The notes under the pieces were generated by a model. That model worked only from the letters and a program-made list of their open reading frames with translations. It did no database searches and was not told the origin of the DNA. This document shows positions 1-64,000 of a stretch of 64,000 nt of DNA, in pieces. The stretch lies in NCBI GenBank assembly GCA_903959905.1, contig CAJBYO010000015.1, positions 529 through 64,528 of the forward strand, in the 5' to 3' direction. Made by a program: the position numbers and the translations under genes. Every line of letters starts with the position of its first letter. Within the stretch, counting starts at the first letter, position 1. The stretch is from an uncultured Bacteroidales bacterium (lineage in GTDB: Bacteria > Bacteroidota > Bacteroidia > Bacteroidales > FEN-979).

Positions 1-5
1 CCTAT

Positions 6-371
6 GTGAGAGATACAGTTGGATGGAATATAGGCCCCGGGATACATGTACAACCGCATAATGAGGTTTTGTCCTTCACCAACCCGGCGGCAAGTCAACA
101 GTACCTTGTATACTTTGGGCTTGGGTTGCTTAAATTCAAGGCGGTCATTGTAGACAAGTATTTTAACCCATTATTTACCTATTGCTCCAGGGATAGTGGT
201 CGTGTTGTGCATATTGACCTTTCGGATTCAACAAAGTTTCAGAACGGAGTGATCTACCGGATGTATTATTCGTTTTCAGCCACCGACAGCCTTCATTTCT
301 ACAAGGGGCACGGGGATATCCTGATCTGCAGGGAACAAACCCTGAATGACTGCCGGAAATATGTTCCCTGA
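6..371 (+). CDS. Hypothetical protein, probably 5'-truncated by the window edge
   Basis: 121-aa ORF from a GTG at the window edge; no recognisable motif; followed by an inverted-repeat element. Confidence 0.5.
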   Translation: MRDTVGWNIGPGIHVQPHNEVLSFTNPAASQQYLVYFGLGLLKFKAVIVDKYFNPLFTYCSRDSGRVVHIDLSDSTKFQNGVIYRMYYSFSATDSLHFYKGHGDILICREQTLNDCRKYVP

Positions 372-441
372 TACTGTTCCTGATCTTATTTGCAAAATAG
401 GCTAAAGAAAAGGGTTGTTACAACAGGCAATTATTTCTAAA

Positions 442-527
442 AACCGCAGAGACGCAGAGACGCAAAGAGGATTCAAATATATAATAATCAATACCAGAAT
501 TCTCTGCGACTTTGCGCCTCTGCGGTT
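442..527. repeat. Inverted-repeat element built from CGCAGAGA-like octamers
   Basis: Left arm aaccgcagagacgcagagacgcaaagag (442-469), right arm ctctgcgactttgcgcctctgcggtt (502-527), AT-rich spacer; lies between convergent genes. Confidence 0.85.
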
Positions 528-578
528 CAAAGAACCAAGGAGATCGACTCTCAGATTTTAATCCGTAAAGGAGTTAAT

Positions 579-3500
579 TTATCTCCCGATCAGAACGCTT
601 ACAGTGTTTGAAACGCCGTTGCCTTCAACATGAAGCCGATAGACCCCCTTTGGCAGGTTTGACAAGTCAATGCTCTTGTGAAGTTTGCCATTCAGTTTCA
701 CATTATTTTCTGTATAAACAACAACTCCCAATGTGTTGTAAACAGTCAGGTTGATCTTTGAGACTGATGGAGCGTTGATGTCGAGGCTGAATTTACCATC
801 GTTCGGGTTCGGGAAGATGGTCATCCCCAAGCCGTTGTTGTCGGAAAGTCCGAGTGTAGAGTAAAGTTTCAGCGTTTTGTCCTCTGATGCAACACTTTCT
901 CCGCAAAGGTTCACTGCCTTTACTTTTACATTCACAGATCCGCGGAAGCTTGTATTCCAGATGGCAGATCCAGTAACGGCAGTGCCGGTGATGGTGCCGG
1001 CGGATTCAGGTGACAGGGACCATGCATAACTGATGGCACCCGGAACTTCGGTGGTGATAAAGTCGTTCTGGGTGGTTCTGTTTACGTCAACACTGTCGGC
1101 CCCGGCAGGTTTTGCAGGCGCAGCAGGGGCTTCCGTTACAACCACAGGCAGAACTTCAGAGACCACGCCGGGTCCGCAGTCATTGGCACCCTGAACCTGG
1201 ATGGTGAATGATCCTGTAAAACCGGTTGCCAGGGTTAGTGTTCCGGTGGTTCCTGTTCCGGTGATGGTTCCGGCTGTTACGGGCTCCAGCGTCCAGTTAT
1301 AGCTTGCAGCACCGGTTGCACCTGTCGTTGTATAGAGTTTTCCTGCCGCATTTTTACAAAGTGCTGATTCTCCCTGCGGGGTTGCTGCCGATACCGGAAC
1401 AGAATTGACGACAACATCGTTCAATTTGAGATTTGTGCAGATACCGTTGGATGTCACATCCAGGGAAACCGCATAGGTGCCCGGATCATTGAAGGTATGT
1501 GTCGGATTCTGATCGCCGGAGAGGTTGTTTGTTCCGGAATTCGGATCACCGAAATTCCATGCCCAGCTGGTGATCGTGCCACCATTGGGGTTTGTAAGAT
1601 CAGTGAATGCAACAGGTACACCCGGGCAACCTGCGTTGGCCTGGAATTCTGCAACAGGCATGCCGGTAACCTGGATATAGGCTGTTTTGGTGACGGTTAC
1701 AGGGTCGCCGGTTGATTTGGAGACAGTGAGGGTAACGTCATGATTACCTGGCTGGGAATAAGAAATGCCTGTTGGATTTTGCACATTGCTTGTTCCCGGG
1801 GTGCCTCCCTGGAATACCCACGACCAGCTGGTCGGGTTGCCCGATGACATATCGTTGTAATCTACCGAGGAACCGATACAAAGACTGGTGGCCGTTGCAG
1901 CGAAATTGGCGACAACTGCGACAGTGGTAACGGGAACAAAATCACTGTAACGGTAATAATTATGTTTGGTGACAGTTACCTTGACCATTGAGCCCACAGG
2001 AATGACAGGAATAGTAAGGTTAACCGGGCCATTGGCACTGCCGTAGCCCGTTGCCAGGATCTGGTCGTTCAGGGTAAGGGCGATGAAAGCACTGTCAGTG
2101 GTTTGAATAGAGAATGAGGTAGTACCGAAATTGATCTCTTCATCATGGGTAACTGCAAGGGGTTGAGGAACTTCAGTATAGAGTACCTGGAATGCATCGC
2201 CAAACATGTGGAATAGCCTGTAGGTTACAAGTTTGTCGCTGGAATTGTACGGCCAGCTCGACTGTTTCAGGAAATATTTTCCGGCTGCGGCTCCAAACGC
2301 AGGCAAAACTCCGCGTGACACAGGATTGGTTCCTTCAGCAGGCATGAAATTGGGCCACATGTTGTCATACATCCCCCACACGAAGGTATCGTTGACAAAT
2401 GAATAGGAGACCTCGCTCGGGCAAACAAGTCCAAGAGCGCCTGAGTTATGGCCGTTTTTTACAAAGCGGTGAAAGTGCTCTCCGAAACATGCTGTGGAAC
2501 GCTGGTAAGCACCGGTCTGGCAATTGATGGAAAACACAAACGTGAGGTCGGTGTTGGTAAGGGCATTGATGTTTGAAATCTGGTAGGATGGTTCGCCCCA
2601 GCCTGAATATTCGCCGTGGTCCCTGTGCTGAAGCATGAATGCACCTGAGTCAATAGCCTGGTTGATCTGGGTGGCGTTGCCTCCGTCCCAGGAACCCAGC
2701 GTTGCCGGTGACGTTGGAATGTAGTTCAGTCCGTTTGGCCCGAAATAGTTTACAAGGGTGTTGGTGTTGGTGGCTGATGACCAGATCGTTCCCGGAGTTC
2801 CCTGGTATATTTTATTGATACGGCGTGGGTTCTTCCCCTGTACGGTTTTGAAGTATCCTCCGACTATCTCGGAACAAAGCTGGAACCAGCGCTCGGTTTG
2901 CCAGCCCAAAGCGGTGATTGGCTTGTCGTAAAACCTGGGATTGACGGGAGGAGTGCGTTCATAATTTAAAAATTTGGTCACCATCGTCTGCAACTGGGTG
3001 GCATCGTTGGCCGTGATCCTGGAGAAAACCACATCCGGCATTTCATCCCCGGTTACATCGGCATATTTATTATCAGAGGCATAATTCGGGTAGGCTGCCG
3101 GGTGGGTGTACAAATGAGAAATGATATTCTTTGTGCCGTCGGAACCATAGTCGCCAAGGATCAGGCAGGCAACGGGTTTGATTGTCCAGGTATTGTAAGC
3201 GTTGTCAATAAAGGCTTCAATGGCGGCAACGGTATTCCCGCCCACCTCTTCAACAGTGAATATTTTGGTTAAAATGCCCTGTTCGGTGCGGAACTGGCGG
3301 ATGGAATCTGCCCAGGATAAAAAGCCGGGGCCTGTCGGGGTGAGGATAATGTATTCGCATTCACCGGTTAGCGGCGATTTTCCGTATGCCTGGAGGCGCG
3401 CATTGTAATCAACGGCTGGGAGCGATGAATAGTTAAGCAGGTTGTCCTGTAAAATGGCATCCCACCATGTGCTGCGGAATGCGTCATTGCCAAACTGGCC

Positions 3501-4091
3501 GTTTCCGCCTTCAAATGTAAACTCCACCTTCAGGTCTTTGTACACCACGAGGTCTTTTGTTACCGGGTTATACTGGAAAGGAGTAATGCCAAGAATCACG
3601 GCATCCACACCACGCACCTGGGTAACTTCTGAAACAGATACCGGGGAGGCAGGATAAAGTTCATTTTTTGAATAGACCTGCATGTTTTTTGCATATTCAA
3701 CGGGCCGGTCGTCATTGTCGAGTGGAATACGCGGAGCAGGTACTATGTCAACGTTGTGAATGATTTCCGTGACCTGGGATACGATCCTGAACTTTGGTGT
3801 TGAACCCTGAGGGATGGCAATGTACTTACCCTTTCCTGGTAAGTTGGGCATGCCTGCATCGTTGAAGAGAAACGAACCGGGGAGGTTGATATACTTCATC
3901 GGGGTGCCCTGTACATCCTGGTTTTCAAGTGAAAAGGTGGGAACAGCGTGGGCGACAGTAATACCTGTTGTTTTGGAGTCGACCAGGTTAAATCCGGGTT
4001 TTCCTGTGATCTCGGGATACAGGAATGTCTGGCTCCATGCACTGACAGCCGACAGGAGGAACAAAGCAACAAAAAGATAAATTTTTTTCAT
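579..4091 (-). CDS. Gingipain-like C25 cysteine peptidase with propeptide, PKD domains and T9SS C-terminal domain
   Basis: Signal peptide MKKIYLF...AWS-Q, C25 motifs (YIILTP, LILGD, SDNKY, HRDHG His, SINC Cys), two PKD repeats (WSWVF, WAWNFGD), CTD (FPNP...KGVYRL). Start moved to ATG 4091 because a TAnnTTTG box overlaps the ORF-track GTG. Confidence 0.9.
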   Translation of the reverse strand: MKKIYLFVALFLLSAVSAWSQTFLYPEITGKPGFNLVDSKTTGITVAHAVPTFSLENQDVQGTPMKYINLPGSFLFNDAGMPNLPGKGKYIAIPQGSTPKFRIVSQVTEIIHNVDIVPAPRIPLDNDDRPVEYAKNMQVYSKNELYPASPVSVSEVTQVRGVDAVILGITPFQYNPVTKDLVVYKDLKVEFTFEGGNGQFGNDAFRSTWWDAILQDNLLNYSSLPAVDYNARLQAYGKSPLTGECEYIILTPTGPGFLSWADSIRQFRTEQGILTKIFTVEEVGGNTVAAIEAFIDNAYNTWTIKPVACLILGDYGSDGTKNIISHLYTHPAAYPNYASDNKYADVTGDEMPDVVFSRITANDATQLQTMVTKFLNYERTPPVNPRFYDKPITALGWQTERWFQLCSEIVGGYFKTVQGKNPRRINKIYQGTPGTIWSSATNTNTLVNYFGPNGLNYIPTSPATLGSWDGGNATQINQAIDSGAFMLQHRDHGEYSGWGEPSYQISNINALTNTDLTFVFSINCQTGAYQRSTACFGEHFHRFVKNGHNSGALGLVCPSEVSYSFVNDTFVWGMYDNMWPNFMPAEGTNPVSRGVLPAFGAAAGKYFLKQSSWPYNSSDKLVTYRLFHMFGDAFQVLYTEVPQPLAVTHDEEINFGTTSFSIQTTDSAFIALTLNDQILATGYGSANGPVNLTIPVIPVGSMVKVTVTKHNYYRYSDFVPVTTVAVVANFAATATSLCIGSSVDYNDMSSGNPTSWSWVFQGGTPGTSNVQNPTGISYSQPGNHDVTLTVSKSTGDPVTVTKTAYIQVTGMPVAEFQANAGCPGVPVAFTDLTNPNGGTITSWAWNFGDPNSGTNNLSGDQNPTHTFNDPGTYAVSLDVTSNGICTNLKLNDVVVNSVPVSAATPQGESALCKNAAGKLYTTTGATGAASYNWTLEPVTAGTITGTGTTGTLTLATGFTGSFTIQVQGANDCGPGVVSEVLPVVVTEAPAAPAKPAGADSVDVNRTTQNDFITTEVPGAISYAWSLSPESAGTITGTAVTGSAIWNTSFRGSVNVKVKAVNLCGESVASEDKTLKLYSTLGLSDNNGLGMTIFPNPNDGKFSLDINAPSVSKINLTVYNTLGVVVYTENNVKLNGKLHKSIDLSNLPKGVYRLHVEGNGVSNTVSVLIGR

Positions 4092-4135
4092 AGGGTTCAT
4101 TTTTTTAAAGGTTGACCATGAGTGGTGGATACTCA

Positions 4136-4143
4136 CAAAAGTA
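4136..4143 (-). promoter_or_regulatory. Bacteroidota sigma70 -7 box (TACTTTTG)
   Basis: Matches TAnnTTTG, ~45 nt upstream of the C25 gene ATG. Confidence 0.55.
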
Positions 4144-4359
4144 CAAAATTTACCAGATAAAAGGCTGGATGTGTGAATAATTTAACAAAAAAGTTATATT
4201 TTTTGTAAGGGGAGCTCTGTTTCCGGGAAGGTAATGCTACCGCGAATTATGGAAAAAACCTTTGAGGATGACCCGCACGGCAGCCCTAACAGGTAAAGTC
4301 AAAAAAATCAGTTCCCTGGTGCCGGGAACCGGAATGTAAAAAAAAGCGAAGAGGCCAGG

Positions 4360-6450
4360 TTACCTGGCGACCACCACCTGTTTTGTCATGACTCCTTTTG
4401 ATGAGGTTAGCCGGAGGAGGTAAACTCCGTTCACCAGCTGAGGCAATGGAATAACGGTTGATTTTGTTCCTGCGCCCGGAACGTTAATCACACCCTGCCA
4501 CATCATTTTTCCTGATACAGACATGAGATCAGCATGGAAATCAATAATTTCCGGGGAATTGAAAGTCAATGTTACATAGTCTTTGCAGGGATTGGGTGAA
4601 ACACTGCAGGAATATTCACGTGAAAAGTTCGCTGTTCCAACACTCGGGTTGTCAATCCATACTTTCAGCGCAGGATCGCCCAGCACATTGCAATCGTAAT
4701 GGCACCAGCGCTGTGCCCCGGGTTCAAATTCGCCCGGAAGGCCAACCCAGGGGGCTGTCATGATCTTTGACATGGTGTGTGCGGAGCCAATGTCAGCAAT
4801 GGCTGAATCGGGGTTCGGGTCATACATGGCACTGATGAATTCACGGTGAAGGTGCGCAGAGGGGCCTTCTGTTGTTCCCTGGTCAAACCACCCGTATCTT
4901 GAGTTGAAGACGCCGCCAACCAGGAAGTTTGATATTGAGATACTGCGTTCCGAAATACAGTCAGATTCATCAAAAGCACCGCAAATGCATCCATGTGTGT
5001 ACATCAGCTGGTAATTATGCGTGATGCCGTTAACCTGCGAAAAATTCTGATTTGTGATATCCCAGTTGTTGAGCCGCATCATGTAGGTTGCGTTTGAATG
5101 GCCGCAATGGTGAATAAATGATTGCCCTGAGTTGATGGTGCTGAGCAACTGACCAACTCCCCAGTTGTACCCCGTTGTATCATACAGTCTTGTAATGGAA
5201 TTCTGAACTGAAGGGATCCCATGTGTGGTGTAACCGTTGTCGTTGTGTTCATCAATAAGGAGTTCAAGATAATCTGAGCCATACGTGATCGGGGGGTCGT
5301 ACAGAAACTCAGAAACGAGAAGAGGCTTTGTAAACGCTTCTGCCACAGGGCTTCCCTGGTAGGAAACGGATTTGTGAACCATACTTGCCAGTTCTGTTGC
5401 ATTGCTGAACGACATGCGCCCCACTGAAATTTCGGGCAGAAGGTCATCCTCTCCGGGTTCTCCCCATTTAGTGTCTCCGTTGGTATTCCAGTTGCCGTCG
5501 AGGGCTGAATAATAAATGTCGGCCGGAATATTGTAATCTTCATATCCTGAGCCGGAAATCACGTAGCAATAAAACCCGCGGTAGGGGATATATTCAACAT
5601 CACCACCCAGGATAACCTGTTCAATGCCGTTGGCCTGGTATTCGCTGATGATGTAGTTCCTGATTTTTTCCTGCAGATCTGCTCCCGGGGATGAAGCAAT
5701 GGCTTCGGTTGTGGCGATTTGAGTCGCCTGGTACTTGTTGTTATAATAGTCGGCGAGGTCCTGGAAACCGGCCTGATACTGTGCCGGTGTGATGATCAGA
5801 ATTTTATAATTTGATTTTAAGGTTCCCTTTGCGGGATAATTTTTCATCATCCCGGGATTCTGTGCAAAATGGCTGACCCTTTTCAGTGCATTTTCCGAGG
5901 AGGTGAGATTGTTCATGGCCCTGGTGGCGTCTGCATCAGGCCGGGTGGTGATTTTCACGGTAACCTTCCGGTAATAAGAAACAGTTTGTTTCGAGGGATT
6001 ATAGACAACCGGGGTAAAGGTTGAAAGGGCAAATGCGTAACCGTTGAGGTATGAATTAAGGAGGTTTCCTGCAGGCGTGAGGGGATAATTGGCGTGGGAA
6101 CGGTAAACGGCTTCATTTTTAATGAAATTCCCGTCGGGGCCTTTTGAAAGGGGTTGCATTTGTTGCTGCGGGAAGAGTTCAAATGTTCCGGGGATCGTTG
6201 TAAGTCCTTCACCGACGATCTGAATGGAGACTGCCTTTTCTCCCGGGGGCAGCATCATGGCCACCTGGCGGTAGGGCAGCATTGGCTCGCCCTGAAGGCC
6301 TGCCTGCATGGTATTGTCAAGTGCAACTGTCTGATATGTTCCGTTCTGACCGATTTTTACCTGTGAAAACGTATAGGTTTTTTCAACATGACCGGCAAAA
6401 AGGACTGCTGACAGACAGCAAAGGGAAAAAATGGCGAAGATATTTTTCAT
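4360..6450 (-). CDS. Second C25-family cysteine peptidase with propeptide and T9SS CTD
   Basis: MKNIFAIF signal peptide, ILIITP, VILGGD, ADIYY, SVGR, HCGHS (His), THGC (Cys), NVLGDP, CTD (SPNP...GVYLLR). Confidence 0.88.
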   Translation of the reverse strand: MKNIFAIFSLCCLSAVLFAGHVEKTYTFSQVKIGQNGTYQTVALDNTMQAGLQGEPMLPYRQVAMMLPPGEKAVSIQIVGEGLTTIPGTFELFPQQQMQPLSKGPDGNFIKNEAVYRSHANYPLTPAGNLLNSYLNGYAFALSTFTPVVYNPSKQTVSYYRKVTVKITTRPDADATRAMNNLTSSENALKRVSHFAQNPGMMKNYPAKGTLKSNYKILIITPAQYQAGFQDLADYYNNKYQATQIATTEAIASSPGADLQEKIRNYIISEYQANGIEQVILGGDVEYIPYRGFYCYVISGSGYEDYNIPADIYYSALDGNWNTNGDTKWGEPGEDDLLPEISVGRMSFSNATELASMVHKSVSYQGSPVAEAFTKPLLVSEFLYDPPITYGSDYLELLIDEHNDNGYTTHGIPSVQNSITRLYDTTGYNWGVGQLLSTINSGQSFIHHCGHSNATYMMRLNNWDITNQNFSQVNGITHNYQLMYTHGCICGAFDESDCISERSISISNFLVGGVFNSRYGWFDQGTTEGPSAHLHREFISAMYDPNPDSAIADIGSAHTMSKIMTAPWVGLPGEFEPGAQRWCHYDCNVLGDPALKVWIDNPSVGTANFSREYSCSVSPNPCKDYVTLTFNSPEIIDFHADLMSVSGKMMWQGVINVPGAGTKSTVIPLPQLVNGVYLLRLTSSKGVMTKQVVVAR

Positions 6451-6514
6451 GACAGGTGATTTACAGATAGACAAAATTACAAATAATCAGGTTGCTTCAG
6501 GTTACATAAAAGTG

Positions 6515-6564
6515 AAAAAAGAGGCTGCCCCGGAAGCAGTGGATTTGTTGCGCTTCCGGGGCAG
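6515..6564 (-). terminator. Intrinsic terminator after the Omp28-like gene
   Basis: 13-bp stem ctgccccggaagc / gcttccggggcag followed closely by a U-run on the minus strand. Confidence 0.75.
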
Positions 6565-6597
6565 ACATTGTATTCCGATACTCACATTACCTGACAG

Positions 6598-8619
6598 TTA
6601 CATGATGACGATTTTTTTCTGAACCACAGAATGATCAGGTTTCTCAATCTTTAAAACATAAACACCTTTTGCCAGGGATGCCAGGTTCAGGGAGTTTCCT
6701 GTGAAGTCGCTGATGGAGTGTACCAGGTTGCCCGTGCTGTTCATGACGGTGATGTTGGCGTGGGCCACCCCGTAAAGGTATATTGTTCCTTTTGTGGGGT
6801 TCGGGTATATCCGGATGTTGTCTTTCTCATACTCGGATTGTCCCACAGCCCATTCAAAATTAACAGTATAGCGGTGATGAGCGGTGAGGTTTTCAGCAAA
6901 AACGTCAATTATGGTTGAGCCCGGGAGTTCAAGTGCAGGAACAACAATGACAGTTTCACTGGTCTCCATCGGTGTTCCGGCAACATCCGGAACCGTGGTT
7001 GTGCCGCCCGGCAGGGTAACGGTATAAGTAAAGTTATCGGGACTAAAGCCGGATATTGCAGTTCCGTTGACAGCGATATTGCTCAGGCGGGCTTCACTGC
7101 TGAACTGGCCGTTTTCAACGGAATAAGCCGACTGGTAGACTTGTTTGGAGACAGGATCCTGCACAAAAACACCTACGATCAGGTCGGTAAACTCTTCAAT
7201 GTGGGTTCCGGCGAGGTCAACAGTCTGGGTTATGGTGAAGGGCACGCGGTCAACCAGGCTGGCGGTTGTTCCTTCTGCATCTGGCACCATTTTCATCATG
7301 ACATGTTCAAAGCTTGTTTCACCGTTGCTCATGTGGTTGTTGTGTGTGATTTTCTCCATCACCACGATGTAAACCCGAACATTGTCAAAGTTGGAAAATG
7401 GCAGAACCGTTGCGTTGATATTCATCACGGTTCCTGTGATGGTGTTGCTTCCGGCGATTTTCATCATCCCGATAAGTTGTTTAGCCTGGGCAAATGATTG
7501 AACCACAGCAGACAATGTTGTTGCTGTATTGCCACCGTTTGAATACAGATCGGGAACTGCATTTACGCCATAGTACGCCCTTCGCACGCCCCCTTCCAGG
7601 GTGTAATATGGGTCGCCTGGGGCAGGCCAGCTCATCTGGTACTTCACCAGCGTGATACTGTCGGCATTGGTATTGCACCAGGGCACAAAACTGCTGTTGA
7701 AAGAGGCGCAGGGCGCGCAGGTTGAACTGGTGAATTCCTCATACAGCGGTTTTCTCGTCACCACATGACAGATCTTATATTCTGTTTTCCGCAGGGTGTC
7801 ATTGGCCTGGTTGTTGTCTGCAATTCCATTGACTTTGCTGAGCCATACAGTAAGCTGATGCGGGCCGATTGCACCTGTCATAGGCTGGCTGCAGCTGAAT
7901 TCATAAATATCCTGGGTTGCCAGTGATAAACCTGCCAAAGCTGTTGTGAAAACGGGCCCGTTGTCGACCGAGTAATTTACTTCCGCGGAGGTGATAGCGG
8001 TTAAACCTACGTTCATGATGGATCCTTTTACCATAACGGGTTCGGCAAAATAGGTTTGCGTTGCGCCCAGGGAAATGATCCCAGCGTCCAGGTTCAGCGG
8101 GTTAAAAAGTAATACGTTGTCGCAATACCAGTAATCGAGGTTATACATATTCCCGTTGAGGTAAAAGCAGATCTGGAATTCAGATTGTCCAACATCTGAA
8201 TTGGAAATAATCACATCAACCTGTTCGGGGCCGATGTTGGCAGTAGGCGTTTTTTCCCAGACAGTGCTCCATGCACCGTTGTGTGATCTTGTTGCAACAC
8301 CGACTTTAGGTGCGGGATTTGTATACCAGTCATACATGTGCCTGAACGATAATTTCACGGAGGTCAGGCCGGTTAAATTGCACATCGGGGATACCAGCCT
8401 TGTGACGGTGGTTCCCTGTACGTAGGTAAACTGGGCCTCCGGGGCGGTACCGCCGGCATTGCTTGAGTTGTTGACAGCCCATTGTGCGGGAAGTCCGTCG
8501 AGCGACCATCCGGAGGGCGGCATCTGGCCGGCGTCAAACGATTCCCACAGGTAGGTTTGTCCGAAGGAGAACAAACTCATGCTGAAGAATAATGCAAAGA
8601 GTAAAAATTTTGTCTTCAT
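6598..8619 (-). CDS. Omp28-related outer-membrane protein with thioredoxin-like CxxC and T9SS CTD
   Basis: EEFTSSTCAPC, RRAYYGVNAVP, HVMMKMVPDAEGT (Omp28-like), signal peptide ending SFG-Q, CTD IYPNP...KGVYVLKI. Confidence 0.82.
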   Translation of the reverse strand: MKTKFLLFALFFSMSLFSFGQTYLWESFDAGQMPPSGWSLDGLPAQWAVNNSSNAGGTAPEAQFTYVQGTTVTRLVSPMCNLTGLTSVKLSFRHMYDWYTNPAPKVGVATRSHNGAWSTVWEKTPTANIGPEQVDVIISNSDVGQSEFQICFYLNGNMYNLDYWYCDNVLLFNPLNLDAGIISLGATQTYFAEPVMVKGSIMNVGLTAITSAEVNYSVDNGPVFTTALAGLSLATQDIYEFSCSQPMTGAIGPHQLTVWLSKVNGIADNNQANDTLRKTEYKICHVVTRKPLYEEFTSSTCAPCASFNSSFVPWCNTNADSITLVKYQMSWPAPGDPYYTLEGGVRRAYYGVNAVPDLYSNGGNTATTLSAVVQSFAQAKQLIGMMKIAGSNTITGTVMNINATVLPFSNFDNVRVYIVVMEKITHNNHMSNGETSFEHVMMKMVPDAEGTTASLVDRVPFTITQTVDLAGTHIEEFTDLIVGVFVQDPVSKQVYQSAYSVENGQFSSEARLSNIAVNGTAISGFSPDNFTYTVTLPGGTTTVPDVAGTPMETSETVIVVPALELPGSTIIDVFAENLTAHHRYTVNFEWAVGQSEYEKDNIRIYPNPTKGTIYLYGVAHANITVMNSTGNLVHSISDFTGNSLNLASLAKGVYVLKIEKPDHSVVQKKIVIM

Positions 8620-8701
8620 GGCGAGGGTGTTAGGTGGTGTGATTTTTTTAACAATATTACAAAAATTGCCAATATCCTTTTAAAACAACACAACTTTCCT
8701 T

Positions 8702-8736
8702 AAAAAAAAGAAGGGCAGCCAACCTGGCTACCCTTC
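8702..8736 (-). terminator. Intrinsic terminator
   Basis: Stem gaagggcagcca / tggctacccttc with an 8-U tail on the minus strand, just downstream of the 8760 stop. Confidence 0.75.
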
Positions 8737-8759
8737 AGGGAATGCATTTGATTTTCAGA

Positions 8760-10292
8760 TTATTTGATGAGGATTTTCTGAGAAACCTTCATGTCGCCAT
8801 TCTGAAGATTGAGCATGTAGATGCCGGAGCTGAGGTTTGAAAGGTTGAGAGACTTCAGGGTTTTACCACTGACAGTCACGTCTTTCTCTGAGTAAACGTT
8901 CATTCCAAGGCTATTGGTAATGTTCAGGTCGGCAACGATGGTGCTTCCTGTGTTCATTTCCAGGGTAAAGCTGCCATTGCTCGGGTTCGGATAAACGGAG
9001 ACAGCAACATTCTTTGATTTTTCACCAACAAATGTACAGGCGTCCAGGTAGGTTGAAACGGCCTTTGTCGTTTCGCAGGAACCCATATTCACCGCAACGG
9101 TAAATTCGTGTGCGCCGATACCATACTGGGCATAGGTAACATCAATGGTGGGAGTGGTTGCGCCACCAGGAGTCCACAGGTAGGAAACAGCACCCGGGGT
9201 TGTTGCATCGAGGGTAATGGTTTGATACCAGCAGGCTGTCAGACCGGGATCAGCAACTACGTTTACAACAGGGCCAACCTGCATGTAGGCTGTCCTGGTA
9301 AGGGTGTCAATCTGGCTTCCGCGATCAACGATGAGTGTGACATCATAGGTGCCGCATGTGTTGTAAACAACAACAGGATCTTTGTCGGTTGATGTGGCAG
9401 GTGTGCCACCGGGGAAAATCCATTCATACGTTTCAGGAACGCCGATATAACCACCAGTGGTGGCATTGGTAAATGTTACTGATTCGCCTGTGCTCACACT
9501 GGTGGAAGGAACAGTGAAATCAGGATTGAGGTCAATTACGCCACGTTTCAGGCCCTGGAATGTTGTCCATTTCTTAACTGCGGGTGAACCTGAGCCGGCG
9601 ATGGTTCCCTGTCCGGTATCCATATTCTGCAACCAGGCAACGAACTCGCAATCTTCAAGCGGCCATGCAGCCTGCATGGTGAAATTCAGTACAACGGTTT
9701 GAACGTCGCCACTGGTAAAATCAATCAGGGTGCCGTTCTGGTCAGGAACCATCAGGCGGTTAACATGCTCCAGATGGGTCTGTCCCTGCCAGTTTTGCAT
9801 GATGTGTGACTGTGTAACAGCAAAATTCAGCTTGATATTGGTAGCGGTAACCGTTCCAACCTTGGTTACGACACAGGTTACGGTATAGTTAAGACCTGTG
9901 TGTGTTTCCGTCATGGTCATTTCCACCGGGGATGCCACAGCGATGGCAGCGTTGTATTTCGGGAGGTATGAAGTATACATGGAGTTTGTATGGCTTCCAC
10001 CTACCACAGCCTGGTTGCCGTCAAATGTGGCTGTAGGATAACCTGAAATTCCATAAAGGGAATTACGGGCATTTGAAAAATTATTGGCGTAAGAGTCGCC
10101 ATTGTGATTTTCAACCACGGCAACCTTTTTACCATTGATAAGAAGATCGTCAACGCCCATGGCAGCACCGGGACAATATGTACACCAGGTACCTGTGCCT
10201 ACTTCAACAACGACCATCTGGCGTGCTGTTGTCTGCGCCATCACAAGGATTGTGGCCATCAGGAAAATAAAAGAAAGTAGCGTTTTTTTCAT
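8760..10292 (-). CDS. Omp28-related protein with PKD domain and T9SS CTD
   Basis: EVGTGTWCTYCPGA, ARNSLYGISGYPT, HVNRLMVPDQNGT, PKD (YEWIFPGGTP...GTYDVTL), CTD VYPNP...GIYMLNL. Confidence 0.82.
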   Translation of the reverse strand: MKKTLLSFIFLMATILVMAQTTARQMVVVEVGTGTWCTYCPGAAMGVDDLLINGKKVAVVENHNGDSYANNFSNARNSLYGISGYPTATFDGNQAVVGGSHTNSMYTSYLPKYNAAIAVASPVEMTMTETHTGLNYTVTCVVTKVGTVTATNIKLNFAVTQSHIMQNWQGQTHLEHVNRLMVPDQNGTLIDFTSGDVQTVVLNFTMQAAWPLEDCEFVAWLQNMDTGQGTIAGSGSPAVKKWTTFQGLKRGVIDLNPDFTVPSTSVSTGESVTFTNATTGGYIGVPETYEWIFPGGTPATSTDKDPVVVYNTCGTYDVTLIVDRGSQIDTLTRTAYMQVGPVVNVVADPGLTACWYQTITLDATTPGAVSYLWTPGGATTPTIDVTYAQYGIGAHEFTVAVNMGSCETTKAVSTYLDACTFVGEKSKNVAVSVYPNPSNGSFTLEMNTGSTIVADLNITNSLGMNVYSEKDVTVSGKTLKSLNLSNLSSGIYMLNLQNGDMKVSQKILIK

Positions 10293-10335
10293 GTGTATGG
10301 ATTTTGTGAATGTAAACAAAGATGAATTATCACTA

Positions 10336-10343
10336 CAAAGCTA
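10336..10343 (-). promoter_or_regulatory. Bacteroidota -7 box (TAGCTTTG)
   Basis: TAnnTTTG match ~45 nt upstream of ATG 10292. Confidence 0.5.
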
Positions 10344-10346
10344 ATC

Positions 10347-10387
10347 AAAAAAAACAACAAAATGCGGACTCCCGCATTTATTTTGTT
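10347..10387 (-). terminator. Probable terminator after the ROK gene
   Basis: Stem aaatgcgg / ccgcattt with a downstream U-rich tract on the minus strand. Confidence 0.55.
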
Positions 10388-10425
10388 AGGGAGGGAATAT
10401 TTTTACCGGTTATTTCCGGGTGATG

Positions 10426-11529
10426 TTATGCGTCAAGTTTTGCAAGCGCATATGCATAAGCCCCAATAGATACGGCTTTGGATGTGCCAAGGCGGGAAAT
10501 TCCTGCGCCGATTTTTTTGTTAGGGTCAAAGCTGACAGTCCCGGAGGTGAAGGGGACAGGAATTTCCAAGGATGATGACTGAAGAAAGGAAGCCAGGCCG
10601 GATGCATCTTCAAGGTTGTAGGCAACAACCTCCATGCGTTCCAGCGGTTTGCCCGACATGGTATCATACGGAGCGTTCATCTCTTCCACGAGTTTCGGCA
10701 GGAAAATCGGGTAAGCTCCCGACAATCCCCCGCCTATGACCACGAGGCCGTCGAGCAGCGTGATGGCATTGGCGATTGCATCAGCGGCATCGCGTGCAAA
10801 AGCATGAAAAGCGTTGATGGCAGCCTGCCTGTCGCCTTTTGCTCTTCCCATCCCGATTTCAAAAATATCTTTTGGCTCAGGGCATGAGGCTATATTGAGG
10901 CCTGTATTGTTGGCGTATTCGCGTTTGATGCCCCGGATGCTGACGCTCTCTTCCACATCCCAGCTCTTAAAAGTGCGGTTCCGCATCCTGTTGATTTCGC
11001 CGCCTGAGCTGTTGTCGCCAAAAAGCAAACCGTTGCGGGTTACGATCCCACCGCCGAAACCGGTTCCGAAGGTAGCGCCAAACAGGTTCCTGTAACGCTT
11101 GGGATTTCCGGCCTCTTCCAGCTTCCGGTTGATATCAGGGAGCAGTCCGGCGATAGCCTCCCCGTAAGCAAAAAGGTCTCCGTCATTGTTGATGAAAACA
11201 GGGATGCCGAAAGTTGCCTGAAGCATCGGCCCCAGTGCAACGCCTCCTTTAAAGAAGGGGAGGTTCTGAAGGTCGCCGATGATGCCGTTTTCATAATCGG
11301 CAGGGCCCGGGAATGCAAAGCTGATGGCAACCGGCTTGTGAACCAGCTTGCTTTCAACCTGCCGGAATCCTTCAATGATCATTTTCAATACTTCCTCCAG
11401 GTTCGCTGCCCTGGCAGAAAGGATAATGGGCTCCAGTATCTCCTGTTCAGCCTGCACAGCGTTGAATACAAAATTGGTTCCCCCTGCGTCAAGGGTCATT
11501 ACCGTGCGGATGTCGTTTTTATATGTCAT
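10426..11529 (-). CDS. ROK-family sugar kinase
   Basis: TLDAGGTN ATP motif, FAFPGP, FINNDG, TFGTGFGGG, VIGGGLS; no N-terminal HTH. Confidence 0.88.
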   Translation of the reverse strand: MTYKNDIRTVMTLDAGGTNFVFNAVQAEQEILEPIILSARAANLEEVLKMIIEGFRQVESKLVHKPVAISFAFPGPADYENGIIGDLQNLPFFKGGVALGPMLQATFGIPVFINNDGDLFAYGEAIAGLLPDINRKLEEAGNPKRYRNLFGATFGTGFGGGIVTRNGLLFGDNSSGGEINRMRNRTFKSWDVEESVSIRGIKREYANNTGLNIASCPEPKDIFEIGMGRAKGDRQAAINAFHAFARDAADAIANAITLLDGLVVIGGGLSGAYPIFLPKLVEEMNAPYDTMSGKPLERMEVVAYNLEDASGLASFLQSSSLEIPVPFTSGTVSFDPNKKIGAGISRLGTSKAVSIGAYAYALAKLDA

Positions 11530-11547
11530 AGAATATTGAATTCAAAA

Positions 11548-11572
11548 ATTTTCACTATTTCACCATTTCACC
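11548..11572 (-). repeat. GGTGAAAT-type octamer tandem (3 copies) just after the polA stop
   Basis: Minus strand reads ggtgaaat ggtgaaat agtgaaa. Confidence 0.65.
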
Positions 11573-11576
11573 TTCT

Positions 11577-14474
11577 CTAATGCGCTTCCAGCCAGTTCTT
11601 CCCCGTATTCATCTCCACCAGCACCGGCACATTCAGCTGAATTGCATTCTGCATTCCGTTGACAACGACGGGTTTAAGTATTTCAACTTCCTCCTTGTGC
11701 ACATCAAAAACAAGTTCGTCGTGCACCTGCAGGATCATACGCGAACGCAGGTTCATCTGTTCCATCTCGTTGAAGATGTTGATCATGGCGATCTTGATCA
11801 TGTCGGCAGCGGTTCCCTGGATGGGGGCATTGATGGCATTTCGTTCTGCAAAGCTTCGTATCGTTGCATTGCCGGAGGTGATGTCGCGCAGGTAACGACG
11901 GCGCTTCATCATCGTTTCAACATATCCGTGTTCACGGGCCGAGGTGATTGTATTGTCCATATATGCCTTGATACCGGGGTACTTCACAAAATACTGGTGA
12001 ATGATCTCAGCGGCTTCCTTTCGGGCTATGTTCAACCGTTCGGAAAGTCCGAAAGCTGAAATGCCGTAAATGATCCCGAAGTTTACCATCTTGGCGTTGC
12101 GCCGCATCTCTTTGGTGACATCGGCGAGTGCGACACCGTAAACTTTTGCAGCGGTGGCAGCATGGATGTCTATTCCGAGGTTGAAATCCTCAATCATCCC
12201 CGCATCGCCGCTCAGATGGGCGATGATCCGCAGTTCAATCTGGGAGTAGTCGGCAGAGAGCAACACAAAGTTGTCATTCCGTGGTACGAATGCCTTCCGG
12301 ATTTCACGTCCTTTTTCCGTCCTGATGGGGATATTCTGAAGATTCGGGTTATTGGAGCTGAGGCGCCCGGTGGCTGCAACTGCCTGGTTGTACGACGTGT
12401 GCACCCGGCCATCCCTGGGATTGACCAGCGTTGGCAACACATCAACGTAGGTTGATTTCAGTTTTGTCAGCGACCGGTATTCGAGTATTTTGTTGATGAT
12501 GGGGTGCTTGTGTTCAAGTTTGGCAAGCACGTCTTCACTTGTGCTGTACTGTTTGGTTTTGGTCTGCTTGGGATTTTCAACAATACGCAGCTTTTCATAC
12601 AGGATATCACCCAGTTGCTTCGGGGAGGAAACATTGAACTTCACACCTGCATCTTCGTAAATGGAAGATTCCAGGATCCTGATCTCTTTTTCCAGCTCGG
12701 CAGAGTATTCATTGAGGGTTTTCGGATCAATTCTCACCCCGTCGGCCTCCATGGATGCCAGCACCGGGATGAGCGGCACTTCTATTTTATCAAAAAGATC
12801 GCGGGTGTCGGATGCCTTCAGCATGGGCTCAAAGACCTCCTTCAGGCGGAAGGTCACATCCGCATCCTCTGCGGCATATTCCTTAACGGTTTCAATGTCA
12901 ACAGAGCGCATGCTCAGCTGGTTCTGCCCTTTTTTCCCGATCAGTTCCTCAATGGAAACCGGCTTGTATTCAAGATAGGTTTCGGCGAGCAGGTCCATGC
13001 CGTGACGCATGTCGGGCTGTATCAGGTAATGAGCCAGCATCGTATCAAAAAGCGGCCCCCTGACGATTACATCGTACCATTTCAGGATGGAGATGTCAAA
13101 TTTCAGGTTCTGACCGATCTTCTGAATTGTTTCATTTTCCAGAACAGGCTTGAAGGCTGAAACGATGGCCTGTGCGTCGGCATACAGGTCCGGCAGAGGA
13201 ACATAATATGCCTCATGCGGCTGCCATGCAAACGACATTCCTACCAGCTCAGCTGTATTTGGGTTTATGCCGGTCGTCTCGGTATCAAAACAGAATGATT
13301 TTTGTTTCTCAAGTTGCGTAACAAGTGCCAGCCTCTTTTCTTCCGTATCAGCGAGAATATAATTGTGAGGAGTTGAATGAATGTCATAAAGCCCGTCGCC
13401 CGCTTCCGGCAATTCGTCATTCGTCATTCGTAATTCGTCATTCTTCTTTTCCGTTACTGTTGCAAACGCCTCCGGTTCTCCTGAAAACAAATCCCCCATC
13501 AAAGAAGATCCGGCCTGCTCCCTCTTATTTTGCACTTTGCCCCTTGCACTTTGCATTTTGACCTCTACCGGCGCCTCTACTCCTTTTGAAAGGAACGTTG
13601 TCAACCTTTGTGCAAACGTTCTGAATTCCAGCTCATCAAACAGTTTTTTCAGCCGTTCCTCGTCGGGATGTTCCATGATCAGCCGACTTTCGTCAAATTC
13701 AATTGGAACATCCAGGATGATGGTGGCGAGTTGCTTTGACATCAGTGCCTGGTCCTGGAATTCAATGACTTTCTGCCGGAGTTTTTCATTGGGGATCTTA
13801 TCTGCGTTGGCGATCAGGTTTTCAATGGAATCAAACTCTGCAAGCAGTTTTTTGGCAGTGACTTCACCTACGCCGGGGATTCCCGGGATGTTGTCGGAGG
13901 CATCGCCCCACAATCCCAGGATGTCGATCACCTGTTCCGGGCGCTGAATGCTGAATTTTTCGCACACTTCTTTAACTCCCAGAATCTCTACATCGCTGCC
14001 GAATTTCCCGGGTTTGTAAATGAAGGTGCGGTCGCTGACAAGCTGCCCGAAATCCTTGTCGGAGGTCATCATATAGGTCTCAAAACCATGCTTTTCAGCC
14101 TGTTTAGCCAGTGTTCCGATCACATCGTCGGCTTCATAGCCATCCACAAAAAGTGTTGGGATGTTGAATCCCTCAATAAGTTCATGAATATAAGGCAGGG
14201 AGTTTATAATATCTTCCGGTGTTTCCTGGCGGTGTGCCTTATAAGCCTCAAACCCGATTTTCCGCACCGTTGGGGCCATGGTGTCAAAAGCTACACCGAT
14301 GTGTGTGGGTTTTTCTTTTTTAAGCAGGTCAAGAATAATGTTGGCGAATCCGAAAATGGCGGAGGTGTTCACCCCTTTTGAACTCATCCTGGGGTTTTTG
14401 TTGAACGCGAAATATGCCCTGTAGATCAGGGCCATGGCATCAAGAAGGAATAATTTTTTCGCCGGTTGCTGCAT
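11577..14474 (-). CDS. polA: DNA polymerase I
   Basis: 5'-3' exonuclease (LLDAMALIYRAY, YEADD), 3'-5' exonuclease (FDTETT), polymerase motifs (SSNNPNLQNIP, ADYSQIELR, RRNAKMVNFGIIYG, LQVHDELVF). Confidence 0.98.
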   Translation of the reverse strand: MQQPAKKLFLLDAMALIYRAYFAFNKNPRMSSKGVNTSAIFGFANIILDLLKKEKPTHIGVAFDTMAPTVRKIGFEAYKAHRQETPEDIINSLPYIHELIEGFNIPTLFVDGYEADDVIGTLAKQAEKHGFETYMMTSDKDFGQLVSDRTFIYKPGKFGSDVEILGVKEVCEKFSIQRPEQVIDILGLWGDASDNIPGIPGVGEVTAKKLLAEFDSIENLIANADKIPNEKLRQKVIEFQDQALMSKQLATIILDVPIEFDESRLIMEHPDEERLKKLFDELEFRTFAQRLTTFLSKGVEAPVEVKMQSARGKVQNKREQAGSSLMGDLFSGEPEAFATVTEKKNDELRMTNDELPEAGDGLYDIHSTPHNYILADTEEKRLALVTQLEKQKSFCFDTETTGINPNTAELVGMSFAWQPHEAYYVPLPDLYADAQAIVSAFKPVLENETIQKIGQNLKFDISILKWYDVIVRGPLFDTMLAHYLIQPDMRHGMDLLAETYLEYKPVSIEELIGKKGQNQLSMRSVDIETVKEYAAEDADVTFRLKEVFEPMLKASDTRDLFDKIEVPLIPVLASMEADGVRIDPKTLNEYSAELEKEIRILESSIYEDAGVKFNVSSPKQLGDILYEKLRIVENPKQTKTKQYSTSEDVLAKLEHKHPIINKILEYRSLTKLKSTYVDVLPTLVNPRDGRVHTSYNQAVAATGRLSSNNPNLQNIPIRTEKGREIRKAFVPRNDNFVLLSADYSQIELRIIAHLSGDAGMIEDFNLGIDIHAATAAKVYGVALADVTKEMRRNAKMVNFGIIYGISAFGLSERLNIARKEAAEIIHQYFVKYPGIKAYMDNTITSAREHGYVETMMKRRRYLRDITSGNATIRSFAERNAINAPIQGTAADMIKIAMINIFNEMEQMNLRSRMILQVHDELVFDVHKEEVEILKPVVVNGMQNAIQLNVPVLVEMNTGKNWLEAH
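13411..13443. repeat. Heptamer tandem (a/c)attcgt inside the polA linker
   Basis: aattcgt cattcgt cattcgt aattcgt cattc, translated as part of KNDELRMTNDEL. Confidence 0.8.
13527..13560. repeat. Heptamer tandem (actttgc-like) inside the polA linker
   Basis: attttgc actttgc cccttgc actttgc attttg, translated as KMQSARGKVQN. Confidence 0.7.
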
Positions 14475-14551
14475 TGACAGGATGTGATTATTTGGGTGTG
14501 GTTAAGCGTGCATAAAATTAGCGTAAATTTTTTGTTTTCAATCTTTGAATG

Positions 14552-14559
14552 TAACTTTG
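14552..14559 (+). promoter_or_regulatory. Bacteroidota -7 box (TAACTTTG)
   Basis: TAnnTTTG match 16 nt upstream of ATG 14576. Confidence 0.6.
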
Positions 14560-14575
14560 AGAAAAATCAATTGCC

Positions 14576-15091
14576 ATGAGATTTTACGAGATTAAAAAAG
14601 GAAACCATTCTGCTTCCATGAGCTTTTTTGAAAAACTGGGCGGAATCGGCTGGAAGATCAAGACCATGTCGCTGCGGTTTGTGTTCCGCAAGGAGTGCTG
14701 GTGGACGCCGGCACGAAACCAGGACGACTACGACCAGAACAAGCTGGCCGGGATCGGCTTCGGAACCAACCATCATAACAATTCAGTCAGGCTGACCTGG
14801 GTTCCCGATTTCGCCCATGAAGGAATGATCAATATTTCCGGTTATACCTATGATGAAAAAAAGGCGGGGCAGAAGTTCACCATCGTTTTTATCAAATCGG
14901 TTCACATCGGGGAAACCGTCACCGGCAGGATAGAAAGCAGGGATGGCGGCTATTTTATTACAGTAAATGATGTGACAGTAAAAATGGACAACATCAAGGC
15001 TGATCCGAACCTCTGTTTCAGGCTTTATCCTTATTTCGGAGGGAACAATACTGCCCCGCATAATATGACCATTGAGCTGGAGATGGGCTGA
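14576..15091 (+). CDS. Hypothetical protein, predicted beta-rich
   Basis: 171-aa ATG ORF with its own -7 box; motifs NKLAGIGF, HHNNSVR, LYPYFGG; no signal peptide. Confidence 0.8.
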   Translation: MRFYEIKKGNHSASMSFFEKLGGIGWKIKTMSLRFVFRKECWWTPARNQDDYDQNKLAGIGFGTNHHNNSVRLTWVPDFAHEGMINISGYTYDEKKAGQKFTIVFIKSVHIGETVTGRIESRDGGYFITVNDVTVKMDNIKADPNLCFRLYPYFGGNNTAPHNMTIELEMG

Positions 15092-15168
15092 TCTTTGGCG
15101 GGATTTCATTAACAGCATTCTGTTTATATCTTCTGTTGACGGTGGGCACCAACCCGCGATTCTTATCT

Positions 15169-15176
15169 TACATTTG
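15169..15176 (+). promoter_or_regulatory. Bacteroidota -7 box (TACATTTG)
   Basis: TAnnTTTG match 20 nt upstream of the PhoH-family ATG. Confidence 0.55.
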
Positions 15177-15196
15177 ACCATACCAAAACCCGCCCC

Positions 15197-16534
15197 ATGG
15201 TAGCAAAAAAACTGAAGACAAAGAAGATATTTGTACTCGATACCTCTGTAATCCTTTACAACCATAGCGCAATCCGAAGTTTTGACGACAACGATGTGGC
15301 CATTCCCATCACGGTGCTGGAGGAACTTGACAATTTCAAGAAGGGCAATGATACCATCAATTTTGAAGCCCGCGAATTCATACGCATCATTGATAAATTA
15401 TCCAACAAAGCGACGCTCACCAAATGGATTTCCCTCGGCATGCCCAAAGGCGGGAAGTTCAAGGTGGTGATGAATGAGCAGAGTGAACTGGATGCAGTAA
15501 AGGTATTTGGCGAAAACAAGCCCGATCACCGGATCCTGAATGCAGCGCTGGTGATGATGGCAGAAAATCCGGGGAAAAAGGTCATCCTGGTTTCCAAGGA
15601 TGTAAACCTGCGCCTGAAAGCCAAATCATTGAATATCTCTGCCGAAGATTTTGAAACAGGCAAGATCAAAGATGTAGAGGGGTTGTATTCAGGGAAAACG
15701 CTGGTGGAAGGCCTTGATAAAACCATCATTGACATCATTTATGAAGCTGGATGGTGCCTCCCGGAAGATATCGGCATCAAAAACCCCATCCCGAACCACT
15801 ATTTCATCCTGAAGAACGGGAAAAGTTCGGTGCTGGCATTTTACAACCCGTTGACCGAGCGGATTGAAAAGATTGAAAAGAAGGGCTGTTACAAGATCAG
15901 CCCGAGGAATGCCGAGCAGGTTTTTGCCATGCATGCCATCCTGAATCCCAACGTGAAGCTGGTCACCATGCAGGGTATTGCCGGCACCGGGAAAACGTTG
16001 CTGGCATTGGCCGGGGCACTGGAACAGAAGCGTAATTTCAAGCAGATCTACCTGGCCAGGCCGATTGTCCCCCTGAGTAACAAAGATATCGGGTACCTGC
16101 CGGGCGACATCAAATCAAAACTTGATCCCTACATGCAACCGTTGTGGGACAACCTGAAATTCATCCAGAACCAGTTCAGCGAAAAGGACAAGGAGTACAA
16201 AATTCTCACAGAGGCGGTGGAAAACGAAAAACTGGTGATCACCCCGCTGGCCTATATCCGTGGCAGAAGCATTTCAAATGTGTGCTTTATTGTGGATGAG
16301 GCGCAAAACCTGACTCCCCATGAAGTAAAGACCATCATCACCCGGGCCGGGGAGAATACAAAGATCATCTTCACCGGGGATATTTACCAGATTGATACGC
16401 CCTACCTGGATGCCCAGTCAAATGGGCTTTCCACGCTGATTGACAGGGTAAAGAAGCATGATATTTATGCACATATCAGGCTGGAAAAGGGAGAGCGGTC
16501 GGAGCTGGCGAATCTGGCGAATGAATTGCTTTAA
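15197..16534 (+). CDS. PIN-PhoH (PhoH2/YlaK-like) protein
   Basis: N-terminal PIN (VLDTSV, VLEELD, DHRIL, SKDVNLR) plus PhoH ATPase (GIAGTGKT, YIRGRS, VDEAQN, TGDIYQID). Confidence 0.93.
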   Translation: MVAKKLKTKKIFVLDTSVILYNHSAIRSFDDNDVAIPITVLEELDNFKKGNDTINFEAREFIRIIDKLSNKATLTKWISLGMPKGGKFKVVMNEQSELDAVKVFGENKPDHRILNAALVMMAENPGKKVILVSKDVNLRLKAKSLNISAEDFETGKIKDVEGLYSGKTLVEGLDKTIIDIIYEAGWCLPEDIGIKNPIPNHYFILKNGKSSVLAFYNPLTERIEKIEKKGCYKISPRNAEQVFAMHAILNPNVKLVTMQGIAGTGKTLLALAGALEQKRNFKQIYLARPIVPLSNKDIGYLPGDIKSKLDPYMQPLWDNLKFIQNQFSEKDKEYKILTEAVENEKLVITPLAYIRGRSISNVCFIVDEAQNLTPHEVKTIITRAGENTKIIFTGDIYQIDTPYLDAQSNGLSTLIDRVKKHDIYAHIRLEKGERSELANLANELL

Positions 16535-16538
16535 TAAA

Positions 16539-16571
16539 TGGTGAGATGGTGAAATGGTGAGATGGTGAAAT
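16539..16571 (+). repeat. GGTGARAT octamer tandem (4 copies) between convergent genes
   Basis: ggtgagat ggtgaaat ggtgagat ggtgaaat fills the whole intergenic gap after the PhoH stop. Confidence 0.8.
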
Positions 16572-17569
16572 TAGTTTTCTTCGAAAATTACGGTAAGTAG
16601 GGTTTGTCCTACTACTTTCAGCGTATTTTTATCCAGTTTGTCGAAGGTGTCTTCGGTTGTGTGCCAGTATGGATAGAAGCCGGTCTGGCTGTTTTTATCC
16701 AGGTGGATCACGTCAATAGTGGGTATGTTCCTGATCTTGTTAATGGGAACGTGATCGTCGGTAATGAGGCCGCCATTTTCAAAAAGAAAGCTGGACGAAT
16801 ACCCAATCCGGTTCCCGGTAGTCCATACTGATTTTACGATGTCGGCAGCATACTGCATGGAAAACCCTTCCATGAGAAACGTCGCATTGGCAGCACCTAC
16901 CATGTCGAGCAGGATGCCATACTTGGCGACATAATCCTTTTTGTGCGGGTTTTCGGCCCAGTACTGTGCGCCTTGTCCCCAGAATTGTTCCGAATTGTCA
17001 AATGTCTGATCCTGCGGAGGGCCGTAATCTTCCACATCAAACAGGATGATGTCAACACCGATGGGAGGGGAGGCCATGCTCAACTGTCGGGCCACCTCAA
17101 TCAGCACACCAACGCCGCTGGCGCCATCGTTGGCACCGGCAACCGGTTTACGCCAGTTTTTCGGGTCGGGGTCGTGATCGGCATAAGGGCGGGAATCCCA
17201 GTGTGCGCACAGCAATATCCGGTTGTTTGTTTCCGGTTTAAAGCTTGCGATGATGTTCTGGAACTTCAATGCTGTTTTGTTGTAAGCATAAACCTGGCCT
17301 TTCTGAACGGTCACATGTTCTGTATAGGATTTCATTTTACCAATCAGGTATGTTGCACATTTATCATGTGCCGGGGTATTGGGAACCCTGGGGCCGAATG
17401 CAAGCTGGATCCTGCATGATTCAATGGCAGAATCGGCATTGAAATCAGGTACTGAGACCTTGGGCCCTGCAGGAACGGAATCCTGTTTTACATCTGCCTG
17501 TTTAGCTGGCTGGTTGCAGCTTGCGGCGAAAAGGGTGAGGGCAGTGAGGAGGGTTATCGTGTATCTCAT
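16571..17569 (-). CDS. M28-family lipoprotein, probable glutaminyl-peptide cyclotransferase
   Basis: Lipobox AASC; motifs AHWDSR, GANDGASGV, DVEDYG, LLDMVG, TDDH, WHT. Confidence 0.85.
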   Translation of the reverse strand: MRYTITLLTALTLFAASCNQPAKQADVKQDSVPAGPKVSVPDFNADSAIESCRIQLAFGPRVPNTPAHDKCATYLIGKMKSYTEHVTVQKGQVYAYNKTALKFQNIIASFKPETNNRILLCAHWDSRPYADHDPDPKNWRKPVAGANDGASGVGVLIEVARQLSMASPPIGVDIILFDVEDYGPPQDQTFDNSEQFWGQGAQYWAENPHKKDYVAKYGILLDMVGAANATFLMEGFSMQYAADIVKSVWTTGNRIGYSSSFLFENGGLITDDHVPINKIRNIPTIDVIHLDKNSQTGFYPYWHTTEDTFDKLDKNTLKVVGQTLLTVIFEEN

Positions 17570-17581
17570 GGGTGGTTTATG

Positions 17582-17624
17582 CCCCACCCCCGGCCCCTCC
17601 CCAAAAAGGGAGGGGAGGGTGGGC
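17582..17624. repeat. REP-like GC-rich palindrome
   Basis: ccccacccccgg-cccctccc-caaaaa-gggagggg-agggtggg; a related copy lies inside cysS. Confidence 0.75.
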
Positions 17625-17634
17625 GAATATAGGG

Positions 17635-18237
17635 TTATAGGTTTATTATTGGGGATGATTCGCCAAATTTGCCGCTGAAGACAAACTGGCTTAGTTCTTT
17701 GCGCGATCGTGGCTGGAGTTCACGTTGTTTAAGCTTTTCAGAAAGTGAGTCGGGTTCTCCGATATATCCCCCGGAGATCACCGTGAGTGGTTCATGCGTA
17801 TCGGGAATGCCAAAGAGTTCACAGGCTTTGTCGCCAGAGAAACCTCCCATCTGGTGCACGTAAATTCCCTGGTTCATGGCTTCCAGGCTCATGTGTGCCA
17901 CGGCCTGCCCGGTGTCATACTGAAAAACCGGGCTGATGTTGCCATCCCACGAGGAGATTTTATTCCCGACAGCAATGATGAGCAGGGGGACATGTTTATT
18001 CCATTCCTGGTTGCCTTCATTCAGGCATTTGAAAATTTTCTGCCAGGTTTCATCCCGGTTTACACCAACGATAAAGCTCCATGGCTGCTCATTCCCGCCT
18101 GAGGGCGACCAGCGGGCAGCTTCAAACATGCCGATCAGCTTTTCAGGCTCAACGGGCTTGTCGAGAAAGGCGCGGGGGCTCCATCTTCCTGCAGAAAGGT
18201 TGTTAATCGGAGAGGAGGTGATGGCTTGTTTGTTCAT
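17635..18237 (-). CDS. Nitroreductase family protein
   Basis: RWSPRAF, EAARWSPSGGNEQPW, YDTGQA, HQMGGF, RSRK. Confidence 0.9.
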   Translation of the reverse strand: MNKQAITSSPINNLSAGRWSPRAFLDKPVEPEKLIGMFEAARWSPSGGNEQPWSFIVGVNRDETWQKIFKCLNEGNQEWNKHVPLLIIAVGNKISSWDGNISPVFQYDTGQAVAHMSLEAMNQGIYVHQMGGFSGDKACELFGIPDTHEPLTVISGGYIGEPDSLSEKLKQRELQPRSRKELSQFVFSGKFGESSPIINL

Positions 18238-18254
18238 GGCAAGGGGTGGGTATA

Positions 18255-19901
18255 TTATTTGAAGTATTTTGTTTTAATGGACATTGCAATCGCAGTGATT
18301 ATCAGTATACCTGCAAGATATGAAAGAAACCGGGCAATATAGTCACCGTGTTTTACATAAAATGTGAGTTTGTCATTTGCATTGATGGTTCCTTTGATAA
18401 CCGCCGGAACCCAGTATGCGGTGGCCTGGTGAGCGTCGCCCCGCTGGTCAATGAAAGCCGAAATGCCGGTATTGGCCGACCTGGCAATGCTGCGGCGGGT
18501 TTCAATGGCCCGCAGGTGTGCAAATCCAAAGTGCTGGCGGTGACCAGCGGTATTGCCCCACCATGCGTCGTTGGTAATGATGATCATGATTTCTGCGCCG
18601 TTCCTGACGAATTCGGAAAAGAACTCACCAAAAATAGATTCATAACAGATTGCCGGCCCAACTCTAACCGTGCCGAACGTGGTATAAACTTTCCTCACTG
18701 AGTCCTGGCCGAGGCTGCCTACGGTGCCACCCAGGTTGATGGCAAATTTTTCAAGCCATTTGAATCCTTTGAATGATGGAAGTATCTCAACACCGGGGGT
18801 GAGTTTTGACTTATGGTACAGTTGCAGGGAGTCGCGGCTGTTGAGCAAAATGGCGGCATTGTACGCCGTGTAGTGTCCGTCGGTGTCGGTGAATTTCCTG
18901 GCCCATCGCGGCACGGGTTCGTCGGGGCGGATCTGGTAATACGTTGATCCGCCAACGAGCATGTTCAGGCCTGGATATGGTGCTATTCCCTGCTTCAGCA
19001 TGCGGATGCTGGTAAACCTTGTAATTTCATTCTCCCACATCTCCTCCTGGATGGAAGACTCGGGAGCCACCAGGAAATTGGTGTTACTGTCCAGTGCCGG
19101 TGTTGCCAGTTTCATGATCTTTCCGATCACGGTGGCAGGAGGAAGGGTATACTGCTCGGAATAGGGGTCAATATTGGGCTGTACCACCACGAAATTAACC
19201 GGTCTCTTTTGTTCGGTGTAGGTCGCGTAGGTGTAATATGAATAGGCTATCGGAGCCGCAATCCAGAGAAAAAGGAATATTGAATATTGAACAACGAATT
19301 TTGAATTTTGAAGTTTGTGCTTCCAGGATGCATTCCCTGCATTCTGAATCAACAAACCCTTCACTATCCCAAACCCCGCCAGGTTGCCCACCAGCACCCA
19401 CACCGTTCCCCCAATCGTTCCCGTATATTCATACCACTGAACCCATTTGTAATAGCTGGCGAACCCGTTGCCCAGGTTAAGCCAGGGCCAGTTAAGGTCC
19501 CAGTTGAGATGGAGATACTCCAGGGAGACCCAGTAGGCCAATAACGAGGCAAACCCTGCCAGGGTGCTGTTCAGCTTCCTTCTGGTAAAGTGAAACGCTT
19601 GAAAAACAATGGCCTGAAAAAGAGAATTCAGCACAATAGCCAGCAATGCCCCGGTGAAGGTGGAGTTCACGATCCACCAGGTGGTGAGAAGGTTCCAGAG
19701 GAAAAACCCAGGGTAAGAATACAAGAGGGCGCTGAATTTCCCAAACTCATGTCTGCGTTTGGTCATCTCTTCTTCCAGGATCAGCATGGGGACGAGCCCG
19801 ATAAACAGCAGGCCGGGGAAGCCACGCTCGGGCCAGCCCAGTGAAAGGAGCAGGCCGCTTAGGAGGCTGAACAGGAGAAGGTGTGTTTTGCGGAGTTTCA
19901 A
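18255..19901 (-). CDS. lnt: Apolipoprotein N-acyltransferase
   Basis: TM region (WPWLNLG, QWYEYTG), nitrilase triad VAPES / YHKSKL / ICYES, ITNDAWW, RSANTGISA. Start placed at TTG 19901, downstream of a -7 box; the ORF-track extension is repeat-derived. Confidence 0.9.
   Translation of the reverse strand: MKLRKTHLLLFSLLSGLLLSLGWPERGFPGLLFIGLVPMLILEEEMTKRRHEFGKFSALLYSYPGFFLWNLLTTWWIVNSTFTGALLAIVLNSLFQAIVFQAFHFTRRKLNSTLAGFASLLAYWVSLEYLHLNWDLNWPWLNLGNGFASYYKWVQWYEYTGTIGGTVWVLVGNLAGFGIVKGLLIQNAGNASWKHKLQNSKFVVQYSIFLFLWIAAPIAYSYYTYATYTEQKRPVNFVVVQPNIDPYSEQYTLPPATVIGKIMKLATPALDSNTNFLVAPESSIQEEMWENEITRFTSIRMLKQGIAPYPGLNMLVGGSTYYQIRPDEPVPRWARKFTDTDGHYTAYNAAILLNSRDSLQLYHKSKLTPGVEILPSFKGFKWLEKFAINLGGTVGSLGQDSVRKVYTTFGTVRVGPAICYESIFGEFFSEFVRNGAEIMIIITNDAWWGNTAGHRQHFGFAHLRAIETRRSIARSANTGISAFIDQRGDAHQATAYWVPAVIKGTINANDKLTFYVKHGDYIARFLSYLAGILIITAIAMSIKTKYFK
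19275..19317. repeat. Heptamer tandem (gaatatt/gaatttt) inside lnt
   Basis: gaatatt gaatatt gaacaac gaatttt gaatttt gaagttt, translated as KLQNSKFVVQYSIF. Confidence 0.7.
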
Positions 19902-19925
19902 GGTGGATGGGTGTAGATTCTGGTG

Positions 19926-19933
19926 CAAAGGTA
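19926..19933 (-). promoter_or_regulatory. Bacteroidota -7 box (TACCTTTG) for lnt
   Basis: TAnnTTTG match 24 nt upstream of the proposed TTG start. Confidence 0.6.
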
Positions 19934-19942
19934 AATAAAAAG

Positions 19943-20040
19943 GTGACAGGTGACAGGTGACAGGTGACAGGTGACGGGTGACGGGTGACGGGTGACGGGT
20001 GACAGGTGACGCGTGACGGGTGACGCGTGACGGGTGACAG
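19943..20040. repeat. 14-copy heptamer tandem array GTGAC(AG/GG/GC)
   Basis: Counted directly: 14 contiguous 7-mers with an invariant GTGAC core. Confidence 0.95.
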
Positions 20041-20125
20041 AAATAATCAAGGGTGATGGGTATTATTCGCCGGTATTTGCAGTAACTTAGCAGTGACGAT
20101 AGTTGAATGTCATAAATCCACCAGT

Positions 20126-21517
20126 ATGAAAAAACTGTTTTGCTTTTTGGTGATGTGTTCTGCAATAACCATGTTCGCCCAGCAGAGCGGGTATAAATCT
20201 TCTCCGCTGGAACATATGTGGCTGAATGTGGGAAACGCAGGGTTTACGCCGGGAACTGCTGAGTTTCCGTGCCTGGCAATGAGTCCTGCCGCTGTGCCAT
20301 ACGTGGCTTATGTTGATGCACTGGACATTTTCAATTTCACCGTCTCTGTTAAGAAACTGGTTGGTAATACATGGCAATACGTTGGCCTGGCCGGGTTTGA
20401 TACGGTGAACCTGTCGCCGGTTAACCTCGGATTCAGTCCATCAGGAGAGCTGTATGTTGCCTATTCAGATTATTATTCTTCCGGACGTGAAGCGGTCAGG
20501 AAATTTGACGGGACCAACTGGGTAACTGTCGGAATCCCTGGTTTTTCTGGCGGTTCGGCCAGCTATTCAGCCATGGCCTTCAATCAACAGGAAGAAATTT
20601 TTGTTGCTTACACGGATTACAATCATGCAAGAAAAGCTACCGTGATGAAGTTTGATGGGGCAAACTGGGTGACCATCGGCAGCCCTGGCTTTTCCCAGGG
20701 GGAAACTGAATACATGAGCATCGCCATCAGCCCGTCGGGCGAACCTTATGTGGCTTACCAGGATTGGTCTTTATCGCAAAAGATCACTGTCATGAGGTTT
20801 GACGGTACCTACTGGTTGAATGTAGGAATTCCGGGTATTTCATTGGGAGAGTCTTACTGGGCCAGCATTGTCTTTAATCCTTCCGGTGATCCGTGTGTTG
20901 CTTTTATGGATGGCGGGAATTCATACAAGGCAACGGTCATGAAATTTGATGGCAATAACTGGGTGAGCCTTGGAAATGCCGGTTTTTCTCCAGGTTCGGC
21001 ACAGTGCCCTAATCTCGCGTTCAGCCCGTCGGGACAACCTTATGTTTCTTTTAATGATGAAACCGTTGGATTTAAAACATCCCTTATGATATTCAACGGA
21101 ATGAACTGGGTAAATGTGGGGAATCCAGGGTTTTCAGCCGGACAAAGTCTTTATACCAGCCTTGGGTTTGGCCCGTCCGGCCAGCCTTACCTGGCCTACC
21201 AGGACATGACGAATTTTAACCGGGCAACCGTTATGAAATATGATTCAGTTGCCGTGGGGTTGAATGAACAGGAAAGTCCTCTTTTTTCTGTATACCCCAA
21301 CCCTGCTTCGGAAATAATAAGGATCAAACCCGGAAGAACCACCCCTGAAGGCCTTTTTTACATCACGAATGTTGTTGGAAAACGGGTCATTGAGCGGCAA
21401 GTGGGAGTTTCCGGCCTGACTGTGGATATCAGTGGCCTACCTGCCGGCGTGTATTTTATCAGACATGAAGATGAAAGGGAGGGAAAGGCTGTGAAGCTGA
21501 TCATTCAGCGGGATTAA
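20126..21517 (+). CDS. T9SS-secreted protein with seven ~48-aa repeats (probable beta-propeller)
   Basis: Signal peptide MKKLFCF...MFA-Q; 7 x W..VG..GFS.G....SLAF.PSG.PYVAY.D.....ATVMKFDG; CTD VYPNP...GVYFIR. Confidence 0.85.
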   Translation: MKKLFCFLVMCSAITMFAQQSGYKSSPLEHMWLNVGNAGFTPGTAEFPCLAMSPAAVPYVAYVDALDIFNFTVSVKKLVGNTWQYVGLAGFDTVNLSPVNLGFSPSGELYVAYSDYYSSGREAVRKFDGTNWVTVGIPGFSGGSASYSAMAFNQQEEIFVAYTDYNHARKATVMKFDGANWVTIGSPGFSQGETEYMSIAISPSGEPYVAYQDWSLSQKITVMRFDGTYWLNVGIPGISLGESYWASIVFNPSGDPCVAFMDGGNSYKATVMKFDGNNWVSLGNAGFSPGSAQCPNLAFSPSGQPYVSFNDETVGFKTSLMIFNGMNWVNVGNPGFSAGQSLYTSLGFGPSGQPYLAYQDMTNFNRATVMKYDSVAVGLNEQESPLFSVYPNPASEIIRIKPGRTTPEGLFYITNVVGKRVIERQVGVSGLTVDISGLPAGVYFIRHEDEREGKAVKLIIQRD

Positions 21518-21563
21518 TGGGATCACAATGGCTTAACCTGGATTAAGAACTTGAGGTTTTTTT

Positions 21564-21661
21564 ACCACGGAGGCACTAAGGACACTAAGGAACACTAAGG
21601 ATGCAACATTAAATTTCTTTTTTTCTAAGTGCTTCTTAGTGTTCTTAGTGCCTTAGTGGTT
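21564..21661. repeat. Inverted-repeat element built from CACTAAGG units
   Basis: Left accacggaggcactaaggacactaaggaacactaagg, right cttagtgttcttagtgccttagtggt, AT-rich spacer. Confidence 0.85.
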
Positions 21662-21688
21662 GTTTTTCAACATTATACTATTTTCAAA

Positions 21689-22249
21689 ATGTGTCATCTG
21701 TTCAGGACGGTTAAAATTGAGGCCTTTTTTGTCCTCATTCTTTCAACATTCTTCATATTATCATCCTGTAAACGGCATAATACTGCGGTGCCAGATGCCA
21801 CTCCCACTTACCATACATGGCCCGGCACGATTGGCTTAAACGATAATTCAACCGTGGTATCCCAGGATAATAATCTGATTATCTGTGGAAACAAAAATGA
21901 CAGCATCGTTCTTCTTAAAATTTCAAAAACCGGCACCCTGGTTTGGCGGCATGTTTTTTATGCAGGTTTTCATAGCACGGCGGCAGCCGTTGCAATTTCT
22001 ACAGGACAGGAAATTTTTATTTGTGGTAAGGCTTATGAAAATCCCAACATATCCATCAACGATGTTTTACTGATCAAGGCTGATCAGAATGGCGATACCC
22101 TCTGGACAAAGAAATACGGAGGGGCAAAAGAGGATCTTGGTTCACAGATCATCGCGACGCGTGATGGGATTATCCTGATCTGTGGAACATCTTCATGTCC
22201 AGGATTGATAAAAACGGAACCTTCAGGTAGGTCATGCCCCTGCCAGTAA
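21689..22249 (+). CDS. Putative lipoprotein with propeller-like repeats, possibly 3'-truncated
   Basis: Lipobox LSSC; only ~2.5 repeats of L(L/I)K...G...W; ends 11 nt from the convergent activase gene. Confidence 0.55.
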   Translation: MCHLFRTVKIEAFFVLILSTFFILSSCKRHNTAVPDATPTYHTWPGTIGLNDNSTVVSQDNNLIICGNKNDSIVLLKISKTGTLVWRHVFYAGFHSTAAAVAISTGQEIFICGKAYENPNISINDVLLIKADQNGDTLWTKKYGGAKEDLGSQIIATRDGIILICGTSSCPGLIKTEPSGRSCPCQ

Positions 22250-22260
22250 GCGCTCTGAAA

Positions 22261-23163
22261 TCATGCAATTTCACAGTTCAGTCCCTTCATTTTGAAAAAA
22301 TCCCTTGCCATTGCTGCTTTTTCAAAGGGGTAATCAGAAATGTCGGCGAGCTGGAAATGTATGCCGATTTCCTGGTATTTTTCAATTCCCAGCGAATGGT
22401 AAGGCTCCAGAACAATCTCCTGCAGGGCATTAAGTGTCATAATATCCGAAATGGCCTGCAGGTTGGCAGTGGTGTCGGTGATTTCCTCTACCAGTGGCAC
22501 CCGGATGACGATATTTTTATGCAGGGAGGCCAGGAAAGCCAGGTTTTCCAAAACCCGGTCTACAGGTTTTCCCGTGTACGCCAGGTGTTGGTCCGGATCA
22601 ATGATCTTAAGGTCGTAAAGAAAAAGTCCTGTAAGTGGCAAAACTTGCCGGAGTGTCTCTTTTTCTGCCCATCCGGAGGTCTCAATTGCTGTGTGGATCC
22701 CGAGGGTTTTGCAGTGCTGCAGTAACTCAAGTAGAAACTCCGGCTGGCTCAGTGGCTCGCCCCCTGAAAAGGTGACTCCGCCGCCTGAATTCCTGTAAAA
22801 AGGAATGTCGCGCGCCACAATCCCCATCACCTCTTCTGCCGACATGGTTTTACCGGAAACAGTTAACGCACCTTGATTGCATTTTTCAACGCATACCCGG
22901 GTGGTGCAGTGTTTGCAATGTTCAAAGGAATGCGTGAAAGCACTGTCACCTGGTGAAATATCCCGGTGAGGGCAATGCTGTAAACACGAATGGGAAGATT
23001 TGCATCGTGAGGGAAAGTATCTCAGCTGTGGCAGGAAATCCTGCGACTCGGGATTGCAGCACCACGCACAGCGCAGCGGGCAACCTTTAAAAAACACCAG
23101 TGTCCGAATCCCCGGACCGTCGTGCACCGCATAATGCTGGATGTCGAAAACAGTTCCGTTCAT
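22261..23163 (-). CDS. Glycyl-radical enzyme activating protein (radical SAM)
   Basis: HDGPGIRTLVFFKGCPLRCAWCCNPE, Cys-rich ferredoxin-like insert, GGGVTFSGGEP, AIETSG, YDLK; ATG overlaps the GRE stop (TGATG). Confidence 0.95.
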   Translation of the reverse strand: MNGTVFDIQHYAVHDGPGIRTLVFFKGCPLRCAWCCNPESQDFLPQLRYFPSRCKSSHSCLQHCPHRDISPGDSAFTHSFEHCKHCTTRVCVEKCNQGALTVSGKTMSAEEVMGIVARDIPFYRNSGGGVTFSGGEPLSQPEFLLELLQHCKTLGIHTAIETSGWAEKETLRQVLPLTGLFLYDLKIIDPDQHLAYTGKPVDRVLENLAFLASLHKNIVIRVPLVEEITDTTANLQAISDIMTLNALQEIVLEPYHSLGIEKYQEIGIHFQLADISDYPFEKAAMARDFFKMKGLNCEIA

Positions 23164-25655
23164 CAATTCAGGCAGTGTTCGGTGCGCCAGATTACCTGGT
23201 CCTGCAAAGCCTTGCTCATTTCAACCCAATAGGCGGAAAACCCGGCCACCCTCACAACCAGGTCGCGGTAGTTTTCGGGGTGTGCCTGCGCATCCTTCAG
23301 CATCCGTGAATCAACAACGTTGAACTGAAGCTGGAAACCGGGGAACTCAAAATAGGTTTTGATCAGGGCCAGCAGGTTCATTGACCCGGAAAGGCCCTTC
23401 AGGGCGGAGGGATGAAATTTAAGGTTCAGGAGGCCGCCCCTGATCCTGGTGTGATCAACCTTTGCAGATGACCTGATGACGGCAGTAGGGCCGTTCATGT
23501 CTGTTCCGGGGAATGGCGAAGTAACACCATCGGCCAGGGGTTCGCCCAGCATGCGCCCATCGGGGAATGCACCGCACACCTTCCCGAATGGAACTGGGGT
23601 GGAGATTGCCAGCATGGACGGATCATAGGGTTTGCCGAGATAATTATTCTGGCCCTGAACCCAGTCGCAGTAGTCATTGTAAAGATCCAGAAAAATATCG
23701 TCAGCATAAGCCTCATCATTTCCCCAGTGCGGAACGGCCAGCGCCTGTTTCCGGAGCCCTTCGTGTCCTTCCCAGTTTTTCCTTACTGCATCAAAGAGTT
23801 CTTCAACCTTGCAAACGGGCTCGTCAAAGCATAGTTTTTTAATTACAGCCAGTGAATTGGCCACATTGACCATGCCGGATGAAAGGGTTGTGATCGTCTG
23901 GTTCAGCAGCGCACCGCCATCATCCATGCATTGCCCTTTGATAAGGCAATCATTGACGAACACAGAACAAAAAACAAGCGGAACCGTATTCCGGTGGGCG
24001 ATCATCACAAAATTCCAGTACTGCTGCCAGTTCCTGACGGTTTCGTGCATGATATCCAGGTAATATTTCCTGATCTCACTGTAGGTTGACAGCGTACGTG
24101 GCTCAAACATCCGGATGCCTGTGGAAGGATCCACGCCCTGGTTGACCACCAGGTCGATGATCTTGCCATGGTTAATAAAACCTGCCTGGACAATACCATA
24201 CGACCTGCCCTGCAGGGTTGGTTCGGTACATCCGCCGATGGCACAGTGCTTCCTGATCATTTCAACTGGCAGGCCGCTGGTTTTCAACTCGTGCTGTATG
24301 TATGTTGACTGGTTGAAAAAGGCAGGGTAACCTACCCCTGTTTTCACGCATTCAACTGCCTTCATCAGAAATTCCTGGTCAAGTTTATCGTCCCACCATA
24401 CCGAGAGTGTAGGCTGGGTCATCTGCATGTTGATCTGTGCCTGCAGGATGGCCAGCGAAACATCGTTGCTGATGGGGTTGCCCTTTTCATCAATGCCGCC
24501 CAGGATCAGGTTCTGATAGAGGTTCCCGTGACCGAGCCCCTGCCAGCTGAGGCTGGCGATGTATTCTATCTGGGTCATTTTAACGAACAGCTCCTCAAAC
24601 AAGGAAATTGCCAGGGCGGGGGTCATATCCGGGTCGGCGGCATAAAAAGGGTAAAGCACCATGTCAAGCCTGCCGGGAGAATATCCCAGGTGAGAGCCTT
24701 CAATATGGCCCAGGAGATAAGTAAACCAGAATGACTGAACTGCCTCCTTGAAATTCCGGGGAGGTTCCATCGGCACGCGGCGGCAAACGGCTGCCATTTC
24801 CTCCAGTTCAATTCTGCGGTAAGGGTCTGTCTCCAATGCAGCCATCCTTTCGGCCTCGGCAGCGTAGTTCAATGCGAAGGCTTCAGCCCCTTTCAGAACT
24901 GTTATGGCTGCTTTCCAGAAATGTAGTCTGGCGGAGCTGGCAATATCTTCCGGATGAAAGGTATTTATCTTTTCTTCCGTCTCCCGGATAATGGCGTTGT
25001 AACCCTTTGTCAGGGCCATTTCATAATCCAGGATCAGCCGTCCTTCCGGGCAGGGTTCATGAGGGGCGGTATACAGCCCTGTTTTCCAGCCGTTTTCAAT
25101 GAAATCGGCTTTCTGGAAATGGTTTTTCCAGATCCTGTTGCCCTGTTCCATAAACGACCTGTCTTCCCAGTATTCGCAGATATCGCGGAACTGATCGTAA
25201 TCATCGCTGCTGATCAGGAATTTGCCGGAGATCAGGCGCAAACCGCCCTGCCCCGCCTCTGCCAGGGCTTTTTCAATTCCACCACCGATGCCCTGCTCAG
25301 CATGCTTCGACTGGGCGTCCTGCTCCTCCCTGCGCATTTCGCTTAAAAACGGGCCTGCCGCATAATTAGCGTATGGCATGGCACCCCTGATATATCTTGT
25401 CTTATTCCCGGCAAGGGTATCCTGCCTGTGGATGACCGGGGTCATCTGGCCGAGGGCATAGGCATGGTCAGTGCCCCGGCGCTCAAGGGTCTCCATCCCG
25501 TCGGTTTTTCGATGAGAGTCGGTCAGGTGCCGGATGTACTCAATATCCACCATCAGGGGAGAATCAAGGTAACGGCTTTTGAAAAATCCTGTTCGGGTTG
25601 TTCCTGGTTTGCCGGTTATCTCACGGCTTGCAATGGAACCGGTAATAGTTTCCAT
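23163..25655 (-). CDS. Glycyl-radical enzyme (PFL2/dehydratase-like superfamily), substrate unknown
   Basis: 830 aa; Gly loop VVRVAGFSAYW, single-Cys loop IGGCTEP, SPGRLD, NLILGG, LQFNVV. Confidence 0.93.
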   Translation of the reverse strand: METITGSIASREITGKPGTTRTGFFKSRYLDSPLMVDIEYIRHLTDSHRKTDGMETLERRGTDHAYALGQMTPVIHRQDTLAGNKTRYIRGAMPYANYAAGPFLSEMRREEQDAQSKHAEQGIGGGIEKALAEAGQGGLRLISGKFLISSDDYDQFRDICEYWEDRSFMEQGNRIWKNHFQKADFIENGWKTGLYTAPHEPCPEGRLILDYEMALTKGYNAIIRETEEKINTFHPEDIASSARLHFWKAAITVLKGAEAFALNYAAEAERMAALETDPYRRIELEEMAAVCRRVPMEPPRNFKEAVQSFWFTYLLGHIEGSHLGYSPGRLDMVLYPFYAADPDMTPALAISLFEELFVKMTQIEYIASLSWQGLGHGNLYQNLILGGIDEKGNPISNDVSLAILQAQINMQMTQPTLSVWWDDKLDQEFLMKAVECVKTGVGYPAFFNQSTYIQHELKTSGLPVEMIRKHCAIGGCTEPTLQGRSYGIVQAGFINHGKIIDLVVNQGVDPSTGIRMFEPRTLSTYSEIRKYYLDIMHETVRNWQQYWNFVMIAHRNTVPLVFCSVFVNDCLIKGQCMDDGGALLNQTITTLSSGMVNVANSLAVIKKLCFDEPVCKVEELFDAVRKNWEGHEGLRKQALAVPHWGNDEAYADDIFLDLYNDYCDWVQGQNNYLGKPYDPSMLAISTPVPFGKVCGAFPDGRMLGEPLADGVTSPFPGTDMNGPTAVIRSSAKVDHTRIRGGLLNLKFHPSALKGLSGSMNLLALIKTYFEFPGFQLQFNVVDSRMLKDAQAHPENYRDLVVRVAGFSAYWVEMSKALQDQVIWRTEHCLN

Positions 25656-25789
25656 GACTTTGATTTAAAGTATTTTACTGTTCTGAACACAGTATTTAAT
25701 AATTGCCGTCATATGCTTCTGTATCACTACGCAGAATGCGTTGTTTTCATAAAAAAATCAATAACGCCAATTAGATAGTAAAATTAATC

Positions 25790-25797
25790 TAAATTTG
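25790..25797 (+). promoter_or_regulatory. Bacteroidota -7 box (TAAATTTG)
   Basis: TAnnTTTG match ~30 nt upstream of the binding-protein ORF. Confidence 0.5.
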
Positions 25798-25828
25798 CTA
25801 TGCAGCGAATGAATTACAGCAAATTACT

Positions 25829-26932
25829 TTGGATAAGGTATCTTTGAAAAACGGATCTTCATCATGTTCGCCGGGGTCTTCCATTCCCCGGTCGCGGATC
25901 TTAATCTGCCTTACCCTGGTATTGTCTATGTTCTCCCCGGTTTTTTTCGCTTCCTGCACCCGGAGCGAAAAGGAGAAATCAACTGCTGAAACTCCGGTTA
26001 AAGAAGTAAAAGAAGGTCTGTCACAGCATGTTTCAAGAAAAGTTCGTTTGATCCCCTACTGGGTAACTTCAGCCCAATTCGCCGGGTATTATGTCGGCAT
26101 TGAAAAAGGTATATTCCGCAAATACAACATTGACCTTGAGATCCTGCCTTTTGACCCGTTTACTTCTGCAACCCCGGTAATCAGCAGCGGATCAGCTGAT
26201 TTTGCGATTTTATGGCTGGTAAATGCCCTTGAGCTCCGCGACCAGGGGGTGAAAATTGTGAACATTGCACAACTTTCAACGAGGTCGTCGCTGATGCTGC
26301 TGACAAAAAAAAGCAGCGGAATCGGTACGATTGAGGGCATGAACGGAAAACGGGCGGGGATCTGGTCAGGTTTTGAACTTCAGCCCGAAGCGTTGTTCAG
26401 GAAGTACGGAATTGATGTTAAACTTGTCTCCATTGGAAGTTCCAACAGTTTGTTCCTTCTTGACGGGGTGGATATCATCAATGCCAACTGGTTTGATGAG
26501 TATCATGCCATCCTGAACAGTGGCTATGACGAAAATGAACTGAACAAGTTCTTTTTTGCCGATTACGGGTTAAACTTCCTTGAAGATGGCATATACTGCC
26601 TTTCAGAAAAGTTGAAAAAGGATCCCGGGTTATGTGAAGATTTTGTAAAAGCCTCCGTAGAAAGCTGGACATATGCATTTGATAACCAGGAGGAAACCAT
26701 TGGGATCGTGGAGCGCAAGGCCATCAGTGAAAACCGCCCGGTGAACCGGTCGCACGTACAGTGGATGCTCAACTGCTACCGTGACCTGTACATCCCGAAA
26801 GGCAAAACGGCAGTCAGTACAACACTTTCATCCGGTGATTATATGACGGTTGCCGGCATCCTTTTGAAAAACCGCCTCATCGGAACGGTGGCGCCATACG
26901 ACAGTTTTTATATACCCCTGAAGATAAAATGA
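25829..26932 (+). CDS. NMT1/THI5-like substrate-binding (lipo)protein
   Basis: AQFAGYYVGIEKG motif, GSADFA, FVKASVESW; lipobox-like FASC; exact start uncertain. Confidence 0.8.
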   Translation: MDKVSLKNGSSSCSPGSSIPRSRILICLTLVLSMFSPVFFASCTRSEKEKSTAETPVKEVKEGLSQHVSRKVRLIPYWVTSAQFAGYYVGIEKGIFRKYNIDLEILPFDPFTSATPVISSGSADFAILWLVNALELRDQGVKIVNIAQLSTRSSLMLLTKKSSGIGTIEGMNGKRAGIWSGFELQPEALFRKYGIDVKLVSIGSSNSLFLLDGVDIINANWFDEYHAILNSGYDENELNKFFFADYGLNFLEDGIYCLSEKLKKDPGLCEDFVKASVESWTYAFDNQEETIGIVERKAISENRPVNRSHVQWMLNCYRDLYIPKGKTAVSTTLSSGDYMTVAGILLKNRLIGTVAPYDSFYIPLKIK

Positions 26933-29091
26933 TCCTGCCCGGAATGATGAAAAACGCAAGTGAACACAGTAAGGAAACCAAAAAGAGAACCTTCAGGGGC
27001 ATTGCATTTAAACTGATCCTCTCCATCTTTATCTGCTGTTCCGTGATTTTTGCCATACTGTTTGCCTATAACCTGAAGATCACGCGAAGCATTGTTGTCA
27101 GGAATCTCATCAACAGTGCCACATACCTTACCGAATCAACGGTGGCGAAAATTGACAAGGTGCTTAACAGCATACAAACGATCCCCGACAACTTTGCCCC
27201 GATCATCGAACGGAACCTGGATAACGAGGCAGAGATGAAGCAGCTGGTTCGGCTGATGGTTGCCAACAATCCCGACATCCTGGGGGCTGCCCTCGCCTTT
27301 GAGCCCTATTCCCGCAATCCGAGGGAAAAATATTTTTCCTATTATTTTCACAGGAAGGGGGATTATATAAACTTCATCACTCTGGGAAATGAGCATTACG
27401 ATTATTTCACCATGGACTGGTACCAGCTTCCGAAGGAACTTGGCCGCGGGGTGTGGAGTGAGCCCTATTTTGACGAAGGCGGGGCAAACATGCTGATGAC
27501 AACTTACGCGGTGCCCATTTACAGGGAGCGGGAAGGGAAAAAGGTGTTTGCCGGAGTTCTCACGGTTGATCTTTCACTGGACTGGCTCCAGCATTACGTC
27601 GGGCGGATTAAAGTAAATGAAACCGGATACGGTGTACTGATTTCTCAGAATGGAACCATTGTCAGCTATCCGCTGAAGAAGTTCATCATGAATGAGACCA
27701 TTTTCAGCATTGCCGATGAGCAGAAATCACCCGAACTCAGAGAAGTGGGAAGAAAAATGGTTCACGGAGAATCGGGGTTCAGTAATCATGAATATAAAAA
27801 CTCGGTCAACGGTAAACCCTGCTGGCTTGCCTACGCCCCTGTCACACTGAACCGCTGGTCGATTGGGATATTTTTCCCGGTGGAGGAGATCATGGCGGAT
27901 GCCACGCATCTCAGCATCGTCATCTTTGCCCTGGGTGCCGGGGGCTTCTGCGGCATTGTGATCCTTATTGTGCTCATTGCCAGATCAATTACCAGTCCCC
28001 TGCGACGTCTCACGCAAGCTGCAGAGATGTTTGCCGCAGGTGATTTTAACGTGAAACTGCCTTATATCAGATCAAGGGATGAGATAGGCAGACTCAATGT
28101 ATCTTTCATCGTAATGCAACAAAAACTTGCTGCCACGATCGGTGAACTGCGAAATGCTTCGGAACAGCTGATGATCTCCAATGAAAAACTGGAAGAGTAC
28201 AACAGGACGCTGGAGCAGAAAGTTGAGATCCGTACATCCGAGTTACAACAGAAACATATTGAACTGGAATCAGCATTTACCCACCTGAAAGATGCCCAGG
28301 CACAACTCGTTCAGTCTGAAAAAATGGCTTCGCTCGGGCAACTTACCGCTGGGATTGCGCACGAAATAAAGAATCCGTTGAATTTCATCAACAATTTCTC
28401 GGAAGTCTCGGTTGAACTTGCAGCGGAACTTATCCAGGAACTTGATAAACCGGGCATTGTCATTGACGAAAAAGAATCCGGATACATCAAGGGGATCATT
28501 GCAGATATTGAAGGAAATGCACGGCGTATCCATGAGCATGGGAAAAGAGCCGACAGTATTATCCGCAGCATGCTGCTCCATTCACGCGGAAAGTCGGGTG
28601 AACGCCAGCCAACGGATATCAACGCCCTGCTGGAAGAATATGTAAAGCTCGGATATCATGGCATGCGCGCCACCGATAACACCTTTAACATTAAAATTGA
28701 GAGTGAATATGATCCGGAACTGAAAACAATTTCGGTGGTTCCGCAGGACATCAGCAGGGTATTTCTGAACATGATCAACAATGCCTTTTACTCCACCGCC
28801 CAGAAGAAAAAGGAGCTGAAGGAGGCCTATTTCCCGGTGCTCAGGGTAAAGACGATGCTTTTAAACGATACCGTGGAGATCAGGATTTTCGATAACGGCA
28901 AAGGCATGTCAAAGGATACGGTAGAGCGGGTCTTCAACCCGTTTTTCACCACGAAACCTGCCGGTTCAGGCACCGGGCTGGGCCTTTCAATCAGTTACGA
29001 CATCATCGTTCGCCAGCACAACGGGCAGATCAGTGTAGTCAGCGAGGAGGGCGAATTCGCCGAATTCATCATTACCCTGCCCGTCACCTGA
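26929..29091 (+). CDS. Cache-HAMP sensor histidine kinase
   Basis: Two TMs, dCache (DWYQLPK, WSEPYFDEGG), HAMP (DEIGRL), H-box AGIAHEIKNPL, N/G boxes (DNGKG, PFFTTK, GTGLGL); ATGA overlap with the upstream gene. Confidence 0.93.
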   Translation: MILPGMMKNASEHSKETKKRTFRGIAFKLILSIFICCSVIFAILFAYNLKITRSIVVRNLINSATYLTESTVAKIDKVLNSIQTIPDNFAPIIERNLDNEAEMKQLVRLMVANNPDILGAALAFEPYSRNPREKYFSYYFHRKGDYINFITLGNEHYDYFTMDWYQLPKELGRGVWSEPYFDEGGANMLMTTYAVPIYREREGKKVFAGVLTVDLSLDWLQHYVGRIKVNETGYGVLISQNGTIVSYPLKKFIMNETIFSIADEQKSPELREVGRKMVHGESGFSNHEYKNSVNGKPCWLAYAPVTLNRWSIGIFFPVEEIMADATHLSIVIFALGAGGFCGIVILIVLIARSITSPLRRLTQAAEMFAAGDFNVKLPYIRSRDEIGRLNVSFIVMQQKLAATIGELRNASEQLMISNEKLEEYNRTLEQKVEIRTSELQQKHIELESAFTHLKDAQAQLVQSEKMASLGQLTAGIAHEIKNPLNFINNFSEVSVELAAELIQELDKPGIVIDEKESGYIKGIIADIEGNARRIHEHGKRADSIIRSMLLHSRGKSGERQPTDINALLEEYVKLGYHGMRATDNTFNIKIESEYDPELKTISVVPQDISRVFLNMINNAFYSTAQKKKELKEAYFPVLRVKTMLLNDTVEIRIFDNGKGMSKDTVERVFNPFFTTKPAGSGTGLGLSISYDIIVRQHNGQISVVSEEGEFAEFIITLPVT

Positions 29092-29094
29092 CAC

Positions 29095-29140
29095 GGCCAC
29101 GAAGTGGCCATACATCAATAACCCGGGGCGCAGCCCCGGG
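29095..29140. repeat. Two short GC-rich hairpins between kinase and regulator genes
   Basis: ggccac-gaa-gtggcc and ccgggg-cgcag-ccccgg; no U-tail. Confidence 0.5.
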
Positions 29141-29191
29141 CCCCTCAACCAGACGCCTCACGCATGATATTGACCAGTAAATAAAGTATAT

Positions 29192-30370
29192 ATGAACGAA
29201 CTAAGTACCTCCAGTGTGAAAATAATGGTCGTCGACGACGAAACCGATCTGGAACCCCTGATCCGGCAGAAGTTCCGCCGGCAGATCCATGAAGGGAAAT
29301 ATGACTTTGTATTTGCCTTCAACGGACTCGAAGCGCTGAGCCGGCTCATTGAATTCCCAACTATCGGAATCATCCTCTCGGATATCAACATGCCTGAAAT
29401 GGACGGCCTTACGTTACTCTCCGAATTGAAAGCGCTGAAGAATCCCGGGTTGAAAACGGTTATCGTATCCGCTTACGGCGACATGGAGAATATCCGTACC
29501 GCCATGAACCGCGGAGCATTCGATTTTCTGACCAAACCTATAAACTTTTTGGACCTTGAGATCACCATTGATAAAACCATGGATGAGATCATGCAGCTTC
29601 GTCGTTCCATGAAAGAGCATGATCAGCTGATCTCCATCCGCCAGGATCTGCAAACGGCCCGTGAGATCCAATTAGCCATTCTGCCTAAAGTGTTTCCCCC
29701 GTTCCCGAACCGTACTGATTTTGACATATTCGGATCCATGATCGCAGCGAAGGAAGTAGGTGGCGATTTCTACGACTTCTTCATGATTGACAACAAACGG
29801 CTGGGGTTTGTCATCGGCGATGTTTCGGGAAAAGGTGTTCCTGCAGCTATTTTCATGGCCGTGAGCCGGACACTCATTCGCGCTACCGGGCTGAAGGGAA
29901 TTCCTACCGGCGAATGCATGTCGTATGTAAACAACCTGCTGTGCAGCGAAAGTGTTTCGTGCATGTTTGTCACCGTTTTTTACGGTATCCTGAATACAGA
30001 AACCGGCGAAGTGGAGTATGTCAACGCAGGGCATAATCCGCCTTATATTTTGTCGGCCAGTGGATTACGCAAAGTTGAAATGACTGGAAGTGTGGTACTT
30101 GGGTGTTTTGAAAATATGGAATACAAATCAAAAAGGGTAACGCTGGCCCCCGGTGATAAATTATTTTTGTTTACCGACGGCGTTACAGAAGCGTTTGACA
30201 AGGACGACCAGATTTATGGCGAAGCGCGGCTTGAAGAATACCTCCAAAAGAACTCGCATAAACCGATCAAAGAGATCACTGACAGCACAAATCTGGAGCT
30301 GGCCAATTTCATGGCAGGGGCTGAAATGTCTGATGACATTACCATGCTGATCTTACAAATTTCAAAGTAA
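29192..30370 (+). CDS. Response regulator with SpoIIE/PP2C phosphatase output (RsbU-like)
   Basis: REC (VVDDE, LSDINMPEMDG, FLTKP) plus PP2C (VGGDFYD, GDVSGKG, NAGHNPP, FTDGVTE, DDIT). Confidence 0.93.
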   Translation: MNELSTSSVKIMVVDDETDLEPLIRQKFRRQIHEGKYDFVFAFNGLEALSRLIEFPTIGIILSDINMPEMDGLTLLSELKALKNPGLKTVIVSAYGDMENIRTAMNRGAFDFLTKPINFLDLEITIDKTMDEIMQLRRSMKEHDQLISIRQDLQTAREIQLAILPKVFPPFPNRTDFDIFGSMIAAKEVGGDFYDFFMIDNKRLGFVIGDVSGKGVPAAIFMAVSRTLIRATGLKGIPTGECMSYVNNLLCSESVSCMFVTVFYGILNTETGEVEYVNAGHNPPYILSASGLRKVEMTGSVVLGCFENMEYKSKRVTLAPGDKLFLFTDGVTEAFDKDDQIYGEARLEEYLQKNSHKPIKEITDSTNLELANFMAGAEMSDDITMLILQISK

Positions 30371-30412
30371 ACTATAGAAGGATAGGTTTGCTGCCTTACA
30401 AGTGGAAATTCT

Positions 30413-31594
30413 CTATTTCCATTGATTCTCCGGGTACCTCACTGTTACAATCTTCCTCACCTCACGGTGTAGCGTTTCCCGCAGCACGTCAATATTTTCC
30501 TTATTGGTGGCTGAAATGAACAGCGACGGAAGGTTTTCATGCGCCATCCATGTCCGTTCCAGTTCTTCAAGGGTCATATTTTCCCTGGTCGGGGGTGTGA
30601 GGTCGTCGGAATCCTTTTCGGTGAACCTGTACGCATCGATCTTGTTGAAAACCATGATGGTAGGTTTGTCGGAGGCTTTGATGTCGGTGAGTGTTTGCTT
30701 CACCACGTTGATCTGTTCTTCAAAATCACGGTGGCTGATATCGGCCACATGCACCAGGATATCGGCTTCGCGCACTTCGTCAAGGGTTGACTTGAACGAT
30801 TCCACCAGGGAATGGGGGAGTTTGCGGATAAAGCCGACAGTGTCTGACAGCAGGAACGGCTGTGTTTCAATAACTACCTTACGTACTGTGGTATCCAGTG
30901 TGGCAAATAACTTATTTTCAGCAAAAAGCTCGGATTTGCTGAGCACATTCATGATGGTTGATTTGCCAACGTTGGTATAGCCCACCAGTGCCACGCGAAC
31001 CATGTCGCGGCGGTTTTTCCGTTGGGTGGCCATCTGTTTGTCAATCTCTTCCAGCTTATCTTTCAGCAGGCTGATACGGTAACGGAGGATACGCCGGTCA
31101 GTTTCAATTTCCTGCTCGCCGGGGCCACGAAGCCCGATGCCTCCGCGTTGCTTTTCAAGGTGGGTCCACATCCGGGTTAGACGGGGCAGAAGATATTCAT
31201 TCTGTGCAAGTTCAACCTGTGTTCGTGCGTAGGAAGTAACAGCGCGACGTGCAAAGATATCCAGGATGAGGTTGTTCCGGTCAAGGATGCGGCATTGCAG
31301 CACGTTTTCAATATTGCGGATCTGGCTTGGGGAGAGTTCATCATCAAAAACGACCATGTCGGTTGGATTGGCCTCCATCCAGGCTTTGATCTCCTGTAAT
31401 TTACCGCTTCCGACATAAGTGCGTGAATCAGCATGATCAACCCGCTGGACGAATTGTTTAACAGGAACTCCTCCGGCTGTATCAACCAGGAAGGCAAGTT
31501 CATCAAGATATTCGGTGGTACGGTCCATATCCTGCAGGCGGGTCGACAAACCAACCAGCACGGCAGTTTCTTTCACAGGAGCGGTCTCTATCAT
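30413..31594 (-). CDS. hflX: GTPase HflX
   Basis: GPGEQEIETDRR, GYTNVGKST, LFATLD, DTVGFI, NKID. Confidence 0.96.
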   Translation of the reverse strand: MIETAPVKETAVLVGLSTRLQDMDRTTEYLDELAFLVDTAGGVPVKQFVQRVDHADSRTYVGSGKLQEIKAWMEANPTDMVVFDDELSPSQIRNIENVLQCRILDRNNLILDIFARRAVTSYARTQVELAQNEYLLPRLTRMWTHLEKQRGGIGLRGPGEQEIETDRRILRYRISLLKDKLEEIDKQMATQRKNRRDMVRVALVGYTNVGKSTIMNVLSKSELFAENKLFATLDTTVRKVVIETQPFLLSDTVGFIRKLPHSLVESFKSTLDEVREADILVHVADISHRDFEEQINVVKQTLTDIKASDKPTIMVFNKIDAYRFTEKDSDDLTPPTRENMTLEELERTWMAHENLPSLFISATNKENIDVLRETLHREVRKIVTVRYPENQWK

Positions 31595-32589
31595 TAAAAG
31601 GGCTTGAAACCGATGATTTCGCGAACTTCGCGGACAGTCTTTGCAGCAGAAGCGTGTGCTTTTTCAGCACCCAGTGCAGCCACCTTTTTAAGATAATCCG
31701 TGTCGGCGGTAAGTGCCATCATTTTTTCACGGAAAGGCGTGGTAAAGAGGATGATATCTTCGGCCAGCTGCTTTTTCATGTCGCCATAGCGGATGGTTCC
31801 TGACTGGTAGGTATCCTCGAAATGCTTTACGGTTGCCAGTGTGGAAAAGTAGTTCATCAGGTCAAAAAGGTTCACCACCCCCTGGGAACGTGGTTGCCCG
31901 GGATCAACGGCACCTGCATCGGTTACTGCTTTCATCACCTTTTTACGGATGACTTCAGGACTGTCGGCCAGGTAGATAGAGTTGTTTTCATTGTCAGATT
32001 TTGACATCTTCAGGCTTCCGTCAAGACCGGGTATTTTCACCAGGTTCTCGCCGAAATTATAGGCCACCGGTTCCGGGAAATATTCAACGGAATAAAGGCG
32101 GTTGAATCGGTTCGCAAAAGTGCGGGTCATCTCCAGATGCTGCTCCTGGTCCTTGCCTACAGGCACTTTGGCGGCCCTGTGAATGATGATATCAGCCGCC
32201 ATCAGGGTAGGGTAGGTGAGCAGACCGGCATTCACATTCTGCGGTTGTGTGCGGATTTTCTCCTTGAACGAGGTGCATCGCTCCAGTTCGCCTACATAGG
32301 CATTCATGTTAAGGAGGAGATATAATTCGGCTGTTTCGGGAAGATCACTTTGAATATACAGTGTTGCTTTTTCAGGATCGAGGCCACAGGCAAGGAGTTC
32401 AACCAAAACGGTTTTTACATTCCCATGAAGGTCAGCCGGAGTAGGATGAGTTGTAAGAGAATGATAATCAGCTATAAAGAAATAACACCGATTCTCTTCC
32501 TGCATTTTCACAAAATTCCTGATCGCCCCGAAATAATTTCCGAGATGCAGGTTCCCGGTAGGCCTTATGCCACTGACAACAATGTCCAT
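31594..32589 (-). CDS. trpS: Tryptophan--tRNA ligase
   Basis: SGIRPTGNLHLGNY, YPTLMAADI, VPVGKDQEQH, KMSKS. Confidence 0.97.
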   Translation of the reverse strand: MDIVVSGIRPTGNLHLGNYFGAIRNFVKMQEENRCYFFIADYHSLTTHPTPADLHGNVKTVLVELLACGLDPEKATLYIQSDLPETAELYLLLNMNAYVGELERCTSFKEKIRTQPQNVNAGLLTYPTLMAADIIIHRAAKVPVGKDQEQHLEMTRTFANRFNRLYSVEYFPEPVAYNFGENLVKIPGLDGSLKMSKSDNENNSIYLADSPEVIRKKVMKAVTDAGAVDPGQPRSQGVVNLFDLMNYFSTLATVKHFEDTYQSGTIRYGDMKKQLAEDIILFTTPFREKMMALTADTDYLKKVAALGAEKAHASAAKTVREVREIIGFKPF

Positions 32590-32622
32590 TGATTATGTTA
32601 TTTGGTTTGGTTGGTGTATAAT

Positions 32623-32761
32623 CGTGACGCGTGACATGTGACGCGTGACAATCTCTTAGTTAACATTTATAGAGTACAAGTACCTCTTCACCCATCACCC
32701 GTCACGCGTTACCCGTCAACCGTCACGCGTCACGCGTCACGCGTCACGCGTCACGCGTCAC
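32623..32761. repeat. Inverted pair of GTGACGC/GCGTCAC heptamer arrays
   Basis: 4 units (32623-32650) and ~10 opposite-orientation units (32688-32761); the rng stop codon lies in the last unit. Confidence 0.9.
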
Positions 32762-34308
32762 ATCTTAATTTCATCCCCATTCTTGTTCAAAAAATGGTAT
32801 TCAAGAAAATGTGAAGCATTCTGAGGTTTGATCGTTACCCACTGGCCATATTTGCGCCACCATTTCCATTTAAAATTAAACCAACCATGCGTGAGGAAAG
32901 CATGGAGGTATGGATGGACAACCAGCGTGAGATTTTTTTCGTTCTGTTCCCTGATGAGGTAGCCAAGGTTGTTCTCAATGTCATCGGTGAGAAGGATGGT
33001 AGGCCTGATTTTTCCGGTGCCGTCGCAGGCAGGGCATTTTTCAAGTATCTGCACACTCATCTCCGGGCGTACGCGCTGACGGGTGATCTGCACCAGTCCG
33101 AATTTGCTTGGAGGAAGGATGGAATGCTTGGCGCGGTCGCGCTTCATTTCATCGCGCAGCTTTTCAAAAAGGGCACGCCGGTTGGCTCCCTGGGTCATGT
33201 CGATGAAGTCAATCACCACGATGCCGCCCATATCGCGCAGGCGCAGCTGGCGGGCAACTTCAGTGGCTGCTTCCAGGTTGACCTCCAGGGCATTCATCTC
33301 CTGGTTCTGGTCCTGGTTTACCCGGTGGCCGCTGTTGATGTCAATAACATGAAGGGCTTCAGTGTGTTCAATGACGAGATAAGTACCACTACGGATGGTA
33401 ACGATCTTTCCAAACGAGTTTTTGATCTGCTTGTCAATGCCATACTGGTCAAAAATGGGAACCTTGCCGGTATGAAGTTTGACAATATTGACCTTATCCG
33501 GAGAAATACGCTGGATGTAGGTTCTGATCTCATCATACAGCACTGAATCGTTGACAACGATGTTGTTGAACGATTCATTCAGCGCGTCCCTCAGGATGGC
33601 CGATGTACGGTCAATTTCGCCGATGATCTTCTGCGGAGGTTTGGCTGTAGCCAGCTTTTGTGTGATGACCTCCCAGCGTTTATAAAGATTTCGAAGGTCG
33701 GAATCAAGGTCAGCAACCAGTTTATTTTCCGCCACGGTGCGGATGATAATCCCGCAACCCTTAGGTTTTATACTGGTAATCAGCCGCTTGAGCCTGTTTC
33801 GCTCTTCTGCGCTTTTGATCTTTTGCGATACTGAGATTTTATCCGAGAATGGCATAAGGACCAGATACCTTCCGGCAAAAGCAATTTCAGAAGTGACCCT
33901 GGGTCCCTTCGTGGAAATCGGCTCTTTGGCGATCTGAACCACGATATCCATGTTGGGTTTGAGCACCTGGTTGATCTTTCCGGTCTTCTGGATATCAGGT
34001 TCAAGCTCAAAGTCACCAAGTGTAACAGCACCACCGTTGGCGGTTTGTCGTTTCCTGATGTACTTCAGCAATGATTGTACCTGAGGACCAAGATCAAGGT
34101 AATGCAAAAATGCATCCTTCTCATAACCAACATCCACAAAGGCAGCATTCAATCCGGGCATGATCTTTTTGATCTTGCCCAGATAGATATCGCCAACGGA
34201 ATATTCGTTGTTGGATCTTTCCTTATTTAACTCTACAAGAAGTTTATCTTCTAGTAAGGCGATTTCAACTTCCGATGAAGTCGAATTGATGATTAATTCC
34301 TTATTCAC
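32758..34308 (-). CDS. rng: Rne/Rng family ribonuclease
   Basis: S1 domain (GDIYLGKI, AAFVDVG), KEPISTKGP, IDINSG, RQLRLRDMGGIVVIDFIDM, CPAC. Confidence 0.93.
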   Translation of the reverse strand: MNKELIINSTSSEVEIALLEDKLLVELNKERSNNEYSVGDIYLGKIKKIMPGLNAAFVDVGYEKDAFLHYLDLGPQVQSLLKYIRKRQTANGGAVTLGDFELEPDIQKTGKINQVLKPNMDIVVQIAKEPISTKGPRVTSEIAFAGRYLVLMPFSDKISVSQKIKSAEERNRLKRLITSIKPKGCGIIIRTVAENKLVADLDSDLRNLYKRWEVITQKLATAKPPQKIIGEIDRTSAILRDALNESFNNIVVNDSVLYDEIRTYIQRISPDKVNIVKLHTGKVPIFDQYGIDKQIKNSFGKIVTIRSGTYLVIEHTEALHVIDINSGHRVNQDQNQEMNALEVNLEAATEVARQLRLRDMGGIVVIDFIDMTQGANRRALFEKLRDEMKRDRAKHSILPPSKFGLVQITRQRVRPEMSVQILEKCPACDGTGKIRPTILLTDDIENNLGYLIREQNEKNLTLVVHPYLHAFLTHGWFNFKWKWWRKYGQWVTIKPQNASHFLEYHFLNKNGDEIKM

Positions 34309-34389
34309 AGCGTTCCATGTATTACGAGAATGGTACTGACAATAGGTCAGTAACCGTGGATGACTTAAGGAATTGCAGCAGCAGGAAGG

Positions 34390-34479
34390 CTATTTCTTCT
34401 TATGTCTGTTCTTGCGCAAGCGTTTTTTCCGCTTGTGCGTTGCCATCTTATGTCTCTTTCTTTTCTTACCACTTGGCAT
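34390..34479 (-). CDS. 30S ribosomal protein bS22 (AURKAIP1/COX24-like), 29 aa, missed by the ORF track
   Basis: Translates to MPSGKKRKRHKMATHKRKKRLRKNRHKKK*; lies between HU and rng. Confidence 0.88.
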   Translation of the reverse strand: MPSGKKRKRHKMATHKRKKRLRKNRHKKK

Positions 34480-34500
34480 AATAAATCAACTTAGAAGTTA

Positions 34501-34791
34501 TTACTTCACTTTAACATGTGATTTCACTTTATTTACGAAGGTCTTCGCCGGCTTGAAAGAAGGAATGTTGTGGGCGGGAATGATAAGCGTCGTATTCTTT
34601 GAAATATTTCTCCCTGTCTTTTCAGCTCTTTTTTTGATAATAAAACTACCGAAGCCTCTGAGGTATACGTTTTGACCTGTGGTCATGGAATTTTTGATGG
34701 AATCCATGAAAGCTTCTACAGTGGCCTGAACGGCAACTTTCTCAATGCCAGTCTTATTAGCAATTTCTGCTACAATTTCTGCTTTTGTCAT
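34501..34791 (-). CDS. HU/IHF-family DNA-binding protein
   Basis: MTKAEIV, VYLRGFGSF, GRNISKN, PSFKPAK. Confidence 0.95.
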   Translation of the reverse strand: MTKAEIVAEIANKTGIEKVAVQATVEAFMDSIKNSMTTGQNVYLRGFGSFIIKKRAEKTGRNISKNTTLIIPAHNIPSFKPAKTFVNKVKSHVKVK

Positions 34792-34858
34792 GTTTGATGG
34801 ATGTTAATTGTTATATAATATTGTTACTGAATGTCTTTTATCTGCTGAAAACGGGTTG

Positions 34859-34866
34859 CAAAGATA
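34859..34866 (-). promoter_or_regulatory. Bacteroidota -7 box (TATCTTTG) for HU-bS22-rng
   Basis: TAnnTTTG match in the AT-rich divergent intergenic region. Confidence 0.6.
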
Positions 34867-34966
34867 TAATTTTTTTCATATACAATGAAATATTGTCAAA
34901 TTTAATTGGGGTCAGAAAGCAAAGAAAGTGTTTAAACCACGTTCAGGCTCACTTTGTTATTCAACT

Positions 34967-34974
34967 TATCTTTG
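34967..34974 (+). promoter_or_regulatory. Bacteroidota -7 box (TATCTTTG) for mutY
   Basis: TAnnTTTG match 22 nt upstream of ATG 34997. Confidence 0.6.
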
Positions 34975-34996
34975 CGGCATGATCAGTCAACCTGAA

Positions 34997-36052
34997 ATGA
35001 ATTTTTCGCTGGACTTACTTTCATGGTATGCCCTGCACAAGCGTGATCTGCCCTGGAGGCATACGAAGGATGCCTATTTTATCTGGTTGTCGGAGGTCAT
35101 TATGCAGCAAACACGGATAGAGCAGGGCCTGCCCTATTATGAGAAGTTTGTTGAAACATACCCCACGGTAAATGAACTTGCCTCCGCAGATGAACAGGAT
35201 GTTCTTAAACTTTGGCAGGGACTTGGCTATTATTCTCGTGCCAGGAACCTGCATGCTGCTGCGAAGGTTGTTGCTGATGATTATGCAGGAATTTTTCCGC
35301 AATCGTATGATGATATCCGCAAACTGAAAGGTATCGGTGAATATACTGCCGCAGCCATTGCTTCCATCTGTTTTGATCTGCCTTATGCGGTGGTGGACGG
35401 CAATGTCATTCGATTTATTTCAAGGTTATTTGGGATTACTGAATCTGTTGATACCGCTGAAACAAAAAAGAAAATCCTGTCAATTGCAACTGAATGCCTT
35501 GATCCGCTCAATCCCGGGGATTATAACCAGGCAATGATGGAGTTCGGTGCTACGGTTTGCACGCCTGTAAAGCCCGGTTGTGAGGATTGCATCTTCAAGT
35601 CAGCATGTTGGGCATATCTCAGCCACATGGTTGACGAAATACCGTTGCGAAAATCAAAAGTCGCGGTGCGTGAGCGGTATATCCACTATCTGGTTCTTAC
35701 ATATACCCAGGAGGGGGAGGATTTTATTTACCTGAATAAAAGAACCGGCAGCGACATCTGGAGGAATCTGTATGATTTTCCCTGCCTCGAATTGACCGCG
35801 GAAAAAAATACCGGAATCCTTCCTTTGCAGTCGTTTACCTCACTATTAAACACAAGTGCCGCAGTCCTTGGAAATGTAACAGATGAGTATATACACCTGC
35901 TTACGCATCAAAAACTGCATGTCAGGTTTTACCGGGTGCATATACCCGAAAAAATTGAATTGCCATTTATACCTGTGAAGGTCAGTGATCTATCAGCTTA
36001 CCCTGTACCCAGGCTGATTGATCGTTATGTGTTGGCACAGGATTGGATTTGA
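34997..36052 (+). CDS. mutY: A/G-specific adenine glycosylase
   Basis: RDLPWR, SEVIMQQT, WQGLGYYSRARNL, HhH LKGIGEYTA, VDGNV, 4Fe-4S motif CTPVKPGCEDCIFKSAC. Confidence 0.95.
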   Translation: MNFSLDLLSWYALHKRDLPWRHTKDAYFIWLSEVIMQQTRIEQGLPYYEKFVETYPTVNELASADEQDVLKLWQGLGYYSRARNLHAAAKVVADDYAGIFPQSYDDIRKLKGIGEYTAAAIASICFDLPYAVVDGNVIRFISRLFGITESVDTAETKKKILSIATECLDPLNPGDYNQAMMEFGATVCTPVKPGCEDCIFKSACWAYLSHMVDEIPLRKSKVAVRERYIHYLVLTYTQEGEDFIYLNKRTGSDIWRNLYDFPCLELTAEKNTGILPLQSFTSLLNTSAAVLGNVTDEYIHLLTHQKLHVRFYRVHIPEKIELPFIPVKVSDLSAYPVPRLIDRYVLAQDWI

Positions 36053-36103
36053 GCGGAGCATCTTTTCAATTTTTCTTAACTTCGCAGCTGAATTTCATCT
36101 CCA

Positions 36104-37585
36104 ATGGAAAACCAGCTTTTTATTCATAACACGCTTACGCGCACGAAAGAGATTTTTGAAGCCATCAACCCGCCTTTTGCCGGTATGTATGTTTGCGGAC
36201 CGACCGTTTATGGCGATCCGCACCTCGGGCATGCCCGCCCGGCGATCACTTTTGACCTGGTTTTCCGCTACCTCCTGCATCTTGGTTACAAGGTGAGGTA
36301 TGTAAGGAACATCACCGATGTGGGCCACCTGGTGGCTGATCTGGATGAAGGCGAGGATAAAATCGCGGTGAAGGCACGTGTTGAACAACTGGAACCCATG
36401 GAGGTTGCACAGTATTATGCCGACCGCTACTTCATATACATGGATGCCCTGAATGTCAAGCGCCCCAGCATTGAGCCACGCGCCTCCGGGCATATGATCG
36501 AGCAGATCCTGATGGTTCAGAAGATCCTTGACGAGGGTTATGCCTACGAGGTGAACGGATCGGTCTATTTTGATGTTGAAAAGTACAGTAAATCATATAA
36601 TTACGGCAAACTTTCCGGCCGCATTCTTGAAGACCTCCTTGCCAATACCCGAACCCTTGAAGGTCAGGATGAGAAGCACAATGCCGCTGATTTTGCACTC
36701 TGGAAAAAGGCCCAGCCCGAACACATCATGCGCTGGCCTTCGCCGTGGGGTGACGGTTTCCCCGGATGGCACCTGGAGTGCTCCGCCATGAGCACGAAGT
36801 ACCTCGGTGATTATTTCGACATTCACGGCGGAGGCATGGACCTGCTGTTCCCCCATCATGAATCGGAAATTGCACAGTGCCAGGCCGCCATCGGCCATGA
36901 ATCAGTAAAATACTGGCTGCACAACAACATGATCACCATCAACGGGCAGAAAATGGGAAAATCTTTGGGAAATTTCATTACCCTGGACCAGTTTTTTACC
37001 GGCACCCATGCCTCGCTTCAGCAGGCCTACAGCCCCATGACCATCCGGTTCTTCATCCTCCAGGCGCATTACCGCAGTACGCTTGATTTTTCAAACGAAG
37101 CACTGCAGGCGGCTGATAAAGGATTAAAAAAGTTACTGGCCGGGTATGAAACGTTGGGGAAGCTGATGCCCTCACCCCTGGCCCCTCTCCCAGAGGGAGA
37201 GGGGAGGATCGCCGACCTTCAGAGGAGCTGCTATGATGCCATGAACGATGACTTCAACAGTCCGATGGTCATTGCAAGCCTCTTTGAAGGTGTGCGCATC
37301 ATCAATTCGGCCGCTGATAAAAAAGAGGATCTGTCATCACCGGAATTAACTGGCCTGAAAACCATCTTTGATACCTTCCTCTTTGAAATCCTTGGGATCA
37401 AAGAAGAAAAAGGCGGAGATAACCATGAAGTGGTTGACGGACTGATGCAACTCGTTTTGGCCATTCGCCAGAAATCACGTGAAACAAAAGACTGGGGAAC
37501 GTCGGATCAGATCAGGGACGCCCTGCAGAAACTTAAGATAACGGTAAAAGATGGAAAAGACGGGTCGGCGTGGAATATTGAATAA
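36104..37585 (+). CDS. cysS: Cysteine--tRNA ligase
   Basis: [42 protein letters not shown]. Confidence 0.97.
37169..37207. repeat. REP-like palindrome translated in frame within cysS
   Basis: ccctcacccctgg-cccctctccc-aga-gggagagggg-agg, encoding [13 protein letters not shown]. Confidence 0.8.
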
Positions 37586-37631
37586 AGAATATTGGACATT
37601 GAACATTCAACATTGAATAAAGAACACTGAA
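37573..37631. repeat. Heptamer tandem (gaatatt-like, ~8 units) overlapping the cysS stop
   Basis: gaatatt gaataaa gaatatt ggacatt gaacatt caacatt gaataaa gaacact. Confidence 0.8.
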
Positions 37632-37633
37632 CT

Positions 37634-39313
37634 ATGAAAACCATTTACTCACTCGCGCTGTCATTGCTCATTCTGACAGGTTGTTCTTCCAAACAGGAAA
37701 AAATGAAAAAAGAACTGACTGATTTTATTCGCCAGCACGATTCGGCGCTGATTCCGTTATACAAACAAACAGCACTTGCCTCATGGGAAGCAGCTGTTTC
37801 AGGGAAACCGGAGGATTTTAAAAAGGCTGAGGACCTCAATCTCAAGATGATGGCGATCTTCTCAGATAAATCAAAATTAAAAAGACTGGAGGAGATCAAA
37901 GTTTCCGGAATGATCACCGACACAATGCTGAACCGCCAGTTGGATGTGCTGTACAGGTCTTTCCTGATGGCAAAGGCCGACACCGGGAAACTGAATGCCA
38001 TGGTTCGCATGGGAACTGTGATCGAACAGAAGTACGGCAATTTCCGCACCGAGGTAAAAGGGAAGAAACTGTCGGATAATGATGTGGAAGAGGTTCTCAG
38101 CGGCTCAAAGGATGTGCAGTACCAAAAGGAGGTTTGGGAAGCTCAGAAAAAGATCGGGGCTGTTGTTGCCGATGATGTGAAGAAACTTGTCAAACTGCGC
38201 AACGAAGTGGCGAAGGACCTTGGATTTAAAAACTATCACGAAATGAGCCTGACCCTCAGCGACCAGGATCCGAGGGAGGTAAGCACCCTTTTTGATGAGC
38301 TCGACAGCCTGACGAGAAAATCATTTGCAGAGGTTAAGGATGAGATAGATGTCTATTTTGTCAAGTATTATAACCTGAAAAGCAAGGATGAACTCATGCC
38401 CTGGAATTACCAGAACCGCTTTTTCCAGGCAGCACCAAAGATCTACGGCGTTGACCTTGACAAATACTATAAGGATAAAAACCTTGAAACGCTTACATCG
38501 GAATTTTACAATGGCATTGGTCTTCCGATTTCCGACATGCTTAAAAACAGCGATCTCTACGAAAAACCCGGGAAGAACCAGCATGCATTCTGCACGGATA
38601 TTGACAATGCCGGCGACGTTCGGGTTCTCTGTAACGTAAAGCCGAACCAGTATTGGATGAACACGATGCTCCATGAATTTGGCCATGCCGTATATGATAA
38701 AAACATTGACACAACACTGCCATTCATCCTCCGCGATCCGGCCCACACCTTCACAACGGAAGCGATTGCCATGATAATGGGGCGGTTTTCATCAAACCCC
38801 CAGTGGATAAAAGACATGACTGGCATCAGTGAGGAGGAAAAGCTGAAAATTGCTGATAACTGCTTTAAAACCCTTCGGCTCGACCAATTGGTCTTCAGCC
38901 GCTGGGCCCAGGTGATGTACCGTTTTGAAAAGGAGATGTATAAAAATCCCGACCAGGACCTCAACAAACTCTGGTGGGACCTTGTTGAAAAGTACCAGCT
39001 GATGAAGCGTCCCGAAGGGCGAAATGAACCCGACTGGGCGACAAAAATCCACATTGCCACCTATCCGTGTTATTACCACAACTACCTGCTCGGTGAATTG
39101 CTGGCATCACAGCTCTACTATTATATCGTTGGAAATGTCATTAAGTCAGATGATTACAAGTTCCAGAGTTTTGTGGGTAAAAAAGAGGTAGGCAATTTCT
39201 TAAAGGAAAAAGTCTTCATGCCCGGAAGCCGCTGGTACTGGAATGAAATGATTGAAAAAGCTACTGGCGAAAAGCTGACTGCAAAATATTATGCAAAGCA
39301 GTTTGTGAACTAG
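37634..39313 (+). CDS. M2/M3-type zinc metallopeptidase lipoprotein
   Basis: Lipobox LTGC; GKNQHAFC, HEFGH, TEAIA, KIHIATYPCYYHNY. Confidence 0.85.
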   Translation: MKTIYSLALSLLILTGCSSKQEKMKKELTDFIRQHDSALIPLYKQTALASWEAAVSGKPEDFKKAEDLNLKMMAIFSDKSKLKRLEEIKVSGMITDTMLNRQLDVLYRSFLMAKADTGKLNAMVRMGTVIEQKYGNFRTEVKGKKLSDNDVEEVLSGSKDVQYQKEVWEAQKKIGAVVADDVKKLVKLRNEVAKDLGFKNYHEMSLTLSDQDPREVSTLFDELDSLTRKSFAEVKDEIDVYFVKYYNLKSKDELMPWNYQNRFFQAAPKIYGVDLDKYYKDKNLETLTSEFYNGIGLPISDMLKNSDLYEKPGKNQHAFCTDIDNAGDVRVLCNVKPNQYWMNTMLHEFGHAVYDKNIDTTLPFILRDPAHTFTTEAIAMIMGRFSSNPQWIKDMTGISEEEKLKIADNCFKTLRLDQLVFSRWAQVMYRFEKEMYKNPDQDLNKLWWDLVEKYQLMKRPEGRNEPDWATKIHIATYPCYYHNYLLGELLASQLYYYIVGNVIKSDDYKFQSFVGKKEVGNFLKEKVFMPGSRWYWNEMIEKATGEKLTAKYYAKQFVN

Positions 39314-39828
39314 CCTTTCAAAGTTTCAGTTATAGATCTTGCAAACATTCCCGCCTCCGCCAGTTCGGTTTGATCAGGATGACCGATGGTGCGCGTGCGC
39401 ATTTCCGCAAAACTCGCCAGCATCGGGATGCCGCTGGAGATAAGTTCACCTGCTGTTTTTTCAGAAAGCTCCCCCTGGCAGTGATAAAGGCCGAGAAATT
39501 CTGTTTTGGCACACAAAGCGCGGCACTTTTGCAGCTCCTTTTCCAGCATGGCTTTCTGTAACGGGTCGTCACTCTGACTTGGCATGGCGTGCGTTACAAA
39601 CAGTGCGATCCTTTTACCCTCTGCCAGCTCATTGACCAACTTTCTCGCTGCCGCAGGCGGTCCGAACTGCATGATGGGAAACCCAATGAATACGAGGTCC
39701 GTTCCGTTTAGGGAATCAACAGAATCAAATGGCCGTATTTCCCTGTCGCACGTGAGGGCCTGAAAAATGGCTTCTGCCACTTTTTTTGTATTGCCGGTTT
39801 GCGACCAGTATGTTACCAGGATTTTCAT
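39310..39828 (-). CDS. Flavodoxin-family protein
   Basis: LVTYWSQTGNTKKVAEAI FMN loop, CQGEL, HPD. Confidence 0.85.
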   Translation of the reverse strand: MKILVTYWSQTGNTKKVAEAIFQALTCDREIRPFDSVDSLNGTDLVFIGFPIMQFGPPAAARKLVNELAEGKRIALFVTHAMPSQSDDPLQKAMLEKELQKCRALCAKTEFLGLYHCQGELSEKTAGELISSGIPMLASFAEMRTRTIGHPDQTELAEAGMFARSITETLKG

Positions 39829-39848
39829 ATTTACCAGGTTTTCCCGGG

Positions 39849-40226
39849 TTAAACTTTTGCCCCCAGCAGCATTCCGCCGATCATCGGGATCATCCAGACA
39901 ATCCATACAAAGATGCTGAACCTGTGGAAAGTACCGATCCTTTTTTCATCTTTTCTAATAAGGACGAGGGTGGCCCAGATGGAATGGAATAACATAAGCA
40001 GGATGGCCGTCATTCCTGTGATTCCGTGAAAGTTGAATTTGAATAAAGCCCCGCCTACTTCCGCCATCGCCATTGTACCGATCGTGTCGCAAACCAGCCC
40101 CGACCAGAAAAACCAAAGATGCCACCATTTCAGCTTTTTCTGTATGCGTTCGGCCCAAACACCGATGGTATACAGCACCATGGCAAGGTTGATGAAAATA
40201 ATGGCTAATAACAACGTGGTACTCAT
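39849..40226 (-). CDS. HsmA-family small membrane protein
   Basis: Four TMs; LYTIGVWAE, CDTIGT, FHGITG, LFHSIWA, FHRFS. Confidence 0.75.
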   Translation of the reverse strand: MSTTLLLAIIFINLAMVLYTIGVWAERIQKKLKWWHLWFFWSGLVCDTIGTMAMAEVGGALFKFNFHGITGMTAILLMLFHSIWATLVLIRKDEKRIGTFHRFSIFVWIVWMIPMIGGMLLGAKV

Positions 40227-40245
40227 GGGGTATGGTTTAAATCTT

Positions 40246-40273
40246 TGTCACGCGTCACGCGTTACGTGTCACG
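40246..40273. repeat. GTCACGC-type heptamer tandem (4 units) at the 3' end of the DUF3795 gene
   Basis: gtcacgc gtcacgc gttacgt gtcacgt; contains the stop codon. Confidence 0.75.
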
Positions 40274-40554
40274 TCCTTCAGCCTGCCAACGCGGTCGATG
40301 AGCCCCTGCCGGTGTTCCTCATCGGTGGAACTGGGATCTTTCATTTCCCTGAACATGGTGCATGGTAATTCGGAGCAATCACCGCAATCCTTGTATTTGA
40401 GTTTGTTCACAGAACAGTCGTACAACGGACACACTTTTGACGGCAGGTGTTCCAGTGCCCAGAAGGTTTGTCCTTTAACGGTAAGGCAGCCGTTGCACTG
40501 GTTCCCGAAAAACTCGCAGTCGGAACATACGAGTCCGCAAGCAGATAATGTCAT
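40255..40554 (-). CDS. DUF3795-like Cys-rich (Fe-S or Zn) protein
   Basis: ACGLVCSDC, CNGC, CPLYDC, CGDCSELPC; start at ATG 40554 below a TACCTTTG box (40575-40582). Confidence 0.8.
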   Translation of the reverse strand: MTLSACGLVCSDCEFFGNQCNGCLTVKGQTFWALEHLPSKVCPLYDCSVNKLKYKDCGDCSELPCTMFREMKDPSSTDEEHRQGLIDRVGRLKDVTRNA

Positions 40555-40621
40555 GGTGTCAGTATTGATTGTAACAAAGGTATCAAAATAAGATACAACC
40601 CAAATGTCAAGTCCGGCCGGT

Positions 40622-41929
40622 TTAAAAAATAATCTTTCCCCTTCCCGCAAACACATTGTTTTCAGTGTACAGGGTCCAAATCCAAATGCCTTTGGCGGGG
40701 TTGCCTGAATGCACCCGTCCATCTGTCACCGGGAGGCTGAGGCTGATTTTTCCCGGGAGGTCTTGTAAAATGAGGGTGCCGTTGCCCGGAAAATCAATGG
40801 TTTTGAGTATGCCGTGGTTGTCGGGTCCGGTGAGCCTGATGTTCCTTCCGGGGAGGAAACAGGTTTGAATGCCTGTGGATGTAATCGTTACAGGCTTGTA
40901 CAGGCTGTCGCAGAAACAGTCGTTGCAGGCATGCAGGGTAATGTTCCATGTTCCCGGACCGGGATAGACATGCCAGGGTTCATAGAGTGCGGAGGTATCC
41001 CCGTCGCCAAACCTCCACAGCCATGTTCCTGCGCCGGTGGTGAGGTTGTGCGTGAACACGGTATCTCCTGATGTGGTGAGGTTGAACTGCACACGGGGCA
41101 GATCATTGTTGAAGTTCCATTGGGTTCCATATCCCAGGGCCACCGAATCGGCCGCGTGCTGAAGCAGCAGCGCGGTATCGGCAGCGAGTCCCGCCGTAAA
41201 CGAGTTGCCGGCGGAAGGTTTGCCGAACATCATGTCATAAAACACGCAGGCAGCCAGGTAGGAACCCTTCAGGTTCGGGTGTGAATCGTCCGCATCATGG
41301 AGCACCATGCCGTAAGTGCCGATCACATACCTCCATGCTTCTCCCACCGGGGAGATCCAGTCGCCGAGCGAATCTGCAATTCCTTTGACCGCCCGGGATA
41401 AAGAATCCTGCATCTGGTTGTACCCGCTGAATGCGGTGCTGCAATAGTTTGGTGTGAAACACTGCATGCCGCCGAACCTCCTTCCCCAGGTGAGGAAAAA
41501 AAGCACCCTGCTGCAGGGATTGGCGGATTTGACCGAGTCGTGCAGGATCAAGGATGACGGGTACATGCAACTGTCGCGCAATACCGGTATGGCCGGGATC
41601 TGGCTTTGTTCCTGCAGGACCACGAAGTCCCAGGTATCCGAAGAGATCTTTGCCAGGCTTACCGGGTCGTATCCGTGGGCGGTCGGTTGCCAGCCGAGTG
41701 TGTAACCTCCGGGTGTATAGCTGTCGAAATAGAGGGAGTCTCCCGAAAAATGTGCCAGGGATGCTGCCAGGAAGGGTAGGTTGTTTACATACGTGTAACT
41801 GTTTCCGAGGAAAAGCACCTTCCTGGCAAGTCCCTGCGCAGGAAGGACTGCAGGGAATTGAAAAAAGATAAGAAAAAAAATGAACAAGGTTGACAGACCT
41901 GCACGGTTGTTTTCCTTATGGATGTTCAT
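40622..41929 (-). CDS. Secreted SGNH-hydrolase-like protein with PKD domain
   Basis: VLFLGNSYT, WDFVVLQEQSQ, DDSHP, PKD (WRFGDG), possible degenerate T9SS CTD. Confidence 0.75.
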   Translation of the reverse strand: MNIHKENNRAGLSTLFIFFLIFFQFPAVLPAQGLARKVLFLGNSYTYVNNLPFLAASLAHFSGDSLYFDSYTPGGYTLGWQPTAHGYDPVSLAKISSDTWDFVVLQEQSQIPAIPVLRDSCMYPSSLILHDSVKSANPCSRVLFFLTWGRRFGGMQCFTPNYCSTAFSGYNQMQDSLSRAVKGIADSLGDWISPVGEAWRYVIGTYGMVLHDADDSHPNLKGSYLAACVFYDMMFGKPSAGNSFTAGLAADTALLLQHAADSVALGYGTQWNFNNDLPRVQFNLTTSGDTVFTHNLTTGAGTWLWRFGDGDTSALYEPWHVYPGPGTWNITLHACNDCFCDSLYKPVTITSTGIQTCFLPGRNIRLTGPDNHGILKTIDFPGNGTLILQDLPGKISLSLPVTDGRVHSGNPAKGIWIWTLYTENNVFAGRGKIIF

Positions 41930-41930
41930 A

Positions 41931-43211
41931 CTACAACACTTTCACCAGGTAATAATTCTTTTTACCCTTCTGGATCAGGATGTATTTCCCATTCGAAAGG
42001 ATATGTTCATTCACCATGAAGGCCTCGTCCACTTTGGTTTTATTCACCTGAACACCGCCCTCCTTCAGCATCCGGCGTGCTTCACCCTTGGATGCAAAGA
42101 TCTGCGTTTGCTCTGCGAGAAAATCCACAATGTTTACGGATTTCGCGATTTCGGCTTTCGCCACGTTAAATTGAGGAACCCCTTCAAAAACAGAGAGAAG
42201 TGTCTCTTCGGACAACTTCATCAAAGTCTCACTGGTGCCTTTACCAAAGAGTATTTCCGAAGCATCCATGGCTGCCTGCAGCTCCTCTTTTGAGTGTACC
42301 CTGACGGTGATATCTTCAGCAAGTGCCTTTTGCAGCGTTCTTAAATGAGGGGCTTCGTCATGCTGTTTCTGAAGGTTTCCTATCTCTTCCCTGGAGAGAA
42401 GGGTGAATTTTTTAATGTACTCAGAGGCATCGGAGTCGCTTGAATTCAGCCAGAACTGGTAAAACTGGTAAGGGGTGGTTTTTTTAGGGTCAAGCCATAC
42501 ATTTCCGGATTCGGTTTTCCCGAACTTGCCGCCGTCGGCTTTGGTGATCAGCGGGCAGGTGAGCGCAAAGGCATCGCCGGAAAGTTTGCGCCTGATGAGT
42601 TCAGTGCCGGTTACAATGTTGCCCCACTGGTCGGAACCTCCCATCTGCAGCCTGACATTTTTATGTTCATACAGCCAGCAGAAATCATATCCCTGCACCA
42701 GCTGATAGGTGAATTCAGTGAACGAAATGCCCGATCCCGAATCCATCCGTTTTTTTACGGAATCTTTGGCAATCATGTAATTAACTGTGATATGCTTGCC
42801 AACCTCACGCAGGAAATTCAGGAAAGAGAATCCCTTCATCCAGTCGTAATTGTTTACCATTTCAGCAGAACTGTCGCCACAATCAAAATCCAGGAACTTC
42901 GTAAGCTGTTTCTGAATGGCATCCTGGTTGTGACGCAGGGTTTTTTCATCCAGGAGATTGCGCTCTTCCGATTTGCCCGACGGATCGCCGATCATCCCGG
43001 TGGCCCCGCCAACGAGTACGAACGGCTTATGTCCCGCACGCTGAAGGTGGACAAGCATCATGATGGATGCCAGGTTGCCGATGTGCAGTGAATCGCTTGT
43101 CGGGTCATAGCCGATATAAGCGGAGGTCATCTCTTTGAGCATCTGCTCTTCAGTTCCCGGCGTCATATCGTGGATCATGCCGCGCCAGCGCAATTCTTCA
43201 ATGAAATTCAT
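41931..43211 (-). CDS. tyrS: Tyrosine--tRNA ligase
   Basis: [41 protein letters not shown]-terminal S4 domain. Confidence 0.97.
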
Positions 43212-43226
43212 TTTTCAGATTTTGTG

Positions 43227-43234
43227 CAAAAGTA
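43227..43234 (-). promoter_or_regulatory. Bacteroidota -7 box (TACTTTTG) for tyrS
   Basis: TAnnTTTG match 15 nt upstream of the ATG. Confidence 0.6.
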
Positions 43235-43252
43235 TGAAAATTAAAAAAAGAG

Positions 43253-43358
43253 TTCTCGCAGATTTTCGCAGATTACAGCGCAGATTACAGCGCAGATTAA
43301 AATGTGGCAACCTGATCTGCGAAAATCTGCGAATAAAATCTGCGAAAATCTGCGAGAA
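43253..43358. repeat. Inverted-repeat element of CGCAGATT units
   Basis: 4 x cgcagatt on the left arm, 4 x (a)atctgcg on the right arm; termini ttctcgca / tgcgagaa. Confidence 0.9.
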
Positions 43359-43408
43359 ATTTTAAACCTGCAGATACAACGACATCCTGATTTTCCCGGG
43401 AATCACCA

Positions 43409-43960
43409 TTATCGGTGTTTGCTCGCAACCACCAGGTATATGATGATCGGAATAAATATGCCGGCAAGAACTATCGGCATGAACCACAATCCCAATCCGG
43501 ATCCCCCTTTTAAAGCAACGTTTGCTGTTGAATAAGCGATGTCAAAAAACATCAGGATGATAACTGATTTCATATAGCGTATCAGCCTGATGGCAAATGT
43601 ATATTGCTTCAGGGCGTTTTCCGGTGTAATTTTCACCGTAAAATTTAACTGGTGCGGGATGAACGCAACGAGGCTCATCATACAATATATGAAGAAGGCA
43701 ATGGCAGGCAATGCCCAGAATGAACCCCTGGCCGAATAATCATCCACCTTTCCGGCCCCGTCAAAGTGCGAGGGGATCATCGCAGGAAGTTTGGGATAGG
43801 TATAAACGACAAAACCGATAAAGATCAGAAGTCCTGCCATGGCAATGCCTTCGAGCAACCAGTCAACAGGGGCCAGTCCAGGCCTCATCATCGGGCGGTT
43901 TGCTTTATCACGGTTCCTGCTGCGGTTAAACAGGCCGGGTCCGGTATTGTTGATCATCAT
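43409..43960 (-). CDS. DUF1648-domain membrane protein
   Basis: YPKLPAMIPSHFDGAGKVDDY motif, four TMs. Confidence 0.8.
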   Translation of the reverse strand: MMINNTGPGLFNRSRNRDKANRPMMRPGLAPVDWLLEGIAMAGLLIFIGFVVYTYPKLPAMIPSHFDGAGKVDDYSARGSFWALPAIAFFIYCMMSLVAFIPHQLNFTVKITPENALKQYTFAIRLIRYMKSVIILMFFDIAYSTANVALKGGSGLGLWFMPIVLAGIFIPIIIYLVVASKHR

Positions 43961-44157
43961 GATGTTTCGGATTGATCCGTGTTTTCAGTTGTTGGGATTG
44001 ATTGTTTACCAGGCATTCGTCGTGATTCCTTGAGCGCTTTCTCAATGACCCATTCCAGCTGACCGTTTACAGAACGGAACTCATCTGCAGCCCATTTTTC
44101 AAGCGCTTCATAGATTTCGGGGTTGACCCTGAGCATGAATACCTTTTTTGAAGCCAT
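43957..44157 (-). CDS. Arc-family ribbon-helix-helix DNA-binding protein
   Basis: KKVFMLRVNPE...KWAADEFRSVNGQLE. Confidence 0.85.
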   Translation of the reverse strand: MASKKVFMLRVNPEIYEALEKWAADEFRSVNGQLEWVIEKALKESRRMPGKQSIPTTENTDQSETS

Positions 44158-44164
44158 ATAATGT

Positions 44165-45034
44165 CTATTGGTGCAGGGTACCTGTGTTGACGACCGGGGT
44201 TGTGTCTTTGTCGGAACAAAGTACCACCATCAGGTTGCTGATCATGGCTGCTTTCTTGTCTTCATCAAAATCAATGATGTGCTTTTTGCTGAGGTGGTCA
44301 AGGGCCAGCTCAACCATGCTGACAGCACCTTCCACGATCTTTGTCCGTGCAGCAACTACGGCGGTAGCCTGCTGGCGGCGCAACATGGCGCCTGCAATTT
44401 CAGAAGCGTAGGCAAGGTAACTTATCCTGGCTTCAAGGACTTCGATGCCGGCCATGGAAAGCCGCTCGGATAGTTCATGTTCAAGGGCGAGATGCACCTC
44501 TTCTCCACCTGCGCGAAGGGTTATCTCCTTTTGCTCGTCGTCAAAATTGTCGTAAGCATAGTGGCCCGCAAGCTTACGGGTTGCCGATTCGCTCTGAATG
44601 TCAACAAAATGCGCATAGTCATCCACTTCAAATGCGGCTTTGAAAGTATCTCTGACACGCCATACCAGTACACAGCCGATCATGATGGGGTTTCCCAGTT
44701 TATCATTGACTTTGATGGGTTCGCGGTTCAGGTTTCTGGCCCGAAGCGAGACCTTCTTCTTAATGTAGAAGGGGTTGACCCAGAAGAAACCGTTGTCCTT
44801 GATGGTACCCTTGTATTCACCGAATAACACAAGCACAGATGATTCGTTGGGATTGACGACCATCAGGCCAATCGCCGAAAATGTTGCTGCAGTGATGCAA
44901 AGCATGCTGAAAACAATAATTGCCGCATACTCATTGTAGAGGATGAGCCCGCCAAGTCCGAGGCCCAGTAACACGATCGTAAGCAGGATCCCTTTATACC
45001 CGGACGATGCTGTAATGATTTTTTCGTTTTCCAT
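44165..45034 (-). CDS. SPFH/band-7 domain membrane protein
   Basis: Two N-terminal TMs, LFGEYKGT, KVNDKLGNPI, LAYASEIAGAMLRRQQA, NLMVVLC. Confidence 0.9.
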   Translation of the reverse strand: MENEKIITASSGYKGILLTIVLLGLGLGGLILYNEYAAIIVFSMLCITAATFSAIGLMVVNPNESSVLVLFGEYKGTIKDNGFFWVNPFYIKKKVSLRARNLNREPIKVNDKLGNPIMIGCVLVWRVRDTFKAAFEVDDYAHFVDIQSESATRKLAGHYAYDNFDDEQKEITLRAGGEEVHLALEHELSERLSMAGIEVLEARISYLAYASEIAGAMLRRQQATAVVAARTKIVEGAVSMVELALDHLSKKHIIDFDEDKKAAMISNLMVVLCSDKDTTPVVNTGTLHQ

Positions 45035-45049
45035 GGTTAATTGAGTTTG

Positions 45050-45079
45050 TGATATCAAAATGATATTAATATGATTCTG
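45050..45079. promoter_or_regulatory. Putative operator: TGATATCA-like boxes with 11-bp period
   Basis: tgatatca (45050), tgatatta (45061), tgattctg (45072), directly upstream of the SPFH-Arc operon. Confidence 0.55.
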
Positions 45080-45120
45080 CAATAATACTACAAATTTTTA
45101 CAGAAGTCAAGTGTTTTTTT

Positions 45121-45323
45121 ATTTCTCGCAGATTTTCGCGGATATTTCACGCAGATTTTCGCAGAAAAGGGCGCAGATTATAGCAGATTAATGGGTCATT
45201 AAGGAAGTTAACGGATCGAAATATGCATCAGGGTTTGACAATCAAATCAATTGATTGTTTCTTTTCTGCGAAAATCTGCGTGAAAAATCTGCGAAAATCT
45301 GCGAGAAATATTCTGCGAGAAAT
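45121..45323. repeat. Larger inverted-repeat element of CGCAGATT units
   Basis: Left arm 45121-45189 (atttctcgcagattttcgcgg...), right arm ~45264-45323 (...aaaatctgcgagaaat); same family as 43253-43358. Confidence 0.9.
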
Positions 45324-45324
45324 T

Positions 45325-46740
45325 TTACTTGATAAGATTCCGGTAGTGATAGTACCTGTTGACAATATTATCAACAAAGCCTACCATCTTATAATCCACA
45401 GGAGAGTTGTCGGTTGTATCGCTTTTTGCGACAGTATCTTTTTTTGAACGGCGCAGCAGGTAGTAATCCACATGCCCGTTCCACCTGTTTTTATCGCGGC
45501 CGAATTTTTCAGCTTTTTCCCTGGCAGCCAGCACCCGTCCCAGGCCTACATTGTATGAGGCGAGTACAAAATAGATGCGTTCAACCGGGCTGGTAATTTC
45601 ATCGGGGAGTTGCTGGTCAAGGTATTTGAGGTATTTCACCCCGCCAGCTATTTGCCGGGCCGGGGTTGCCATGCTGTCAACACCGAATTTTGCCGCAGTT
45701 TCCGGCATCAGTTGCATCAGTCCGCTGGCACTTCGCGAAGAGACAAGCCCGGGAACGAAATTTGATTCTTCATAGATCAGAGAGGCGACCAGCCGCCAGT
45801 CCCAGCTCACCTGTTTGCTCTGTTCCCTTATAGCCTGGTCGTAAGGTGAAATTTTATTCCCCCTGACGGAAAAATATTCGCTTTGCAGGTATCCTGCAAG
45901 GTGCTGGTTGTCAAAATATTCAAGGTAGGTCTGTTTCAAATCCCCTGAAGCTTTGAAATCTTTGAGCCACAAATTGATCTCTGTTCGAAGGGAGTCTGAT
46001 GACAGGCCTGTTCCCCATGCGTATGAAAACAGGGGATAGGCAAGTACCTTAATATCAAGGTTTCGGTAAAACCGATGGTACATCATGGCCACATTTTCCT
46101 GGCAGATGGCAAAGCGGATCATCCCGGTGGAGACCTGCCTGATCAGTTCCTCCTGGCTGATATCCGGTTCTTCCTTCAGGATGGCGTTTTTTCCTGTTTT
46201 TTTGTAAAAAGCATGGTACAGGGGGGCCAGGAAAGGGCTTTTCCGGACATAAACCGTATCGTTGGGGAAGTCTTTCAGATTATCAATAGCCGATCCGGCT
46301 GCCTTGCCACCCCCATTTCTTTGAACAAGCACCAACCTTGTTTCGCCGAAGGGATCGGAAAATCTTGCCAGTTTTTTCCCTTCACTGGTGATCGGAACAT
46401 TGAGGGCGACCAGGTCGGCAGCGTTGTAATGCATGTAATATTCCAGCCTGGATGCATCATTGCTGGCAATGATCCTGAGGGGTACGCCAAGGTGCCTGGC
46501 AAACGATTCCAGCAGGGTGAGCTGGTACCCCATGGGCCTGCCTTTGTAAATGAAGTAGTTCAGGGTGTTCTGATCGGTAAGTGCAACAAGGTACCCGCGT
46601 TCCCTTATCCGCCGCAGGGCATCCTTTTTTGCCTCTTCACGATGATACAGGCCGCGTGTGATGAAAAATGCGATGGCAACCACCGTCAAGCCCAGGAGAA
46701 TGGCCCTGAGAATGATGTATTTCCTTGATTTTTTATTCAA
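45325..46740 (-). CDS. MltF-like lytic transglycosylase (SBP_bac_3 plus SLT domains)
   Basis: YFIYKGRPMGY, ISPYD, WDWRLVASLIYEES, GLMQLMP, ASYNVGLG; TTG start. Confidence 0.82.
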   Translation of the reverse strand: MNKKSRKYIILRAILLGLTVVAIAFFITRGLYHREEAKKDALRRIRERGYLVALTDQNTLNYFIYKGRPMGYQLTLLESFARHLGVPLRIIASNDASRLEYYMHYNAADLVALNVPITSEGKKLARFSDPFGETRLVLVQRNGGGKAAGSAIDNLKDFPNDTVYVRKSPFLAPLYHAFYKKTGKNAILKEEPDISQEELIRQVSTGMIRFAICQENVAMMYHRFYRNLDIKVLAYPLFSYAWGTGLSSDSLRTEINLWLKDFKASGDLKQTYLEYFDNQHLAGYLQSEYFSVRGNKISPYDQAIREQSKQVSWDWRLVASLIYEESNFVPGLVSSRSASGLMQLMPETAAKFGVDSMATPARQIAGGVKYLKYLDQQLPDEITSPVERIYFVLASYNVGLGRVLAAREKAEKFGRDKNRWNGHVDYYLLRRSKKDTVAKSDTTDNSPVDYKMVGFVDNIVNRYYHYRNLIK

Positions 46741-46749
46741 TATATTGAG

Positions 46750-47868
46750 TTAAGAGACTTTTCTGTATCTCAGTATGGCAAGGCCAAGACTGCAAACGGC
46801 ATAAACAACGAGTGACCAGAAATGGCTGCTTATATCTGCGAAACCTGATCCTTTCAGCAATACCATCCGCATGATCCGGATGAAGTACATCACCGGGTTC
46901 AGCCTGTCAAGTTTTTGCGCCCATTCCGGCATGCTTTCAATGGATGTGAACAAGCCGCTCATGAGGATGAAAACCACCATGAAAAAGAACGAAACGAGCA
47001 TGGCCTGTTGCTGCGTACTTGTAACGGTTGAAATAAGCAGCCCGAAAGACAAAATTACAAAAAGATAAACAGCAGCAGAAAGAAATATTAATCCGAGGTT
47101 TCCCTCCATCGGAATGTTAAAGAGCAGTTTCCCGACTGCAAGGCCGAAGGCAAGTTCAAAAAGCCCGATGATCCAGAATGGCAGAAGTTTGCCGGCGATG
47201 AACTGAATTTTATTGATGGGGGTCACGTTGATCTGTTCTATGGTGCCTATTTCCACCTCCCGCACGATGTTCATCCCCGACAGCAGGAGCCCGATAATAG
47301 TGACCAGCAGCACCAGGATACCGGGAACCATATAGGTTTTGTAGTTCAGTTTCGGGTTGTACCAGTAGCTGTAATCGGTCTGGATGGTCCTGATGCCGGC
47401 CATCAATGCAGGGTTATTGTTGTCAAGCACCACCTCGCGGTTGTAATCAAGCAGGATCATCGTTGAATAGGCATTGGTCAGGCCGGCACTCTGACCGTTG
47501 ATGGCGTTGATCACAAACTGAACTTTGGCCATACCTTCAGTGAGAAGTTTCTTTTCAAAGCCTGATGGAACCTGCAGAATCATGTCTGTTTTGCCTTTTT
47601 TCATCTCATCTTCAGCCTCCGCATAGGAGAATGAGGTATGCTTCACCTGGTAAAACGGAGACCCCTGGAACTTGCTGACCAGCTTCCGCGATGTACCCGA
47701 AAGATCAAGGTCAACAACCGACACCCGGATATGCTTCATCTCATAGGTGGCTGCATTTACCAGTATAATCAGTTGAATGACAGGCAGGACAAAGATGATA
47801 GGCAGCATGGATTTGTTGCGAAAAACCTGCAGAAACTCTTTTTGGATGATATATAAGATTGTTCTCAT
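46750..47868 (-). CDS. ABC-2 type transporter permease (YbhR-like)
   Basis: KEFLQVFR, YMVPG, REVEIGTIEQINVTP, SGLFTSIESMP. Confidence 0.9.
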   Translation of the reverse strand: MRTILYIIQKEFLQVFRNKSMLPIIFVLPVIQLIILVNAATYEMKHIRVSVVDLDLSGTSRKLVSKFQGSPFYQVKHTSFSYAEAEDEMKKGKTDMILQVPSGFEKKLLTEGMAKVQFVINAINGQSAGLTNAYSTMILLDYNREVVLDNNNPALMAGIRTIQTDYSYWYNPKLNYKTYMVPGILVLLVTIIGLLLSGMNIVREVEIGTIEQINVTPINKIQFIAGKLLPFWIIGLFELAFGLAVGKLLFNIPMEGNLGLIFLSAAVYLFVILSFGLLISTVTSTQQQAMLVSFFFMVVFILMSGLFTSIESMPEWAQKLDRLNPVMYFIRIMRMVLLKGSGFADISSHFWSLVVYAVCSLGLAILRYRKVS

Positions 47869-48971
47869 CAGGTTAGCCGGATATTGAATTTTTTAATACT
47901 TATTGCCAGGAATGCCGCGGTGAAGCCGATCAGGATAAGCGTTTCGCGCCAAACATATTCAATTCCGTTGCCCTGAAGCATGATACTTTTGATGATGATG
48001 ATATAATATTTAGGGGGCATGAGGTGGCAGAGCACCTGCATGACCACCGGCATGTTTTCAACAGGGAAAATGAAGCCGCTGAGAAGGATGGTCGGCAGCA
48101 TCAGTGCTACAAGGGAGATCATCATGGCAATCTGCTGACTGTTGGTAATGCTGGAGATGAGGATTCCCAGTGAAAGAGCCATACAGATGTACAGGAAACT
48201 CTCCAGCAGCAACAGGGCGACGCTCCCTGCGATGGGCATGCCAAATACCAGGTTCCCCAAAATCAGTATGATGCATGCATCCAAAAATGCCAGGAAAACA
48301 TAAGGAAAAACTTTGCCGACAATAATCTGAAAAGGCTGCAGGGGCGAGACAAGCAACAGTTCCATCGTTCCCATTTCTTTCTCCCTGGTGATCGACAGGG
48401 ATGTCATCAGCGCGGAGATCAGCATCAGGAGCATGGCCATCAGCCCCGGAACGAACATGTAAACACCTTTCAATTCTCCGTTATACATCATCCTCACTTC
48501 GGGAATGATCTGAAGCGGCACTTTCCCGGAATTCATGGAAACCAGGTAATTGCTGATGATGCCACTGGCGTAATTTACAAGCATGTTGGCTGTGTTCGGG
48601 TCAGATGCGTCGGCGATAAGCTGTACGCGGGCTTTGCCGGTTTTCTCAAGCTTTCTTGCAAAATCCGGTTCGTAAATCAATGCCAGTTTGACATCGCCCT
48701 TTTTAAACACCTGGTCAATCTCGGAGACCGTATTCAAATTCTGTTCCAGGAGGAAATATCCTGACGAGAGGATCTTATCACTGATTTTTCGTGTCACAAC
48801 ATCCTTCGACGGATCGTAAATGGCAATTTTTGCATCTTTGATCTCATTGGTGAGCACATAACCGAACAGCATCAGCTGCACGGCAGGCATGCCAAAAAGG
48901 ATCAAAAGGGTGCGATAATCCCTGAAGATGTGGAAAAACTCCTTTATGACGAATCCCCGGAACCGTTTCAT
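47868..48971 (-). CDS. ABC-2 type transporter permease (YbhS-like)
   Basis: KEFFHIFRD, FVPGL, REKEMGTMELLLVSP, LSGFIFPVENMP. Confidence 0.9.
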   Translation of the reverse strand: MKRFRGFVIKEFFHIFRDYRTLLILFGMPAVQLMLFGYVLTNEIKDAKIAIYDPSKDVVTRKISDKILSSGYFLLEQNLNTVSEIDQVFKKGDVKLALIYEPDFARKLEKTGKARVQLIADASDPNTANMLVNYASGIISNYLVSMNSGKVPLQIIPEVRMMYNGELKGVYMFVPGLMAMLLMLISALMTSLSITREKEMGTMELLLVSPLQPFQIIVGKVFPYVFLAFLDACIILILGNLVFGMPIAGSVALLLLESFLYICMALSLGILISSITNSQQIAMMISLVALMLPTILLSGFIFPVENMPVVMQVLCHLMPPKYYIIIIKSIMLQGNGIEYVWRETLILIGFTAAFLAISIKKFNIRLT

Positions 48972-49414
48972 GCGAATTCCCTTTTAGTGGCCCAGAAGTA
49001 AAAGAAACGGCCAGCTGATATCAGTAAAGGCACGCCCATGGTGACGTAAAAATTATAGAGCCACTCCTTGTTGATCACATCAAACCCGCGCAGCATGATC
49101 CCGCCGCTGATCATGACGGTCATCATTAAATAGCCCCTTATATTGAAAAAGGAGAACGCACAGGGGTAGGGGATGTTCAGCCTATGGATACGCCTGATGT
49201 GTTTACGGGAGATTTTTGCAAAAAGCAACACATAAAATATCATCCCGAATGCCAGGCCACCTGCCAGTCTCCATGTGAAGTGCTGGCTGTTTTGTGCGAG
49301 ATAACTTGCCCCACGGCCTGCAAGTATGCCACCGGCAGTCGTCCATGCAAGGCCGGCAATGAAAAGCAGGTTGTGTTTACTTACCGAAGGCTTGTATCTC
49401 TGGTATATCTTCAT
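48968..49414 (-). CDS. Hypothetical four-TM membrane protein
   Basis: ATG ORF overlapping the permease start (ATGA); hydrophobic segments; CAFSFF motif. Confidence 0.72.
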   Translation of the reverse strand: MKIYQRYKPSVSKHNLLFIAGLAWTTAGGILAGRGASYLAQNSQHFTWRLAGGLAFGMIFYVLLFAKISRKHIRRIHRLNIPYPCAFSFFNIRGYLMMTVMISGGIMLRGFDVINKEWLYNFYVTMGVPLLISAGRFFYFWATKREFA

Positions 49415-49463
49415 GCATTGTTTTTTTGTGTTCAGTTGCTCATCCCTGTTTATTTCGACAGGT

Positions 49464-50216
49464 CTACGGCCTTGCCAGCTTTATAAAAACATCATTCATT
49501 GACTGTGCCCCAAACTGCCGCTTCAGGTTTTCAGGGGTATCGAGGGCGGCAATTTTTCCGTCAACCATGATGGAGACCCGGTCGCAGTACTCGGCTTCAT
49601 CCATGTAATGGGTGGTTACAAAGACCGTAATTCCGTTGTGGGCGGCTTCATAAATCATATCCCAGAATTGCCTGCGCGTTATCGGGTCAACACCCCCGGT
49701 TGGTTCATCCAGGAACACAATCTTCGGGTTATGCAGGATGGCCACGGAAAAGGCAAGTTTTTGTTTCCAGCCCAGCGGGATATCCCTGATCAGTTTATCC
49801 CTTGCTGCTTCAAATCCAAGGCGTTGCATCAGGTCATTGGTGCGCGAGTTGATCTCTTTTTTGCCAAGGCCGTAGATGCCCCCGTAAAACCTGATGTTTT
49901 CAAATACTGTAAGGTCGTCGTACAGGGAAAAGCGCTGGCTCATGTACCCGATGTTCCTTTTCACCTTTTCCCGCTGGGTGTAGATATCAAATCCCGCTAC
50001 CGATAATTCTCCGGAGGTGGGATAGGATAATCCGCACAGGATCTTGATGGCAGTGGTTTTCCCTGCGCCGTTTGCACCAAGGAATCCGAATATCTCACCC
50101 TTCTTCACCTCAAAGGTCAGGTGGTCATTGGCTGTAAATGAGCCAAATTTTTTGACGAGGTTTTTTACGGTGATGATATTTTCGGTTGTTGACGACACAT
50201 TATTTTTTTTTACCAC
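49464..50216 (-). CDS. ABC transporter ATP-binding protein
   Basis: GANGAGKT, PLGWKQKL, FLDEPT, THYMDEAE; start uncertain because the GTG lies inside a repeat arm. Confidence 0.9.
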   Translation of the reverse strand: MVKKNNVSSTTENIITVKNLVKKFGSFTANDHLTFEVKKGEIFGFLGANGAGKTTAIKILCGLSYPTSGELSVAGFDIYTQREKVKRNIGYMSQRFSLYDDLTVFENIRFYGGIYGLGKKEINSRTNDLMQRLGFEAARDKLIRDIPLGWKQKLAFSVAILHNPKIVFLDEPTGGVDPITRRQFWDMIYEAAHNGITVFVTTHYMDEAEYCDRVSIMVDGKIAALDTPENLKRQFGAQSMNDVFIKLARP

Positions 50217-50303
50217 ATAGACACATAGGACACATCAGCATATTAGCACATCAGCACATTAACACATCAGAACATCAGTATGTGTCCTATGTGCCTATGT
50301 GGT
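50212..50303. repeat. Inverted-repeat element (CACATAG units) with a nested CAGCACAT tandem
   Basis: Left accacatagacacataggacacat, internal ~5 x (c/t)agcacat-like octamers, right atgtgtcctatgtgcctatgtggt. Confidence 0.88.
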
Positions 50304-50345
50304 GAAATACGCCTCCTATAAACTCATCCCACTTTATTATTACTA

Positions 50346-51281
50346 CTAATTCGTTTGCTTTTCAACGGGGTTATTCATCAGTTCCATGAAACAATCTTCA
50401 ATTGACGGTTCAATCACCGAGATTTCCACTGAAGCATGATTGTTGCTTTTCAAAAAATCAAACATCTGCTGACGTTCAATTTGTTGTCCGGAAAAAGAGA
50501 CGTGGGCCGTTTGCCCGAAGGCGTAAACACTGTGAACCCCCGGATATGCCCTGAGTTCGCCCAGCAGCCGGTAAATGTCGCCTGCTTTTACCGACAGCAA
50601 CGAAAGCGGGTAGCTGCTGATAACCTCCCCGGGAGTGCTGATGGTCATAATACGTCCGTTTTGCATCAGTGCAACCCGGTCGCACAAGCCGGCTTCATCC
50701 ATGTAAGGAGTAGATACGAGAATTGTAATTCCTGAGTTTTTCAGCCTTTTAAGCATATCCCAGAATTCAACCCTGGAAACGGCATCCACCCCTGTTGTAG
50801 GTTCATCAAGGAAAAGCACATCCGGTTTGTGAATCATGGCGCATGACAACGCGAGTTTTTGTTTCATACCCCCCGACAACTGTCCTGCCTTCCTGTTCCT
50901 GAAAGGTTCAATCTGCTGGTAGATGTCTTTAACGAGGTGATAGTTTTCATCAATGGTCGTGCCGAAAATTGTGGCAAAAAACCGCAGGTTCTCCTCAACT
51001 GTCAGGTCCTGGTACAATGAGAACCTGCCGGGCATATACCCGCAGATGTTCCTGATCGCTTTGTAATCCTTCACCACATCATATCCGGCCACCGTGCATG
51101 TGCCGGAATCGGCCAGCAGCAGCGTGGTGAGGATTCGAAACAAGGTGGTTTTGCCCGCGCCGTCAGGTCCGATAAAGCCAAACAGTTCACCGTTGCCCGT
51201 GTCAAATGAGATGTTGTCAAGTGCAGGGGTTCCGTTAAACTGTTTGGTTACCTGGTGAACATGAACAGAGGCAATGGCCAT
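50346..51281 (-). CDS. ABC transporter ATP-binding protein
   Basis: GPDGAGKT, LSGGMKQKL, FLDEPT, STPYMDEA. Confidence 0.92.
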   Translation of the reverse strand: MAIASVHVHQVTKQFNGTPALDNISFDTGNGELFGFIGPDGAGKTTLFRILTTLLLADSGTCTVAGYDVVKDYKAIRNICGYMPGRFSLYQDLTVEENLRFFATIFGTTIDENYHLVKDIYQQIEPFRNRKAGQLSGGMKQKLALSCAMIHKPDVLFLDEPTTGVDAVSRVEFWDMLKRLKNSGITILVSTPYMDEAGLCDRVALMQNGRIMTISTPGEVISSYPLSLLSVKAGDIYRLLGELRAYPGVHSVYAFGQTAHVSFSGQQIERQQMFDFLKSNNHASVEISVIEPSIEDCFMELMNNPVEKQTN

Positions 51282-51284
51282 ATT

Positions 51285-51755
51285 TTAGTTTTGCGGTGGA
51301 GTGGTTTTCGTCCAGTAGGTATTCCTTCCGAGAAGTGAAACGCCCATGTATCCCCTTATTTTCAGTTTGTTGGCACTTTCAAACTGGATGTAGCATTTAT
51401 ACGTTTTGCCGTTTTTAGGATCATAAATGTTGCCACCCGACCACTCTTCCTTGCCGTTAAAGGTGAAGTCCTTCATGTTTACCATGCCGATGAGCGGTGT
51501 GTTTTTCAGCTTGGCATCGGGATTTTCCTTGTCGGTGCGTGGCAGGCCGGTTACCTTATCATTGGGTTCGCGCAACCAGACAAGCTTTCCGAAGTACTTG
51601 CCGTTTTCCTTATACAGCGTGATCTTTCCTGTAGCTTCCTGGTTCAGCCAGGTGCCAAGAATATCATCGGCTTTGTGGGTTTGTGCTGAGACTGTAATCC
51701 CCGACCAGGCGGTCATGAAGAGGATCAATAGAATGGCTGTTGTGTTTTTTTTCAT
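51285..51755 (-). CDS. DUF2147-domain secreted protein
   Basis: ILGTW, GKLVW, IYDPKNGKTY, LKIRGYMG, LGRNTYW. Confidence 0.85.
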   Translation of the reverse strand: MKKNTTAILLILFMTAWSGITVSAQTHKADDILGTWLNQEATGKITLYKENGKYFGKLVWLREPNDKVTGLPRTDKENPDAKLKNTPLIGMVNMKDFTFNGKEEWSGGNIYDPKNGKTYKCYIQFESANKLKIRGYMGVSLLGRNTYWTKTTPPQN

Positions 51756-51770
51756 GGTTTTTGATTTTGG

Positions 51771-52664
51771 TTAATTGGTGATCAGTTTTATTTCGCCAGG
51801 CATTCCGATCTTCAGGCTGCCGTCGTTCGTTACCCTTACCTTTACAGCATAAACAAGGTTTACACGCTCTTCCTTGGTCTGGATGGTTTTCGGCGTAAAC
51901 TCAGCAGTCTGGGATATCCAGCTGATGACGCCTTCCATCTTTGAATTTGTTTTTTCATCCTTGTCATACCTCACTTCAACCTTGTCGCCGATTTTTATAT
52001 GAGGCAGCTGCGCTCCACTCACATAAATCCGCAGCAGCATTTGGCGCAAATCGGCGATTTTGTACAATGGCTTGCCAAAGGTAGTCACTTCATTGTTTTC
52101 TGCGAACTTTGTCAGAACTGTACCCCTCACCGGGTTGACTATTTGTGCGTTTTTTATTGATTCACGAACCTGGGCAATTTGCTGTTCCGTGGACCCGATC
52201 TGGTCGTCAATGCCGTTGAACTGGCTTTTAATTGCAGCTATCTGCCTGTCAATCATGCTTAAGCTGGAATTGATGTCGTCAAGTTGTTTTTGTGTGGCTG
52301 CTCCATCTTTGAGTAATTTTATTACCCGGTTTTTTTCAACGAGGATGTTTTCACGGTTCTGTTCCTGAACAGCGATCTGCGATAAAAGGTCTTCCTTTCT
52401 TGATCCGGTGGCATTTTTTTGTTCCATGCCCTGCAGTTTTTTCAAATGGAGGTCCGTTGTGTCTACATAGCCCACCAGCTGGTTTGAATCAAGCAACTGT
52501 CCTTCTTCAAGGTTAAAGAGCATGATCTTTCCGTTGGCCAGTGATGAAACCGTGATCTCCGTGGCTTCAAAGGAACCGTAAGCATCGGGTCTGTCCTTGT
52601 TGTTGCTGCATGAAGAACCAAGGATGGCCAGGGAAATAAACGCAGCTGCAATTTGATTTTTCAT
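51771..52664 (-). CDS. HlyD-family membrane fusion protein
   Basis: Lipobox GSSC, DAYGSFEATE, coiled coil, AEFTPKTIQT, LKIGMPGE. Confidence 0.92.
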   Translation of the reverse strand: MKNQIAAAFISLAILGSSCSNNKDRPDAYGSFEATEITVSSLANGKIMLFNLEEGQLLDSNQLVGYVDTTDLHLKKLQGMEQKNATGSRKEDLLSQIAVQEQNRENILVEKNRVIKLLKDGAATQKQLDDINSSLSMIDRQIAAIKSQFNGIDDQIGSTEQQIAQVRESIKNAQIVNPVRGTVLTKFAENNEVTTFGKPLYKIADLRQMLLRIYVSGAQLPHIKIGDKVEVRYDKDEKTNSKMEGVISWISQTAEFTPKTIQTKEERVNLVYAVKVRVTNDGSLKIGMPGEIKLITN

Positions 52665-52690
52665 AATAACGGGTTATAGTGTTGAATCAA

Positions 52691-53998
52691 TTATAATTTC
52701 CCCAGGGTGTATAAGTATGATAATTTTGCCTTGATCAGCTGAACTTTATGCATTTCAAAATTCATTCGCGCCTGTGTCTCTTCATTCAGTCTTGCAAGGT
52801 AATCACTCGACGTGATAACGCCGTTGTCAAGTTGCGAGGAGGCTGTCTTTGTTATTTTTTCACGCAAAGCGATGGCCTGGTTGTCTTTGGAGATAAGTTC
52901 AGTAAATTTCAGTACCTCCCCAAGATCCTTTTCTGAGCTGATCTTCAGGTTTTTGTCAAACGTTTCCTGCTGTGTGCGCAACAAGTCGTTCTGAATGGTA
53001 AGGATCTGTTTTTCATTTTTATTCTGGTTCCAGTTCCATGGATTCCATGTCAGTTTAGCACCAAAGAGCCACCAGGGCATAAAGGTATCATCAAGCATGT
53101 TGAGGCTCGGCCGTCCGTAACCGGCCTGCCCGTATGCGAAGATCTTCGGGTTCCACTTTGTTGTGATCATGTTCCGCATCAGGTCAACCCGCGACCGCTG
53201 GATGGAGAACAGCTCATTTTCAAGCCGTTTGTCTTCAAACACGGTTCCCGGCAGGGTGACAACCGGGATGGAAAGCCTGCTTGTTTCATTTACAGGGGTT
53301 GAAATAAGTTCTGCAAGCATCCTGTATGATGTGCTGCGGTCCATCCTGGTTTCTGTAAACTGCTGGTCAAGTCTTACCAGTTCAGCCTGCAGCAGGTCGG
53401 CATTCATCTCAAGCATTGCTCCGTTGCGGATTCCCGACCGTACTTCGAGCAGTTTTGCCTCAATCCGTTGTTTGTTGCTTTGTAACAGGGTTTCGTTCTG
53501 GTCAAACAGGAGGATACTGAAATAAATCTGGTTTATCCTTTCCTTAAGCTTATACAGTTCGATCTCTACTGCTTTCTGATCGGCCCGGAGATTGTAAACC
53601 TCGACCTGCTTTTGATAATGCGTTACATTGCCGTCGTAGATCACCTGGTTGACATCGAGTGTCAGTTTGTACCAGTCCTTGCTGAGCTCAGGCATGATCG
53701 GCACCGATGCTCCCTGGGGGAAATCAATCGATACCTCGGTAACGTCCGACTGGAGGGAAACACTCCCGTTGATGTTGAACTGCGGGAGGTAGGCCTTGTT
53801 AAGGTTCCGGACTTTCAGGGTGTTGGAATTCCCGAGCATGTCGAGTTGCCTGCGCAACGGAAAATTCTTCTCTGCCTGGCTGTAGCAGTATTCAAGCGTA
53901 ATTGAATCCTGGGCAAGAATCGCGGCTGGAAAAAGCAACGCAAGCAGGGTTGCAAGGATGCCCCAGCGGCTGATATTATTCTGACGGGGTGGTTTCAT
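52691..53998 (-). CDS. TolC-family outer-membrane efflux protein
   Basis: Signal peptide, YLPQF, GYGRP, duplicated OEP pattern; first gene of the HlyD/ABC operon. Confidence 0.85.
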   Translation of the reverse strand: MKPPRQNNISRWGILATLLALLFPAAILAQDSITLEYCYSQAEKNFPLRRQLDMLGNSNTLKVRNLNKAYLPQFNINGSVSLQSDVTEVSIDFPQGASVPIMPELSKDWYKLTLDVNQVIYDGNVTHYQKQVEVYNLRADQKAVEIELYKLKERINQIYFSILLFDQNETLLQSNKQRIEAKLLEVRSGIRNGAMLEMNADLLQAELVRLDQQFTETRMDRSTSYRMLAELISTPVNETSRLSIPVVTLPGTVFEDKRLENELFSIQRSRVDLMRNMITTKWNPKIFAYGQAGYGRPSLNMLDDTFMPWWLFGAKLTWNPWNWNQNKNEKQILTIQNDLLRTQQETFDKNLKISSEKDLGEVLKFTELISKDNQAIALREKITKTASSQLDNGVITSSDYLARLNEETQARMNFEMHKVQLIKAKLSYLYTLGKL

Positions 53999-54267
53999 AA
54001 CCTTTTAATGCGTTTAAAACAAATTCGGGGACAACCGTTTTTCTTTCCTCGCAAAACCGTTAGAGTTGCTCCCCGGAACAACCGAAAATATTCTGAATAA
54101 GCGGTTTTGCTATGACGGGGAAAATACTGAACAACAAAATAAAACAATTTTTTAATGCTGCAAAGTAATTTCTGGATGAAAGAAGAATTAGTATGCAATC
54201 CCTCATTCTTCCAATCGTAAATTGATTAGGTTGACAGTAAACAGACCCTCGCTGGTATGGAAGCAGG

Positions 54268-56070
54268 TTACTTGGGAATTTTAATCTTCTGTCCCGGACT
54301 GATCCTGGAGTTGTTTTTGAATTTGTTAATGGCTTTGAGTTGCGCAACAGTAACATCAAATTTGTCTGCAATTTCCCAGAGGTTATCTCCCGTTTGAATA
54401 GTATAGTAAGAAAATTTGGAGGAACCTGACGGGCTCGTTTTTGGTTTGGAGGAGGACTCTGTTTTAGCTTTGGCCGACGCAGTGGTGCCGGTTGAAACTA
54501 CCTTTATTTTCTGGCCGATCAGGATTTTCTGATCCGTAAGGTCGTTCCATTTCATCAGGTCGGCCGATGAACAGTTATACTTTGCGGCAATCATACTGAG
54601 GTTTTCCCCGCTTTTAACAACATGCACCGATTTCACGCTTGGTTCAGGTTTCGAAGCAGTGTTGTCGGTTGTCGGGTCAGGAATTTCAGCCGGCGGACTT
54701 GAACCAGCCGTTTTTGCCGAGGTGTCTTTTGGCATTGGCTGCGGAACATAGGTGGATGTGACGCCTCCGTCATAAGGTTTTCCTTTGGATGTATTCGTAT
54801 AGACGAGAATTTTCTTCCCGGGTTTGACTGAACTTTTCTTTAATCCGTTGAGCGATTTTAATTCGGCCGGAGTCATATGGAATTTTTTCGCAATGGAAGA
54901 AACGGTTTCCCCTCCTTTCACTGTATAAAGCTCCGACTCCCGGTAGGTGCTGTAAATCATCTGTGCCATGGTTTCACTGGCAAGTCCCTCTTTGGTTTTG
55001 TAGGCATAGAGGGCACTTTCATTGTTGATGAAATTGCCCACATATTTTTTTCGCAGGCGTAACTTATATGGATTGTCAGCCGTGGCCGGGATAACCTTGT
55101 GCTTAAATGAAGGGTTGAGAAACACAATTTCATCCATCGGAACGTTGAGCATTTCCGAGATCTGGTCAAACGACAGTGGGTTGTGCACAGTTACGGTGTC
55201 CACTTCATAGTACAATATCCCGGGGTCAACCGGACTGATCTTGTGTTCCTTTGCATAGGTCAGAACGTAGCTTGCGGCGATGAAGGCGGGAACGTAGGAG
55301 GCTGTTTCCCTGGGAAGATATTTTTTAATGGCCCAGAAATTCTTGATGCCGCCCGACCTCCTGATGGCCTTGTTCACATTTCCTGCACCGGAGTTATAGG
55401 CTGCAAGGGCCAGGGACCAGCTGCCGTAAATGTCGTAAAGGTCGGTGAGATGTTCGCAGGCTGCTATCGTTGATTTGTATGGGTCAAAACGGTCGTCAAC
55501 ATAGGTGCTGACCTTTAATCCGTAAACTTTGCCGGTACCGTACATGAATTGCCACAATCCTTTGGCGCCTGCCGGTGAATTGGCAACCGGGTTGAGTGCT
55601 GACTCAATAACAGCCAGGTATTTGAGTTCAAGCGGCATGTTGAACCTGTCGAGCTGCTCTTCAAACAACGGGAAATATATTTGTGTCAGGCCAAGGATGC
55701 GGGCAGTCAGCTTGCGTTTTCTGACGCCATAAAGCTCAATGAATTTTTTCACTTCACCGTTATAAACATATTCAAACGGTGACTGGTCATTCATCAGGGC
55801 GATACGCTCGCTGAATACAGAATCGGGAAATGTTGGAATGTCGTTATCGGAATAGTTGTTCCAGTTCTGGTACTGGTTCGCATTAGGGAACTGGGCATCT
55901 TCAAAAATTTTAAGGTTGGCAAGGCTGTCAAGCATGACTACAACCTGGTCATCCTCAATAAAATGCTTGTTCCTGATGGTCGAATCCGGGCGAATGGGTT
56001 GCTGGGCTGTGAGAAACAACGGAAAAAGCAGAAAAGCAAAGAGGGTAGCCTGGTTTTTTTTCAATACCAT
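54268..56070 (-). CDS. mltD: MltD-like lytic transglycosylase with LysM domains
   Basis: [25 protein letters not shown]; three C-terminal LysM repeats; TATTTTTG box at 56109-56116. Confidence 0.88.
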
Positions 56071-56126
56071 GATAACAATTTAATCAATAAGTGTTTATAG
56101 AATAACTGCAAAAATAGGGTTTTATT

Positions 56127-56981
56127 TTAGAAATTTTCCACATGGATCGTAACCTCCGTGTTCTCAAATGCTTTTTTTATGTCCTCTTCTATCAGATCAC
56201 ATATCTCATGGGCTTCCCTGACAGTTTTTTCAGGATCCAGGTTCAGGTGAAAATCGATGTATTTATAGTTGCCGGCCTTTCTTGTTCTGAGGTCATGGAA
56301 ACTCATTTGTCCGACACAGCGTTTCTGTATCATGGCAGAAATATCGGCCACCTCGGCGGGTGGCAGGGCAAGGTCGAGCAGCGGGGCATAGGCCTTGGAA
56401 AAAAGTTCAAACGATTCCTTGAGGATCAAAAGTGCCACCAGGATCGCTGCGATAGGGTCAACAAGGTGAAAGCCGGTGAGCCACATCAGCAACAGGCCGC
56501 TTGCCACACCAACAGAGGTGTAAACATCGGTTTTAAGGTGCAGGGCGTCTGCTTCAAGGGCTACAGAATCCGTTTCTTTGGCGACCCGGTAAATTTTTCG
56601 GGAAACAAAGAAGTTTACAACAGCTGAAATCAGCATCACGGCAAACCCTAATCCAATCTTTTCAACATCCTCCGGGTGGCTGATTTTTTTAATAGCCTCG
56701 TAGATGATCCAGAAAGCGGCGACGAAAATCAGCAGGGCTTCAATGACGCCGGATATGTTTTCAAATTTTCCATGGCCGTAGGGGTGACGTTCATCGGCAG
56801 GGGTGTCGGATATCCGCACGGAGAAAAAGGCCACAAAGGAGGCCAGCAGGTCCATGAAAGAATGAATGGCTTCTGAAATGATACTGACGGAACCCGAGAT
56901 CAGTCCAACCGATAACTTAAGAATGATGAGGATGCTGTTGGAGAATATGGAGAGGCGGGCGACACTGACTTTTTTGTTCAT
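56127..56981 (-). CDS. Cation diffusion facilitator (FieF-like) transporter
   Basis: EAIHSFMD, HPYGHGKFE, ADALHLKTD, C-terminal dimerisation domain. Confidence 0.92.
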   Translation of the reverse strand: MNKKVSVARLSIFSNSILIILKLSVGLISGSVSIISEAIHSFMDLLASFVAFFSVRISDTPADERHPYGHGKFENISGVIEALLIFVAAFWIIYEAIKKISHPEDVEKIGLGFAVMLISAVVNFFVSRKIYRVAKETDSVALEADALHLKTDVYTSVGVASGLLLMWLTGFHLVDPIAAILVALLILKESFELFSKAYAPLLDLALPPAEVADISAMIQKRCVGQMSFHDLRTRKAGNYKYIDFHLNLDPEKTVREAHEICDLIEEDIKKAFENTEVTIHVENF

Positions 56982-57038
56982 CCGGGCAATATTCAATTTT
57001 CAGCAAATTTAATGATTTTAAAAGAACATCTAAAGTGT

Positions 57039-57046
57039 TACTTTTG
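57039..57046 (+). promoter_or_regulatory. Bacteroidota -7 box (TACTTTTG)
   Basis: TAnnTTTG match 19 nt upstream of ATG 57066. Confidence 0.6.
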
Positions 57047-57065
57047 TAAGCAGATACCTCCTGCC

Positions 57066-59111
57066 ATGAAACAGATCTTCACTTTTATCCTTTTAGTTGT
57101 ACTTGCAAATACTTCGGTTTTCGCCCAGGACAATCCACAAGTCAATCGTCCGCCCCTGCAGCACGAAATGACTCCTGATGAGTTGTTACGCAAAAGTGAA
57201 ATCGGAAAGAGTTTTATCCCTACAGCCCCTCCCGCGCCACCGGTAAGGAACGTGGCCGAGTTTGACCGCATGCAGGGCGCGCTCGTACGCTATCCGTTTG
57301 GCATTCCCATCACCCTGATCAGGGAGATGGCAACCGATGTGACAGTTACAACCATTGTTGCCTCCATTGCACAGAAAAACACAGTGATCAGCCAGTATGT
57401 AGCCAACGGAGTGGATACAAGTCATTGCAATTTTCTGATAGCCCCGTCCGACAGTTACTGGACAAGGGACTATGGCCCCTGGTTTGAATCAGACAGTGCC
57501 CGACAGATCGGCATTGTTGATTTTCCCTACAACCGCCCGCGGCCGAATGATGATGAAATCCCCAAGAAAATGGCGGAAATGCTTGGCATACCCTGGTTTG
57601 GCATGGACGTGATTTCAACCGGGGGCGACTACATGACCGACGGGTACGGAATTTCTGCTTCCACCGACCTGGTGTGGGTTGAAAATCCGACACAAACACA
57701 TGAGCAGATAGCCCAGAAAATGAGTGATTACCTTGGCATCACCAATTTCCAGGTTGTTCCTGATCCCAACCTGCAGTCGACCATTGACCATATCGACTGC
57801 TGGGGTAAATTCCTGGCCCCTGATAAAATTCTGATAAGAAAGACGTTAACATCCGACCCGGAATATGCAGCCCTTGAATCTGCTGCTACTTATTGGGGAT
57901 CACAGATTTGTGCATTCGGATACAATTACAAGGTTTACCGGGTAAAGACCCCTCAGGATCAGCCATACAGCAACTCGGTGATCCTCAACAACAAAGTCCT
58001 TGTGCCATTCATGAATACCACATGGGACGACAGCGCCAAAGCGGTTTATGAAGAGGCCATGCCTGGATATGAGGTAATTGGCTTTATCGGGAACCCATCC
58101 ACACCCTGGATGTCAACCGATGCCCTGCATTGCCGGGTCATGGGAATTTCCGATATCGGTCTTCTTCACATCAAGCATATCCCGCTTTCCGGCAACCAGC
58201 CGTGTGAATATGACCATCAGCTGTATGCGGAGATCATTGCCAGCAGTCACCAGCCAGTGATTGGGGATTCAGTACTGGTGCACTTCAAAGTAAATGGCGG
58301 ACCTTACCATACTGCGGTTATGGTTAACACGACCGACAATCTTTATTCAGGTACCATCCCGAAGCAACCGGCGGGCAGTATAATCAAATATTACCTGACC
58401 GCCGCCGACCAGTCGGGCCGGCATGCCAATGCCCCGTTCATCGGGGAGCCTGATCCTTATACCTTCCAGACAATATATACCAACCTGGCGCCTGTGCCGG
58501 ATACACTCTGGTTTATCACAGCTGAAGATTGTTTGAAGGGTAAAATCACCCAATTGCACAATTACCTTAGCCAGCCGGTCAACATCAGCCTGGTTCAGCA
58601 ATTCGGAACATCTTTACCCTGGTATGTTGATTCAATGACGGTCATGACCCTGCCGCATATGGTTAACCCATCCGACAGTTTTGGCATCCGTGTAAAAATG
58701 CCGCTGGTCACCCTGATGAACCCGGCTGTTCAGTATGAGGTTGACAGTATGCGGGTTACTACAACTGCAGGTGTTTTCCATGTAATCATCATGGTAAATC
58801 ACGACCTGCTTTCAGGGCTCCGTGAAGTTGCATCGATCGCTTTGATCGGGAAAATATACCCCAATCCGTTTAGTGATGAAACAAATATTGCTGTTAGCAT
58901 TCCAGATCGGGAGAAGGTTATTGTTGACATCCTGGATGTCCGTGGAACCAAAGTAAACACCCTGGTTTCGCAAATCCTTGAACCAGGTATCACAACCATT
59001 CACTGGAACGGAACTGATGCGGAGGGAGTGAGACTCCCAGATGGAATCTACATGTGCCGAATGATATCCGGAAACAACACAACGGTAAAACGAATTGTCC
59101 TCTTTCATTAA
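57066..59111 (+). CDS. PPAD-type peptidylarginine/agmatine deiminase with T9SS CTD
   Basis: Signal peptide VFA-Q; YWTRD, YNRPRPNDD, GGDYMTDG, HIDCWGK, TDALHCR; Ig-like region; CTD IYPNPF...GIYMCR. Confidence 0.88.
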   Translation: MKQIFTFILLVVLANTSVFAQDNPQVNRPPLQHEMTPDELLRKSEIGKSFIPTAPPAPPVRNVAEFDRMQGALVRYPFGIPITLIREMATDVTVTTIVASIAQKNTVISQYVANGVDTSHCNFLIAPSDSYWTRDYGPWFESDSARQIGIVDFPYNRPRPNDDEIPKKMAEMLGIPWFGMDVISTGGDYMTDGYGISASTDLVWVENPTQTHEQIAQKMSDYLGITNFQVVPDPNLQSTIDHIDCWGKFLAPDKILIRKTLTSDPEYAALESAATYWGSQICAFGYNYKVYRVKTPQDQPYSNSVILNNKVLVPFMNTTWDDSAKAVYEEAMPGYEVIGFIGNPSTPWMSTDALHCRVMGISDIGLLHIKHIPLSGNQPCEYDHQLYAEIIASSHQPVIGDSVLVHFKVNGGPYHTAVMVNTTDNLYSGTIPKQPAGSIIKYYLTAADQSGRHANAPFIGEPDPYTFQTIYTNLAPVPDTLWFITAEDCLKGKITQLHNYLSQPVNISLVQQFGTSLPWYVDSMTVMTLPHMVNPSDSFGIRVKMPLVTLMNPAVQYEVDSMRVTTTAGVFHVIIMVNHDLLSGLREVASIALIGKIYPNPFSDETNIAVSIPDREKVIVDILDVRGTKVNTLVSQILEPGITTIHWNGTDAEGVRLPDGIYMCRMISGNNTTVKRIVLFH

Positions 59112-59120
59112 CACTAATCC

Positions 59121-59152
59121 GCCACTTCGCTACTTCGCCACTTCCTCACTTG
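59121..59152. repeat. Octamer tandem (gccacttc-like, 4 units) overlapping the lysS stop
   Basis: gccacttc gctacttc gccacttc ctcacttg. Confidence 0.6.
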
Positions 59153-60665
59153 CCTGCTTCTTCTCCGGCCTCATCTGCGGGAAGAACAGCACATCCTGAA
59201 TGGAAGCTGAATTTGTCATGATCATGGTGAGCCGGTCAATGCCAATGCCAAGTCCGGCAGTGGGTGGCATCCCGAATTCAAGGGCGCGGAGGAAATCTTC
59301 GTCAAGCACCATGGATTCATCATCGCCCCGCTTGCCGAGTTCGAGCTGCGACTCAAACCGTTCACGCTGGTCGATCGGATCGTTCAGCTCAGAGAATGAA
59401 TTGCAAAGCTCTTTCCCGTTGCAGATCGCTTCAAATCGCTCAACCAGTCCGGGCTTGCTGCGGTGTTTTTTTGCCAGTGGCGACATTTCCACCGGGTAAT
59501 CGGTGATAAAAGTAGGCTGAATAAGAAAAGGTTCACACTTTTCGCCGAAGATCTGGTCAATCAGTTTGCCTTTGGCCATGGTGTGGTCGATGGGCACATC
59601 AAGCTCCTTTGCAATGGCAACGAGTTCATCCTCCGATTTGCCGTCGATATTGATCCCGGTAAAATGTTGAATGGCTTCAAACATGGTAAACCGTTTCCAT
59701 GGCCGCTTGAAATCGATGAGATTTTCACCCACCTGCACTTCTGTTTTACCGTGAAGATCGAAGGCGATCTTCTCCACCATCTCCTCCACCAGGTCCATCA
59801 TCCATTCATAGTCCTTATAGGCAACGTAAAGTTCCATCTGGGTGAATTCAGGGTTGTGGAACCGGTCCATGCCTTCATTGCGGAAATCTTTTGAGAATTC
59901 ATACACCCCGTCGTAGCCCCCGACAATAAGCCGTTTCAGGTAAAGCTCATTGGCGATCCTGAGGTACAGGGTCATATCAAGCGTGTTGTGAAATGTTTTG
60001 AACGGTCGTGCAGCGGCACCACCGTAGAGGGGTTGCAATATCGGGGTTTCAACTTCCAGGTATGATTTGGCGTTCAGGTAATTGCGCATTGAATTCTGGA
60101 GGATGTTCCGTTTTACGAAAACATCGCGTACATCCGGGTTTACAATCAGGTCGACATAGCGCTGGCGGTATCTTTGCTCAGGATCTGTATAGGCATCAAA
60201 AACCTCGTCTTCCTTCTCCTTCACGATCGGCAGCGGACGGAGCGACTTGCTCAGCAATTTGAGCGACTGCACATGGATGGTGATTTCCCCCATCTGGGTG
60301 ATGAAAACAAACCCGGTGATTCCAATGATGTCGCCGATGTCAAGCAGTTTCTTGAACACGGTATTGTATAGTGTTTTATCCTCTCCGGGGCAGATGTCAT
60401 CCCGTTTTACATAGATCTGGATCCTGCCGCTTTCGTCCTGGAGTTCAACAAAGGACGCCGCGCCCATGATCCGTCGGCTCATGATCCGGCCGGCGATGCT
60501 TGCCTGCTGATAGAGTGTATTGTCGGCCGGGTAGTTTGCTTTGATGTCGGAAGATTTTACGTTGACTTCAAATGTTTCCGGCGGGTAAGGGTTAATGCCA
60601 AGTTTAATGATCTCGCTTAGTGAATTTCTGCGTATGGTTTCCTGTTCGGATAATCCTGTTATCAT
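59130..60665 (-). CDS. lysS: Lysine--tRNA ligase (class II)
   Basis: [49 protein letters not shown] box at 60682-60689. Confidence 0.97.
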
Positions 60666-60694
60666 GTTGCCAAATTTTCGGCAAAGATAAGGAT

Positions 60695-61453
60695 TTACGC
60701 CAATACATCATGCAGGATGAGATGCGACTGCACGCCTTTGAACCCCGGCAGGTGTAGCTGGTAATAGACGAGGATCGTTTCAAGGATCTGTTTCCTGGAT
60801 CCGGCATTCGGGAATAATCCTCCATGGTTCCAGTCAACGGGTTCGCCCGGGAGTTCATCTGGTTCGCCGCTGCTTTCAAGCAATTTGTGTAGCAGCACGC
60901 TGGTATCGGGCAAAAGATAATAAGGATGGTCGGGAATGGCCGGCTGGAAAAGGCCTTCACGCATGTTGAAGACAGGGCTCAGCGCGGAGTAATTGTCATG
61001 GGGAAAGATTCCCAGGAAATGCATGAGCCGCACTGCAAACGTAATGTGGAAGCCTGATACACTGGTTTCGGCATCATCCAGTTGCTGTGTGGAGGTCCAG
61101 AGAAAGTCAAACAGGGCGGGGTTGGGCTCTTCCTCCCTGATCACTTTGTAAAGCAGTTCATTGATGAACAGGGCTACAGAACTTTTAATGATGTCGAAGG
61201 GAATGGATTTGAAGGCATGGGCGAGGTGAACCTCTTTCACGGACTGCAGCGACTGGTTCTCCTTATGGTATACCACCAGGTCAAGCAGGGTCATCGACTG
61301 GAACAGCCCCGGCTTTGTTTTTGATTTTGTGCCGCGGATTCCCCTGAAAAGGTATGACTGGATTCCGAAAAGATCTGTATAAATCTTAGCGATTATACTG
61401 GTTTCGGAGTATTTGACGGTATGAAAAACGATGCCTCTTGTTGAGTGCAGCAT
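60695..61453 (-). CDS. recO: DNA repair protein RecO
   Basis: [23 protein letters not shown], Bacteroidota-type C-terminus YYQLHLPGF. Confidence 0.9.
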
Positions 61454-63774
61454 CAGTTGATGATAAGGATCTTGGTCACAACCTTTTCAGTACCGTCATC
61501 GTTCGAGGCATACACCAGGTAAACGCCGGTAAGTGCTTTCTTTCCGTTAAAGTTCTTTCCGTCCCATACAGCCTGGCCTCCTTCCGCCCGTGTGGAATAA
61601 ACCAGTACACCGTTGATATCGGTGATCCTGACCTGGGCATTGCTTACAAGGCCTTTCACTGCGATGTATCCTTCATAATTTTCCCTGACAGGGTTTGGGA
61701 AGGCAAAAACGTTTTCATTGGTTTCGCCACCCGGAGTGGCCGCAGCGCGGAAGGAGATGACCCCTTTGTCGGTGGCGAAAAATGCGTCGCCATCCTGGTT
61801 GATGGCAATGCAGGTAATGCGGTCAGACAGCAACGGGCTGTTTTCGGAAGTGAAATGATATATTTGTTTCGTCCCGTCTTCTGAAAAGAGGTACACGCCG
61901 CCACGGTCGGTACCGATCCACTTCTGGTTGGCCCCGTCAACAGCTATTGCCGTGACGGTTTCATTCTCAAGGAGATACTGTACATTAAGGCCCTGAGTTA
62001 CCGTAATTTGCTGGGCATCAAAATTTTGTCCGCTGAACACACTTTCCGGGGAGTAAAAGACGCCTACCCCTTTTTCAGTTCCCACCCAGATTTCCCCTTT
62101 TTTATCTTCGGCCATGGTGAGCACGGTGGTGCCCGGGATGTTGCCGCTGCCCGGCGATGAGTTAAGCAGCCTTGACTGGTCATCACTTGGATCATCAGGC
62201 GTTCCGTTGTCGGTAAAAACAAGTACTGAATTTGAATTCATGGTGCCGTAACGCATCTGGATCCATTTCTGGCCATGCTTGTCGATGATCATAAAACCAA
62301 GGTCATTTTCATTGTTGACCGGGATGTTAAAGCTCTTCCAGTTGTCGCCGCGTTTCAGGGAGACACAATTGTTGTTGTGGGAGGTTGACACCCAGAGATT
62401 CCCTTTGCTGTCGAAGGCAACGCCGCCCACGCGGATATCCGAAGTATCGGATTTTGAGTGGTTCTGCAGCGAACTGTTGCCGTATGTAAACCGCCTGATA
62501 ACCGAGTCATTGTATAACTCCAGCAACCCGGATGCATAAGTTCCTGCGAAAACATGTTTGCTGTCGTTCGGATCAATGGCGATGCAAACCACATCATGGG
62601 TCCCGTTCATCACCGGGTTGTTGATCGCAGCCACATTTTTCCAGTCGGTATTGTTGAAGTGATATATCTGCGGTTGTGTCCAGATATAGCCGAATGATCC
62701 GTCACGTCCGCCGGGTGCGATGTAGAGTTCATTGCCACGGGTGGTCATGCTGAAGGCAAGGGCTGTCAGTGGGCCGCTCAGCTTCACTTGATTGGTGGCG
62801 AAGGTTGCCGGGTTGTAGTTGAGCAGCCCGTTATAGGTGTCGCCTACCCAGATGAGCCCTTCGGCATCGGCGATGCCAACCTGCGGGTAGAGGGCGGCTG
62901 AAACACGCACAAAAAGGTCAAAATTAGTGTCGATGACATTCACAAAATAATTGTATGCAACAACAAGGTACTGGTTGTTTGACTCAAGGTGCATCACCGG
63001 GTTGTAAAAATCCTGCTGCCATCGTGTCCACTGCCCGCTGGCAAATGAATAAATCGTATCAGTAGGAACGTTTGCCAGCTTTTTATTGACAAAAACGCGG
63101 CCGGAGAAATAGGTTATCGTGTTGTATGTTGCCGTGGAATCAATCCTTGAATCTTTTCTCCAGGAGGCAAAATTGGAAAGGTTCGGGTCGTTAGCGCCGG
63201 CTTTGTAAATTCCTTTCTCGGTTGCAGCAAACAGCGTGTCGTCCTGGTTTTTGGTGAGGGCCAGCACATTTACCTGGCTCCCGTCTTTGCCGATATAGTA
63301 AGTGTCGCGGAATTCTTCTTTGTCAATGTCAAGCACTACAATGCCGAATCCGCATGAAAGGTAAGCATCTTTCCCCCTGAAATAAATGTTGTTAATGGTT
63401 TTATTTCCCAGGATGGGTTTGCGTTTGATATCAGAAATGTTGATAACGGTGTTGTTCTTGATCAGGTCGATGTTCGCGTTGCTGTAAGCGATGACAAGGG
63501 TTTTGTACTCCTTGCTGTAACTGATCGTGCTGATGCCGATGTCAGATAATCCTGAAATCTTGGTTATCCTCACCACGCTGTTATCCTCCTTGTCGTAATA
63601 GAATACAGCATAAGGAGTTGAGGCATAAACCCGTGTCCCGGCATCCGTTATGGAATTGACCAGGGTATAGGGAAGTTCATCACGCCACTGGCCGATGGGT
63701 ACCTGCTGGGCAAAGGCCTGGAAAAATCCTGAAATAAAAAGGAAACTGGTCAGAAAGTAACGAAGAATCTTCAT
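61453..63774 (-). CDS. porZ: PorZ-like T9SS beta-propeller protein
   Basis: IGQWR N-terminus, GLSD, Reg_prop-type repeats (AVDGANQKWIGT), CTD FPNPVR...GVYLV; adjacent to recO. Confidence 0.8.
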   Translation of the reverse strand: MKILRYFLTSFLFISGFFQAFAQQVPIGQWRDELPYTLVNSITDAGTRVYASTPYAVFYYDKEDNSVVRITKISGLSDIGISTISYSKEYKTLVIAYSNANIDLIKNNTVINISDIKRKPILGNKTINNIYFRGKDAYLSCGFGIVVLDIDKEEFRDTYYIGKDGSQVNVLALTKNQDDTLFAATEKGIYKAGANDPNLSNFASWRKDSRIDSTATYNTITYFSGRVFVNKKLANVPTDTIYSFASGQWTRWQQDFYNPVMHLESNNQYLVVAYNYFVNVIDTNFDLFVRVSAALYPQVGIADAEGLIWVGDTYNGLLNYNPATFATNQVKLSGPLTALAFSMTTRGNELYIAPGGRDGSFGYIWTQPQIYHFNNTDWKNVAAINNPVMNGTHDVVCIAIDPNDSKHVFAGTYASGLLELYNDSVIRRFTYGNSSLQNHSKSDTSDIRVGGVAFDSKGNLWVSTSHNNNCVSLKRGDNWKSFNIPVNNENDLGFMIIDKHGQKWIQMRYGTMNSNSVLVFTDNGTPDDPSDDQSRLLNSSPGSGNIPGTTVLTMAEDKKGEIWVGTEKGVGVFYSPESVFSGQNFDAQQITVTQGLNVQYLLENETVTAIAVDGANQKWIGTDRGGVYLFSEDGTKQIYHFTSENSPLLSDRITCIAINQDGDAFFATDKGVISFRAAATPGGETNENVFAFPNPVRENYEGYIAVKGLVSNAQVRITDINGVLVYSTRAEGGQAVWDGKNFNGKKALTGVYLVYASNDDGTEKVVTKILIIN

Positions 63775-63884
63775 GAATAACGGTTTTCTGAAATGAACAA
63801 AGAGAACATTCAAAGTAACTGATTTTTTTACGTTTTATTGTTGAAAACCGATCAGAAACAATTGAATAAGACAGAAACCGGGGA

Positions 63885-64000
63885 CTAAACGATCATACCG
63901 GCAGCAACTGTTTCATTGGTTGATTCATCAATGAGGATCACACTGCCGGTAATCCGGTTCGTTGTGTATGGGTCAAAGAACAGCGGTTTGGTGGAGCGCA
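63885..64000 (-). CDS. cysN: 3' end of sulfate adenylyltransferase subunit 1 (partial, not in the ORF track)
   Basis: Translates to ...RSTKPLFFDPYTTNRITGSVILIDESTNETVAAGMIV*, the typical CysN C-terminus. Confidence 0.8.
   Translation of the reverse strand, partial: RSTKPLFFDPYTTNRITGSVILIDESTNETVAAGMIV

Follow-up and report, generated by a model that had tools for sequence, protein, structure and literature searches.

A glycyl-radical enzyme with a putative dedicated activase in an uncultured Bacteroidales bacterium, a probable arylacetate decarboxylase and possible p-cresol producer

Results

We analyzed a 64,000-nucleotide stretch of a contig from an uncultured Bacteroidales bacterium (GenBank CAJBYO010000015.1), hereafter the window. 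It encodes an intact, oxygen-sensitive glycyl-radical enzyme (GRE) followed by a putative activase, a two-gene cassette that lies within a variable insert:

19902..30422, no strand assigned: variable insert of about 10.5 kb between lnt and hflX, carrying the cassette (relatives have the lnt-hflX slot without the cassette)
22261..23163, minus strand (ORF 22261-23166): putative cognate radical-SAM activase, about 300 aa (TIGR02494, ORF)
23163..25655, minus strand: GRE, 830 aa (P0001), single subunit (ORF, profile searches, model, tree)

The original prediction, made from the sequence, had described an 830-aa GRE with a translationally coupled activase, and the ORFs bear this out: in TGATG (23165-23161) the GRE stop codon overlaps an activase ATG, which makes ATG 23163 the probable start of the activase (300 aa). 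The activase scores 331 bits on TIGR02494 (cut-off 174) and contains CxxxCxxC at Cys29/33/36 as well as a ferredoxin-like insert (Cx5Cx3C, Cx2Cx4Cx3C). Ser58, in place of a cysteine, was considered as a sign of decay and dismissed as a weak one, since the reading frame is uninterrupted and Cx5Cx3C spacing also occurs in G435, in the activase of 4-hydroxyphenylacetate decarboxylase (HPAD, which forms p-cresol).

One flank of the cassette holds a protein with a T9SS tail and a 206-aa ORF that matches no Pfam family, and the other holds genes for an NMT1-like binding protein, a dCache histidine kinase and a SpoIIE-type regulator. These three divergent genes were rejected as partners, being located elsewhere in relatives. 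As the original prediction had stated, ORF and family scans of the flanks revealed no gene for a microcompartment, a small subunit, a transporter or a dehydrogenase, and tblastn across the host genome gave no match to the HPAD small subunit at E<=1e-3. The lnt and hflX flanks are 177 bases apart in G419 and 0.7-2.5 kb apart in G435, G450, G433 and G432. Promoter and terminator scans at the locus returned signals no better than chance. Positions 20011-31500 are identical to one public contig in each of two runs, a possible source of the DNA, and the listed public runs containing this DNA include no RNA datasets.

The protein shows the features of the GRE superfamily: PF02901 and PF01228, Gly805, Cys476, an activase above the TIGR02494 cut-off and a matching fold; in the strict glycyl fingerprint, Met stands at the usual Phe/Leu/Ile position. 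The predicted structure (mean pLDDT 84) matches GRE barrels with TM-scores of 0.86-0.87. Glycerol dehydratase topped both the sequence and the fold searches of the PDB, where identities were 27-30%, and IAD was absent among the matches returned; the PDB ranking was therefore dropped as a guide to function. The best profile match was the HMM of indoleacetate decarboxylase (IAD, which forms skatole; NF033718), at 731 bits against a cut-off of 1100 and a range of 1180-1766 for IAD-type proteins. The HPAD profile NF033715 gave 487 bits (cut-off 1150), and the eliminase profiles (GD, PD, CutC, HypD, HpsG, HpfG) gave 375-479 bits (cut-offs 678-1109).

Phylogenetic placement with characterised families (31 rows, LG+G4) put the GRE and its relatives, hereafter the family, in a clade of their own (support 100/100), sister to IAD+HPAD (98/97). 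IAD groups with HPAD at 100/99, excluding the family, and a constraint joining the family to IAD was rejected (AU p 0.0014, under LG+G4 without a mixture model). The GRE branches outside IAD+HPAD, among other GREs without an assigned function, and the literature searched held no published characterisation of a family member. With identities of 34-40% to 53 IAD-type proteins, neither high identity to a characterised GRE nor full conservation of its pocket was found.

We compared pocket residues across an alignment of 120 family members and the 53 IAD-type proteins, with IAD numbering taken from P0348, which agrees with the O. uli primers in numbering and local sequence:

25209..25352, minus strand: approximate extension 1 (active-site cap, GGG), residues about 102-149 (alignment to P0348)
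25038..25061, minus strand: His199-Glu200-Pro-Cys202-Pro203-Glu-Gly-Arg206 (alignments)
24516..24545, minus strand: Trp371 to Tyr380 (alignments)
24222..24230, minus strand: predicted thiyl-radical loop Cys476-Thr-Glu478 (120/120 members)
24177..24188, minus strand: Gln490-Ala-Gly-Phe493 (alignments)
23883..23885, minus strand: Leu591, equivalent to IAD Leu616 and to the phenol-deprotonating Glu637 of HPAD (alignments)
23241..23243, minus strand: Gly805, predicted glycyl-radical site in RVAGF, equivalent to IAD Gly853 (alignment)

All the motifs quoted in the original prediction were recovered, namely IGGCTEP (Cys476, Glu478), EPCPEGRLILDYE, WQGLGHGNLYQ, VQAGF and MLAISTP, and they are not due to chance, being invariant or nearly so across the 120 members. 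Eight positions of the IAD pocket are kept: Arg206 (IAD Arg226, HPAD Arg223), Trp371 (the channel gate Trp392 of IAD; Trp in 120/120), Tyr380 (IAD Phe/Tyr401, HPAD Phe405; Tyr in 95 members, Phe in 25), Cys476 and Glu478 (IAD Cys500/Glu502, HPAD Cys503/Glu505), Phe493 (IAD Phe517), Leu591 and Leu682 (IAD Leu730). Arg206, within EPCPEGRLILDYE, aligns with the His of the GH motif of glycerol dehydratase, where eliminases carry His or Asp. The signature had been described as one that could not be assigned to a known class; we now recognize in it, with GR for GH and the Trp, Tyr/Phe, CxE, Phe and Leu positions, the arylacetate-decarboxylase pocket of IAD and HPAD, to which the family is also the sister clade. 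We are thus highly confident that the GRE belongs to the arylacetate decarboxylases, with a predicted activity of CO2 release from an arylacetate.

Extension 1, as defined for IAD and HPAD (PMC13232127), aligns without gaps to P0348 over IAD 124-169, and its GGG is common to both proteins. The family also has invariant polar residues that match neither IAD nor HPAD: His199 (120/120) and the acidic residue at 200 (Glu in 86 members, Asp in 34), both family-specific, together with His322 and Gln490. The last occupies the position of IAD His514 (Gln in 120/120 family members, His in 53/53 IAD-type proteins), and Gly492 that of HPAD His536. From these correspondences we infer the orientation of the pocket in the GRE.

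The clade is widespread. Of 74 related loci, 67 have the activase immediately downstream, at gaps of 0-187 bases, and six of the other seven break off no more than 60 bases from the GRE match. The activase is the only conserved neighbor: in a survey in which 94 of the neighboring ORFs were scanned with Pfam, the recurring hydrolases, thioredoxins, enolase, GH123 and MutS tracked the host lineage and were set aside as a functional guide. Four hundred other genomes sampled across the phylum held no family member, and 400 other genomes from across the order held six close members and one GRE at 35%. Among the 25 matches listed from a plasmid search, identities did not exceed 32%, and the ESM Atlas returned generic GRE clusters only.

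Two related species (G821 and locus L210) encode the family GRE in a co-directional operon consisting of a fused IOR-like oxidoreductase, an aminotransferase, the family GRE, its activase, an IAD and a further activase, a context of aromatic amino-acid oxidation. The two IADs are 91% identical, and the neighboring IAD clears its cut-off (1227 against 1100 bits). Since the same operon holds a separate bona fide IAD, the family GRE is probably not a second one. Public sources label some members ‘indoleacetate decarboxylase’; the operon argues against this label, which is corrected here. The operon was seen in these two species only; of 50 other carriers a single one had an IAD, and the G531 genome also encodes both enzymes. 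IAD is usually paired with HPAD, in 8 of 12 species (PMC6181972). In G771, the same oxidoreductase-aminotransferase cluster holds a third, different GRE, and the slot therefore takes several specificities.

We next consider the distribution of HPAD. Of 90 genomes in the host's taxonomic family, 67 have it (60 above the cut-off, 7 partial), but not one of the six with the family GRE does. Within the genus, the counts are 27/40 and 0/6, with a Fisher p of 4.5e-4 that ignores kinship; taking kinship into account, three independent pairs on supported branches, one opposite and two uninformative pairs give p = 1, which is not significant. Both enzymes are missing from seven of the 40 genomes in the genus, so loss of HPAD needs no replacement. 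In G419 and G435, hpdBCA sits after yqgE and a membrane gene; this slot is empty and contiguous in 6/6 carriers of the family GRE, and the host retains an aminotransferase and a 2-oxoacid oxidoreductase beside it. In a PolA tree the six hosts do not form a single clade, and the same probably holds for their enzymes (AU p 0.045). Two other taxonomic families likewise show no overlap of the family GRE and HPAD (G541 and G542 versus relatives; G950 versus G821 and G948), and that of G869, having no HPAD-like match, gives no exclusion test. Outside the host's family, HPAD is over the cut-off in only 19 of 401 genomes, so its absence from all 50 carriers (50 of 72 loci) says little, and we rejected it as evidence against this background of about 5%. 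Since close relatives carry either the family GRE or HPAD, and the two were not seen together, a tyrosine-derived acid is favored as substrate.

Discussion

Two genomic clues to the substrate are new here, the IAD operon and the complementarity with HPAD. On their strength we tentatively prefer, at somewhat short of even odds, the reading that the GRE and its activase decarboxylate 4-hydroxyphenylacetate to p-cresol, likely replacing the missing HPAD. The original prediction of a GRE of new specificity in a Bacteroidota genome holds in that the enzyme is uncharacterised and its pocket distinct; a new substrate is possible, yet the genomic evidence favors the known 4-hydroxyphenylacetate, acted on by an enzyme other than HPAD.

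By analogy with GRE chemistry, the activase would generate a radical on Gly805, which would pass to Cys476 as a thiyl radical. If the pocket works as in IAD and HPAD, the substrate carboxylate would face Cys476 and lose CO2 upon one-electron, Kolbe-type oxidation (PMC13232127), Glu478 would reprotonate the cysteine, and Cys476-H would quench the benzylic radical, with Arg206 stacking on the ring and Trp371 gating the channel. More speculatively, the ring hydroxyl might be bound instead by Gln490 together with the family-specific His199/Glu200 or His322. The reaction would end an oxidative fermentation of aromatic amino acids, in which an aminotransferase and a 2-oxoacid:ferredoxin oxidoreductase supply the arylacetate and its decarboxylation consumes a proton.

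Counting against 4-hydroxyphenylacetate, both phenol-binding residues of HPAD are gone (Glu637 is Leu591, His536 is Gly492), and the pocket is otherwise IAD-like. Calculations tie the Kolbe route of HPAD to deprotonation by Glu637 (PMC9248008). In favor of this substrate, arylacetate decarboxylase (AAD) shows that an enzyme lacking both the HPAD residues and the small subunit can decarboxylate 4-hydroxyphenylacetate (PMC13450708). The pocket could instead belong to a divergent indoleacetate (or hydroxy-indoleacetate) decarboxylase with skatole-type products, in which Gln490 rather than His514 accepts the indole N-H bond. The best HMM and the eight retained residues, including Leu616 and Trp392, are consistent with this, Tyr401 occurs naturally among IADs, and some activity remains when His514 is changed (PMC9248008). 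We nevertheless regard it as unlikely: bona fide IAD shares the operon in two species and the genome in G531, His514 is invariant in IAD-type proteins, the H514A change lowers kcat 66-fold and raises Km 70-fold (PMC9248008), the tree joining the family to IAD is rejected and, a minor point, the host's tryptophanase (869 bits, cut-off 750) offers a competing route for tryptophan.

We also doubt that the substrates are other, or several, arylacetates (3-hydroxy-, 3,4-dihydroxy- or methoxy-phenylacetate, imidazoleacetate), with a redundancy to HPAD that would be physiological only, through a shared proton-consuming last step. His199, Glu/Asp200, His322 and Gln490, unlike anything in IAD or HPAD, would fit such substrates, as would the different GRE in the G771 cluster; against them, no linked pathway gene for other arylacetates was found across the 74 loci, and the characterised GRE decarboxylases are specific for the acids of the three aromatic amino acids (PMC9248008).

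Still less probable is toluene formation from phenylacetate, alone or with 4-hydroxyphenylacetate, which would complete the Phe/Tyr/Trp set beside IAD. The pocket is hydrophobic, without Glu637 and His536 of HPAD or His514 of IAD, the IAD operon is compatible with any non-indole substrate, the DNA is present in lake-water metagenomes, a possible source, and a toluene-producing extract also decarboxylated 4-hydroxyphenylacetate without detectable CsdBC (PMC4979209), which the purified phenylacetate decarboxylase PhdB, a toluene-forming GRE, does not do (PMC7079210). However, PhdB carries Cys-x-Gln and is inactivated by the Q484E change (PMC7079210), whereas the family has Cys-x-Glu in 120/120; phenylacetate is energetically the hardest substrate (PMC7079210, PMC4979209), and the exclusion of HPAD is explained less directly. 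No phenylacetate-CoA ligase scored over its cut-off in the host. We give equally little credence to a fifth kind of GRE decarboxylase, a two-gene cassette found among uncultured anaerobes from many phyla, whose IAD-like Cys-x-Glu/Arg pocket acts on unactivated phenylacetate, with or without 4-hydroxyphenylacetate.

Finally, an eliminase or other radical enzyme is likewise improbable: glycerol dehydratase tops the PDB sequence and fold matches, the clade branches outside IAD+HPAD and extension 2 of those enzymes is missing, but the PDB matches returned lack IAD and reach only 27-30% identity, GR replaces the eliminase GH, the eliminase HMMs score far under their cut-offs and below the IAD score, and the operon context is aromatic amino-acid oxidation.

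If p-cresol is made, surveys based on HPAD overlook an entire group of producers from the Bacteroidota, Acidobacteriota, Myxococcota, Elusimicrobia, Aminicenantes and others. Toluene as product would touch the long-standing problem of how toluene arises biologically in anoxic lakes, where the phenylacetate reading, if true, implies a common, PhdB-independent source in the water.

Only four GRE decarboxylases have been characterised (PMC13450708). PhdB/PAD is, like our GRE, a single-subunit arylacetate enzyme of similar size from uncultured anaerobes; its published description, with Cys-x-Gln and a Trp495/Tyr691/His327 pocket (PMC7079210), sets it apart from Cys-Thr-Glu. AAD of O. scatoligenes (PDB 7E7L) is a functional precedent, forming p-cresol in a single subunit without HPAD's residues (PMC13450708), and no close relative in sequence (27% identity in the Foldseek structural alignment, 345 bits in phmmer); it is reported to lack the IAD/HPAD extensions (PMC13232127), whereas the GRE has extension 1.

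HPAD (HpdBCA/CsdBCA; PDB 2Y8N/2YAJ) shares with the GRE the positions Arg223, Gly345, Phe405 (Tyr/Phe), Cys503 and Glu505, extension 1, a Pro at Arg-3 and the fold (TM-score 0.87 to 2YAJ). At 31-32% identity, the GRE differs in Glu637, His536 and Ser344 (listed in PMC4979209; here Leu591, Gly492 and Leu323) and in missing both extension 2 and the small Fe-S subunit, whose gene hpdC lies between the large subunit and the activase; the two enzymes are distributed in a complementary manner in the host's family. IAD (Olsenella uli, O. scatoligenes, Clostridium scatologenes) is likewise a single subunit with a dedicated activase and extension 1, and its eight pocket positions and Gly853 are kept in the GRE. 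The GRE is 35% identical to P0348, has Gln for His514 and Pro for Cys223, is 26 residues shorter at the N terminus, has no counterpart of the 23-residue extension 2 (IAD 651-675), and forms a separate clade that occurs alongside IAD, not in its place. The mechanism of GRE decarboxylases is disputed between a Kolbe-type route and H-atom transfer. Because it is sister to IAD+HPAD and without the ring-heteroatom partners of both enzymes, the clade offers a natural test of the residues of the Kolbe route.

The cassette in the window

We found a real, intact cassette, comprising a glycyl radical enzyme (GRE) and its radical-SAM activase:

23163-25655, minus strand, GRE open reading frame (830 aa)
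22261-23166, minus strand, activase open reading frame, passing TIGR02494

In the window sequence, the two genes overlap at TGATG, the GRE stop being shared with the activase ATG. The GRE carries PFL-like and glycine-radical Pfam domains, and every motif cited in the original prediction, which had proposed a GRE of unassigned class, is present in it. An AlphaFold2 prediction built on 120 aligned sequences (pLDDT 84, pTM 0.89; low confidence at the Trp371 and Gly loops) matched GRE barrels in a fold search with TM 0.78-0.87. Positions 20011-31500 were recovered as one contig, with 0 differences, in two lake-water runs, possibly the source of the DNA.

The flanking genes lnt and hflX, 177 bases apart in the related genome G419, are separated here by a 10.5-kb insert that contains the cassette. 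Its left edge carries a 7-nt unit (GGTGACA/GGTGACG) repeated in tandem (19928-20052), an array that also extends the called lnt ORF; dozens of copies occur in related genomes. A 36-nt inverted repeat with a 25-nt spacer (21564-21660), multi-copy in relatives, lies between a T9SS gene and a 206-aa ORF (21629-22249, plus strand). This ORF, which stops 12 bases from the activase stop, looks like the N-terminal part of a beta-propeller lipoprotein, with a weak match to the LipL53 family, and was possibly truncated when the cassette entered. The first auxiliary-cluster motif of the activase (22261-23163) is Cx5Cx3C (Ser58), compared with Cx2Cx2Cx3C in 64 of 66 listed homologues; the shorter motif also occurs in the 4-hydroxyphenylacetate decarboxylase (HPAD) activase of another relative, G435.

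Family distribution and operon context

Among the matches listed in a protein search, the GRE has 119 relatives at 67-79% identity, with more distant family members down to 55% and 42%. A genome scan yielded 74 loci, all metagenome-derived and titled Bacteroidales, Acidobacteriota, Myxococcota, Elusimicrobia, Aminicenantes, Omnitrophota, and others. The activase directly follows the GRE in 67 of these, and six of the remaining seven end at most 60 bases past the GRE match; no other neighbour is conserved across the 74 loci. Occurrence is patchy (6/90 host-family genomes, 6/400 across the order), and none of 400 further genomes drawn from across the phylum contained the family. The literature searched, lying largely outside subscription journals, held no characterization of this clade.

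In genome G821, six genes on one strand encode a fused IOR-like oxidoreductase (838 aa, under the IOR cut-offs), a PLP aminotransferase, a family GRE 76% identical to the query, its activase, an indoleacetate decarboxylase (IAD; 883 aa, 1227 bits, above cut-off), and the activase of that IAD. The same order recurs in a second species at locus L210 (L209, a duplicate of G821, was left out of the count), and the family was found in none of five other metagenome loci examined alongside L210 and L209. The route to p-cresol described in PMC13285125 has an aminotransferase and an aryl-pyruvate oxidoreductase as its earlier steps. An operon combining these functions with IAD supports the arylacetate decarboxylase class and counts against indoleacetate, which we consider an unlikely substrate. 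This pattern is limited to two related species; genome G531 holds both enzymes on separate contigs, and IAD occurred in 1 of 50 other carriers of the query family and in 0 of 90 host-family genomes.

A third GRE type (P0129; L181:1486-3951, genome G771), 35% identical to the query and bearing a Cys-Val-Asp loop, lies in a matching fused-IOR and aminotransferase cluster.

Occurrence relative to HPAD

HPAD was detected in 67 of 90 host-family genomes (60 above cut-off, 7 partial; four further rows were cross-matches of the query family) and in none of the six carriers there. Within the host genus it occurred in 27/40 genomes and 0/6 carriers, with seven genomes holding neither enzyme. The gene order shared by G419 and G435 runs yqgE, a membrane gene, hpdB-C-A, a T9SS protein, an aminotransferase, and a 2-oxoacid oxidoreductase. 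Since the membrane and T9SS genes directly adjoin on a single contig in all six carriers, the lack of HPAD at this position does not stem from a break in the assembly. Four of five checked genomes with neither enzyme likewise have an empty slot. The host retains the aminotransferase and oxidoreductase beside it and has an IorAB-like pair elsewhere.

Carriers occupy at least three places on a quick, single-gene PolA tree with three partial rows, and their GRE sequences probably do not form a single clade (AU p 0.045). The exclusion gave a Fisher's p of 4.5e-4 with kinship ignored; an independent-pairs test was not significant, and two other families showed no overlap, in small numbers. We regard the exclusion as suggestive only. 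Our tentative choice of substrate, at slightly less than even chances, is 4-hydroxyphenylacetate; another or a broad substrate is also unlikely, and phenylacetate is improbable.

The host-family genes behind these counts encode the HPAD large subunit, complete or partial (e.g. L100, L200, L201, L203); where checked, hpdBCA is intact, adjoining in the host genus an aminotransferase and a Vor-like oxidoreductase. These HPAD-bearing Bacteroidota are likely a large group of p-cresol producers outside gut Clostridia.

The host encodes a second unassigned GRE of 812 aa (G000:C85:150-2585, L163), whose thiyl loop, Cys-Val-Gly, lacks Glu or Gln and whose NCBIfam scores all fall under cut-off (best HypD, 486 of 1100); its activase (3842-4813) is separated from it by a phosphofructokinase-like gene. 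It also encodes a hydroxyproline dehydratase, HypD (G000:C29:138711-141272, L076:1006-3567; 1169 against a cut-off of 1100), with an activase, and an above-cut-off tryptophanase, TnaA (G000:C29:81905-83278, L158). The ORF adjoining TnaA, judged by eye, is a putative phosphate butyryltransferase, the enzyme type that C. scatologenes uses to free arylacetate from its CoA ester, according to PMC13285125.

Proposed mechanism

Following PMC13232127, the substrate carboxylate would be directed to Cys476, with one-electron oxidation and then CO2 loss; Glu478 would reprotonate the thiolate via water, and the benzylic radical would receive the H-atom back. Arg206 would serve as cation-pi partner and Trp371 as gate. 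Alternatively, the reaction may start by H-atom transfer, as in PMC9248008. The weak point of the mechanism for a phenol substrate is how the phenol would be held when Glu637 and His536 are both missing. His199, Glu/Asp200, and His322 are invariant polar residues specific to the query family; in the alignment, the first two adjoin the position equivalent to Cys223, which in IAD lines the distal end of the pocket.

Comparison with IAD and HPAD

The top NCBIfam match of the query is IAD (731 bits, cut-off 1100), followed by HPAD (487 bits, cut-off 1150). Our IAD-type set comprised 53 proteins (14 scanned, all 14 above the IAD cut-off), with P0348 as reference in O. uli numbering, its local sequence agreeing with published primers. 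The query retains Arg226, Trp392, Phe401 (as Tyr, a natural variant according to PMC9248008), Cys500, Glu502, Phe517, Leu616, Leu730, and Gly853; the published Ile731 is Ile732 in P0348, aligned with query Ile684. In contrast, Cys223 is replaced by Pro203, and His514, present in 53/53 IAD-type proteins, by Gln490, present in 120/120 family members and five further members checked. Of the HPAD residues, Arg223, Gly345, Phe405, Cys503, and Glu505 are retained, whereas Ser344, His536, and Glu637 are missing. Extension 1 of IAD/HPAD is present; extension 2 and the long N-terminus, on the boundaries given in PMC13232127, are absent.

In a 31-row tree, the query family formed a single clade (100/100), sister to IAD+HPAD (98/97), and a constraint joining it with IAD alone was rejected (AU p 0.0014); both analyses used LG+G4 without a mixture model and left out phenylacetate decarboxylase (PhdB) and arylacetate decarboxylase (AAD). 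Around IAD/HPAD lie further uncharacterized branches, represented by P0126, P0130, P0133, P0137, and P0141. An environmental IAD subclade (L182:1483-4134, L133:1483-4176, P0302-P0316, P0125; Bacteroidota, Omnitrophota, Riflebacteria), 72-90% identical to the G821 IAD and with at least six scanned members above cut-off, likely represents skatole producers outside Clostridia and Coriobacteria.

Because of its pocket residues, extensions, scores, and tree position, the query is predicted to work as an IAD/HPAD-type decarboxylase belonging to neither family. It is very probably an arylacetate decarboxylase; a different chemistry is highly improbable. The operon and HPAD-exclusion patterns reduce an orphan enzyme to a short, decisive assay, and its clade is a large sister group of IAD and HPAD whose class is predictable.
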